A stretch of DNA of 63,999 bases, counting the filler, from Gonapodya sp. JEL0774 (lineage: Eukaryota): NCBI GenBank assembly GCA_027604505.1. It is 10 parts of 10 records of this genome, joined end to end, with 100 filler letters (N's around TTAATTAATTAA, not from the genome) between each part and the next. Parts side by side here need not be neighbours in the genome. Positions count along the whole stretch, not along the records: positions 19,602 to 26,020 come from JADIIX010000595.1; 9 more parts are not named here. One strand, given 5' to 3'. A model generated the notes under the pieces. The model was not told the origin of the DNA. It ran no database searches and saw nothing but the letters and a program-made list of their open reading frames with translations. Positions 1 to 63,999 of this stretch are shown piece by piece (positions within the stretch are counted from its first letter, which is position 1; each line of letters starts with the position of its first letter). Both the position numbers and the translations under genes were made by a program.

Positions 1-973
1 ATGACCCTCATCTTAAACGCCGCTGGCGCCGAAACCAGCGCAAACACCATGACCTGGACTCTATCATTTCTTCTTAAGTATCCAGACACCATGTCCAAGC
101 TCCGTAAAGAACTTGACCAAGAGTTTCCTGATGGACTCCAGAACCCTTTGGAGCTTGCTAAACTCAAAACTTTGCCATATCTGGACGCAGTGCTGAAAGA
201 AGCTATGAGGATCAGACCCGTAGCAGCGGCGATATATAGAGAGGTACCGGAGGACACATCAATCACGACGACGGATGAGAACGGGAAAGAACAGACCATT
301 GGAATTCCAAAAGGCACGGTGGTACGTAGGGGAATCATTCTCAATTACGTTGTCGATCGTGTTCTCCTGCTGCATATTGGTTTGCGGTGCTTTGACCCTT
401 ACTTTTACAGGTTAACGTCGCATTCTATACCATGCACAATAGTCCCCATTGTGAGTTTGCGAGTGAATTGTCGTGTTTAATTCGACTTCAACTAACCTGA
501 ATTCAGTATGGCTCCGCCCTCACGAGTTCTTACCGGAGCGATGGCTCGCCGAATCTTTGGATGTGAATGCTCAAGAACGAGATGAAGAAGCGTGGGGTGT
601 TCACTCGACATCAGGACCGAAGGGTGAAGGAAACGAATCTCGAGCAGTGTGGGGGCGCCCAAAATTGACCAATAAGGACGCCTTCTTCGCATTCTCGGAG
701 GGCTCCAGGTGAGGTTACATATGCCGCAGGCGGACACGTGCACAGGAAAATTAGCTCATCAATCCATGTTCAACTGTTCAAAAAAATAGGGACTGCATAG
801 GAAAGAACTTCGCCCTCAACGAAATGCGCAAACTTCTCGCATATCTCATTCGCCGATTTGATATTGAACCGGATTATGACACCAGTGAGAATATCGAAGG
901 GGCCTCGCTCGTGACTTTAACCCCAGATCGAAAGGGAGGACTGCCAGTGAAGCTGAAACTTCGCACGGATTAA
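1..973 (+). CDS. Cytochrome P450, 3' portion (probably 5'-truncated); exons about 1-321, 411-450, 507-708, 790-973
   Basis: I-helix AGAETS, ExxR (EAMR) and PERW are present. The heme motif FSEGSR/DCIG is restored by splicing the GT-AG introns at 322-410, 451-506 and 709-789. Stop TAA at 971-973. Confidence 0.93.
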
Positions 974-1282
974 CTGACATTCATTCTTCGCGAAAGCTGT
1001 ATCTGCTGACTTGGTGGTTGGCTAGGCAGACTAGGTTGTCCCGCAAAATAAAGTTCGGCATAATGTAGCGAACTCGGAATACACTCTAGCTCCTCTCTGC
1101 TTATATCTGACGCCTCTCAGCCCATTTTCTAATGAATCATTTTCATGGAAAGAGAATATCTATTGTTTACTGTTCACTTTGCGCCGTGAACTCTCGCACA
1201 GCTGCAATATCCAACAGAATCGCAGCAGCATTGATATTACATAAAGCGAAGTCATAAATGAACCAGGTATCGATTCCCGAGG

Positions 1283-2173
1283 TCAATTCTGTCCGACATA
1301 CTTGAACTACGAAGTGGATTTGAGGGGAATCGTTGGACATGCATCGAACATGGACAACGCACAATACGAGCTTCAAACATACAATGACTCACCTTGCTCA
1401 CCCACTTGAGTTCCTTGCCTCCTTTACTTGTGAACGTACTCCGGCGGTATTGATACTTCTGCCCATCCTCGACTTCGATAGTCCATATAGCATCATTGGT
1501 CCAGGCGCCTTCCGGCACGGAGACAGTGTGCTTTTAGTTAAAACGGGACACTTTTTCATGAGCGCAGTTCCAACCATACTGGAAGAAAGAATGTGTGGTC
1601 TCACCACGTCAATTCTTGTGTCGTTCACCTTTGTGAACGACAGTTTCTGTTTGAATCCTTCCTCCCATTCGACAGGTGTGCCATCGAGAGGCCACGTGAC
1701 GGTGACCTGACCTGATAAACCTTGGCGGATGACCTCGAGGAACTCTTTGCCATCTTTCGTCTGAGCAGGGCAGGTGCAGATGGCGATTCATAATGAAATG
1801 AGATCCAAAAGACGGTGTTACCCACATAGATGCGCATGCGCGGCTGAGGTGTTACAAGCTTGACCGCTTTGCGGAGCATCCACTGAAATATATTGTAAAC
1901 CGATATGAGGGAATGGATGAAATTCGACGTGGTTCATGCCGATGAAGCCGATCATGGGGAAGGAAACCCACGTTCACGCCCTGAATCGTCAATATTTCGT
2001 CTACAACATTCCAATCAACCTCCTTAGTATCGAGCTGAAGTGAAGGAACAGGCGGGACGGATGATCCAACCCAAGGAATAAACTTTCACCAAACGAACTC
2101 TGATCGCAACCTCGAATTCTTGAAATCTCACCCAGGTCCCATTCCACTCGCTGTCAATCGTGGTTGTCATCAT
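1283..2173 (-). CDS. Small multi-exon conserved fungal hypothetical protein (possibly lipocalin/FABP-like beta-barrel)
   Basis: Spliced reading MMTTTIDSEWNGTW/LDTKEVDWNVVDEILTIQGVN/WMLRKAVKLVTP...WTNDAIWTIEVEDGQKYQYRRSTF. It resembles, from memory, a fungal family with the pattern NGKW..QGIGWLTRKA..WGFEEINGERRY. GT-AG introns are visible, but the 3' exon boundaries are uncertain. Confidence 0.55.
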
Positions 2174-3938
2174 TAAAGTTCCGGAAGAATGGTGGATTTA
2201 TGACGACGTGCGCTCGATCCTCGGCCACTACTGAGCCGTCGGCTGCACCAACAACACTATCACGTTTCTCCGCGATCGAAAATCATTACCGGTGTCCATC
2301 TTGCAAAATATTGAGATCTCTGTTGACAAATTGAAAGCCTGTGTGATCTGTCGTATGTACAACGGTGCCGTCCTCCAGATAACTAAAATCTCAAAGACCC
2401 GTTGAAATGTAATAGTAAACTAGTGTGGATCCGCACATATAACTGGAAAGCCGCTCTGCACTATGGGTGAGATTACCGTGGTTGGAAACTGATTGAACTG
2501 AATTTGTACGCAAAACTGATGTTCATAGTGATCATTGCGCATGCATTCCAAAACGTATTTAACGCGAGGATAAACTGAATCCCGATATTAAATATTGGGG
2601 CCATCAACTTACACGAAGGTGCCTCTATAGACAGGTTCCGAACCGGCTAACCAGTTATGGGTTTCGCTTGCGAGGGCAAAACGTCCGACTTACTCCGGAA
2701 TAAAATCGCGCCACAGCATGATGTGAACTCTTTAAAGTATTCTAGTTCTTGGTTACCCAGGTCCTATTGATGGGCCCAGGCGATATGGATGTCCGCCCCA
2801 ACCGACGTGTAGCAGGTAAAGCTGGAGAGAATCGCAAGTGATAGGGGGAGCAGGCCAACGACTCGTATTGGATGTCCTCCGTCAGTAGGATTCAGAAACT
2901 TTCATCGCCAAATTGTCGTCCATCTCACAATGGTCGACATCCAGGCTCAGGAGTACAGCTCTCCCCAGGGCACCACCACGTCATCCACAACTTGCCTTCC
3001 CGCGCCGACAACCTCCACCGACAATGGTCCCTTAAACGAGGCCGGACGCTCCGAGACCCTCACGTTGGTTATCCGGTCCGGGCCACGTGCGGTGAGGGAG
3101 TACCACAGTTGGCAGAAGTTGAAGACGTCAGGTGACGAGAGGTGAAGTGCATGGCAACGCCCCGTGGTCGAGAACTTGTACATCAAATCATTTGGACGTG
3201 CGCCGGAGACGGATCAGCCGCCGACCGTCAACATTTTCAATAAGGTTGCCAATTCCATCAGATAGCCAGAGCCGTTCATCGCCAACACTCGCTGGCTCCT
3301 GGACTCAATGCTCAAAGAGCGGACCGTTTGATCCACACGCAACCCCTCTCGGAGTTCACCACCACGCGCTATCCGAACCATCCACCACTCTTTAGCCGCA
3401 GTCCGCTCTGACTCATTTCAGGACCTGCATACTCGCCGCGAACATCTTTGGTAGATTGAACCGGTCGCAGCCAGACATCCGGTCCGAGAACGGACGGTGA
3501 CGGGGGACAGACACGCGAGAGCGAAACCAAAAGAGGAGGGCAGAACAAAAAACCAGGCGCCCTCGCGCGTTTGCGGAGTTGCGCTCATCACGTGGAATGG
3601 TATCGAAACGCCAATCCAAGCCACACACCATCTGGATTGCAAAGGCGTCCACAACAACAGGGGCATGTATCGTTATTCCCAACAAAGGACATCCGACATT
3701 CAGAACAGTGAATAAAAGCTACTGCATTGGCTATTGCATTGGCTTACATAACGACTAAGCAGCAGTTCCAAGTCGTTGGAAAATTGGTCCCATTTGATTG
3801 TGGAGAATTGCAAGTAACCAGATATCCGCTCTCAGACCCTGCTCGAACTTTCACAGCCGGGATAGTACTTGCGTCAGTACAACAAATACATCTCCCAAAG
3901 AAATCCCCTGGCTCTGAAGCTACATTGCGCCCGTGCCA

Positions 3939-5291
3939 TCAAGACCGGCCAGTCTCCAGCATCCATGGTGCATTCTCGTTCCGCCAAAACAACTTGGTCT
4001 TCTTTCCTAGCTCCTCTAGCACTGTTTGCACCCTCGCCACAAACACTCTGCACTTTTCTCGTCTTTCTTCGACGTTCCCATTTCGTCCTGTACCAATCCA
4101 TAAGACCACCGTCTCGGCTCCAGTTGCCGCGAAGAAGTTTCCCCACCAAATAGCTTTCAGCATGGCTTCGTTCGAGTTCCTCACCTTTGTGTCCCTAAAC
4201 GGTCCACTACATTCCACAAAAACGAGGTTGGGCAGTCGTGAAGCAATGTCAAATGTTGTAGTGACAGGCAATGTTTCCAATTCCAACGAGATCAGATTGC
4301 CATTAATAAGCAGCGTATGAACAGATCCCAGAGCAATCAAATTTGCGGACCCTGGACTGGTTGTCGGTGGGGCAACTCGCGCGAATGCGAGTGGTGGAAC
4401 TTGGAGCCTTTCCACCGATGGAAACCGATTACTGATGATCTCGAAAACATATTCGGGGTTCGGGAGATCAAACCGTGGGAGCTTTAGTTCTGTGATTGTC
4501 CGACAGACGGGGCCCAAGGTGTCAGCGCTTCTTTCTAGGAAATGTGCTGCTCTCAAAGGATCAAGGATCCGCCCATCGTAACTCGTTGTCAAGCTGCGTA
4601 AGTTACAGAAGAACGAGCTGGTGATGCGCCGCAGACCCGGGCCAGCTGCTTGGACATCATCCCAGTTCCAAAACAAGTGTCCGGGAACTGCGAGCTTCTT
4701 AATAGCTGAACTCTGTGCCGACTCGTCTGGTCTTTGCTCATTGACCGCGGCTACCACTCCCTCCAGCCCGTCAAGCCCCACTGTCCACCTGAATGGGTTC
4801 AACCATACCTCACCAGTGATGCCGCAGTCAGGGGAGCACAAGAACCCCGCGATATCGCGGGAATACGTCCTCAGTAGAGTGGACGCACTATTGTCCATGC
4901 ATAAGGTTCCGACGCTGCCGACTCCTATTATCGCAAAATTCCAGGAGAACGGTACCATAGCCTGGCGGAGGTCATCCTGCATTCGATGCAGTTCACTCAT
5001 GGGTACAGCAGTCGTGATGCAGCCGGCGACATGAAATTTGCCGCCCTTCGTCGTCACTGTCTGGAATTGTGCGTATGGTTTGATGGATGGCGCGTCTTCA
5101 AGAATTGGGTCGTCGGGCTGCGCAAGATGTACATCGACGAGCACAAACGGACGGACTCCGTCGGTCACAAAAGCCAACGATGCATCATGAAGTCGTCGAC
5201 ACACGGGGACCAGGCGGGTTAAAACGTTGCTGGGGGAGAGGGAGAGGATGATCCAACGCAGGAGTTCGTCGGGGAGCGAAAGGAGTGGCAT
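3939..5291 (-). CDS. F-box protein with degenerate LRR-like C-terminus
   Basis: Long intronless ORF. N-terminal LLSLPDELLRWIILSLSPSNVLTRLVPVCRRL is an F-box, followed by LxxL-type segments (NLRSL, ITELKL, LPNLVFV). Confidence 0.75.
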   Translation of the reverse strand: MPLLSLPDELLRWIILSLSPSNVLTRLVPVCRRLHDASLAFVTDGVRPFVLVDVHLAQPDDPILEDAPSIKPYAQFQTVTTKGGKFHVAGCITTAVPMSELHRMQDDLRQAMVPFSWNFAIIGVGSVGTLCMDNSASTLLRTYSRDIAGFLCSPDCGITGEVWLNPFRWTVGLDGLEGVVAAVNEQRPDESAQSSAIKKLAVPGHLFWNWDDVQAAGPGLRRITSSFFCNLRSLTTSYDGRILDPLRAAHFLERSADTLGPVCRTITELKLPRFDLPNPEYVFEIISNRFPSVERLQVPPLAFARVAPPTTSPGSANLIALGSVHTLLINGNLISLELETLPVTTTFDIASRLPNLVFVECSGPFRDTKVRNSNEAMLKAIWWGNFFAATGAETVVLWIGTGRNGNVEERREKCRVFVARVQTVLEELGKKTKLFWRNENAPWMLETGRS

Positions 5292-5869
5292 CGATGGAAG
5301 ACGGCAGAACACAGGAAAGTCTAGGAGTCTGTTTGGTTTTACGGGGATTGTTTTCAATGCCCCGTCTGTTGTAGTCCGAAAATTGGGGCGGTTGCTACCT
5401 GGTGTTCGCAGGCGCCGGACCCTTCAATGTTCACAGGATGCCCCCTCGTCCTCCGTACAAATCGCGGGAAAAGAACAGTAACTGCTTCCAAAATCCTGTT
5501 GGACATTGAGAGGAGAAAATGAACCTTCCCGCGAGGATGCCCGTCTTGCAATGTCGATTTTGCGAACATGATGAGATCAGAAATCAATGACGAGCAGATT
5601 CACCATCGCGTTTGTCTCTCTCGCATTGATGTAATCCGTAGAAGAAGATGGAAGTTCGGGACTCGGGAAAATGAAAACGAGTCGGGTTGGTCGCTGTGTC
5701 GGAAGCACTCGAATTGCTTACAAAATGAGTTGGGGGCATTTGATTTTGAATTCGTTTAACCGCATTTGGGACATCGCGCAATCGCTTTTCGGATCCATTG
5801 GCTTATGTAACACATGGTTCGAATATAAATAGAAGAGTTTTCCTCATCGAGGGAATACGAACGAACAGA

Positions 5870-6438
5870 ATGTCCTCAACCGTCTACCTAGTTACAGGAG
5901 CCAACCGCGGTATCGGCAAAGGCCTCGTCACTGCCCTCCTTCTTCGCCAAAACACAGTTGTGATTGCTGGTGTCCGTGACCCCTCCCGCTCCACCGATCT
6001 CGGACAGCTTCCCACAGGGAAAGACAGCAGGCTCATTGTCGTCAAGTATGTCGCAGGCGACGACGCTTCTGCATCAGATGCCATAAAAGCACTCCAAGAT
6101 CAGCACCAGATTGTTCATATCGATGTTGTGATTGCCAATGCTGGGATTGCTAGCCTTATTGCCACAGCGGCGGAAAGTCCTGCCTCAGGATTTCGTGACC
6201 ACTTCGAAGTCAACACGATAGCCCCGGTATTGCTTTTCCAAGCAACTTTGCCTTTGCTCGTGAAGTCATCAAGTCCCAAGTTCGTGGCAATCTCGTCTGG
6301 GATAGGAAGTGTGGGGGACATGGAATCCATGCCGTTCCCTTTCGGGGCATATGGTGCAAGTAAAGCAGCACTCAACTACATTGTGAGGAAAATTCACTTC
6401 GAGAATCAAAACATCATTGCGTTTCCGTTGAGTCCGGG
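5870..6438 (+). CDS. Short-chain dehydrogenase/reductase (Nor-1-like ketoreductase), truncated at contig end
   Basis: TGANRGIG (TGxxxGxG), IANAG, catalytic YGASK (YxxxK). Confidence 0.92.
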
Positions 6439-6538
6439 NNNNNNNNNNNNNNNNNNNNNNNNNNNNNNNNNNNNNNNNNNNNTTAATTAATTAANNNNNN
6501 NNNNNNNNNNNNNNNNNNNNNNNNNNNNNNNNNNNNNN
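6439..6538. other. Artificial contig spacer (N44-TTAATTAATTAA-N44)
   Basis: 100 nt with a six-frame stop linker. Confidence 0.99.
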
Positions 6539-6551
6539 CCGGAGTTGACAG

Positions 6552-7844
6552 ATGAAGCGCTTCAAGTTACCACCAACGTTCAAAAGTATGAGGTTTTATG
6601 TTGTGAGTGGAGGTGATGTCCTCTATGGAGTGTTGCCCCGGGCCTTCAGTCTCCTCAATGATACATTTCCGAATGTTTTCCACTCGCACCATCCCCGCTT
6701 TCATACCTTAGACAACTCCGGCCTCTCGTATCCAGACTCAGTCCCACTCGACCGCCGAGGTTTTCGTTCCCTATTCAAGGGCGGACGATACCGCGAAGAT
6801 GCTCTCCGTCAGGGATGGAGGGACGAAGAGGCGGAATCCGACCCCGACAGTGAAACTCCGGATGAGGAGGGAGGGGACGACGGGAGTGATGGCGATGACA
6901 ATGATGGTGGTGGGAGCGATGGGAGCTATAAGGTCGGCAGGGGACGAGTAGCGGCAGGAAGGGCAAAGAGGAACGGCACAGGAGATGCCGGCAACGAAGA
7001 TGAAGGTGGATCATCGGGTCCCCGCCGAAGCCCTCGCGTCAAACGTCAACGTCAACGCATTGAGGAGGTCAACATTTCTGGTTCTGAGGAAGACGATGAC
7101 ATGTGGGAAACAGAGGGGAGCGATGGGGGCAAGTCCGACTTTTCCGAACTAGAGGCATTTTTGTCACATGTTGTTGACGAGATGGACGAGGATGTGGTAT
7201 CGGACGTGGATCCAGAAGGAACGGGTGACGGAGAGTCTGATGACGACCATCACGATCACTTCCACGATCACTTCCACGACCACAACGACGACGGAGATCA
7301 CGCTCACGATCATCCCTCAGTATCGTGGGGATGGAGGTTTCTCATGCAAGCGCCTGAGGATAGTGATTCGGATATTGAGGACGGTGACGAGAGTTGGGAA
7401 GACATCGCGGCGGAAGGTGTGGATCCGGTTGATGGTCCGGAAGCTGCCAGTGACGGTTCTAAAGATGGCGAAGTGAACGCAGGCATCCGTCTTCGTTCAA
7501 GGAACAGTGCTCGCGACGCAAGTCCCGATGATAGTGGTTCGGGTGCTGATCGTGAAACGGGATCTAATGATGCGCGCAAGAGCAAGAGGAGACGCAAAAG
7601 CCAAACACCATCGACTGACAAGGACGGCGAAACGAAGGCAAAGAAGAAGTCGAGACGGGGTGGACGGGGTAGCGGAAGTGGTTCACGAACGGACCAGTCC
7701 CAGCTCAACGCAGAGGGGTCCAAAAGTGGCGAGTTGTCAAAAGGTGATGCGAGCCCGGATGATGTGGATAATGCAGATGGACAGAGTGAAGAGGAGTCCC
7801 GCAGTACAAGGAGATCTTCGAGGCGGGAAAGAAGGGGCGCTTGA
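6552..7844 (+). CDS. 3' part of an unknown gene: long acidic/basic low-complexity region with a His/Asp-rich tract
   Basis: 430-codon open frame from the contig start. It is rich in D/E/G/S, has basic NLS-like clusters, and contains DDHHDHFHDHFHDHNDDGDHAHDH. Confidence 0.6.
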   Translation: MKRFKLPPTFKSMRFYVVSGGDVLYGVLPRAFSLLNDTFPNVFHSHHPRFHTLDNSGLSYPDSVPLDRRGFRSLFKGGRYREDALRQGWRDEEAESDPDSETPDEEGGDDGSDGDDNDGGGSDGSYKVGRGRVAAGRAKRNGTGDAGNEDEGGSSGPRRSPRVKRQRQRIEEVNISGSEEDDDMWETEGSDGGKSDFSELEAFLSHVVDEMDEDVVSDVDPEGTGDGESDDDHHDHFHDHFHDHNDDGDHAHDHPSVSWGWRFLMQAPEDSDSDIEDGDESWEDIAAEGVDPVDGPEAASDGSKDGEVNAGIRLRSRNSARDASPDDSGSGADRETGSNDARKSKRRRKSQTPSTDKDGETKAKKKSRRGGRGSGSGSRTDQSQLNAEGSKSGELSKGDASPDDVDNADGQSEEESRSTRRSSRRERRGA

Positions 7845-8119
7845 GCGAACTACAAATGTGTGAGAGGTATGATTTGAGAAATAATTAATATGATTTTGAT
7901 TTTGGAAGTGATTGCGTAGTCACACGTTCTGGTTACAAAATCGCTTGAGTGGGGCTGTAAAATATGGTCATCTTTGCACGCGATAACCCACGCAGAATTG
8001 AGCACTGAGTCGGCGATATATCGCCGCAGCAGCGTTTCGTACGGACTCCATAATGTGAAAATAATGTTCTTATTCGCAATCGGTCAAAGTACAACCTCTC
8101 ATAGATAACTGACTCCATG

Positions 8120-9858
8120 TCACGCGGCAATGGTCCTCGCATGATTGAAATCCCTACGCTTTTCCACCCTCCTTCAACGCCAGCAACTGCCTCGTCCGGA
8201 ACGCTTCGTAGTGCACCATTGCGGTAGTATCAATAAGGTCCTGCAAGTGAGTACGGGTAAGGAACTGGCGGAGGTGGGGGAACTCGCAGTGTGTTGGGTC
8301 TTCGACTGTTGTTCATGACACAGATCCAAAGGCGGTTCAAATAGCAGTCAAACGGATGAGAGGCGGCTGAGCACCTACCATTGATGGTTCCCCACTTCGT
8401 TTTGCGACCGCGAACCATTTTACCACCAACACTGACAAGTTGTTCGGAGCCAACGATGGCAAAGGGGACGATTGCCTGTGTCGGTGGAATATCACTTTGT
8501 CAGTCCAGCCTCTCGCATCGAGCCCAACCGATTCGTACACCATGAGTGTCCTCAACTCACCGCGACAACCTTGTCCTCCTCCTCCTCGCCAATATCCCCT
8601 TCCCATCCTTCCACATCAACACCTACGACCTTCTTGGCCGTGCGCCCTTTCGGGTAGTACTCGATGCCGTTGAAGTCCAGCTCCTTCCGGACACGCTCCT
8701 TGAAAGATTCACGCTCAGCCAGGGTCAGAGAGTCGGCCTTGGAGATGACGGGGACAACGTTGCAGATGGAGGAGAGGGCACGGAGGACGGTAATGTCGAT
8801 GGGGCGGAGTCTATTGAGAGGGAGGAGGCCCAAAGTGTTCCTATGAGCTTTCACGAGAGAAGAGCACAACCTTGGATAACTGCTGAAATATGTCCGAACG
8901 GTTTCGGGATCACGACCAAGACTCAAAATTTGGTGACATTCACCGCTCCCTTTTGTCTGTTTTGGGAACCCTGAACCATCTATGACATCACGGTGTCAGC
9001 TCAACTCACGCGTGACCACTGGGTTCAATAAAGTACAATACACAGTGCACCCTCGTGTCGGGAATCCGTTTCTCCCTCTGGGGTGTCAGTTCGCGCCTCA
9101 AGAACGCGGCGTACTGCTCCTTGACGTAGCGAACAATTGCGTCCCAGCAAGCGTCGTTGTTGACTTGGTCTCCGAAACCGGGGGTGTCGATGATGGTGAG
9201 ACGGAGGCGGACGCTGTTTTCTTCGAGAACTAGTGGGGGAGTGCGTGGAACAGTTCGAACCTCAGCGTCTGTATTATCCTCAACGTGCAAGCGCAGACAT
9301 CCATGTTCTGTCCATACCGGAAGACGGAGCTTCCTAGTCACACAATCGCTCAGTAGGCCAACTTTCGTTTATGTGTGATGCTTTGCGAGTTCCATCGCCA
9401 TCTTGAAATCTATGCATCCTTACTCTTCTCCCGACCACTGAAAAGTCACTTTCTGGGGAGGGGCTTCCCCGAAAATCGCTTCGCGAGATCTCCCCGGTGT
9501 GACCAGCAATATCAACTCACGGTGCGTTACTGCCTGGATCTCAGTAGTACTTTTGACATCTGCTGCACTCCTGGGACCCTGGTCCTCCATCACGTGGGCA
9601 GCGTACAAGGTGTTGACCAAGGTGGTTTTACCCGATCCCGTAGGGCCGACGAGCATGAGGTTGAAGCGGAAGCCTTGTTGGAGGAATTTGCGCTCGTTTT
9701 GGCGGAGGATTGTGTCGAAACCGACATAGTCGGTCAGTGGAATCTTGGGTGGTGAATTAACGCAATGGTTGAGCAAACCGTAAGAGCAAAATCTATCGGT
9801 GAATGTTTCAGAGCACTCTGGTGGTCCGTTGAATATAATGAACCTTTTCCTGAATCAT
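8120..9858 (-). CDS. CDC10: Septin, Cdc10 group (multi-exon)
   Basis: YVGFDTI, G1 GPTGSGKTT, G3 DTPGFGD, DTRVHCVLYFI, G4 SKAD, RGRKTKWG and HYEAFRTRQL are present. The short C-terminus has no coiled coil, as in Cdc10. Confidence 0.88.
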
Positions 9859-10113
9859 GGGGATTGAGTGCAACCTGTGTCACGCTCACAAATGAGAGGC
9901 ACCAGGCGATGTCAAAGAGCGTGGGTTCTCTCCAAAGAGGCGAGACGTTCTAACGAAGGATTAACGACCCGAATTTCCGGTGTGACGTGTGCTGATGTGG
10001 GATACTCCCCAATACGCCACATTCGAAAGGTGTCAAGCCCACCCCTTCTCTCCACCTCCACGCTTCATTGGAAATCAAAGTACGGATCTCATCCTCCGAC
10101 TGACCTTTTTCAG

Positions 10114-11491
10114 CCCAGGGGGTCCAGCTGGTGCCGGAGCAGGGGCAGGAGGAGCGGGAGCAGCCATGTTGGTTCAGGGAGAATGGAACGAAGAAAGGCA
10201 GAAACAAAGCGATGTCGATGTGATAGAAGACGACACGCGGGCAGCGGGAGAGCGGGTCGTGCGATTTGCGACCTGTACAAGAAGCTTTCTGGAAGGAGCA
10301 AGTGGCACACAAGGAGTGCTGGTTGGTTCCCCTGTGGAGTGTCACATATTTGGTGCCACAATCCGGTGTTGAAACCCACGCTCTCATTTCCGGACGAGAA
10401 ATCTTCAATGCAATTGACATCCCCATCCCCCGACAGCGAGATAGACTCAGCGACCATCGAAAACGGGGACAAACTCCTGGAGCTCACCGAGTCTCGAGAA
10501 GACGGATACCGAGCGCTGATCGGAGTGTACTCTCAATTCTGGAGGGATGCGGACGCTGGTGCTGACAATTACACGCGTCACACATCGACTGTGAAGCGCA
10601 AGCGTCGCCAACTGGCTGTGAATCAGGGAATTGAAGCGGTTTCAGTGCTTGCCTTCAGCGAAAGTCCAGCTGCACGGAAACTTTGCACCATCCTCTTCGC
10701 CAGCTCATGGGGCAGGGACATGGCCCTCCACTGCTTCCCGGACTCTCCGACTCGTGCCAGCGAGTCCACGTTCAATTATTGTATGCTGGCCATAAGATCT
10801 CCGGCCCTTCGCTCCCTCCTTGTTCGAACCCCCTCTCAAACTTCTTCCCCGTTTCATCGCAGCTGTCAAGGAGGCATTGCATGAAACACTCGCCTACTTT
10901 GTGTGCCGTAGTTCATCAGAGGAAACTGATGATACGATGGCAGGATTGGCCACTTCATGCCTCCAGGTCCTCTGCGATCTCTGTGCGATGTTCGACAGCA
11001 CTACTGCGGGGCGCTATGTCACGTTACTAGAGGGATTTGGAAAGCTGCACTCATTGCTATCAGTCTATATTCGTGCTTGGACAAATGGCAGTCGATTGGA
11101 CGAACTTGAAGGAATGCTCGCGTGTTACTTTTCCCATGTGAAGGTCCTCGCCGGTACGTTTGACTTAAAATTTAACATTTTGCGGTTGGTGCCACCGACA
11201 CTTGAAGTGCAAGATCCAACTGAATGGGTTGCTGAGAGACGGAAAGCAACCAACAGGGCCTCCTTGGAGAGAATATGCGCAACCATTGGTTGCAACAACA
11301 TGGAATCCACAAAAACCTGCGCACGATGTGGAGTAGTCATGTATTGCAACGCGGATTGTCAGCGTGCACACTGGTCGCGACACAAGGTGGTGTGCCGCAA
11401 GGACTTTTGGAACGTGGAGGGAGTGGCGACGGACGTGCCGGAGATGTGGAGGGCGGTGATGCCGTTGGACAGTGTGGAGGAGGAAAATTAA
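10114..11491 (+). CDS. MYND-type zinc-finger protein (5' structure uncertain, apparent frameshift near 10830)
   Basis: C-terminal CATIGC...CARCGVVMYCNADCQRAHWSRHKVVC matches the zf-MYND consensus. Confidence 0.7.
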
Positions 11492-11851
11492 AGTACTGTA
11501 GAAAATCAAAAGCATTGATGCTGTTTTTCGGGCATCCCGTCGTCGTGGTGATAATCGCCGTACAGCTTGAATGGCAGTACTCTGCGTTGTCGTAAGGAAC
11601 GGTATTATTGTCGTGGTCCATCTGAATGATATCGAGTAATATGAGCACGCTAATTGCTACCAAAAATCCCACCTGTGTTCCGTTCATGAACATGATGACG
11701 TCGTGTGTCTTGCAGTGTGCACCGAGGCCTGCTCATGCACCCTTTTCTCAAAAGTCCCCGACTACACAAAAACATATTTTTACATTCAGCAACCTGTATA
11801 CACAAGAACCCCCTACCCCCAGTCTTCCCCTCCCAAGTCCCACCCCCGCGC

Positions 11852-12974
11852 TCACACCCCTGCCCCCCACCCCCACCTCCTGCCCACCTCTCTTCCAATA
11901 ACCTCCATCTCCCTCTTCCCACCACCACCAAGCACGGCCGCGTTCTCCTGCGCGCGGCGCAACAGGTACGGCACGCACACGTCCACGGGGCCGTAGGGGA
12001 CGTACTTGTGGGCCCGGTAGCCCAGCTGGGCGAGCGTGAGGGTGTGGATGTCCATCATGCCTTCGTGTGGGGTGGGAAAAGGTGGGGTTGGGTTGTGAGT
12101 GGGACGCAGAACGGCGGAAGAGGGGTTACGCGGGACGAGCAGCGCGCGTGTGCTGGCTCATGCTCACCGTACAACTGCGCGAAATTGACCACCCCACTAC
12201 CCGGTTCGAGCCCCACATCGTGCATGAGGTCCATCGCCTTGACGATGCTGTGTGAGTTGTGGGTGGCGATGATGAGCGACAGGTCGGTCCGGCCACGGGA
12301 GTACTGTGGGAGGACCGGGGCGTCGTGGTGTCGGGGTGGTGAACAGGGGTGAAGGGGTGGGAGCGGGGCACGTGGGAAAATATAGGGCCACCACGGGCGT
12401 CAAATGTCAGGTCCTTTATCCGCCCCCCACCCCCCGCGCCCGCCCTCCCCAACCACCCCGCCGACCCCCGCCACCCACCCACCTCCCGCAGCACCATCTC
12501 GACCGCCTCATCGTACGCCCTGTGCGTGTCCTCGATGGTCGCGTGGATGGGGTCCGGAATGCCTAACCTGTGCCGGTCCGGTCGGTCCAGTACAGTGCGG
12601 GTGCCGGGCCGGGTCGTACGAGGTGCGAGGGGCGAGGGGCGAGTGGTGTCGGTGGTGAGCAAACCACGCACCATCCGATACGCACCCCCACCCCCACGAC
12701 TCACTCCCCGGCCCTCTCCCTCTCCGACACCATGTAGGCCCCGCGGACCACTTTGACGCCGTACGCGTATCCACCCCTCTTACTCCGTTCCACCTCGTCT
12801 CTCAACCTCGCCACCCCGTCGCGGAGGTACATTTGCACGGTGGTGAAGAGGGTGACTTGTTCTTGTGCCGTGTCGGTCCCACGGTCACCGGCACCGGCGG
12901 AGCGCGAGTGCGCGTTGAACTCCTTCATACACTGCGCGACCACCTCGTCCACACCGGGTTGCACGGCCTGCCAC
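11852..12974 (-). CDS. PUT1: Proline dehydrogenase (proline oxidase), 3' portion, multi-exon
   Basis: TVQMYLRD, GVKVVRGAYM, IIATHN, FAQLYG/MMD, KYVPYGPVDVCVPYLLRRAQEN. Confidence 0.92.
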
Positions 12975-13074
12975 NNNNNNNNNNNNNNNNNNNNNNNNNN
13001 NNNNNNNNNNNNNNNNNNTTAATTAATTAANNNNNNNNNNNNNNNNNNNNNNNNNNNNNNNNNNNNNNNNNNNN
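12975..13074. other. Artificial contig spacer
   Basis: N44-TTAATTAATTAA-N44. Confidence 0.99.
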
Positions 13075-16000
13075 GGAACTGTGTAGGTGGTGCCGTTGTC
13101 GTACGTGCGAGTTTCAGTTAACGCCAACGCAACGCCGTTGAGTAGGAAGTCGTATCCGGTGTTGTAGAAACAAGTCGGAGCACCAGGAATCGGGTTCTTG
13201 TTCAAGACATCACCGAAGCCGATCATGGAGCTCGCCTAGTTTGTCCGATCACTGGGGTCATTCACAGGGCTACAAACACAAACTCATGCGTCCAGAAACA
13301 CTCACCTGTAGAAGGCCAGACACCGTGGCGGTAAGAACTTTGGTGTCAGCGACGTTGACTTGCGCGTAGGATCCGAGAGCAAGAGCCTGTCGACCAACTT
13401 CAGCGGAAACAACACCGAGAAGCTGGGTAACATTTGCCGGAGCGGGAAGCGTGGTAACATTGGCGAGAATGGTCTGTGCAGCAATGGCATTATACAGCTT
13501 GCCAGCGAGGGTGTAGAGTTGTTTCACGGTTGTATTTTGGGCCTCCGTGGCGTACTGCCACCTCTTGAAGCTGTCGATAGTGTCAACGATCGTCTTGTTG
13601 TTAATAACAGACTTCGTGAGAGTCAGGGAAGCGTCGCTCATTCCACCGACGGAAATGCCTGTAAGGTCAAAGATAAACTTCTCGCTTTCGAGACAAAAGA
13701 CTTCTTGTCCCAGCCATTCGTGGCGAATGATCGGGATGAAAACTCCTCGTGGATACCTATGATAAGGATGCTCGACATCACTAAACTATTGATTCGCAAT
13801 GAAAGAGGGTAATTCGGAAAACATACGCTGTCCAAACGAGGAGATACTTGAACAAGGATCCCCCAGGCCGAGCAAAAAGGAAACTGTCGGTGATATACCA
13901 TCCAGCGAGAAGGATACCCCAGAAGTAGTGAATGTTGAAGGCGGCGTTGGCATAGGGAATGGACTAAAAACAGACAAACATTCTAGCACGCTGATACACT
14001 GTTGGCATAATCCGTTCTGTCACGAACCGCAGCCATATACGCGCACAGCAAGTTCCAACCCGTGACTGCCCAGCACTCGAGCACAAAGTAGAGAATGTAC
14101 AATCCGAAAAACTCAGTGAGCCAGTTGGATAGACTGAATGCGATCAGAATGCACACGGCCTTAAAAGACGATGAATGAACAGAAAGCAAGTGAGGGCGGG
14201 CTCCTATGCTTTTCAAGAACATCAATACCGACCATCATGAATGATAAGAAAATGAACTCCACCAGGAAGTTTGTGACGATGAAAAAGAATCGGTTGTAGT
14301 AACCCGCAGCCCTATTCAATATCGCGTAAAATGCATGAATCTCGGTGTTTCCCTAGCAAAACCAAAACTGCTTACTCACTCCTCGTGGTAGTACTGCTTG
14401 CGTTTCTCCAGCCCTATCGAGAAGGATGATTTAAAGAGAAGTTACCTAAAGAGTCTTGAATGCCAAAACGAACAAACGCTTTGTATGCGTACAGTAGGCA
14501 ATTGCAGCGGATCCGAATCCGGGTGTCATGAGCTTGAGAGCAAACAGTTCCGAGATTCTGAGAGGATTTTTGCATTCAATTAGGACAGGTTGGATCAGAT
14601 GGGATGACTTTAATGACTCACTTTCCACTGGATGCACTGTAAGAGCGGCCGAGACGGAAGAACGCCAAACCAAAGAATATCGAAGTGAAAACTGCGGCGG
14701 CAAATCGTGACGTGCTCATGATAGGATTGCGTATGTAGATTCGTGTTTGACGCAAGAACAATTGCTGGATCTGTACGACACCCGACGCCTGTTGGTAAAA
14801 ACCGAGGTTGTCCTTCCACGTTGGCTGCTGGTCCAGTCCGATGGGTTTATAGTTGCGAATAGATCCTTGACCCGAATGAATGGCTATTGGAGATCGATCG
14901 CCACAGTTTCAAAACTCGGGAGGACAAAAAACTTCGAATCAAACAGGGCACTATAACCCACCATCAACAGACTTCTCAAGAATGTCCTTTTCACGGGCTT
15001 TCTCCCAAGCTTCAATCAGCTTGTCTGGATTTGCAGCTTGAGCGTCGGCATAAATCTCTGCTGGGTTTCCATGAACCGGAATTCCCAGGTAGCTCTCAAA
15101 GTAAGAGATGCAGTCAGACACACGGCCGAAGTAGCACATGCGTCCATTTGCAAGCAGTAAAAGGTTATCGAATTGCCTCAAGATTGTGTACGACGGTTGA
15201 TGGATCGTCGCAACTGAGGTGTAGATCGAGAGTGAGGAAAGGAGTTAATGACTCCGATCAATTGAAGCTCACCGCAAGCGAGTTTGCGCAATTTGACAAC
15301 CTCGAGTGTATTCTCGACGACTTCACGACCGGTGTTAGAATCCAAGCCCGTTGTCTGTACAAACGATGGTAAGTCAATCAAACGAAAGAAGCGAAATCAC
15401 ACCCAGTCGTTTCTTTGCTTCTACGCACGGGTTCGTCTAAAAATACCACGGAGGCGACTGGAAGAAGCTCCACCGCGACGTTGACACGTTTGCGCTCCCC
15501 AGTCGAAAGACCACGGACGAGCGCAGAACCGATGCGGTTGTTCTCGACGTAGTTAAGCCTCATCACAGACAAAACATCTTCGATCTTTGATGTCATTTGT
15601 TTTGAAAACGGTGCATATTGTGCGTCAGTTCGGTGGCCATACAACCGCTCTATGCAGTGAATGTTGAAATACTCACACGAGCAACTCTCTGCTCTGCCGT
15701 CCACTCGGTTGGGAGCCGAAGAGCGGCGCAGAACTCGAGTGCTTCCCGAACCGTAAGCTCCGGAGGAAGCAAATCATCACTGGTTACTGGTGTGCAAGCA
15801 GGTATGAGCTGAGCAACGATGCGACATAACCATGATGACTGCGAGACACGCACCATAGCCGTTGTGCTTGATGAAAGTTCGTTGTGTGAGCTTCTCTCCG
15901 CTGGAGTATCAAAATTCCGAGTTGAGATTGAAAAAGTTAAGTGGGAATCGAAGATGATACTCACTTGAGCATAATGTCCTGCGAGAATGTGCCGGTGGTC

Positions 16001-16483
16001 TTGCGATACGAGAGAATGTCGAGTAAGGTGGATTTTCCAGCTCCAGAGGGTCCCATGATAGCCAAGCTCTCGCCGGGCTAAAGGTTGAACGCAAAACTCT
16101 TGTCGACAGTGCAACACGAAACATATGAATGTCGCCCGACAAACCTTGCAGTAGCCCGTGGCACCTTCGAGCAGTTGCTTGTCTACTCCATCTACACGAA
16201 GGACGCAGCTGATGTTTCGGAAGGAAAAGTATGAAGGACGGAGCTCGCTCTCGTCCTTGACAGCTGGAATTCAAAGCAAAACCCCATGAGCACATGATCG
16301 ACGTTCCAAACACGAAAGAAAGAGTGTCTACTAACCCCAAGAGCCCATTCTGACCATCCGTTTCTGACCCAGTTCCGGGATACCGGCACCAGAGGCGCTG
16401 GCAGTGGCATCGGAAATTTCGGCAGCAGGGGGAACGTCCGACGCGCTCACGATCAGCTTTTCTGTGACTTCCGTAGAGGCCAT
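13075..16483 (-). CDS. ABCG (White-like) ABC transporter, multi-exon, 3'-truncated at contig end
   Basis: Walker A GPSGAGKSTLL (about 16020-16060), signature GLSTGERKRV, Walker B VFLDEP/TTGLDS, IHQP and FDNLLLLANGRMCYFG are followed by hydrophobic TM exons. Confidence 0.9.
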
Positions 16484-18026
16484 TTTCAGGGGCTCCAATG
16501 GAATTCGTACGTGGAAGATCCAATGCTCGGGGTCAGGTTGGTTCCCTTTCAGTGTGGCGGAAGTGCGTCCCGCGGGGGACGGGAGACACCTCAGGTATCT
16601 TTGCGGCAAAACGCAAACCGGATCCGAACTTGTTGAGAAAAAATCTGCGCGGCCGGGCAAGCTTAAAAAAAAGGTTGCACATCTTCCATGTCTGCTTCCT
16701 TCGATGATTTCTGTCACCTTGTCGTTTTTTGGGGTTGTTCGTCAAACTTCTACCCACAACTAGTGCACTCTGTTAAGTCAGTGTTCTGGATAAAATACTA
16801 ACATTGAACCAGTATTAGTACACCTCTTGTACCGTTGCTGCCCTGCTTCATGGGAGTTCTCCCAAACAGAAACTTTTTCAAATTCGCTGAACAAGAAGAT
16901 CGCAAAAAAGGGAAGCTCGACCATTCTACACGGAATCTACGATCTGCGATTGAAAGTATCGGTGTTCGCCTCTATCACGATTATGTTCGTCACTTGTCTT
17001 TGTTAACCGTTGCTGCCATGCATGTTGAGACCACAACACACAAACATTAGACCCCTTTTCCGGGTCCCCCAAGAAAGGGTGGCTAAGTAAAATGGTCTCC
17101 CAAGCTATCGAGAGGCTTTTGCGAACTGTGATGGCTTCTCCAAATGCGGCCTTCCAAATCGAGATCTGCGCGTTGTAGGACACTCAGGCCGGGCCTGCGG
17201 GGCCTTGACTCGAAACCACCACCTCGAAAAGGGTAGAGACAAACAAAGTTCCAAGAGAAATAAATCTGGATGGGAACTTGTCCGGAATAATATGTGTGTT
17301 CACATGACCCACAATGCGGCAGTCGTGGATTGACGCATCGGGTATTGCCAATCGATCACCGGTTGGTTCCTCCGTACCCGCTTGGTAAATCCCGGTGCAA
17401 ACAGATCTGCACTACATCGTCCTTCCGTTAAGGAAATCCATATCTCAATCATACGTACGAGAATAGAGGCTCGACATGTTGTTGAAAGGTGAATCGCCCT
17501 CGACAGGCTTTCACTTCCGTCATCGGTTTATTCACTTCTTTCATCACTTGGAACGACTCTACACAAGTTGTACCCACTATTCCCATTGCTCATAATAGGA
17601 TTCATTGACGCGAAGACCTACTGGGCGGGCCACCTAGTACTTCTTGAACGGAGGCATTGAGCGTATGTTTCGCATCTCGGGGCTTTTTCCAACAATGTAC
17701 AGCTAATGCGCAAATAGCGGTATGTTGCTGCCAGAATGATGTGCGACGCATGGCCGACTACCACTTCACGATCACGCATGACCACAGAAGTGATACATAT
17801 ATAGTTGAAAGTTAGCATTTAGTTGGATGTTCTTGCCGTTCATAGGGCCTACAAGGACAGTTATAGACTTGGCGATCATGGTATTGGGCAGACCCCCCCT
17901 CTTCCTTCGTGGCCTTCCCACCGCGGAAGTGCTTTCGGGAAATCCGAGTATTTACGCGCGGAGCTTACACGCCAAGACCGCCACCATGGTCCTTCAGAAT
18001 CGTCTCAGCTGATTCAAGATCATTCA

Positions 18027-19379
18027 ATGGAAACTGAAGTTCCCGAGTGCTGCAGAACTGGACATTTGTTTTCTGGGTGAGGTCGCCCTGTGCAGGTTCT
18101 GGTGATGATCGATGCGACCAAGGTGCTCACTGCTGTTCATGATTTGGGCATCAGAACCCCAACTGGCACCGAAACAACACTATGTGGTCTTAGCTGCTAC
18201 GTCTCGTCTCCTCCATGTGAGTATCGGTCCGTTGATCCTGTTGGCATCCTTGAGCTCACCCTGTCGACTCGACATTCCTGTTGGCCTTATGATACTCACA
18301 ACCTTGGGAACGGGCAGCGAAAAGTTCAAACACTGCTGTCCTTGTTATACATGACATTTTTGGCTGGACACTCCCAAACACCCGTCTTCTGGCTGATGCA
18401 ATCGCGAAGGATGGACACACGGTTTACGTTCCCGGTGGGTTCTGACTCGTCTGATATTGCCCATAGCTCGTACTCCCCAGCCAAGCAATGCACTTCCATC
18501 TTCTTGACACAGACTTCTTCGAAGGCCGCTCCACTATAACTCCGGAGAATCTGGACGAGATACAGAAGGCCAGAGGTTCCACGATCGGTACTGCACTGGC
18601 TATAGGCAAAGGTGAGCAGCCATCTAGGTAGCGTCTTGTATCCAAAACAATTGTACAGAGGCGACACTATTTCCTGCTCCAAGCGCTCTACATGGCTCCT
18701 GGGGTAGCCCTTACTATCATCCGTCGTGCGGAAGCAGTAACCCTTGTACAAAGGTTCGCCAAGTTTCTTCGCGACACTCAAAAACACGATAAAATCGGAT
18801 CAGTGGGCTACTGTTGGGGAGGAATGTGAGGAGCTTTGAACAGCCGTGCCATCCGGCTCTCTCCGATGAGGCGCTCACCTCCCCACCATTTACCTTCGGT
18901 CCCACTCCCTCAAGGCCCTCCCTGTCACTCGGCCAAACCGACCCGCCTCTTGTCGAGTGTTGTGCCCAAGCTCACGCCGGTCGGTGGCAGACACCTCCCA
19001 GCAAAGATGCTGAAGACCTCAAGGTCCCCACGCTGTTCATGTTTGCACACGAGGACAGGTCCATCAGCAACGTGGACAGGGCTGGGATTATGGAGGTTGC
19101 AGAGAAGAGGAACGCAGAGGAGAAGACGAAAGGGTGGTTTGAGTGTAATGTGTAAGCTCAATGCCGGACTCGCCGCGTGTCCGTGTCCACGTACATTTGT
19201 GCCATTGACTCACGGACGTCCACGCATCATCTTTGCGACGATCCTTGCGACACAGGTACGCCGAGCCCACCAAACATGGCTTCGCGATCCGTTGTGACGA
19301 GGCTGATGAAGTTTTGAAAAGGGAGCGGGACCTGGCTTTGGATCATACGAGAGCATTCTTCAGAAAGTGGCTCATTTGA
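18027..19379 (+). CDS. Dienelactone hydrolase family alpha/beta-hydrolase, multi-exon
   Basis: N-terminal PECCRTG, nucleophile motif GSVGYCWGG (about 18795-18820), LKVPTLFMFAHED, and catalytic His in KHGFAIR. Confidence 0.85.
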
Positions 19380-19501
19380 TGCGAGTTCACAGTAAAAAAG
19401 GGATTCAAAGGAGAAACAGATGTCGTTGAACACACAATATTATATTCAGAAAATCGATGCGACAATGTCTGTTGTTACCAAGTCAGCATGCACCAACTCC
19501 A

Positions 19502-19601
19502 NNNNNNNNNNNNNNNNNNNNNNNNNNNNNNNNNNNNNNNNNNNNTTAATTAATTAANNNNNNNNNNNNNNNNNNNNNNNNNNNNNNNNNNNNNNNNNNN
19601 N
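19502..19601. other. Artificial contig spacer
   Basis: N44-TTAATTAATTAA-N44. Confidence 0.99.
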
Positions 19602-22509
19602 CGACGTGCTCCAGCAGCGTGACGGCCTTGCCCACCTGCCCGTTTGCCTGGTACGCCTGAGCGAGTGTCATCTGCGAGGCGAGGCGGTCCGGGTGGTCCT
19701 CCGCCAATCCTGAGAAGACAGCAACGACGTGCTCCAGTAGCTTGACGGCCTTGGCCACCTGGCCGTTGGCCAGGTACGTATGAGCGAGGTTGTGCTCCGA
19801 GGCGAGACGGTCCGGGTGGTCCTCTGCCAGCGTCCGCTTATAGACAGCGACGATGTGCTCCAGCAGCTGCACGGCCTTGCCCACCTGCCCGTTGTCCCCG
19901 TACGCGTTAGCGAGGTAGTTCTGCGATTGGAGACGGAACGGGTGGTCCTCTGCCAATTTCGTGGATTCGACGGCGACGACGTGCTCCAGCAGCTCCACGG
20001 CCTTGCCCACCTGCCCGTTGACCCGGCACGCGGAAGCGAGGACGGCCTGTGATTCGAGACGGGACGGGTGGTCCTCGGCCAGTTTCAGCTCATCCCGTCT
20101 TCCGATGTCACATTTCTGGAGCCACAACACGGCTTCTGGCACTCTGCCGTCCTTCCGCAAGCATTGCCCGATCCAAAAGCAGAGGTCGTATCGCTCCTTC
20201 AATTCCTTGCCTTCACTGCTTCCAAGCACTTTCACGGCATGCGGGAGGTACGCCCTCCACACATCCCTCTGGTCCCAATCGTCTGTTGGAAAAACTGTTG
20301 CGATGTGCTGGATTGCTTCTCTTGTCTTTTCTGCCGCGAGGCCCTGTATCCGGAGCCAGTCTCCAGCCGCCAGATGCACTAACCGGTGGATATCGTACAT
20401 GTCCTGGTCCTTCCGAGGCGACACAAAGGCGTAGCTGGTGAGAACACTGATTGTATCTGATACATCTATTGCATCCCCTTTGAGTGGTAGGATGGATCGT
20501 GGGATCGCCTTAGACTCAATGCACGACATAAATGAGAGGAGATCTGCTGCCATTGGAGACCTCTCGCGGATCTGCATGAAGGAGACCAACCACGTACTCA
20601 TTACCGCATTTTTTGATCCTTTATATTGTTGCTTATTCACAAATTCCTTGCTGAGTAATTTTGCTGCAGCATGCTCCTTGCTTTTCAGCAGTCCCATGTA
20701 CCCCTCGATTGATAACTGAACATTGTTGTTGATGTACGCTGCTGCCTGAGAGAGTGCCAAAGGTAGATAGGTGAGTTCCTCCAGAAATTTATCCACGTTT
20801 GCAGTGTCGTTGAGCAACTCTTTCCGGATGAGGGACTTTTGAAGTAAATCTTTCGCTTCCTGCTCGTCCATGGCATCCACGTCAATGACATCGGTAACCT
20901 CCAGTGCCACTGCGACTTCCCGAGTGCGAGTTGTATACAGGAAGAGTCCTTCGTCGCTCTGTGGAAGGTAATCGGCGATTCCCTGGGCCACCGCAGATCC
21001 GGTAACAAGTCCGATGTCGTCGGCGTTGTCGAGGATGATGAGCCAGACGCCGGCTTTCTTCGTACTCAGATGCCGCTTGACAACTTCCTTGATGTCGTCA
21101 TCCTTTTCCGAAGGTATGCCCAGTGTTCTTACAATTTCCCTGCACGCTTGTTCGAAGCTTTCCATGCTGACTGCGGGCAACCAAAACACAGAGCGTCCTC
21201 TGTCGGCATGCTCTTGCTTCACTTGGTAAGCAAACTCCAGAGCGACTTGAGTCTTCCCGACTCCGCCGAGACCGACGAGCGCCATATGTCGGCACTCCTC
21301 GTTGTGCAACAGCTTCTGCGCCAGCTGTCGGAGCTGCGATGTGCGGCCCACAAAACGGGGATTTCGTGGAAAAGGGATGTAGGCTGTTGCATCAATGACC
21401 GTGAGGGTGAGTTACAACTGAAAAGGATGACACTGTGCGAGGCACGACAGCAAAACAAAAGCGCGAACCTCGTGTTCCCGGGTCAGCCCTCGGTATCCCC
21501 AACAGGAGTTCCTTGGCACATGCTGCAGATGTGCCCGCCGCGTACCCTTGCCAGTTGGTGTTTTTGTGTGAGTCCGCATAGTCGGAGATACCACGGATGA
21601 TGAGGCATGGGAAATGGTTCATAAGCCCTGCTGCTTCCATCTCGAAGCACAGAACTCCTCCGAGCTCTTTGCTGGCCTTGTCCCGTTGCACCCCGTCCTT
21701 CATGTCCTGATTCCCGGATGCAATCAAACCGTAGTGAACCACGGGATCTACACCCATCCGGTCTGGCCGCGATGTCACCTGCATGATTGGGTTGCAAGAC
21801 CCGCACGTGTGGTGGCCACGTTCGTGATTGTATGTGGGATGGAATAAGATGTCTGGACCGGCAGTCTCGCGATTGAAGACTGGAAGCCGTCTAAGCTTCT
21901 CAAGGTGTTCCGCGAGGCGGATATCTCCAGCAAGATGATTGGCTTGAATTTGGCTGACGGCATTGAGAAGCAAACGGGGTGGACTGTTAAGATATCCCTT
22001 TCGCCGGAACCCCTCCGAAGTGTGTTCCCCGAAGTCGTATTGCACCACACCACCGTATGTTTCAAAAGGCTGACTGACAACCACGTCTCCCAGACGAATG
22101 TCTGCTTCTGGGCTGGGAACGCCGCCTCCGATGCCCACCATGAGACCGAACTGCAGTGAATCGAAGGTCCGTCCGAGGTTGTTCGCAACCGTAGCGGCAG
22201 AGTTTGTCCCACGATTTCCGGCCGGAAGACAAGCGACGACAACATTGTGAACCCCGATCCGTCCGAAAGAGTAGATGTTCGGGTCCCTCTTGTCCCGATC
22301 GAGTGGTTGATATTCCTCATCAAACATTGCCCGGGCAGCCGCGAGCTCGGTCGGAAGAGCGCATATCCACCCAACGGTATACTCGTCGGAACGCAGGCGT
22401 CTTGCCTTGGAGCCATCTGGAGTCGCAAAGGGGTGTGTATGGTAAGTTGACAACTGTGATCCGGAGAAACACTCTGTCAGGGATCACCTCCGGCACGCCC
22501 GTCCGACAT
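19602..22509 (-). CDS. Fungal NLR: PNP_UDP (nucleoside phosphorylase-like) + NB-ARC + TPR repeats; 3'-truncated
   Basis: The PNP_UDP region has YTVGWICALPTE, GLMVGIGGG, DIRLGDVVVS, CFEMEAAG and IIRGISDYADSHKN. The NB-ARC region has Walker A GLGGVGKT, Walker B LIILDNADD, LPLAL and IHRLVH. About 42-aa repeats (LAEDHPxRLxS...NGQVGKAVxLLEH) follow. Frame-restoring introns are at 22417-22487 and 21384-21468. Confidence 0.92.
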
Positions 22510-22846
22510 TTAATTCAATTCTCTGAGGTATAAATATGGTGTTTCCTTGGGATTTTCTGCCTAGGAATCTCCAAATTGGGGGATATCGTATGAGGAATTG
22601 CTGCTGCTGAAACGGGCCACGGTCACTGATGATAGATATCACAAGTACCCTGGTCCAGCACGTTCCTGGTTTGAGAATACAGTTGCGCTAGGAATCAACT
22701 CAAGGTGAGCAACCTAGACCAGCCAGAAAGGGAGGTCATTTATTTTCGGGAGTATATGGTCACCATCACCCCCTTCATCGAACTCCCCTTCATCAAACTC
22801 ATCGAACTCACCGTCACCATCACACTCTAATTCGACATTGCCAAGC

Positions 22847-23386
22847 ATGAGTGACTACCCTTCGGGAGGGACGTATGCTCCTAACTCGGCTGAGTTAACC
22901 AAATTACTGAGTGATGCGTGTAAAGTTGCAGGGATTGAGTCTTCGTGTGCTACAAATCAAGCAATTCACGATTTGATTCAAAAGGAGTCGGGTGGCCGTG
23001 TCGGTATTCCAAACTACACGATGTCTAATTGGTTGCCATCTCCCTTTAACATAAGCGACCTTCAGAGTCGAACAGATTTATGGCCAGCATTGTGGGAAAA
23101 AATGAAATCAGGGGATCCCGCCTACCGAGGCAGCACCGGCACTCAATCCCGAAGGGACTGCATAGGTCTTTTTCAAGTGTGCTTTGATTCAGGATCCACT
23201 TCCCGAATGCTCAAGGACAGTTCCGGAGCGCCAGCACTCGGCAACCCACTAGCGGAGGCCGTCGGGGGGCTTCTTGGAGTCAAGGCGGTGTACGGTACTC
23301 CAGAAATTCTATTGTACGGCGGAACAAAACCCGACGGATCGTGGTGGGGTGGATACAGCTCCGGATCAGGGTGGGATGGATGGTAA
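22847..23386 (+). CDS. Lysozyme-like / soluble lytic transglycosylase (SLT)-like protein of bacterial type
   Basis: Intronless domain with LIQKESGG (catalytic Glu in ES motif I), IGLFQV (motif II) and NPLAEAVGGL..VKAVYG (motif III-like). An in-frame Ser/Pro-rich stretch precedes the ATG. Confidence 0.65.
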   Translation: MSDYPSGGTYAPNSAELTKLLSDACKVAGIESSCATNQAIHDLIQKESGGRVGIPNYTMSNWLPSPFNISDLQSRTDLWPALWEKMKSGDPAYRGSTGTQSRRDCIGLFQVCFDSGSTSRMLKDSSGAPALGNPLAEAVGGLLGVKAVYGTPEILLYGGTKPDGSWWGGYSSGSGWDGW

Positions 23387-23717
23387 TGGCAAGCTCAAAC
23401 GCGAGCCAAAGTACATCACAATTGATTCGTCTCTTATTTTTGGATATCAAATCGACTGAATCAATGTTGCACTTTTCACACAATGATGTATGAACAAGTG
23501 TTGTAAAAGTGCAACTCATATATATGATCTCAATTTGATTGAAAGTACGTTCCATCCACCACCACCGCCACCAACCGTTCGAGTTCGCCATCCGTCGACT
23601 TCGTTCTTGAGAATATGGACGTGGATGGCTTTGCCATGTTTTTGGAAGTCCCTACTCCGTCGATACATGGTCACTCGTATTAGAATTGGTCAATCAATTT
23701 GGGTGTATTGCTTGGCT

Positions 23718-25487
23718 CTATCTTCTAGGGCGATATTTTATGATCAAGTATGCAATAATCCATGCTCCAACCATCACTCCCGCAAAAACAGTACCAATAA
23801 TGTACGCCGTTCCGAAACTTAGTCCCGAACGTACAAAGTGAACAACACTGTAAGCAAAAGATCCCGCAATGGCAGCTAACCATAGAATTATGAGGGCGTG
23901 ATCGGTCAGCCTCGTAAGCGCCTTCTCGGCTCTGGGCGATGTCCCCCACGTCGTGTGCCACACCAGGACTAGCGCTTGCATCTTGGCCATCAACAGCCCA
24001 GCCATGTACATAAAGGTGTATCCGAAGAAGAGGAGGAAATCCGGCCGGCGTGTGATGATCAGCGGCACAATTGCCCTGACCAATCCGACGAATATGAAAA
24101 TGTCGATCCATAACACGAAACGCCACAGATCCGCTGACACAAATATAGATATAATGTTGAAGAGAAGCAGGAATGGGTACAAGGTCTGGAAGCAGAGCTC
24201 AAAGAGCATCCAGGCTGAATGGCGGTGAGCAAAACGCAGGCTGATCAAGCACTCTCGATAGAATGACTTCGACCACCGTGTCTGCTGGGTGACCCATCGA
24301 AAGAATCCGGTCGGCGTTTCCGTGGCGCACGTGGCTAGGTGGGTGTATTTGACTGTCCAACCTGCTTTCAACACCAAATTTGTCAAGTGGCGATCGTCGC
24401 CAAAGCTGCACGGCCTTCCGAAAAATTTCTGGTCGGCCCATTCATCCACAATCTGGTTCAATACCGCTGTCCGATACACGCCCAGAGGTCCCGAGACGCA
24501 CATCACGGTTCCAAAGTACGACTGCGCCGCCCGCTCGATGTTGAAGGCCCACCAGTACCGAAGGGAGCTCAGGAAAGAAACGGCAGTCTCCTGATTGAAG
24601 ATGCCGACGTCGCCGGTCACCGCGCCGACGAGGGTATCAGACGCGAGTATGTACGCGAGTTCCCCCATCGAGAGTCGGTGCAGCTCCGTGTCTGAATCTG
24701 TCACCATCCACGCGTCGACGGCTTGGTCCAACTTGAATCCTAGGTACATTGTGGCTCGCTTTCCCGCATGTTTCTGGACAATGCATATCACATTGCTGAC
24801 CATCGCGTCCGCTGGTACCTCCCTAAATGAATTTGCAAATACCACCAGTGCACTGGGGAACACTTTGGTGAACACTTGTCGCATCTCCAAATCTGCCGCA
24901 TGGTCGCTATTCCCATCTATGACAACAATCGTACGCCTGAGCCCGCCGTACGAAATGTCCTTCGCATGCCTCAGACAGCTCTCAAACAGTTCGGCTTTCT
25001 CTCGGTAGCCCACAATGAGCAGATTGACAGAGGGCTGTGTCCATGTATTTCCAGCAGCGTTTCTCGACTTGTTCAATTGAATGCGATGCGTGATCGCAAA
25101 TGCCGTTTGAAGAACATAGTACGCGGTGATCAGAACGCCGTAGACTCCGAGACCAATGTATGTCGATGTGACAAGGTGCCAACGAAGCGCGTATGACGCG
25201 ATGACAACTCCGATGAGAATGCAGGCAACGGTCACCGAGAAGATCGACCGAATAATGAGCTGGGTAGTGGTCAGTGACGAAACTGACTCCTGGCGAGCGA
25301 CGGAGTCCACACTTTTGAGCGACGCCTGCGTTTTTTCGGGAAAACTGATCTCAGTTTCAAGAACAGAATCATACTCGAATGTAGAGAAATTCATACGTAC
25401 CGGTGGTGGATCACTGCTGATAATCTTGATCACCACGTGTTCAGAGCCCGACGATGAATTCGGAATGTCAGAGGAAGAAGATTCCAT
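23718..25487 (-). CDS. Class I hyaluronan synthase-like GT2 processive glycosyltransferase (intronless, about 589 aa)
   Basis: Two N-terminal TM helices, then VIDG, GKR, DSDT, SLRYWWAFNIERAAQSYFG, CVSGPLGVYR, FGDDRHLTN, QQTRWSKSFYRE, C-terminal TM helices and WGTS. Confidence 0.85.
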   Translation of the reverse strand: MESSSSDIPNSSSGSEHVVIKIISSDPPPVRMNFSTFEYDSVLETEISFPEKTQASLKSVDSVARQESVSSLTTTQLIIRSIFSVTVACILIGVVIASYALRWHLVTSTYIGLGVYGVLITAYYVLQTAFAITHRIQLNKSRNAAGNTWTQPSVNLLIVGYREKAELFESCLRHAKDISYGGLRRTIVVIDGNSDHAADLEMRQVFTKVFPSALVVFANSFREVPADAMVSNVICIVQKHAGKRATMYLGFKLDQAVDAWMVTDSDTELHRLSMGELAYILASDTLVGAVTGDVGIFNQETAVSFLSSLRYWWAFNIERAAQSYFGTVMCVSGPLGVYRTAVLNQIVDEWADQKFFGRPCSFGDDRHLTNLVLKAGWTVKYTHLATCATETPTGFFRWVTQQTRWSKSFYRECLISLRFAHRHSAWMLFELCFQTLYPFLLLFNIISIFVSADLWRFVLWIDIFIFVGLVRAIVPLIITRRPDFLLFFGYTFMYMAGLLMAKMQALVLVWHTTWGTSPRAEKALTRLTDHALIILWLAAIAGSFAYSVVHFVRSGLSFGTAYIIGTVFAGVMVGAWIIAYLIIKYRPRR

Positions 25488-25572
25488 GTTCCGAATGTCA
25501 AAGAAGGGAGAATGGCTCTTCTTATAAGGGAGACGGAGATGCAATGCCACAAACGCTGCGGTTGGACTTGCC

Positions 25573-25611
25573 TTTTTTTTTTAGTTTTTTTTTTTTAAAA
25601 AAAAAAAAAAA
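25573..25611. promoter_or_regulatory. Poly(dT)/poly(dA) palindrome upstream of the HAS-like gene
   Basis: T10-AG-T12-A15, about 85-125 nt upstream of the ATG at 25487. Confidence 0.45.
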
Positions 25612-25646
25612 TTAATTTTATGAACTATATATGCGCTGTCGATACC

Positions 25647-26020
25647 GGATGGGACATGATGAGGATGGGGATGAGGATGGGATCAGACTTTCTGAAACTT
25701 TTCGAAATCCGCATCCGGGATGGGGATGGGGATAAGGATGGGATCAGACATTCTGAAACTTTTCGAAAACGGATGAGGATGAGGGATGAGGATGGGATCA
25801 GACATTCTGAAACTTTTCGAAATCCTCATCCGGGATGGGGATGGGGATGAGGATGGGATCAGACATTCTGAAACTTTTCGAAAACGGATGAGGATGAGGG
25901 ATGAGGATGGGATCAGACTTTCTGAACCTTTTCGAAATCCGCATCCGGGATGGGGATGGGGATAAGGATGGGATCAGACATTCTGAAACTTTTCGAAAAC
26001 GGATGAGGATGAGGGATGAG
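25647..26020. repeat. Tandem repeat with alternating 61/54-bp monomers (115-bp higher-order unit), running off the contig end
   Basis: The core GATCAGAC[AT]TTCTGAA starts at 25681, 25742, 25796, 25857, 25911 and 25972. The linkers are GGGATGAGGAT-type. Confidence 0.95.
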
Positions 26021-26120
26021 NNNNNNNNNNNNNNNNNNNNNNNNNNNNNNNNNNNNNNNNNNNNTTAATTAATTAANNNNNNNNNNNNNNNNNNNNNNNN
26101 NNNNNNNNNNNNNNNNNNNN
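26021..26120. other. Artificial contig spacer
   Basis: N44-TTAATTAATTAA-N44. Confidence 0.99.
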
Positions 26121-26375
26121 CCCTTTGACGATGACGGAACCTGGAGAATAATTTGCGATCGGCGTGGAGTCAGGCGTGGCCGGGGTGAGCTTACAGCATG
26201 GGACCAATCACCGACGTGGCGATCCCTGGCTTTTGAGAGATTCATGCTCAAGGAGGAGAGGCGAGTGGGAACCGCGAACTGCAGGCAATTGCAACCACTT
26301 TCGACATTCGCACACTGACGCTTCGGTGACTTTCAAAGTGGCCTTCAAATCCTGAGCAAGCTCGAATCGTCTGAC

Positions 26376-28275
26376 TTGCCGTCCATGTTTGATATCATGC
26401 AGCGGTGTTTACCCGAGCCCCCAATGGATTCCAATTCATCCGCCGACGAAACACTTTGGGAAGCCTGGCAACTCATACCAGAAGCAAATCGAGAGAGTTT
26501 TGACTCCTTTCTCTTAGACATTGTTAGAGAATGTGTCTGCTCTGTGGACTACCTCACGGTTCAGACGTCGTTACTGAAACAGCCTGAGGTCAGGTTTGCG
26601 CTCGAGTGGACCGCAGAGGCAGGTTGTTTGAGAGGATTAGAAGTGAGGAAGTTTTCTGAAGTGTGGTCAAGAAACTACGAATGAACAACCCTGTTACCCA
26701 AAACCCAAACAGCTTCACAATATCAACCTCACGACTGTGGATCACGCCACCGCACTCCTCTCCTCCGTTCTTCCTCACCTGCAATCGCTCAGCATCAATT
26801 TTGGTAAATTTACGGCCAAAGAGCAGTTTCATAAGCTCATTTATTTGAACGAATCAGATACCGACATTGAACTTCGCTACAACACACTCAGTTCTCTCAC
26901 CCTCGTTTCCACCTCCATTCCCGAGCCTTCAGTATCATTGCTCGCGAAACTCGTCAATAACCTTCAAAATCTCCGTGTCCTCCGCCTCCATGACTGTGAG
27001 CTCAGTGAACCGGATCTTAACCGCGTTCTCGTGAATGCACCTGCCTCCACACTCAAAGTCTTGTATGTTAAAATGTTTCGTAGTTTAATCTCCATAATGT
27101 CTACTCTGACAACTATGATTTTCTTTCTCTCGCCAGGGATATTGCCCATTGTACGGTTGGATCCTCCGCCGGCGGGGCACTCGGGAGTCTCCTCCGTAGA
27201 TCCACGGCTCTGGTCCAGCTTCGCCTCGTTGACTTGCACGAAGAGCGCAGCATGATCAACTTGTCGTTTTGGCAGTTCGTGTTTGATGGCCTGGTGCTCA
27301 ATCAATCAATTGAACGACTCGAATTCGCACAAGTGCCACTTGGACACAACCACTTGATCCAACTGGGCACTGCACTTGGGTCGCACTCCAAGCTGCGAAC
27401 ATTAATAATTAACTCGTGCTACCAAGGGCGAGGGTTCTACTACGACCGATTGGCGATGGATCACTTTTGGGAAAAGTTGGCTCAAAGGGCCGATCATACA
27501 TGGTTGATTGACGAGGTTGTATTCTTGGATTGTTTGTGGTGAGATGATGCACGATTCATTGTGAGCCGAACGTCCCAGTTGCTTATCCATCTGTGATTAT
27601 GCGCCTTCCAGGACTCCCGAGACCGTTCCCAGTGTTCGCACTTTCCTGCAGGCTCCAAACACGGGCCTGCAGCACCTGAGACTCTCTTTTAAGTCATCGA
27701 GCACCCTCACTGAAACATGCACAGCGCTTCTTGCTGCAGTTGCATCTGCGACCCCAACCCTCCACTCTCTGAGTCTCGAACATTCCCATGTCACGGACCA
27801 AATGGTGATGCCTCTGATCGAGAGCATAAGTGACGGGCGCATGGTTTATAGGATTTTGAAGAGCGGACAGAATGTTCTTCCTGCCAACGGGGCCAGCAGT
27901 CCTAGCGTGCGTGATCAAGGGGCACGTGAGAATATCAAGGCCCGGGATCCGGAACGGCGTCCCACTTTCACTGTCGATCTTTCCGGCAATCAACTCACAA
28001 GCCGGACACTACACTCACTCATTACAGCATGGGGCGATTTTCGAGCGTTACCGATCCCGTCCGATCTTGCAGATCTCCCTACCCGTGAACGAACGGCACT
28101 GCTGCGTGTTTACATTCGAGGTGCTAATCTTTTGAAGGAAGACTATGAGGCAGTGGACAATTTCAATGAAGTTAACGGACACTTAGAAGTCGGATGTATG
28201 ATTGAAGCAGGCCACATTCCATCCAGACTGAGGGCGGTTGCTCTCGGAAACGCAGATGGGTTTGACGAAATGTAA
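26376..28275 (+). CDS. RNI-like leucine-rich-repeat protein, multi-exon (boundaries approximate)
   Basis: Successive plus-strand ORFs with LPHLQSLSI, LQNLRVLRLHDCEL, SKLRTLII, GLQHLRLS, TLHSLSLEH and VDLSGNQLT. Confidence 0.65.
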
Positions 28276-28399
28276 TCGATTTGCGCTTATCGCCTTTATT
28301 GATGCAATTACAACATTACCAGTCTCTCCATTCATTATGAGACTGTGTCGGTGTGCATGCTTGTGCTGAACAAATCTCACTTCCTCTCCATCATCCGAT

Positions 28400-30829
28400 C
28401 TCTCCAAACCCGTGCCAAGAGTGTGCATGACAGTTATGTTGGCTGCAATATTAAATCACATTCGATGCGCCTTGTTTTCATTCCTCTTGGCTGTTCCCCA
28501 CACTCGATAAATCTGGAGCCGTACGCGTCTTTCGGTCCTCGAAAGAGCCCCAGTAATGCTCCACCAGAACCAGAGCCGTTGCAAGGCCACATAAGACACA
28601 ACAAATGGCGAAGGCGGGAACATAGCGAGGGGCCCATTCCGATCGGAAGATGAATGTTGAGACAGCCCCACCGATATTCCCTTGATCACAGAAGAGTCCG
28701 CATATTGATTGGTCTTCATTGTACCTCCTCCAGTTTAAGGGTCAAAAGCTTTTAGAGTACTCACCAAATGATCCCATCATACCGCCTGCCACCGCTGTCC
28801 CAGTGGTACCAGAACTCTGAGCGGTTTTTGTTCGCCACGACCACATCAGAGGCATAAAGGACGAAGAACCGCAGCAGGCTACAAAACATGCAAAATAGAG
28901 CTGGAAAAAACCAAATGTCATGGATTAGTTGGAAAGTAATCGCAATAGAAGCATGAATACGTGACCCTCGTGACAAACAACCCACCACACCAGTTCCACC
29001 ACCCCCTGGAGACACTGTGGTGAAGAGGAGAAGCCCGACAAAGAACACACAATTAGCGGTTACGATATGCCCCACGCGCTCTTGGGTGCGGTCTGAATCT
29101 ATACAAAGAGTAATTGTTCATTAGTGGGCAACATCAGAAGCTCGTCAAGGTTACAGAAGGGGAACATACTCCACGTCACTCCGAGAGCGAAAAACCACGC
29201 TACCACCCAGGGAGGCACCGTCATGAGCAGCGCCTGAGTCGATGAGAACCCCATGTTTCGCACAATTGTGGGCAACCAGAATGTAAGAGCATATGCTGCA
29301 ATGGCCCAGCATAGGTACAGCAGATTCATAATGTGTGAATGTGGGTTCGCGAGCAAGGGAAGAACGGATCGTAGGCTAATTGGATTACGGGCCACCGCAG
29401 GTGAAGGTGGTAGTCGGGAGACGAGGAAATCTTTCTCCGCTTGCGAGAGGAATGTGCAAGTGGTCGGATACTATTGGTTGGAGAGGTTTGTAGATATTTG
29501 ACATATGAGTCAAGGAAGGGTTACAATGCGAAGAAAGAGGCACCAACATCTGGGAGAATGAACCAAGTAATTGCTCCACACACGATAGAAGGAATGCCTT
29601 CGACTATAGATAATGATGTGTTTCAGTCAAGGACATACCGACGAGACGTATTTGCTCAAGATATTGCTTTGATCACGTACATAGGAAAATCCATCTCCAT
29701 CCAGACCACCCAGCTGTTCCACTCCTAATATCACCAACAACATCTGGTTCAATTCAGGATTTCTTTTGAAACACTTCTGAGCCACTTACATGAAAGTTAT
29801 ACCGTACGCTATCAGTCCGCCGAAAGCGCCCGCGAGGTTTGCCGAGCAGTAAAACACGGATGCGCGAACCGCATACTCGCGCTGTTGGACGTTTGGAACG
29901 ACTTACCAAAAAGGAGACCGCACCAAAAAACGTAGTTATGATCACCTGTGTGTACCAAAAAGAGAAGTAAAGCATCATTCCCGGAAAGAACCCTATGTGC
30001 CTTGTTTTCCGCTAAGATGTTCTGATCAACCACACGATATGAGAGCGCACTCACCAGCTTCGGCTATGCCGAGAAACAGTCGACACGCCACGAGGCCCGC
30101 CAGATTATTCACAAACGCCATACACATCGCGCAAATGCCTAAATTCAAGGAATGTTCAGAGATCAAACCCACGGCGGATCAGCTGTGAAAACACGACCCA
30201 CTGTGAAGCTCCAGGAAATACATACCCCATGAAAATATGATTCTAGACATCCATTTTCGTGGACCGACGTGTATGAGGATCAGATTTGAAGGTACTTCAA
30301 AAATCACTAGAAATTTTACGGAGGTTGTCAACAGAGCAATGCATTCAACGAAGTGTTCAAGTTCCATCGGTTGGTTTGCTATGATGGCGACTTACCGTAT
30401 CCAACAAAGAACATGGAGATTGCCAACTGCCACTGACCGTCATTCAGTCTTAACTCTGTCAACGGGTCACGAGGGGGCACCGAATCTGAGTTCGCAATTT
30501 TGATAGCCGCCATGTTGGTCCGATCGAGGTAGCTGCAGAGTGTTTCGAGGACATCAACCGACGTGTCCAGCGGATGATCCACACGTCTCGACGATCGAAC
30601 CTGATGGCACCTACTTGAGCAAGTACAGCCATGCGCCCCACGGGACGATTGCAATGTCAACCCTACAGGTCGGATGATCACCGTGTGTAGTAGCATTTTT
30701 ATAAACAGCTTTGATTGGAAAGAATTCCGCTCACTTTCTAATCACAGCCCGTTGATCATCCACTGAGAGCTCTGTGCTGCCGATCTCGGAACCGTTAGAC
30801 GTTTCCTTGTCCATTTTGGAGATTTCCAT
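28400..30829 (-). CDS. MFS transporter, anion:cation symporter (Dal5/Tna1-like), many short exons; 3' end approximate
   Basis: YLDRTN, FFVGY/VIFEVPSN..GPRKWMSRI, RLFLGIAEAG, SFWY, IVEGIPS..WFILPD, FWLPTIVRNMGFS..LMTVPPW. Confidence 0.88.
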
Positions 30830-31414
30830 CCTGATTCTCTGATTTCTCGGCGTGTTTCAGGGTGATCCGATTTTGATAAATGACATAATCATACCAGTTT
30901 TGTGTCATTCCATCGTTCCCTTTTCAAATGCAACCATTCCACTTGCGGACTGGAGATGACCACAAAGGATAAGCGGCGCTGTAGAGCGCCATAGCACGGC
31001 TACCGTGATACTGAACCCCCCCGAGAGTCAGTAGACAGTTGGTAGGACTTTCGAACCAACTGGTACGAGTTGCATGGCAACCATGCATCGGCGCTAACAA
31101 GAAGCGACATTCGCATAGAATGACAGAAAGAATCTTACAGTCCCGACAATTGAAGCTAACCTCAAATTCAAGTCAATACCCTGTCAACCTCCACATACTG
31201 AGCGCGTCCCCCATATCTATGCACTGGGAGGAGGCGATTCCGTGATAGATACATATGCTCCTAATGAGGCGCGTTCTTCTCTTAAATAAATTCGTGGATG
31301 AAATCCAAGGACTCCATACACTCGTGATACGCAGAATTGTTACCATGACTTCCCACGTCACTGTTGATGTTGGTCGGCAACTAGACTGACGGCCACTTCT
31401 CCAATCCCTCCGAA

Positions 31415-32532
31415 ATGGCTGCGCCTGAAACTGCACAACCAAGTGACACCGACATCGAAGATCTCAGCGACAATCAACCGATCCCAGCGCAAGGAATCTT
31501 TACTGCTGGGGACTTAGGTAGCGATAGTCAAATTGATCCAGCGTTTACATCTTCGGAGGAGCTGGGCGGTGAGGAGAGCGGCGCTCGAGATGTTGGGATT
31601 ACTGCAGAATCCGCTAGCGCAGAATCGAGTGCTGCCACCCCAACAGATGGATCTTCTGCCTCAATCACAAGTAACATCGAAGGGGTTACCACCCAGACAC
31701 TGGCGAGCCAGTCCCCTGCGGATATTGAAAACGCTGTCGCAGATGCCGCCTCGGAAACCGTGCTGCCTATGCGAGGAAGCAAAAAGCGGGGAGCTCAGCG
31801 ATCACCCTCGGCACCTGTGTACCAACCTGGACAGAGGACCCGTCTGCATTACCACGAAGACGTAACAAGTCAAAAATGGTACGCCCATAAGAAACACGTA
31901 AGATAAATGGAGCTTCGCGTGTCATTCTGGATCAACAGACTTACTCCACATGACCTACGCCGCAGTTTTTCATCCTCTCAGCGGCGGGCAAACCAATTTA
32001 CTCGCGCTATGGCGATGAGTCAAAGCTGAGCGGTTTCATGGGAGTTATTCAAGCTATTGTGAGCTTTTTTGCAGAGGAAGAAGACGGAATTCGGCAAGTT
32101 CTTCTCCCACTCTGTCTACGTGTTTCCTTTGCCAACGACTTCACGCGATTCCTGTCGTGCAGTTCAATTCACACTCCTACACACACTTTTGTATTTCTTT
32201 TTCGCTGGCCGCTCTACTTCCTCTGTGTCTCCTCCACCCCAGAATCCCCCGCCCAGCTGAGGGACCAGCTCCGAACTTACCACACCCAAATCCTCTCTGT
32301 AATCACCAACGCACAGCTGCAGCGAATATTCACTCAGCGTGCATCGTATGATGTGCGGCATCTTCTCAGCGGTACTGAGATCTTCCTCGACAACCTTCCC
32401 AAAAGCATTCACACCACAGCGAACTATCTTCTTAACGCGATCCCCACACTCCGCTTGAATCCTCAGCTCCGCGCACAACTCGCTTCCATTATGGTTTCCA
32501 CATCGACCATCGCACCTCGTCCGAAATCGCTG
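31415..32532 (+). CDS. MON1: Vacuolar fusion protein Mon1 (Rab7 GEF subunit), 3'-truncated
   Basis: KKH/VFILSAAGKPIYSRYGDE..GVIQAIVSFF, PLYFLCVS..ESPAQLRDQL..QILSVIT, YDVRHLLSGTE. Confidence 0.92.
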
Positions 32533-32632
32533 NNNNNNNNNNNNNNNNNNNNNNNNNNNNNNNNNNNNNNNNNNNNTTAATTAATTAANNNNNNNNNNNN
32601 NNNNNNNNNNNNNNNNNNNNNNNNNNNNNNNN
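32533..32632. other. Artificial contig spacer
   Basis: N44-TTAATTAATTAA-N44. Confidence 0.99.
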
Positions 32633-33094
32633 TCGGCGGATCCATCAGCGGCGTTTTTCTCAAGAGCCGATGTAATGAATTTGAAAAACTCTGCGATAGG
32701 GAGCATCTCGCCGGCCTCTTGGGGACTGTCTTGGACACACGGCGTTTGAGGACGGAGCCGGGACTTGTCTCGCCTGCTGTGGTCCTCCTCAGATGCACAC
32801 CTCCAAAGCACATCTCGATTGGCTCCCATCCAGGAAATCTCTTATAGTTTATACATTCGTCGTGTGAAAATTAAATCGGCATAATAACTTGTAGTGGCCA
32901 AATTGCAAGCGTTAATGCATCCAAAGAGGATGTTCACGTGTTGTTGTATTGCACTATTCAGCAGTTTGAGAATGGTCCCCCGTTTCAGCTCTGTGAGGAT
33001 TTTCGCAACACAGACATCGGACTCTCGAAGGTAATCCTCGACAGGGCGCCTGTTTAATTGCACTTCCGACTCTATTCATCCTCGGTTGACGGCA

Positions 33095-34704
33095 TGGCAA
33101 AAAAGGCACTCCCCCGCGACAACAAAACGAATTAAAAATTAAATGAACGGATGGATGGATGAACGAAGGAATGAAAGAATGGATGAAAGAACAAGGAAGA
33201 CGGCCCACAAAAAACAATTCCCATCACGACAGGGTTGACCCCAGAACCGAATAACCGAAACAACGAACCTCGGCCTTCGACCTCCGACCCTTACGCGCCT
33301 CTATGCCCCCTGCCCCTTGTCTCGCCACCCTTTGCGTCCAGCGTCTCACCCTCCTTCCGCTTCCCGTTCCTTTCCTTTCTTTCCATTTCTCGGCGTGCCG
33401 TACTGTACCCTGTGCGGCGCCGTTCCCCCGACTCACCCCTGAGGACTGGAGGACTGGAGGCATGACAGGGCGAGTCTGGTGGTCGGGCGGTGGATCGGTG
33501 GGGCAGTCAGGTGGTGGGTCGGGATGCGATGCGGCGGATCGGGGAGGGGAACACCTGCGGCGGCACGGGCTGTGCTGGTCACGGTGAGGATTACGCATTC
33601 CGGAATGTAGCATTTTCCATCCACCTCCCACCTCCCCACCCCACCACACCCCCGACCCCCTCGCGCACGCCAGACACCACACCCCATACGCCGTACTCTC
33701 CACTTCTGCACCTCCACCCTTCCCGCCTCCCAGCCCCGGGTATCGAGTTCTAGCGTCGGGCACTGGCGAAATTTCAAATTTTCTTCGGTAGTTGTCACGC
33801 CAAGAGGTCCACGAACACGTGATCCGTGAGCCGTGAGCTGTGAGCAGGTACGGCGTGTGCGCAGGGGTACGGGTTGCGGTGTGCTGGAGGTGCGGGAGGT
33901 GGGGCGGGTGAGCGTCCGGGTCTGAATCGTGCAAGGGGGTGGGAAAATGAGCAGGTGTTGCACTCTAGTGAGTCGCTTGTGGATGTGCGGGAGGTGCGGG
34001 AGGTGTGCCAGGTGAGGGTCAGTGTCGGAAAGGGTGTCGATGGCGGAAGGGACGATCCGTAGGTGGTGGAGTCTCGGGAGTCACTTGTCGCTGTGGGAGG
34101 AAGGCAGAGTGTGCGTGGTGCTGGTGGCCGGTGGGGGGAAGAGGACGACGCGGCGCGGGGTGGGTTGCACCACCTCGGCTCGCTCTGCTGTGCTCATCCC
34201 AAGCAATCCAGGGTCCCTTTCCGATCCCAAGCACACCCCACCCAACCCGACCAGCCGACCACCCTCCCGACCCACCACTCGACGCGACCCACCGGACAAG
34301 CCGTCCCACCTCGAGGACTTTCAGGACTTTCAGGAGTCGGGGGTGAGGGATGAGTCGGGGGAACAGTACGGCCTGGAGGAGGGTACCCGTGGCACCGTAC
34401 GGGACGGCAAGGGGGAGGGGGCGGGGAAATCGACGTGGTGAGCGGAAAGGCAAGCGGCGGAAGGGCGGCACAGGGAGCACGAAACACGAAGGGGGGCGTG
34501 TACAGGTAGAGCGTCGGGGGTCGTTGTTTCCGTGTTCGACTTGTCGCTTTCTTTTGGGGTTTTCGGTTTTGCGGTTTTCGAGTCCACCGTTGTGGATCGT
34601 CTCTTTGGGTCGTCTACATCTGTTCTTTCGCTTCTGTTATGCCTTCATTCATTCATTCTTCTTTCTGTTCTTTCTTGTTGTTGCCGTGGTGTGCCTTTTT
34701 GCCA
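33095..34704. repeat. Diverged long inverted repeat (foldback-like), arms about 33095-33550 and 34220-34704
   Basis: Ends are TGGCAAAAAAGGCAC ... GTGCCTTTTTGCCA. Collinear inverted matches include AACCGAAA, GAAACAACGA, GCCGTACTGT, GTTCCCCCGACTCA and GTGGTGGGTCGGGA. Confidence 0.65.
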
Positions 34705-37296
34705 GGGCCGGGTCCTGGCCGAGTGCGATGGTGATGTGAACCCCTCAGACACTCCCCCACTCCTCATCACCGCCATCCGCATCCCGCACACCAGCACAAT
34801 CGCACAAACACAGAACCACACGGTGGAAAATCCACTCCACTCCAGGCCACTCGTGTGAGCACGTCCACCAGGTTGCTACGGCCGCCCTCCGACCCCGACT
34901 GCAACTTGTCCACCTGTTACGCGTCCACCGGTTCCGTCCCGTCTGGTTTTGTCCTGTCCTGTCCCGTCCCGTCCACTCCCGTCACGTCACGTCACGCCAC
35001 TCCACGTCACGTCAAGTCACCGCCGGTCACGTCCCACGTCACGTCCCACCCGGTCTGTCGGTATGTCTAAATCGGGTTGGTACGTCGGTAAGTCCGTACG
35101 TCGGTGAGTCAGGAGGAGACGAGGGGTGCGGTGCCGGTGGCGGCGGTGTGGCGAGCATTGGCGGTGGTGTGGAGCTCGGTGCGGGTTCAAAGTGGCGAGT
35201 TGCGAGTCTGCGTGTCACAGCACCCCACCAGACCCCGACCCCCGACCATTCCACTCGACCGGACTCTGCGGAACGACCGACTCAGACGTGGACGGGGAGG
35301 GGACCGGGGAGAAAACAAAGCCGGATGACACAAGACCGGCCTCCGGGTCCGCGGTGGGGCGGGAGGCGGAAGGTGGGAGGGAGGGAAGTGCGGGATGGGG
35401 AGGAGCCACGGGCGAGGTGGGAGGTGGCGTGGAGAGGTGGGAGTGGCAAGGATCACGGACACACAGGAGTACAGCACACAGTGCACACGGTCCGGGCCCA
35501 GGACCACACACAAGGAGAGGTGTGGATGGTAGACGCGGATTATGGACGTGGGACGTGCAATGTGGAAGTGTGGAAGGAAGGAAGTGGAGGTGGAAATGCA
35601 GCTGGTGATCGAGGTGGTGCAATGGTGCGATCGTGCATGTGGAAGTTTTCGACGTCCCCGACGTCCCCGACATACTCGACGTGCACGACTAGCGCGAAGG
35701 ATCGGTGTGGGGGAGCGGGACACTACAGACAGACCTCTGTCGGTCCGTCGGTCCGTCGGCGAGTCCGTCATGACGCCACGATACCACCGTCCACCGTCCA
35801 CCGTCCACCGACCACTCTGACTCTGTTTCTGCCGACCAGATCCGTGTCGGTCACGAGCGGCGAGTGGCGAGCGATGGAGGAGAGATTGAAAAGGCTCAAG
35901 TGGGTAGAATAGGAAGGAATGGAACGGGTGTTGGTGTGTGGAGTTGTCGGTTGCTCGGTGTGGGTGTTGGATGTGGCCATTGGAGGAATATGTCTGTGCT
36001 ATGTGAATGTCTGGGGGACAGACATGGCAGCATGAGCGAGTGGGGAGTGTGAGATGGAGAGGGCTGTGGTGGAGGAATCGTGGAGGTGACTTGGGTCAAG
36101 CTGTGGACCACACACAAGAATCCTTGTTACTATGTGATATTTGTACGTCTCCATATCCCGAATTCCGATTCTCTGATTCTCCACTTCAGAAACACTCCTT
36201 CTTTTCGGCATCAGCATTTTCGACTCCTTGAACTGTTTTAGTGCTGCGGCGGAGTTCTCCGTATCTCTTCCCTTCCCCCTCCGATTCGTCCTGTTTCTCC
36301 ACCTTCACCTTCAGTCAACCACGTTCTGAGCGTTCGCATACCGCTTTCCTTGCTCTTGACGCTCAAGTTGATCTTACGCCAACGGACGGCCCAACCAATC
36401 TTTCGGCTGCTTCATGCTTTCCCCTTGTTACACGGTCAATCATCCCTTCTCCAAGCACATACTCGTAGCTTCTGTATTTGGGAGCATAACAAATGAAACT
36501 CTTTGTACGGAAATCGCAGATCAAGTGAATGAAATCACTGGACTTGGACTGGGGCGGTGGTCGTATGCGATCACTGCAGACGACGAAATCACAAAGGAAT
36601 CACGCTTTCGCTCAAATATATCTGGCGAGAACGCTCGAGAATGAAATATTGTCAGTTTCTCGTTTTTCAACTAACTCCCCACTTCCGATACCGAATCAAA
36701 TCTCCCATCATCATGCCGGTGACCTAAATTGTACACATTGACCACCAATGATATCGACGGATCAAATTTCTTACGAGATTGCTGCATAAACAGTGTATTT
36801 CCGTCTGTCAACCGTTCGAAAGAACTTCTCTCTGTCTGCCCCTCGGTCACAGTAGTTCCCGCCGAAATCGTTGATAGGGTGAATTACGTGTACACCAAGC
36901 ACGACCCGGGCAAGCGTTACATAAAGCGAAGCACCCCTCTATTTCCTCCATTTTGATGTTATTTTTGATCCTACGTGAACGTTCCGATCACGCAAATGTA
37001 TCTTCATGAAGGCCAACAACGTCCAAACTTCATCTCTCCCCCGACCTCATTTAAGCTCTGCATCTGTTCACATGCGTGGCATGTCCGAGAACCTTCACTG
37101 ATCCCCCTCTCATCTGACCACCACCACCGCAACCGTCTGTCGTAATTAAAAACATGTCTCTGGGATAACCTCTGGCGTCAACAACTGCACATGGGACGTC
37201 AGCGTGTGTACTTCTGAAAGGCCAAGAAACAGTACCACTGACATTCAAGAATTAGATACACAATAAATATTAAATACGCAAGTTCGCTGCTCCACC

Positions 37297-39043
37297 TCAC
37301 GACCCCCGCAGCTGCTCCAACGCGACTCGCGCCTCCCACGTCCCCGCCAGCTCGTACATCTCAATCGCCTCGTTGATGTCCTTCGCTAATCCTCTAAGTC
37401 CCGTTTCGTACATCCGACCGAGACCCACTGCAGCGACCACGTCCCCCTCGTCTAGTGCCTCTGTGTACAAGCGCGCGGCAGTCCCTAGGTCCTGATCTAA
37501 TCCTCCTCGACCGTCCTCGTACATTGCAGCCAGTAAAGTCTTGGCCCCACACCGGAGATCTTTCAAGTAGTATTCCACTGCTTTTTGGTCGTCCTTTGCT
37601 CTTCCGCCCCACCCGCGCTCATGTAGAATTCCAAGGGCGAGGGTCAGTTCACCATTACCTGATTTTGTAAGAAGATTCTCTGCCCTCTCCACATCACGAT
37701 CACACCCACCGAGACCATGCTGGTGGAACAAGTATGTGAGATTGAACTGGGCCATCGCACTGCCTTGGTCCGCAGCTGCTGTGAAGAGTTTCTTGGCTTC
37801 ATGAATATCCCGCGATGTGCCGCGGCCGCTGACGTACATCCACCCGAGGTTGTTTTGCCCCATTGCATCACCCTGATCAGCGGCCCTTCTGTACCACTTC
37901 ACAGCCTCCGCCTCGTCCTTTTGCACGCCCTGCCTGTTGGTGTACATGAGTGCGAGATTGTGCTGGCCTGGTGCATCACCCTGGTCGGCGGCCCTCCTGT
38001 ACCACTTCACAACCTCCGCCTCGTCCTTCTGCACGCCCTCTCCATTCGCATACATGACACCAACGTTGTACTGGGCCAGTGTGTCACCCTGTTCTGCGGC
38101 CCTCCTGTACCACTTCACAGCCTCCACCTCATCCTTCTGCACACCCCACCCGTTCTGGTACATCAAACCAAGATTTGACTGGGCCGGTACGTGCCCCTGG
38201 TCGGCGGCCCTCCTGTACCACTTTACAGCCACCGCCTCATCCTTCTGCACACCCCTGCCCTGCTGATACATGAAACCAAGACCGACCTGCGCATCAGTGT
38301 CACCCTGGTCGGCGGCCCTCCTGTACCACTTCACAGCCTCCGCCTCGTCCTTCTGCACACCCCGCCCGTTGTCATACATGTTTCTGAGATTGAACTGGGC
38401 AAGTGCATTATCCTGGTCGGCAGCCCTTCTGTACCACTTCGCAGCCTCCACCTCATTCTTCTCCACACCCTTGCCGTTCTCGTACAAGAAGCCGAGATTG
38501 CACTGCGCCTTTGGATTACCCTGGTCGGCCTCCCTCCAGTACCACTTCACAGCCTCCACCTCGTCCTTCTGCACGCCCCATCCGTCTTCGTACATAATAC
38601 CAAGATTATACTCCGCCAGTGCATAACCCTGGTCGGCGGCCCTCCTGCACCACTTCACAGCCTCCGCCTCGTCCTTCTGCACAGTCAAACCAGTCTCGTA
38701 CATGAAACCAAGATATGACTGTGCCGGCGCATGTTCCTGGTCAGCAGCCCTCCTGTACCACTTCACAGCCTCCGTCTCGTCCTTCTGCACGCCCCGCCCA
38801 ATCGCGTACATAATGCCAAGGATGTACTGGGCTAGTGCGTGACCCTGTTCTGCGACGCTCATCCACCTCTTCACAGCCTCCATGTGGTCTTCTGCGTGAC
38901 CTTGACCGAAATAGAAGCAAGTACCCAGGTCAAACCGTGCCTGAAGGTTACCATTTTCAGCGGCACGTTGGCACCACTTGAACGCAGATTCGAGGTTCTT
39001 TGGAAGTATCCCAAGTCCATTCTTGTAGAAAAAGTAGAGTTTA
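37297..39043 (-). CDS. Sel1-like repeat (SLR) protein, intronless, 5'-truncated
   Basis: About 15 tandem 36-aa repeats of the form AQxNLGxMYxxGxGVQKDEAEAVKWYRRAADQG. The frame stays open upstream of 38883 to the contig end. Confidence 0.93.
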
Positions 39044-39143
39044 NNNNNNNNNNNNNNNNNNNNNNNNNNNNNNNNNNNNNNNNNNNNTTAATTAATTAAN
39101 NNNNNNNNNNNNNNNNNNNNNNNNNNNNNNNNNNNNNNNNNNN
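39044..39143. other. Artificial contig spacer
   Basis: N44-TTAATTAATTAA-N44. Confidence 0.99.
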
Positions 39144-40660
39144 GCTCAGATCTGAAGGAATTTTTGGAATTGGATGACTCCTGATTTTTTCCCCTTAAGT
39201 AGCAACGGATTTTCATGGTGCAACAAATGGAAGTCATCAAGGAAAACTTGTCAGATCCCTGCACCCATGCATGGGTAGATGCAATTGGATGAGAAGAGCT
39301 CAAATCTGAAGGAATTTTGGGAATTGGATGACTCCTGATTTTTTCCCCTTAAGTAGTAATGGATTTTCATGGTGTGCAAAGTGGAATACAAATATGCAAA
39401 CTTGCCATACACCTGCACTTTCTCACTGGCATATGAAGTNNNNNNNNNNNNNNNNNNNNNNNNNNNNNNNNNNNNNNNNNNNNNNNNNNNNNNNNNNNNN
39501 NNNNNNNNNNNNNNNNNNNNNNNNNNNNNNNNNNNNNCTGAAGTAATTTGTTGATTTGGAGCACTCCTGAGTTTCCCCTCAAGTAGTAACACATAACCCT
39601 AAGGCGCCAAAGGATGACAACCATGGAAACTTGCCAGATCCCTGCACCCATGCATGGGTAGATACAGTTGGATGAGTAGAGCACAAATCTGAATGAATTT
39701 TGGGAATTGGGTGACTCCTGATTTTTTCCCCTTAAGTAGTAACGGATTTTCATGGTGTGCAAAGTGGAATACAAATATGCAAACTTGCCATACACCTGCA
39801 CTTTTTCTCTGGCAGATGAAATGAGATATAAAGAGCTCAAATCTGAAGTAATTTGTTGATTTGGAGCACTCCTGAGTTTCCCCTCAAGTAGTAACACATA
39901 ACCCTAAGGCGCCAAAGGAAGACAACCATGGAAACTTACCAGATCCCTGCACCCATGCATGGGTAGATGCAGTTGGATGAGTTGAGCTCAAATCTGAAGG
40001 AATTTTGGGAATTGGATGACTCCTGATTTTTTCCCCTTAAGTAGTAACGGTTTTTCATGGTGTACCAAGTGGAATACAAATATGCAAACTTGCCATACAC
40101 CTGCACTTTTTCACTGGCAGATGAAATGAGATATCAAGAGCTCAAATCTGAAGTAATTTGTTGATTTCAAGTACTCCTGAATTTCCCCTCAAGTAGCAAC
40201 ACATAACCCTAAGGCGCCAAAGGAAGACAACCATGGAAACTTGCCAAATTGGTGCAGCCCTGCATGGGTAGATGCAGTTGAATGAGAAGAGCTCAGATCT
40301 GAAGGAAGGTTGTGCATTGGATTACTCTTTATTTTTTCCCTGAAAGTAGTTACGAATTATAGTAGTGCACCAAGTGGAAGACAACTGCGGAATCTTTGGG
40401 GATCCTGGCACCCTGGCATCAGTAGATGCAGAAGAATATGTTGAGCTCAAATCCAAAGGAATTTTATGAATTGGAACAGTCCTCACTCTTTCCCCATAAG
40501 TAGTAACTGATAGGGTTAAGGCATTAAATGGAAGACTGCCATATGGCAAATTGTGAGATTCTTACACACATCTGATTGTAAATGCAGTAGGACGTAGAGA
40601 GCTTATGTTTGAAGGAAATTTTGCAATTGGGGTACTCAGGCTTATGGCCTTAAGTAGGAA
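39144..40660. repeat. Satellite with alternating 154/151-bp monomers (305-bp higher-order unit), decaying rightwards; internal N gap 39440-39537
   Basis: The anchor GCTCAAATCTGAAG or a variant occurs at 39144, 39298, 39681, 39835, 39986, 40140, 40291, 40445 and about 40601. Confidence 0.93.
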
Positions 40661-41019
40661 CCACATATAAGTAACACCTAAGCAGACTGCTGCTTGCAAT
40701 TGGTGTTATAGACAGGCTTTTTTGGATTTGGGGGTTTTTAAAAGTGTAAGAAGTGATTGAGCTGTTGAATATGGAAGACATGATGTAATGTTGAGTGAAA
40801 AGATTCCAGATAATATGTACTTGATTTTAGAGTGTCGTAATGATATCAGAGGGATACAACACTTCAAATCAATTTTTTGTCTGAATCAAAAAGCTATTGT
40901 TCATGTTAAATGGGAATGGGTTTTGATTTATGACTGAATGTGTAGTGGCAAAAGTTCAGGTCTAACTTGTTCACTGGCAGGCTGCAAAATCTACCAGACA
41001 CCCAGTAGTCTACCAATCA

Positions 41020-43300
41020 AAGGGGGATTTTTAGGGTATTATAATAATATTATAGACTAACAGCAGAAAAGGTTTCATATCATTTGGACATGTTTGTGCA
41101 TTTTTGGGGATGTGGCTGTGCTTCAATTACGACACCACCACAAAATGTGGTGTCACAAAGGGTGAGGTGCACCTTCACATATAAGCAGCCAGATTTTCCC
41201 CACTACCAAGGTCATTTTCTGTATCCAGCGAACAAAGACAAGTTCCTTTCAATTCCAGGTAACTTATTCATCTTCAAATTTTCTCACCCTTATCTCGGTT
41301 GACCTCCCCTCATTTTGGTCGTAGCCAATGTCTTCTTGCAGTACTTTTGATAGAGCTTGGCAGGTTGATGAAGGTGAGTTTTTGGGTGGGGTTTTCCAGA
41401 ATAGTACCTGGCTCTTACTTCATTTCAATTCATGCAGACGGTATGGAAGTTCAGGTGCAACCACATGATGTTTGGTGCATTCTCAATCTTTGGGATGCCT
41501 GTCAACTCTCAAGATATGGCCCTTGCCTGCATTTCCTCATCTGGGAAAGAAGATGAATGTTCTATCACAACCACCATTCAAGCGTCAACACAGCCACTGA
41601 AACCCTTCAAGAGTGTGGAGGTAAAGACCTTTGAAGACTTTCAAAAGGAGAGAAGAATTATGAATGGGCAGAAGCAGAGGGATAAGAGGAGAAACAAGCG
41701 TTGGAAGTTGGGCAAGGTAAGCTCATGTTTAAGGGATGCGAAGTCGCTCGTCTAACATATATGACCTCTTAGCAAAAAACAGAAGATAGGAAGGAATCAA
41801 AAGAGTTTGAAAACAGGGGAGAGCAGGCAGTAGTGGAGTATCGGGATTCCAGGGCAAGGGAACTTTATTATGGCAGGCTTGGAAAAATCATTGGTGAGGT
41901 GATAACGGAGTGGATGGAAAAGGGTGCATTGCTCAGGGTGAGTGTCCATTCAATATTTCAGTTATTGTATGGTCATTATTTATTCTTTGGACAGGGATTT
42001 GAGGACGACCATTACAGGCGTCAGGCTACATCCAGGATTGTTAGAAGAATGGTCAACGAGAGTGAACTTCCAGAAGGTTTTATCCGAGGCAAGGTTAAGA
42101 ATTGGCTGGACAAGCTTGGATATTTTTCTAGTAATTAGACCATAAACTATGTCTTGTTAAGAGAGTACTGTAAAGATATGGGCAAGAAAGACTTATTTGA
42201 GCATGAGGAATCACTTAGTGATGTTGGGTTCAGTTTTTTTCTGAAACCAAAAAAGCCTTGCAATCTCCCCTGCACAGACATACTTATCCTATTGTGAGCC
42301 ATTCACATTTTAATACGTTAGAGCTTGGGAGGTCTCCTGATTTTTTGATTCAAAGAACTTAGGGTCAAATCAGGTGCTCGCACCTATGGATCTCATCATA
42401 ACTGCTCTGATGACTGCTCCCCTGAGCACATTTATGGATTTAAGTGTGAGGAATTCACATCTGCAGTTTGTTTGAGTGGGTTACGCGCCCTCATTTTGTG
42501 ACTCTGAATACTGACAAATGGACACAGATCCCTATTGATCACCATGGTTATTACTTTGCTCACTCCTCCCATTTGCATACATATGTTGTTTAGTGTGGGA
42601 AATTCAGATTAGCTATTTGTTTGGGTGTAGGAGGGTTCTTGATTTGGTGTTTTCAAGTAATTACTGCCCAAACCAAGTTAACACTGAAATATGCCATGGT
42701 AATTGCTCAGATAACTGATCCCCTATGCACAAAAGTGTATTTGGGTGTGAGGAAGTTAGATGTTTGGTTGGATTGGCTGTGGGAGGTTCCTTGGTTTTCT
42801 GACATTATGTAGTAACTGATATTCAGGAGCCAATCTGAGATTCAATACTGCAAGGGTTTGCAATGCCCCCATATTATAGGATTTTTTTCTTTTGATGAAA
42901 AATGTACCTGGTTGGTTACAATGGAAGGGGATGGTGGACAGGGCATGCTTGGGTGGTAGGAAAGGTTAAGTGTTGATATGCTCAATCACACAGTCCAAGG
43001 CCTGCCACACTCTCAATATTGTAGCAATCCATGGGGGATTTTGGGTTATTGATAATTACATGTAGGTCAATCAGTCTACTAGATTTTATGAGATTTGCAC
43101 AGGTTTGTGGATTTTTGGGGTGTGTGGCTGTGCCTCCATTATGACACAACCACAAAATGTGGTGTCATAAAGGTTGCCCCTCTACATAAAAGCAGCCACA
43201 TTTTCCCCACTCCCAAGACTATTTTCTCCATCCTTCTGACAAAATACAAGTCCAATTGCAGGGGCCTAGGTAAATTCTTCATCTCCAATCTTTCTGAAAC
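41020..43300 (+). repeat. Diverged direct repeat pair (about 41020-41290 and 43030-43300) with a conserved hairpin
   Basis: Shared GGGGGATTTT...TGTGGCTGTGC...GACAC[CA]ACCACAAAATGTGGTGTCA...AAGCAGCCA...TTCATCT. Confidence 0.75.
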
Positions 43301-44019
43301 TTTCAGCTCTGCATTTTCAGTGACTTTTAAGAGACTCACTCTGTTTTTCTTCTCCTTTCCCATGAGGTCATCTCTCTAAAGCAATTTGGGTGAGTAATAA
43401 TATAATGTGACCCTGCGTCTTATTTCTGGATGTAACAGGCTTGATTTCCCTTGCAGGTTGACTTTATCTCTTAGTGAGTGACTCTATTCTTGGATGGCCT
43501 TTTCAATGTGGACCATGAACTTGGTTAGCTTGATCTGGGACCATTTTCTGTCTTCTCTTCTCTTCTTTTTCTGTCAATGACTGGGTGGACGGGTTGTTTT
43601 GGGTTGATTCATCATTCACCCATCATTGTCTTTGTACCACTATCAGACTAGTGATCTACTTGAACATGGAGGAACCTGTAGCTGGACATGCAGCAAGGCC
43701 TCCAAGTAAGCATCACAGGTTCTTTGGGTTAGATTCCACTGGGACAAACTAAGAGCTTAACACCAATAACACTGACTACCCTTTTCTTCCAATTAACAAT
43801 CCCAATTAATTCATATAACCCTTTGCCAAGTATACACTTTTGAGGACCCCACTGACATGGTTGCTCATCCTGATTTTAGATTGGCACCCATAGATATCGA
43901 CCTGTTGGGGTTTACCTTGGACTTACAGGATCCACGAAGCGAGAGACATCCTCTTATTGGACTCAATGTGAGACTCAACCTAAATTGATTATTACAACAA
44001 TCATTTTGAAATAGTCAGA

Positions 44020-45458
44020 TATGATCTCAGGTTCAGTACTGCAACAGTAGCAGGCGTGTTAGGGACCTGCCACAGTTCACAACTTATTTACAGATTTGTG
44101 TGGTAATGTTTCACATTGGTATTGTTTAGCCCACTGAGACAAGCTTTAATAGGTGTACATTCCCACAACACACAGGCGGGGGGATTTCTGGTCTCAGCAC
44201 CACACAAAGTCCCTGGTGGAGGTAAAACACGAGAAGCACTCTTGAGAGAGCTTAGAAGAGACGAAGTTGTGTTGGATGGCGGTGAAGATGAACATGAGTT
44301 GATATTCCAGACAGGGGCCGGAACAGGCTCCTGGGAAACATTGCGAAAATGCTTATTGGCTGTTGGAATTGATGATGTATGCTATTCTTTGAAAATTTGC
44401 TTGGAATTTGCAGATGATCACTGAAAGGTTCTATTTTTACAAAACTGGACAGGTCCGTTTCTTTTGCTACAATCAAAAGGACTTGAATTTTTGGGAAGGC
44501 TACAGAAGTGATCCCCTTCTGCAAAAGGATGCCATCATTGATCTTGGCGTAAACTTTGGTATCTGCCCGGCCAGTGAGAGACCACAAACTGTTGAAACTC
44601 AATGCTTTTTAATAACAAGTATTTCAAATTAGATGAAGCTTATGTGTGCACCTTCAAACGTCAGAGTGACATACCTGCAAATATGCACTTCCGTGAAACC
44701 AACTTCTGTCCCTTATATGGTATGGAAGGGAATGGATATGGCACCATTGAGTTTGAATACCAACACAACAATAATGGTTCTGTGTACCACCTGCTTGTAG
44801 ATTGTTATAATGGGTCCATGCGACATGAGATCCAGGCGAGTTTGGGGAGAAACAGTAGGACAAGCCCCTTCCAGTGGAGACCAAATTCCCAACAACGTGA
44901 GTGTTTTTTCTTTCAGATTGTCTGGTAATGAATGAACTAAGTTCCTTTCAGAGGCAAGGAACTCTTTTACTGGGATGGTTGCACTCTACAATAAGTTGTC
45001 TGAGAAGGATCGAAGGCGTTTTGGAGGTGGCAGGATGGAGGTCCGCTTTCTCATAGGCCAAACAGTGTGAGTGTTTGGAAACTCTTTTCAACATCTGGAA
45101 AGTCACACAATGCTCCTGTGGATCACAGTCCAACCATAGCAGAGCCTACAGAGTCATGGAAACAATTCTTATTGAGGACCTTCCTATAGAGATTAGGTGT
45201 ATTCCTGTCAGTAGAATTTTTAGGAAGCTGGAGAGGCTGCTTTGGATTGCAAGCAACCACAGCATCTTTACAAGTGGTACTGGAGATCTTCCACAAACAG
45301 CTCTGCAGAACAGAGTCAGGGCAGATATTATCAATGCCTTCGGTGTTAGTGATCAACAGCGGAAAATCTATGATGCTCGGCATCTCACAACCCCAGGTAA
45401 TGGACAACCATGGTGGGAAGGGCCAGTAGTGGACTACCATACTACTAGGGGTGCGTGA
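44020..45458 (+). pseudogene. Unknown multi-exon gene or degenerate coding relic in the CpG-depleted contig
   Basis: A chain of plus-strand ORFs with some GT-AG junctions and an in-frame TAG near 45055. No family recognised. Confidence 0.3.
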
Positions 45459-45550
45459 CTGTGATACTCTGTTTTGACCCCCTCCAAACTGCCTCAAACA
45501 CTCCCAACCCACTCCCAATATGTAGTAGAATGTTTTTTGTGAGGGGGCAA

Positions 45551-45650
45551 NNNNNNNNNNNNNNNNNNNNNNNNNNNNNNNNNNNNNNNNNNNNTTAATT
45601 AATTAANNNNNNNNNNNNNNNNNNNNNNNNNNNNNNNNNNNNNNNNNNNN
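45551..45650. other. Artificial contig spacer
   Basis: N44-TTAATTAATTAA-N44. Confidence 0.99.
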
Positions 45651-46535
45651 TTCCCCTCCATCACACACACCTTCTCTCGTTCCCATTCCCTATCCTTCCG
45701 AATCACATCCTTCATCTCTTCCACAACGCGTCGAAGGCCTCGCTGGCGAGCGTGAAGGAGCGCAACATGTTGTGTGAGAAGAAGCACCGAAGGTTGACTG
45801 TCGGAAGGGATAGGAAGAGCTTCCACAATCACAGGTGCAACCGGTGAAGGAGTTGTGGGGGGGAGAAGAGGGAGAGTGGGTAAATCGGAGCTGCTATTGG
45901 GAATAGCGCTGGGGGAGTGCGAAGAGGCTTCCGGTGAAACGGTATCTGACGGTCAGAGAGGTAATATGAGAGAGAGAGGGCGGACAAGCGCAAAGGAAGA
46001 CCGAGCGATGGGCGGTTTTCCTTTCACAACCCAGCAGAAGAGGAAACGGGGGAGGGCTCGCTCCAAGCACAATTTATTCCAAAGAGACTTTGAACGGTCT
46101 CCATTACTCACAACTCTCGCATGACCAATAGTGGAGTTGTGTGTTCACGCATATGTGAAACGAACCTGCTTTTGTTCGCTTTGGCTCCCCACAGAGTGAC
46201 TCCTCGCTCCGCAAACGCTTCCTGTTTTGGCGCATGGCATCTTGTCCACTCATATCTGACTTGGTCCGAACTTCCGACTCTCGAGACTTCACCCGCCCAA
46301 AGCCAGGAATGAATCGTCGAGCACTACTCTCACGCCTCAGTGCATCTGATGTTACAGGCTTCTTCTGAATTTCTCGTGCGCGATGAATTTTGGGCGGTGA
46401 TGGCGGAGGCGGCACAATGACGAGTGGCGAAGATGGCGGACGTGGAGTGACAGGCGTGCCATCGGTCGGACCCGGCGTCACCGATCGAGGCGGCCGTGGA
46501 CCCAGGAAGTGGTCGAAGCCAGTTGCGGTCGTCAT
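45651..46535 (-). CDS. Hypothetical Pro-rich / coiled-coil protein, 3'-truncated
   Basis: ORF beginning MTTATGFDHFLGPRPP..., with a downstream helical segment LHARQRGLRRVVEEMKDVIRKDREWERE. Confidence 0.35.
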
Positions 46536-46668
46536 CGTTGACCTAAATTTATTTCGTATGCGAAGAGAAACGTGCACGTTCGTGCCATTTACCTTGTGAA
46601 TCGACAATCCTCTGTCCAGAACATTGCATCGCCAAATCGACCCGCAGACAATTCCGTTTTGCAATATT

Positions 46669-47779
46669 ATGGCTCGTTCTTCAAAGCTCTCGGGAATTCC
46701 TCTGGAAGCGATCCACACCGTCTGTTTCTTCCTACACGTGATTCGTATTCTCCGCCTTGCTGCAACATGTCGCTCCCTTCGCCAAATCACTAGCATTCCC
46801 GCTTTTTGGGAGCGATTGGATTTTGACGGTACCGCCAGTCGTCTCCGGGATGGTGACTTTGAGGAGTTCCTCTTACGAATTGCAGGATGGATCGCCCTGT
46901 CACTTCACGCCCCCGAGAAGCTGGCGTGGGCCTAGTTGATCTCAAGGCTTCGAGAGATAGCTATTGGCGGAACGGGTATTACCACTTGAACAGCAGTAAA
47001 GCTATTACAATATCCGGGGATCCGACGTCTCTCTGAACGATTGCTTGGGAGTCAACGCGGAAGCTCTGCTCACCATGCTGGAGTCCCGAAAATCGTCACT
47101 TTCTCACTCATATCAGCATACACAATCCGATGGTCTCAGTGTGTCGGAGCTGCGATATTGGATCTCCGGGGACTCCATTATCGACGATACCACGACGGTC
47201 GAGTCACAGCCATGAGGCTCGCAGAGATCATCCACACCTCGTTCCCACGAGTCACATACATTCGCCCTGGTCCTTGCGTATCCTGTAAATCCGGAGTTGT
47301 TGCTTTGGACGACAAATATATCCATCGAAACAACCACTACTCCCCAGCTCCTCACGATTATACGCACTGTGTCCGTTGTTACGTTCGCTCGCGCTGCGTT
47401 TACTGCCAGCACTTTTTTGAGGCAGCGAAATTGCTTAACCGTTGGGCTCCGCTCGCGGAGTATACCTGCTCTTTTTGCCGTGATTGTTACTCTGTGTGCC
47501 CATCCTGCGCAGACAAAGTCGTACAGTGCGGCATATCCAACTGCCACAAAAAAATGTGCACAAACTGTGCTCAGATCCAATATGCACTCTTGCCCTGATT
47601 GCGATGAGCCATTGTTCCCTTCATGTGAGATTGGTGGTGGCGGGAAGGTCATGCACGATTGCGCACCGTCGGAGGAGTCTTACTTAACCGAGGATGTCAT
47701 GTCGGACGACTCATGGCCACTCGGTGAAGATTTGGGGGACTCTGAGCCTGAAGAAGGTGATGATTGGGACGACATGTAA
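46669..47779 (+). pseudogene. Disrupted paralog of the neighbouring Cys-rich F-box gene
   Basis: Aligns to 48159-49406 (LEAI..LRLAATCRSLR..WERLDF, TAVKLLQYP, WAPL, YSVCPSC, WDDM). It has TAG at about 46933, TGA at about 46987, and frameshifts near 47035 and 47580. Confidence 0.85.
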
Positions 47780-48158
47780 CGGACATTCGGTGACTCTAGA
47801 GAGAGACTTGAAAGCGTATCGCCAGATCTGCAGGCGAGCGAAATAGCTCGCGTTTGATCACGTAGCTCTTTCTGCGATTTGGAACCCGAACTCAGGATCA
47901 GGTCTTGCTTCGTTGCTGACATTATACGTCCAAAAGTCAGTACTGTCATATTTACATATATTCTTAACAGTAATAATACCACTCTGGTACACTCACTGTT
48001 CCTTGCTCAAAACTCCCGAGAATCGGACAGTCAAATGCGAAGAGAAACTTGTACCCTGCACGGGGCTGGGATGTCCCATCCAGCATTTCGAAAATCCAGT
48101 CCTACGTCTCATCACCAATCCGTCTTAGGTCGCAAGGCAATCTCTCTGTCCCCGAATC

Positions 48159-49406
48159 ATGGCGGCCTGTTCCTTCATCTCCGAAATGCCCCTGGAAGCT
48201 CTCCAATCCGTCGGCTCCTTTCTCCCACTCATCCCAATCCTCCGCCTCGGAGCAACATGTCACTCCCTTCGCCGAATTCTGAGCATTCCCGCTATCTGGG
48301 AGCGATTGGACTTTTCGGGTGTCGGCTCTCGTCTCCAGGATGATCAATATCACGACCTACTTTGGCAAATCGCTCGGTGGATTGCTCCGTCCCTGGCCAC
48401 CTCAGTGACGCTCGCATGGGCCCGGTTGACGTCAAGACTTCGAGACGTAGTTATTGACGGAACAGACATTACTATTTGGACAGCCGTAAAGCTTCTACAG
48501 TATCCAGCGATCACCCGTCTATCGATGAACAAATGCTACAAAGTCGATATGGAAGCTCTGCTCCGAATGCTGGAGTCTCGAAAATACTCCAATTCTCGAT
48601 CGGAGCAGGAGCAAACCAACGAGTGCGGTGTGCCTGAGCTCCGATATCTCGATCTCCGGCAAGCACTGGGGAGAGGGTACGGAGCACTCTTTGGAGTCAG
48701 GAAGATTGCGGACATTTGTATCAAAGCGTTCCCACAACTCAAATGCATTCGACCTGCAGCTTGCAGTTCCTGCAAAGAAAGACCCATTCTCTCGGATATC
48801 AGATTGTTCACCCGACACCTGAGAGTCTCAGATTCCCCATCTCCACAAGACGACACCCTCTGTCTTGAATGTCACGTTCGATCGCACTGCTTTCATTGCG
48901 AGCAATATTTTGTGGACGCTCAAAGTTGTAATGGTTGGGCTCCACTCGTGACGCAAAACTGCTCCTCGTGTGGTACCTGGTATTCTGTTTGCCCTTCTTG
49001 CCTTGGCAAAGAGCCACTTTGCGCAGCAGAAAACTGTTTTGCGACATTATGCAAGAAATGTCACCAGAATGGAAAATTCTGTGTCTGCGCTAAATGTGGA
49101 TTTGGCCCGGCATGTGATGACCATGTCATGTATGGAAGGAACTGTGAAGTTGCGAAAGCAAACGACAATGCAACTTGTCGTCCATTTTGCGAGCCTTGTC
49201 GTGAATCAATGCGCTGCTGTGGTGATTGTGAGGAGCCCCTGTGTCCAGAGTGCGAGATTGACAGTGACGGTGAAGACATACACGAGTGCCCGCCTTCGGA
49301 TCAGGACTCATTTGACGAGGATGACATATCGGGGGAGTCATGGGCGAACAGTGATGATTTTGCGGACTCTGGTCCAGAAGATGACTTTGGATGGGATGAC
49401 ATATAG
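48159..49406 (+). CDS. F-box protein with LRR-like middle, multi-CxxC Cys-rich C-terminal domain and acidic tail
   Basis: N-terminal F-box-like ISEMPLEALQSVGSFLPLIPILRLGATCHSLRRI..IWERLDFS, more than ten CxxC-type pairs, and the terminus DDFGWDDI. Confidence 0.75.
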   Translation: MAACSFISEMPLEALQSVGSFLPLIPILRLGATCHSLRRILSIPAIWERLDFSGVGSRLQDDQYHDLLWQIARWIAPSLATSVTLAWARLTSRLRDVVIDGTDITIWTAVKLLQYPAITRLSMNKCYKVDMEALLRMLESRKYSNSRSEQEQTNECGVPELRYLDLRQALGRGYGALFGVRKIADICIKAFPQLKCIRPAACSSCKERPILSDIRLFTRHLRVSDSPSPQDDTLCLECHVRSHCFHCEQYFVDAQSCNGWAPLVTQNCSSCGTWYSVCPSCLGKEPLCAAENCFATLCKKCHQNGKFCVCAKCGFGPACDDHVMYGRNCEVAKANDNATCRPFCEPCRESMRCCGDCEEPLCPECEIDSDGEDIHECPPSDQDSFDEDDISGESWANSDDFADSGPEDDFGWDDI

Positions 49407-50074
49407 TGAGCGGTGGGTACTAGATATTGGTGAATGGCGGCACAATTGTAAGGGCAGGAATGTGGCTGGCACAGTCGACTCAAATTGTACAAAGTCAACA
49501 CAAACAATCGGTGATAGTTATATTACATGTTGGCACTTCACAGTGTTTGTATTAACCCTCGACTGAGACTTCATCAATCCCTGACTTTCCTTCGGCAATA
49601 AGAAACCCACAACTCGTACGAGCATGCTCCTTACCTGTTAGTTTATTCACAACGCACGAGCATATGCATCAATCCCACCTCCCTCTGTTTGTTTTTGAGC
49701 ACTACTCTTGCTAGGGCTACAGCAACATCCAGGATAACGTACTACACCGAAAATACCAGCACCAACTCGCGGCAGGGATCCCCAAAGGTTGAGTGAAACT
49801 CGCGAAGACAAAACAGTGGTTTCTGACAGGGACGCGGCAACTTGAGAGTGGAGAATGCTGTGCAGCTGTCTGATCCCGTGATCGGCAGTTTGGGGTCCCA
49901 ACCACAGCAGTTGGCCCTCCCGAGCATCCAGGGACCTATCTTTTTGTACATCTCTCAAACAAATTGAGGGACTCCATTTTATCTATATTCTCCTCATTCA
50001 AATACTTCAGAGCATAAATAACCATCGCTTCCCTAAGAACACCGAACGGTCCTGAGCACTCCCCAGAAGTCTGT

Positions 50075-51350
50075 TTATGGATAAGCGACGGTGAAGGTAC
50101 AGTTCCTTAGTACGTAATTCACGAGCAGCAACAACGCGAGAGGGGTCAATGTCAGCTCTTCGTTCTTGAGAAACCAAGACACGACTCTCTCACCCATAGG
50201 AAGAAGAAGCACATTTCGACTTGATGTACGACAGCACAACGGTAGAGTACGACGCGATCGCGCTGATTGGTGAAGTGCGATGGTTTGTCGTTACTTCCGT
50301 GATATCAGTTGATCATCACCGTATGAACACTCACTAGGCGTATCCGTTCGCAAAGTCACCCTGTCAAGAAAGATATGTCATGAGCAGGCGCGAATTCATG
50401 GCTTTTGAGCACTACAACAGCCCTCCACACAAAAAAAATAAAAATATCCCCCAACGTACGTCGACATCTCCATACTGTTGCCATATCTTGGCCGTCGCGT
50501 TGTAAATGACGGGTTGGTGAACTTGGTTCGAGTTCCCTCGGACGTACACGAACGGAATGGGCGGGCGGGACTTGCCGTCGGCAAGCTTCCCGTACGAAGT
50601 CATGGCGGCGGCCAGGCCGATGGCTTCCATCCTAAATTAATGAGGAGCGGAGTACGAGGGTTTTGGTTCATTATTGTAGAATCGCACACGCGGGGCTGAG
50701 GTTTTTCATGTCCACTCACGCGCTCACAACAATAACGTCTTTCTCCGTAGCGTTGGGGTTCACAGACGGTACGGCGGTCTGCATGATTTGAGCGGTGTAC
50801 TGGCGAGTCAGAGTGTCCCACGGAGCGCCGGACCAGACTTGGTTGACAGAAGGTGCAATGAGTTTTGCGAAAACGCCAACAATAGAAATGTACGGAGAAT
50901 GAACACTTACAGAACTATTGTTACAATACAACGAGACACGAAATGCGAGTTGGAGTGCACACGTTGACACAAGCAGTATTAAATAGGCAGTTGATCATGA
51001 TCAGTGACGAAACAACCGTTGGCGACACGTCGTAACCCTCCCCGACGTCCTCGAGGCTACAGCGCACCAAGCCCGAAACCGACAATTCACCCAAACCCGC
51101 AAACCAGCCCCAGTATTGCCTATCAAAAATCGCGAATAACATATTTGGAATCTCACAACAATTATCTACCAATTAAGATTAACTTGTTTTTTCGAAAAGT
51201 CCAGTCGCCAAAAAAATTGTCTATCGAAACCGCAGAGAAACCCAAAACTACACACCCAAGTTGCTTTTTCACGGGGTTAGGGGCCGCCCCGAGCCTCGCC
51301 GAGCAGGAATCAACACAAACTATCATCGAAAAGACATTTTGCGTGGTCAT
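50075..51350 (-). CDS. Purine nucleoside permease / nucleoside-phosphorylase-fold protein, 3' exons only
   Basis: Spliced segments WSGAPWD...VIVVSA/MEAIG...FVYVRGNSNQVHQP/GDFANGYA/AIASYSTVVL. The ME and R..SN motifs fit the PNP fold. The 5' half is not evident. Confidence 0.4.
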
Positions 51351-52055
51351 TGCTTGGCTAGGATCGCTGTTGCCCCCTCGAGTGCGGTTCTCCTGACCCT
51401 CCTGTGGGACTTCCGAATCTCCTTGTCCGCGCTGGCGCCATCCATTCCCCTCCGATAAAGCTCCCTGTAATCAGCAGTGTGTCGAAAATAACGCCGAACA
51501 AATGAAGTTGGGAGAGCCTTGTCGGCTTCCGCAACCAACTCTCGCAACTTCGAAATCGTCCCATCCACACGGGACCGAACGTATTGCTTCTTCCAAGACC
51601 AGCTCATTTCGATAGCGCCTTGAAGTTCTGGATGGCATTTTGGGGGCCAGAGCAGGATGTGCCCAGCATCTTCCACCACCTCCTCGAGGGCTGACTTCTG
51701 CTCGAGAAAGTCTGGCTGGTTCTTCATAAGCCAAAGCATACAACAATCGTGCTTTTGAGGATCTCTCTCACACGATCCAGCACACTTCCCACGCAGTGGC
51801 TTTGCTGAGGTCCAAATGAAATGCTCCGGAGCCCGGTGAAGGTTCCTGTTGACTTTAAACACCACTCCTGGAACCTTCTTGAGTGAGTATCCCTCGCTGT
51901 CAATCAAGTTCCGTTCTTGAAGAACCTCCTTCAGCCCTCTCTGCTCCCAAGCCCCCGCGTCAGTGAGGACGGACATCGGTTGCAGAACTCTTTGACCGTC
52001 TTTCTCAAACCACCCGTCCCTCATTCTGATAGGCACGCCATCTCTTTGATTGCCA
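51347..52055 (-). mobile_element. Tc1/mariner-IS630-like DDE transposase, C-terminal part (5'-truncated at contig end)
   Basis: RGLKEVLQER, CC..LMKNQPDFLEQKSALEEVV..GH..LWPPKCHPELQGAIEMSW, resembling the PK(F)HCELNPIE catalytic-Glu motif. Confidence 0.8.
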
Positions 52056-52155
52056 NNNNNNNNNNNNNNNNNNNNNNNNNNNNNNNNNNNNNNNNNNNNT
52101 TAATTAATTAANNNNNNNNNNNNNNNNNNNNNNNNNNNNNNNNNNNNNNNNNNNN
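52056..52155. other. Artificial contig spacer
   Basis: N44-TTAATTAATTAA-N44. Confidence 0.99.
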
Positions 52156-52339
52156 TGACGTAAAAAGTATATGTATGATATACATCACGTAGTGTTGCTT
52201 TCTACATTGTGGCATGACTTCAATGTACAAACTACATAACTTGAACCATCAAAGTCCAACACCCCGACAAAAATTCTGTACATAGTAGGTACTGATTACT
52301 CCTCTGACGTTCCTGTCACTTAGTTCTCTCCCATACATG

Positions 52340-54096
52340 TCAGCAACGCGAGTTGAAAGTTACCAGACGTCTTATCACGGATTCCGTTTGCCAGTGCTGT
52401 GCCATATCTATCACCAAGTTTCAGTCTTCGTGCTGTCATACGGAGATAGAGCGAGTCAGGTACTCACTTTCGGAGGTACACCAGCTTGACGCGATCTCGA
52501 ATTTCTGGATCGCGGTGACGAATGGCAAAGCGGGCAAGTTTTGCCATGTTGTGCGAGGTCAGAGCGTCGTGGAACCCGTCTGGACGCACCAAAGAAACAA
52601 TAAACGAACAAAAATTGGTGGATGTATAAAATTGCAGATTGCTGAATAAATCATGTCACACCTGCAGCGTGCTCGAATCTGTTCCTAGCCGCTCCCACGA
52701 GAGCCAACAGCGCTCTCTTGACGTTCCTATTCGCGAAGAACTCGCTTTTGATGACACGTTCCAGAGACCTCTTGTAATGGCTTTGGTACAGGGAGAAAAC
52801 TTGTCGCAAGTGCTCGTCAGATCTGAACAGGAAAAATGCGAGTTTCAGTTCCTGCGCAGAACGCGAACAGTAACAAATCCGAATTTCATACCTCTGGGTC
52901 AGAATCGTGAGAAACATGTGAATATCTGCACCAATTCTGAATTCCCCGGCTTGATAGAGCGCTCCTGCGTCATCTTGAACATCGACATCTCGGAACTCCG
53001 TCCGGCGATCGATCTTTTTAACCTCAATTTGGTCAGCAACTCGTCGGAATATTTCTACAACAGAGTTTGGACACTCACATTCAAGATGGCATTGTACAAC
53101 TCGAGCGATTGCCCATAAAGTTTTCTGTTGAGATCTGCATCAATTGCTCTGCCAAACACACGGTTGTAGCCAAATCGGATTGCACGTAGGTCATCGAGAG
53201 TGGATCCAGCCAGCATCTCGATGAGAACATCATGCTTCACCAAGAAGCTCGAAACTGTGCAAAATTGATGATTGGTGTTGGTATATGACAACATGACTTT
53301 GAAGTCACGGCGAGCTGCACCCACGAGCATCGTTCAAAGTTTTGACATGGAACTCCAATAATCCCATTGCACACCCTTCAATGACTCTTTTGAAATTTCT
53401 TTCAAAGCCTCCCAAACTACTGCCAATGGCACGCGCTGGAGTGTAACCATACTCCGATTTAAATTGCGGTACGGCTTGGGAGATGACCGCTGGTGGGACT
53501 CCACACAGCAAAAGAATCAAGTCGTTCTTGGAGCCGGAGACAACAGCCTGTCGAATCGCCTCCGGATGCTTCTCGGGCATGTCATGCTCATGGATGTGTG
53601 GCTCAAAGAGGCCTCCTTCCTGCTCAACCCGAATAAACCCAAAAGGTATCGCACTGTCGAGATCCAGAACATGTTCTTGTCGATTTGGAGATCCGCTCGC
53701 ACGGCTCAGAGGCCTTGGACTTGGTGACCTGCCCCGCAAATTTGGAGTCGGCAGTTCGTGACCGGACGGGGCTAAAAAGCTCCTATGAGCAAGGGCATCC
53801 GATGTCTCGTTAAGCGAGGTTTGTGGCTGCCTAAGAGATCTTGCAGGTGAGAGGTCACGACTGCGAACAGTGTTTGAGGACGGGTCGACAATGTCACTAT
53901 ATCGAGAGCGGATTGAGTTGGACCTGGAGCGATTAGCGCTGATTTCATGAAGGGACGACCTCTGTCCATTCGAGATATCGTCTGTGAATGTGAGAATTAT
54001 CCCCGAATCGATATGTCCTCGCGGCGAGTGTGATTCGGGCAGTCTCCTTGTGACATTCTCGGCCACCAAGTGGCCGTACGTTGCCGGAGAATCCAT
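52340..54096 (-). CDS. Annexin with long Ser/Arg-rich N-terminal extension, multi-exon (3' end approximate)
   Basis: Repeat 2 LIEMLAGSTLDDLRAIRFGYNRVFGRAI, and repeat 3 DAGALYQAGEFRIGAD..FLTILTQR/SDEHLRQVFSLYQSHYKRSLERVIKSEF. Confidence 0.85.
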
Positions 54097-55949
54097 TTTC
54101 TCCAAGGTTAGTAGTATCGTGTTCGTGGTATCTTTTCCGAAATGTGGAAAACTAAAGAAAGTGGGGCAGTGCATTTGCGAATTTCAAATCGGACAGGATG
54201 TGAGGGACCCGCCCTAAAACGGATCCAGCTCATGGACTCACAGGATGTAATGGTCCTCTGGGTATAAGTGCACGACTTTTGATTATGTGAGGAGCGGATT
54301 AACCGAGGGGTATCGTTCTTGTAATCGGTCACGGGTGGGGGTGGGGACAACACATGCTGCTGTGGGCAACGAGCTGTGGACGCTGAGATCTTTGCCTTGA
54401 GGTTCTGATGACCCACTTCCGAAGTCACCTGCGAATCCCAATAAATTAGCTAATTTATTTCCGCGGAAAGTCAACCATTTATTGCAAAGCAATTCTACGC
54501 CTCCATTCCATTGCTCCACTTCCCAACCTACTCACTCATCTCAACATCTCTGTTCCTCTGAAACCCCACTCCTTCCCACCGATGCAGCTCGTCAAGCAGA
54601 CGCGCCGCCGGCATACCATCAAACCGTGCCATTTTCACGTCCGCTACGTCAGTGGGGATTATCACAAGCTTGAGCGACAACAAAAAGGCAACGCGGAAAG
54701 GCTTGCCACTGTGTTATTGTCAAGTAACCGCACGTTTCGTGGATCTACATCAACGATGCAATGTCGAGAATCTTTCCCTCCATCTCGGCGCACGTGTCAG
54801 CCCCTTGCGAAGCCCCGCTGCCTAAGCCCTCTGTCCGTTTGCCTTGACACTCAAGATTGCGGCCAAGCCCGAGGCGATTAGGGACGGCGAGAAGGAGCAT
54901 TTTCGTCGAACATCAAACAGCTCTGCAAAATCATTCGTATTCATTGGCTGAATGATAGTGGCAGTCAAATATTCTCGGGACGTCTCCGCTAGTGCGAAAC
55001 CTCATGCCTCTCATCTCACCACGAACACTGGTGGCTGTCCGCCAAAAACGCAGCATCACATAGCTTCGTCGCTTGGTCGAACAAGAAGGAATCGAATGCT
55101 GTGGATGATTAAATTCTGTGGCTTTCATTGAGTCCACCCAAAATGTTTTGAGACGGATGAGGGCGCGCGCGGTAGAGGGGACAAGGCCGTAGTCGGTTCT
55201 GGTCTTGGGTACTGTGAGTGTTCAGAATGTGAGAGCTGAAGGTGCCGAGATGGCAATGGCGAGGTAGGCAGGAATCTAGGAAGTGACGTGGCAAGGACTC
55301 ACTAGGAGTTTGCAAGCGAGAGCAACCTCGCAAGAAGGCGGAAACAGCATGCTACCTCTGTGATGGGCTCGGACACACCGCTGCTGACAAGCAATTTAGC
55401 AGACGCTCTCCGGATGGGCGAAGGATTGCGGGACTCCACAATGCTCCATTCATTATGGAATTTGGCTCATCGCTGATGTTATACTCGCTGGCTCCGGCTT
55501 ACAGTAAACGTGGACGGCTGACGTGTTCGACTCATTCTCCTGCATGTTTCAATAACACAATTTGTTACGGATCCCCAGGAGACGTTGTAGATGGGGGTGT
55601 TTTCCGTGAAAACGTGAAAGCGACATTGGGGTTGTCAACTCATTGTGGACGCGACAAGTCGGTTAAGACTTCCTCAGAAATCACTTCATTCAAAGACATC
55701 GCCCAAAGAAATAGTTGGCGACATCGTAACGGAAGCACAAAAGCAACAACTTCAACGGGATGGTATTACAATGCAAAGCGGGTTAGCTTTGCCGGTCTGC
55801 GATTGTCGTGACAACCCAGTTGAAGGTTGAAGAACACTGGATTTGGAGGGATAACGGGTGATGATGCGGTCGACCACGTCATCAAAGCGTTCTGAAGGTG
55901 TTCGTATTCAGCGGAGCTGTCGCTGGACAAATAATGATTCTCCACACAA

Positions 55950-58557
55950 ATGTGGGAGGAGACTGTGGTCCCCCATCCGTTCCGAATGTCCTACCGGTCA
56001 CCGAAACGCCACGATTCTGATGACGATAAGACATTCTCATATTACTCTAAGAACGGAAAATCACCGCAGGAATGGGGCAAGGACCCATATAAAGTGCGTT
56101 CATCACATGGACACGGTTACGTTTTTGTGAAATGGAGATGGAGGAGCGATGAAACGACAAAGGCGAGCGATGACCGGAGACCACATGTACTGGCGATGAC
56201 ATACTCGGCGTGTGGTTGGGTAGCCCAATTAATTGCGATCGGGGGATCATTCGCACAGCAATTCGAGCGATTCTGAACACCATATCCTTATCCCATCCTC
56301 AACTCGGAACCTCCCAGACCCGCCCACTACACGAAACTGACCTTCCCATAAACCCCGGCCTCATCCCCCTTCTCGTGCGCAACCCCGAAGACCTGTCCGT
56401 CTCCCCTCGTACTCCAGACGGACATGAAAAGGTGGCATTGCAGGATTTCCTGCGCGGTCTTGCCCTAGACATGTGTATGGAGAGAGTTGGAACAGAAAAC
56501 GTGAGGTGGGCGGTACATTGGGAGTGGAAGGTGAGTGGGCACCCTGTGCACTTCGGGCTTGTTGGGATAAAGCGGAATGGAACGCGAGATACCGTTGAGG
56601 TGGCCAGGAAATGATGATGGATGCAGAGCTCACGAAGTGCCCAATGGTGCTCGTGTTTCTGACACTCAGGCTCCGTTCCAAATGTAAAAGTGAACACCGA
56701 GAACTCGAAATACCTTTGTCCGCAACGTGGCCGTATATCTGCGTGTAACTGGCCGATGTAGTTTGTGGAACGCTGGGCGGAAATTGTGGATAGGGTCTCG
56801 GTTCCGCCGGGTTCCACCTGGTTCATAACTCCGTCGATCTTGTACTCTTCCAACACGTTCTGTCGCACAGGTCCTAAAGGCTTTATCCTATCAAAAGGAA
56901 TATCTGAATGCATTTGAAACCGTGGCTAACAGGTACCAGGAGAAGCTTTTGAAAAGTGTGAGTGGAGCTCCATGCGCCACCCTGCAAGTGACAAAGGTCC
57001 TTGGAATTTCGTTGATGGTTATCTCCGTCTCTCACTTTTGGTTCCTGAAGCTGAGACCACCACCTACACCACCTGCACCCATCCAACCTGCACCTCGTCT
57101 CTCTGGCGCAACAAGCAACGTCGCTGCGTCCTCCTCATCTCAAGCCCCGCACCTCCACCACCCCAGGCCGCCGAGCCCAGCAATTATACCCATTTCTCCC
57201 TCTACACCCACGCCGACCGACGCATCCCGCCCCGTCTCAGCGTCGACTGCAACCCCCTCGAATCAACACATCCCGATATCTCCGTCGACGGAGGAACCTC
57301 CGACGAGGATAAACTCCTCTCCCGATCCCCAAGTCCAACCTAACATAAAATCGGAGCCTCCCAGCACAGAACCTGCCCCATTAACACCCCTCAAGAGGCC
57401 CCCAACACCCGGGTTCGCAAATGAAGGTAATGGTAAGCGGCCAAGACGAGACTGGGCAGCAATCAGGGCGGAGAAGGAGAAGGAAGCGCAAGCCCAGGCA
57501 GCCGCGGCGGGGATGAACCAAACAGGCGCACAAGCTCAAGCAGGGCATGCACCACAGATGATCTATCCAGTTGTGTCTGGGTACCCTCTGCAGGTTGGGC
57601 TACAGCACCCAATGCCGACGCCTATGCAAATGCCTCCGCCGATGCAGATGGGTCTGCCACTTCAACCTGTTTTGTCAAATGGGCACTCGGTGAATACTCA
57701 GAGTGTGGGCATGGGCGTGCCTATGCCGGGGCATCCTGACGCGCGTAACGCTCCTGGGACTGTGGGCGGGAACATGAGTTGGGCGCCAGCTGGTGGACAG
57801 CAAGCTTTCAATTTATATCCAAACCCAAACCCAAGCCTGACTCCGCAAACAAATTCAATTCCCAATGTGAACCATATTCCTAATCCCTATTCTCATCTGA
57901 ATCCGACTCAACCAACTGTCTTGCACACTCCCATACCATTTCAAATGCTACCGCTGTTACCAGGTCACCCCGGGATGTCGCAGACCATGGGTGGCTTCAC
58001 GGGTGCCTTCCCCCCTGTTTCGTATGTCATGAATGGCATGAATGCCCATTGGGCCGGGTGGGCGCCAATCGGTGTTGTCCCCAATGGGACTGACAGTGTC
58101 AGCACACACACCGGAGCTGTTCCGGGTCAAGCACAATCTTCAACAACTGCGGCAGTGACTGGTGGTGGCGGGATCTCGGCAGGTGCCACTGGTGGTGTCA
58201 GTGCACCCACCAGATCCGTTTCGGTTCAAGCACAGTTTTCAACAACTCCGGAAGTGACTAGTGGTGGGATCTGGGTAAGTGCTGTTGCTCTAGTCAACGA
58301 TACATCAAGATAACGTCGTGATGTCGCTCCCCTCTGTCGTCCATTCTCCCCTATTGCGTCTATGTACGTAGCCTCTCGACGGAACAATCAAGAGTGAGAA
58401 CAACGCAGGCATGGACAATGGAAGAGGTGGTGCGGATGTGTCGGAGAACGTTGTGGAGGCTACCCGAGCTGGCTTTACCGAAGCTACTGCAACCACCAAT
58501 GGAGGCGAGAGCGCCGGTGTCGAAGCCGAAATTGTAATCAGTGAGAGCAATGCCCGA
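55950..58557 (+). CDS. Hypothetical protein with long Pro/Gln/Gly-rich disordered region, multi-exon, 3'-truncated
   Basis: A 463-codon open frame at 56922-58313 plus flanking plus-strand ORFs. No domain recognised. Confidence 0.45.
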
Positions 58558-58657
58558 NNNNNNNNNNNNNNNNNNNNNNNNNNNNNNNNNNNNNNNNNNN
58601 NTTAATTAATTAANNNNNNNNNNNNNNNNNNNNNNNNNNNNNNNNNNNNNNNNNNNN
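58558..58657. other. Artificial contig spacer
   Basis: N44-TTAATTAATTAA-N44. Confidence 0.99.
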
Positions 58658-58699
58658 TCCTGAACCACAGCAATGCTCAAAGTTTCATTCCCACGACCT

Positions 58700-61600
58700 G
58701 CCCTTTTTTATAACAGGAACACCACCTTCAGCTCGCCCTCAAGACAGTGTACGGTGACTCCAAAGACCGAACTAATCCCGTCTCCATCCCTATCCCCGAA
58801 GCACAAGTCGTCCACGCTTCACCAGAATGGCTGTGTGCACACTACCCTCGCACTTTCCAGCAACCTGCCACTCTCATTCGATTCTCGCAACCCGTCGAAG
58901 AGGTGATTGGTTGCCCCTACAACATGGACGAGCGAGACGACGAGTGGCTGGCCAACTACAACGGCAAGGTCGTGGCTGGAGAGTATCAGGGTGCGCCCAC
59001 CCTCACTGAGGACCAGTTCGAGGAACTCATGTGGGGGTTGGAAAAGCTCGTTGGAGATAAAGTAGGTTTTGGAGTGGAACAGTCCACACCAAACACCAGT
59101 TCTCAACCATTTGCTCGCAGCAATCATCCGAACAAGCTGCTGCCTCTCGAGCCGCACCCATCGCTAGCTATCCTACCTTGCGCGAGTTTGGCGTCTACGT
59201 TGAGAACGCTACCAAAACACTCCCGTCGTCACGTCAGGTCGTTAAGCTTGAGACCCTCAAGGAGTCGGCAACTTATATTCTCGAATGGTGGAAGAAGCGA
59301 CGGACGGAACGCGGTGGATTGCCGATTCAGCCGGTGCTCAAGGTTGGTGTTGGTTCTTCTGGCATTTGAAACCGCCCACCCAACCCCGCCCCTTCTTTGG
59401 ATTTTTAGATGGAAGACAACGGCACAAACGACCCTTACGTTTGCTTCCGTCGCCGTGAAATTCGTCCTCTCCGCAAAACCCGCCGCGTGGACGCCCACTC
59501 AATGGATCGTATCCGTCTCCTGCGAGATCAAATGCGTCGCGCCTTGGATCTGGCTGATATGGTGGCCAAGCGTGAGAAACTGCGCCGGGAAGCCCTTTTG
59601 TTGGATGAGCTTGTGTTCCGACAACGGGTCATGGTGCGACAGATTCGACGAAAGATGGGATTGCCCGTGATTGGCGAGGCAGAGCAGGCGTTGGACAGGC
59701 CCAGGAAGAAGCAAAAGGTTAAGGCGCCTGTGGACGCCACGATGGACCCGAATTCCGGCCCGCTCGTTCTCCCTCCGGACCGCACTGTCATTGCACAGTT
59801 GATCGAGTCGCCTGAACGACTCGCGGAACAGCGCCTAGTGAAGCAACGGGAAGAGGACGAGCGGGCGGGCATATCGGACCAGACGATTGAAGATGCTGTG
59901 GTTGTGGACACTTTGTACAAGGCGGCAGATTTAGTGGGGTGGCAGCGGGATGTGGTTGTGCCAGGTTTAATTGGTCTCGTACAAGAACGGAGTCCTGTAC
60001 GGTTTGTGGGGTCGCAACAGACAGGTGGAGATGGACAGGTGGTGCCAAAAACTCCGGATGCGGACGATATGGACACAGATTTGCCTTCGATGGCACCATC
60101 ACCAACGGTGGCTGCGGACAAAGGGAAGGCAGTTGTCGTTGCTGCCCGACCACGTGTCACGACCATGCCGGAGGAGCTCCCTCTTCTGGGCCGAATACCT
60201 CTCGCTCGAACGAGAATTGGACGAGGTGGTCGGCTGATTGTGGACCGTCGAGCTCGGTTGAGGGACGTGATTTGTGGATCTTCCAATGCCTTTGGGAACG
60301 GAGGCAAGACCAGACCTGGATGGAAACCAGGGGACTTTTCTGAGCGCGTTCTCAATTTCTCCGAAGAGGATCGAGAACGAGGGTTGGACGAGATCTGGCG
60401 AAAGCGGAAGTGGGAGGAAGATGAAGACGAAGAAGAACAGGTATTGGGCGAGGAGGACGATGGTATGGAATGGGAGACGACGTCAGAGTACGTGTTTTGG
60501 AAGTGTCGTGTTTTCACCTAATTTCGAAAGTGACATTGTTCTCCAACGCTCTGCTATGCTAGTCTGTCCGTTTTCCGTGCCTCCATCATGCGTGATGCAA
60601 CCGGCGATCATAACGAGTTCATTACAAAGTCTCGATACCCGTTGCAAGCTTACCCTTCTTTAACTCCGCTTCACCGTCAGTTGGCTCAACAACAGTACCA
60701 GCAACAGCAGCAGGCGCAGGGCCGTGCACAAGGAGGCAATGTGGCCCAGCAGCAGTTTGCCTCCAAGAACCAACGGCGGACTGATGTCGAAACTCCCGCT
60801 CCTATAGCCACGTCCGGGTTGAACGGATCCGCAGCTGCGTCCGCACCTAGCACACCAAAGGGCAGCCTCACCCCGAAGCAAACCACCCGCCCTCCTATCA
60901 AACCCGAGCCTCAATTGGATCCGAAGACCGCGACGGTGAAGATGCTCATGAAGGAGTCTGCCAAAGGCGCGCAACAGATACACCAGATCCAAGCGGAGTT
61001 GCAGCGCACACAACAGCAGTGGAGAATGCAGGCGCAAGCGGGGGCCCAGCAGAACCACGCATCTGTTCAGCAAAACCACCTGCCCGTACAACAAGTTGGT
61101 TCCGGTACAAATGTTGGAGCCGTAACGAACGGACTACAGAATGGATATACTCAACTACCGAGTTCCATGCCAGCTGGGTCAATTTCCGTCACCAACGGCG
61201 CGCTTGTTGCCAACGGGATGTCTTTGAACAACACTGCCTTCGCAAACGGGATCATGACGATGCCGACATCGACCGGCGCTAGCATTCCTGCCTCCCGCCC
61301 TTCTTTCACTGTACAGAATGGCCCAGTTGGCACATTCCAAGCCGTTACCAGCGCGCCTCAGGGGAATCAAACGCAAACCGCTTCTGTGGCACTGCAAAAT
61401 TCCGCAGCTGCTGCGGCTATGTTGGCTCAGGCACAAGGTGTTGGTGTTAATCCGACTGCACTTCGACAATTGATGATGCAGCAAGCCGTGGCAAGCAATC
61501 CGCTGTTTCAACAAAGGGTTCGACCGAATAACGGTATCATTCAGTCGCTCAATGTCACTGGAGTTCCTGGCACTCCTGCGATGAACGCAGCGGTGCAAGC

Positions 61601-62027
61601 GCAGAACAACGCAACGTACCAATACCTACTCGCCAGTGCCAGTCCGCTGCTCCGAAACGCCTCAGCGACGCAGACCTTAAAGGGTCTCCAACTAGCTGCT
61701 CAGAACGGTGGGATGGGTCAACTGTTAAACTCGCCTAATCGTGGAAACCTGAACGGGGTAGGCCTCAATGGGATTGCGGGATTGAGCTCTCAGCAGATTC
61801 AGCAGCTGGCCATACAAGGTGCCAACACTCAGAACGTTATATTCCAGTTGCAGCAACGACAACAGCAGGTGGGTCGTCGTATGTTTTCAAAGTTTTTTGC
61901 TGCCTGTAGCGTTGACCACGTTGATTTATAGCAAGCTATGTTCCAACAACTGCAAGCAAGCCAGAATGTTGTAGCCGCCGCTGGCGACGGTCAGATCATG
62001 GAACCAATGGACGAGAAAGGACAGTAA
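58700..62027 (+). CDS. EPL1: Enhancer of polycomb-like protein (NuA4 subunit), 5'-truncated, Gln-rich C-terminus
   Basis: IPIPE, YP..FQQPATLIRFSQPVEE..GCPYNMDERDDEWL, DPYVCFRRREIRPLRKTRR, RTRIGRGGRLIVDR. Confidence 0.92.
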
Positions 62028-62388
62028 TCACTCATTTTATTATGCATCAATGATTTTCTGGGACGAACCTGTTTGTCGTCTCCCATACCAGTTTTGGCTC
62101 TGTGAATACCACGTGTATCTGTCGTTCACGCACACAATGTTTGGGTTGCATTACAGTGATAAGCCGCAAATAAAAAAACTATGAATGATTGAGGAATATA
62201 TTGTCGTGCAGGTCCTTCTGTTCGTGTTTTGTGAAAGTGCTGTGCGTGTTGTTTTTCATACCATAACAGTACAAGAACAATTGCTTTTTCGACATGGGAG
62301 GTACTAAGGAACAAGGTAACAAGAAGTACAAATTGCAATTTCAAACGAGTGGAAGAACGACGGTACGTGTGGATGATGAGTAATATCA

Positions 62389-63999
62389 TCACGCCCATTC
62401 AAATGCGAACTCTTGTTGGGCATGCAAACGGAGTCTGATTTGTAGTTTTCGTGTCCCGCACAAAGCACCCCTACCAGAATGCTCTGCGCGTCCTGCAGAC
62501 CAGAACCACTGGTTCTTGACGTAAACGTCACGATAAGCCGCCGACTCTGGATCTTGTACTTTGTCGTTCCATTGCTCCACAAGATCACCGTTTACAGCGA
62601 CCCATTTCGGCTCTGTAAGAACGCCTCTTCCACAATCCAAACCAATTACTGTTATCTTTGTGAGAACTGCTGTCTGCGTTGCATTCAGAATTTCGTCTGA
62701 AGATCCTTTCCACGTGCACCGCCCATTCTCACAATTCACGTAAACATCGTTCACACCGTCAGGCTGCGCGATACTTTCTCCATCATCCAAGTAGAATCTA
62801 CCTTCCGCTTTGCCGTTCTCATCAAGCGCTACCAGAATCGAGTACTCGCCACGTTTCAAAAGTTGAGCAACAGTCTCTGGTAGCACAGAAGCGTCTGTGT
62901 TTCGGATGTCAAATTGCGGTATTACGGATCCACCACGGACATGCACGGGGATAGTGAAGATATCAGCCTCTAAATGGATCCATTGCCCTGTTGTACTTCG
63001 GTTCGAGCGCCCGTCAAGCCCGTAAACGTCCACCGAGATCACGGGAGCTGACGAAGCGAGGTCGTACCACACGCCTTGTGGGAAGTAGGCTACAACGTCG
63101 CGGGCACGATCCTCTAGCACAGGGCTGAACAGACAATTAGTTTCGGCAGCGAAGATTAGTTATCTGCTCGGAAACAACGATACCGAAGTGCACTGAACAG
63201 TACCTCACAAGAATTCCATTCCCGACAAGGAACTGTCTCTCGATAGAGTACGTCTCAGAGTCTTCTGGAAATACCCATGCGAGTGCTTGCAGGACCAATT
63301 CGCCATCGGTTGATGACAGGTGCAATAATGTGTACTAAGGTGTTCCGAAGAGTTGAGACGGTCAGCTGTTCAACTTTGTTCATAGTAATGACAAAGACAC
63401 TTACATAATACGGTAGAAGCGTATACCGTACCTTTAACGCCCTCCTTGTTGCTTCGGCAACCACACTCCAACGGTAAGGTTCTTGGTCACTCGCATCGAT
63501 AGAATTGTGATTTCTCGAGAAGGGGAAGAACGCTCCGACTTCCATCCATCGTGCGCAGAGCTCCTCCGTCGCGTCCCCGTTAAAACCGCAGATGTCGGGT
63601 CCCACCATAGGAATACCGAAAAGTTGGAAGTTCAATGCTCCGGGGAGGGATAACTGCATGGACTGGAAGGTGGACCAGTTGTCTCCCAGCCAGTGAGCAG
63701 CATGAGCGCCTACGAATTTGCCATTATCCAGACGATAATTAATATCGAGATCATGTTAACGTGGATCAGTATTGCCAAAATGTGACAAGCTCTCACCGGT
63801 CCCACTAAATGAGGACCTCGTAAGCACGAAGGGCCGAACATTTGGACGAGCCTTGATAAGTGCCTTTCGTGTGGCCATGGCCTCCATGTGGCTAGAAGGG
63901 TAGGACACCATGAATTAGGGGTGGAGCGTTACCTGGATTCGTATTTGTGCTCTACGGCTCTCACCCATATAAGTTGTGTGCGTTGTAATGCCTGATACC
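62389..63999 (-). CDS. Glycoside hydrolase family 31 alpha-glucosidase, 3' portion, multi-exon
   Basis: HNLYG, RPFVLTRSSF, HWLGDN, FGIPMVGPDICGF, ELCARWMEVGAFFPFSRNHN, YFPQGVWYD, IPVHVRGG, FYLDDGES. Confidence 0.95.

Follow-up and report, generated by a model that had tools for sequence, protein, structure and literature searches.

A six-helix hyaluronan-synthase-like glycosyltransferase of Gonapodya sp. JEL0774 points to an apparently undescribed fungal branch of the vertebrate/viral enzyme family

The window analyzed in this study, a stretch of 63,999 nucleotides, consisted of 10 contigs of the Gonapodya sp. JEL0774 assembly joined by 100-base N linkers. A single intronless open reading frame (ORF) at positions 23718-25487 (minus strand) encoded a hyaluronan-synthase-like GT2 (class I) of 589 amino acids. 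We consider it somewhat better than an even chance that this protein is a six-helix class I enzyme of the hyaluronan synthase (HAS) type belonging to an early-fungal family, that it was inherited in the chytrid lineage, and that it would form and export an acidic polysaccharide, most likely hyaluronan. Gonapodya is a member of Monoblepharidomycota.

The ORF ran from 25487 to 23718 over 589 codons with no internal stop, and all seven motifs on which the original prediction had relied were located in its product: GKR at residue 242, DSDT at 264, SFLSSLRYWWAFNIERAAQSYFG at 304, CVSGPLGVYR at 330, CSFGDDRHLTN at 360, QQTRWSKS at 401, and WGTS at 514. The uninterrupted GT2 frame claimed for this locus was accordingly confirmed. 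A motif scan of the 589-aa protein detected neither EDR nor QRRRW, the motifs of fungal chitin synthases. When PDB sequences were searched with the synthase, Xenopus HAS1 (E 2.3e-85) and chlorovirus HAS (E 8.4e-82) were retrieved, and the only five sequences at E<=0.001 belonged to these two enzymes. The premise that introns occur in the host genome was also correct: an Epl1 gene model on a separate contig carries four, and the gene for an NLR protein on the synthase contig carries one of 85 nt. However, about 25% of ordinary early-fungal genes are reported to be intronless (PMC11291939), and the missing introns are therefore weak evidence of transfer. A retrogene origin of the intronless synthase was also considered and was dropped because the A/T tract, a poly(T)/poly(A) stretch at 25571-25615, lies upstream of the ORF (~85-130 bases before the start codon) and not downstream of it.

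An AlphaFold2 model of the synthase (pLDDT 81.8, pTM 0.80, with a low-confidence stretch at residues 1-49) predicted six membrane helices at 74-100, 109-145, 425-451, 454-479, 519-554, and 560-584. A Kyte-Doolittle count fused TMH1-2, and the helix number was taken from the model. In the predicted layout, TMH1-2 (74-145) are followed by a GT-A domain at about 154-390, TMH3-4 (425-479), and TMH5-6 (519-584); interface helices lie at 302-324, 395-422, and 482-507, and the gating loop WGTSPR (514-519) lies between IFH3 and TMH5, the helix names being assigned by analogy to the solved enzymes. Foldseek ranks 1-13 of the model were occupied exclusively by hyaluronan synthases of Xenopus and chlorovirus (TM-score 0.69-0.73, E 1e-33 to 5e-29), whereas cellulose and chitin synthases ranked lower (E>=1e-11, TM<=0.49). 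The GT-A signature of class I-NR enzymes (DxD, GDDR, and QxxRW) was found at D264/D266, G363-R366, and Q401-W405, and the six membrane and three interface helices of that class were present in the predicted model, which is not a solved structure.

Functional residues taken from PMC11750622 and PMC12987647, together with flanking motif residues, gave 26 positions for comparison. The synthase agreed with mammalian HAS2 at 25 of them and with L002, a stand-in of the chlorovirus type, at 24. The pocket/channel residues given in the available text of these two papers are K177 and R341 of the Chlorella virus PBCV-1 enzyme (CvHAS) and R287, R296, C307, W491, T493, and R496 of the Xenopus enzyme; the corresponding GlcA pocket/channel residues of the synthase were present as K243, R404, R310, R319, C330, W514, T516, and R519. 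One channel residue differed by a count on the pairwise alignment, in which Xenopus H72 corresponds to Y123; in the same alignment, K448 corresponds to R471. Bacterial and archaeal outgroup rows retained most of the 26 residues, and hence the compared residues mark the family rather than the product. These sequence comparisons and the predicted fold support the assignment of the synthase as a vertebrate/chlorovirus-type six-helix class I hyaluronan-synthase-like enzyme. The PDB matches, the fold, and the absence of EDR and QRRRW also uphold the earlier claim that the motif string is of this type and unlike that of chitin synthases.

The synthase shares six membrane and three interface helices with Xenopus HAS1 (PDB 8smm/8smn/8smp; class I-NR, 'alpha' type; TM-score 0.69-0.71), and it shares with vertebrate HAS1-3 the GLYG-like GVYG, DxDT, GDDR, QQTRW, and a WGTS-x-R loop followed by TMH5-6. 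However, it is 38% identical to HAS2, falls in a separate clade, has a single exon, and carries Tyr at the equivalent of H72. CvHAS (PDB 7sp6-7spa, 8snc-8sne, 9yq2-5) is similar in architecture (TM-score 0.70-0.73) and likewise intronless, and its H174 corresponds to H240 of the synthase, whereas the identity over the structural alignment is 31% and the loop reads WGTRG instead of WGTSPR. The stand-in L002 adjoins UDP-glucose dehydrogenase/GFAT, neither of which is next door to the Gonapodya synthase. Cryptococcus Cps1 and the 'gamma-type' enzymes resemble the synthase in being fungal GT2 proteins with KR, DxD, GDD, QxxRW, and a WGT gating loop and in being proposed hyaluronan makers. As described in the available text of bioRxiv 10.64898/2026.02.21.705424, however, they have three helices and WG[T/S]R followed by a disordered tail, and stand apart from the animal and viral enzymes. 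The synthase, with six predicted helices, WGTSPR, and two helices after the loop, is set apart from them by that description.

NodC and fungal chitin synthases have in common with the synthase a processive GT2 core and QxxRW. An inherited or ancient family member could make chitin or chito-oligomers on a hyaluronan-synthase scaffold, a reading that we consider improbable. It would fit a weak Chitin_synth_2 match, the finding that the best NCBIfam model is NodC, reports of chitin oligomers formed by some hyaluronan synthases, and a giant-virus relative (L019) that adjoins two chitin synthases and a deacetylase. However, the synthase scored 184.7 bits on the NodC model (TIGR04242) against a cut-off of 550, QRRRW was absent both from the synthase and from all 89 named fungal relatives described below, R310 and R319, which are linked to GlcA handling, are kept, and the predicted fold is far nearer to hyaluronan synthases than to chitin synthases (TM-score about 0.4).

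A protein search with the synthase gave 446 matches at E<=1e-20, the composition of which was taken from the best 120. These comprised 89 proteins of named fungi, 14 of animals, 16 without an organism name, and the synthase itself. The premise that such genes are rare in fungi thus did not hold, and orthologues across fungi, the presence of which the original prediction had named as an argument against itself, were largely found. The 89 named fungal matches were divided into 41 from Mortierellaceae, 36 from Mucorales, 8 from chytrids or anaerobic gut fungi, and 4 others; within the best 120 of 446, their identity reached 46%, higher than that of animals and viruses. The top named fungal matches were from Chytriomyces, Piromyces, Polychytrium, and Anaeromyces (40-43% identity). 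The nearest relatives are fungal proteins annotated as 'hyaluronan synthase 3' (Chytriomyces, Polychytrium, Piromyces, Anaeromyces, Terramyces, Geranomyces, Endogone, and Mortierellaceae), which have motifs and layout in common with the synthase and of which the zoosporic ones are 38-43% identical to it. The 'hyaluronan synthase' labels that many members carry in public databases are automatic annotation.

Among 30 further matches, members were found in Geranomyces, Physocladia, the aphelid Paraphelidium, Basidiobolus, and Saitoella, as well as in Heliocybe (with Neolentinus), Tilletia, Pseudomicrostroma, and the annelid Owenia. A family member was also present on a contig whose genes follow the peritrich ciliate code. 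An alignment-based scan of viral contigs gave 32 loci with 28-36% identity, whereas a single-protein scan of viral contigs gave none; relatives in prokaryote bins amounted to 80 loci with 28-39% identity. The synthase search returned no second protein from Monoblepharidomycota, and neither did the search with a housekeeping control. With respect to gene structure, the relative at an anaerobic-fungus locus was intronless like the Gonapodya synthase, and a Mortierella-like locus (L185) contained a GT-AG spliceosomal intron within the WGTS codons. The gating loop of the 89 named fungal relatives was WGT[S/T]xR in 79 and WG[T/S]R in nine; the latter were all Mortierellaceae models diverging at the site of the L185 intron.

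Subsequently, the position of the synthase was examined in two trees. With FastTree (352 rows), it was placed within a mostly fungal set of 62 rows (SH 98). With IQ-TREE under LG+C20, using 68 rows hand-picked out of the 352, it was placed in a 16-row clade (95/95) consisting of chytrids, Neocallimastigomycota, Endogone, Mortierellaceae, four unnamed proteins, and one EukProt transcript, separate from the chordates (100/98) and from the chlorovirus-type clade (100/99). Proteins shorter than 370 aa, the self match, 6 of the 80 prokaryotic loci (short frames), and 4 short-envelope rows were left out of the trees; 80 metagenome loci were compared by BLAST only, and CvHAS itself was represented by the stand-ins L002 and P0119. 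Species trees place Monoblepharidomycota with Chytridiomycota and Neocallimastigomycota (PMC9457484, available text), and a chytrid-rich clade is therefore the expected place of an inherited gene.

The sister clades of the chytrid-rich set were Mucorales and Basidiobolus plus Dikarya. In the LG+C20 tree, the fungal members formed three clades and two stray rows on a poorly resolved deep backbone. Mucorales copies formed a clade distinct from that of the Gonapodya synthase, and the Mortierellaceae rows clustered with the chytrids and not with Mucorales, which requires old paralogy or transfer. The branch of the synthase was long (0.76) and its supporting internode short (0.06), the nearest rows being the unnamed proteins P0007 and P0013.

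Alternative positions were compared by AU tests under LG+G4, a model with more false rejection than mixture models. Fixed-backbone placement, using 44 of 131 positions, gave the best fit beside P0007 and P0013. A sister position was rejected for the chlorovirus-type clade (0.008), for crown chordates (4e-35), for two giant-virus clades (0.014 and 3e-9), and for the Saitoella-basidiomycete clade (8e-6). Three stems were retained, namely that of a 9-row animal-containing clade (0.15), that of Physocladia together with the chlorovirus-type clade (0.069), and that of a 7-row giant-virus-rich clade (0.060). The global test, a weak one based on fast LG+G4 searches, rejected one of five alternatives, a giant-virus clade (0.002), and retained the animal-containing clade (0.37), the chlorovirus-type clade (0.12), one giant-virus clade (0.10), and prokaryotes (0.11). 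On these sequence data, a recent animal or chlorovirus donor appears unlikely, inheritance within zoosporic fungi would be the simplest reading, and an ancient transfer at the base of the synthase clade may have occurred. With close relatives in many early-branching fungi, inheritance of the gene is more likely than its recent acquisition from an animal or virus; the foreign look of the neighbors of the synthase and the gene uptake reported for G. prolifera leave room for an ancient transfer.

The neighbors lie on the synthase contig, a segment of 6,419 bases (19602-26020) with three genes or ORFs. A fungal NLR recognized by Pfam (PNP_UDP, NB-ARC, TPR) occupies 19602-22410 (minus strand) and is partial, running off the contig end at 19602; removal of its 85-nt GT-AG intron (21384-21468, minus strand) opens a frame of 880 codons from 22327 to the contig end. 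The 120 best matches of the NLR protein showed 39-59% identity, and the named ones were all from filamentous ascomycetes, with no zoosporic fungus among them. The second neighbor, at 22847-23386 (plus strand), is an intronless ORF of 179 aa placed tail-to-tail with the synthase. It gave no profile match in Pfam, PHROGs, or NCBIfam; its first ESM Atlas match (0.94) was of the SLT family with 167 of 256 features in common, which offers a lead that it may resemble soluble lytic transglycosylase/lysozyme-like proteins of bacteria and phages. Judging from their sequences, both neighbors look foreign. Beyond the synthase, a tandem repeat of 54/61-bp units with a 115-bp higher-order period (96% matches) extends over 25658-26020 to the contig end and likely caused the assembly break there.

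These flanks bear on the possibility that the lineage acquired the synthase laterally, with a giant virus or another eukaryote as the donor, as part of a patch of acquired genes; such a gene may still make hyaluronan. The ascomycete-like NLR, the bacterial/phage-like ORF, and the intronless synthase would agree with it, as would the many foreign genes reported for G. prolifera (PMC11291939, available text), the several separate giant-virus clades carrying the family, a sister position of the chytrid Physocladia protein to the chlorovirus-type clade (98/95), and the rejection of only one of five alternatives in the global AU test. We nevertheless regard it as quite improbable, given that the best matches and the tree position are fungal and that the fixed-backbone test rejects placement with the chlorovirus-type clade, with crown chordates, and with two giant-virus clades. 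Furthermore, no viral hallmark gene was recognized among the three ORFs of the contig, a context of 6.4 kb, and a PHROGs search with two of its proteins matched neither. Acquisition from an animal or from a large DNA virus, the latter being the route considered in the original prediction, is thus not supported in view of the fungal clade (95/95), the host-like composition, and the lack of a recognized viral hallmark gene on the contig.

The composition of the contig was host-like. Its tetranucleotide r was 0.85, eight of the nine other contigs gave 0.74-0.90, and the repeat-rich one gave 0.14; the values of 24 GC-matched foreign loci, none of them ascomycete, were <=0.77. Codon usage of the synthase correlated with that of host genes at r 0.42 (leave-one-out range of 8 host ORFs, -0.01 to 0.49) and with that of two viral genes at -0.10 and -0.47. 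A contaminant, for example from an ascomycete, or a chimera would account for a short contig in a fragmented assembly and for an NLR whose named matches among the 120 best are ascomycete only, and the composition controls included no ascomycete. This explanation is nonetheless highly improbable, since the synthase clusters with zoosporic fungi rather than with the Saitoella-basidiomycete clade, and both the composition and the short, weak-signal intron are like those of other contigs.

According to the available text of bioRxiv 10.64898/2026.02.21.705424, a survey yielded 68 fungal candidates, to which chytrids contributed 4 and Mucoromycota 5 and which are all described as three-helix and Cps1-like; the survey used Cps1 as the seed and WG[T/S]R as a filter. 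We infer that this survey missed most of the six-helix family, although its Table S3 could hold some members. A fungal family of this kind is not mentioned in the available parts of PMC10939387, PMC12346304, and PMC5122149, and no experimental or phylogenetic study of a six-helix fungal HAS clade was found in the literature searched, in which few subscription journals were covered. Recent texts, so far as available, recognize no hyaluronan synthase of fungi other than Cryptococcus Cps1 and treat the enzymes of fungi, animals, and viruses as having separate origins. The Gonapodya synthase points to a fungal branch of the vertebrate/viral HAS family that is apparently undescribed.

More tentatively, the vertebrate/chlorovirus HAS type might be an old eukaryotic family from the ancestor of fungi and aphelids, with many early fungi making true hyaluronan or GlcA wall polymers. 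The family would then have persisted in chytrids, in Mucoromycota and Zoopagomycota, and in some Dikarya, with the annelid and the ciliate-code contig as further holders, and giant viruses would have picked it up several times, the chlorovirus type being sister to a chytrid protein. If this were true, the HAS type would not be a chordate invention copied by one algal virus, and the family would either give many early fungi true hyaluronan or supply the missing synthase of their GlcA wall polymers. As a one-off transfer, the finding mostly dissolves; it matters as a pointer to the family. A six-helix fungal family makes testable both the source of the vertebrate and chlorovirus enzymes and the identity of the maker of early-fungal wall GlcA polymers, and its enzymes could become new tools for hyaluronan production.

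The substrates, product, expression, and role that we infer for the synthase follow the solved Xenopus and chlorovirus enzymes. By analogy to these, a single cytosolic GT-A site would alternate between UDP-GlcNAc and UDP-GlcA, with D264-x-D266 holding the metal and UDP, D365 acting as the base, and W405 serving as the acceptor platform. K243 and R404 would form a basic pocket for the GlcA carboxylate, R310 and R319 may retain GlcA units at the channel mouth, and gating of each cycle would fall to the WGTSPR loop. The enzyme would act as a plasma-membrane monomer that uses GlcNAc for priming and then extends the non-reducing end by GlcA and GlcNAc alternately, giving for hyaluronan a polymer with alternating beta-1,3/beta-1,4 linkages. 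The chain would be exported through a channel within the enzyme itself and become a wall or surface gel. In our judgment, which was not computed, hyaluronan comes close to an even chance as the product, another GlcA polymer is rather unlikely, a chitin-like product is more doubtful, and another product or an inactive protein has only a slight chance.

Within the same inherited fungal family, another GlcA polymer could be a homopolymer like mucoric acid or a GlcA-hexose copolymer, and the UDP-GlcA transferase whose activity was measured in Mucor, membrane-bound and dependent on Mn2+, would in that case belong to the family. Mucorales walls contain 12-25% polyuronide, including mucoric acid (>90% GlcA), and the available text of PMC6433966 describes the membrane Mn2+-dependent UDP-GlcA transferase without naming its gene; the family is broadly kept in Mucorales (36 matches in the best 120 of 446). 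The GlcA-binding arginines kept in the synthase are compatible with this reading, as is the report of fungal hyaluronan for Cryptococcus only (bioRxiv 10.64898/2026.02.21.705424, available text). However, chlorovirus HAS is reported to turn over UDP-GlcA poorly without a GlcNAc acceptor and not to use GlcA as a primer (PMC12987647, available text), the acceptor collar of the synthase (Y311, F315, C330, W405, and S408) is identical to that of hyaluronan synthases, and the Mucorales copies are a separate clade. We consider this alternative unlikely as a full account of the gene.

Hyaluronan formation, the product that we favor, draws on UDP-GlcA. A motif scan for UDP-glucose dehydrogenase gave no hit in the 64-kb window; the same scan missed viral copies that were found by Pfam, and its blank result is therefore weak. 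Of 28 loci scanned, most of them viral, five had UDP-glucose dehydrogenase in one of their nearest ORFs; four of these five were of the chlorovirus type and lie outside the clade of the Gonapodya synthase.

Members of the synthase family were found within gene clusters of giant viruses. On L002, a locus standing in for the chlorovirus hyaluronan synthase (CvHAS), the genes for GFAT, the chlorovirus-type synthase, an alginate-lyase-family protein, and UDP-glucose dehydrogenase adjoined one another (7895-13767). On L019 (146-7121), the HAS-like gene was clustered with a polysaccharide deacetylase gene and two genes resembling chitin synthases. In the tree, the sister of the chlorovirus-type clade was a protein of the chytrid Physocladia obscura (P0179, support 98/95), a position that suggests a possible exchange between fungus and virus at the origin of CvHAS. 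The chytrid protein carried a WGTRG loop; the observation also concerned P0177.

A full-length hyaluronan-synthase-like gene on L166 (3152-4800, plus strand) was uninterrupted only when TAA and TAG were read as Glu (NCBI table 30, the peritrich code), which also brought back the conserved FNVER motif. The same was noted for L144, and the family may reach ciliates. Among animals, P0147 of the annelid Owenia fusiformis was a family member placed outside the chordate clade, and marine or transcript sequences (P0173, P0180, P0185, L116, L118, L124, L125, and L132) were sister to or near chordate HAS.

In the Mortierella-like gene on L185, an intron (720-830) interrupted the WGTS codons. Without splicing, the reading gave WGTR followed by a stop codon; hence, unspliced introns of this type may account for nine truncated-looking Mortierellaceae models.

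On the contig of the synthase, an NLR with PNP_UDP, NB-ARC, and TPR domains was located at 19602-22410 (minus strand). Every named match among its 120 best came from filamentous ascomycetes, making this gene of a Monoblepharidomycota assembly a candidate for fungus-to-fungus transfer or a sign of contamination. An intronless 179-aa ORF (22847-23386, plus strand) resembled lytic transglycosylases/lysozymes, with likeness to actinobacterial and phage proteins, and is possibly an acquired antibacterial gene. Just upstream of the synthase, tandem repeats of 54/61-bp units (25658-26020) contained a palindrome of the TTTTCGAAAA type.

Elsewhere in the window, the contig at 39144-45550 differed from the other nine in its low GC content (0.42), its strongly depleted CpG (observed/expected 0.21), and its 151-305-bp tandem repeats; this contig is possibly methylated repeat DNA. 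An intronless gene at 37297-38883 (minus strand) encoded a 528-aa Sel1-repeat protein with 11 repeats matched.
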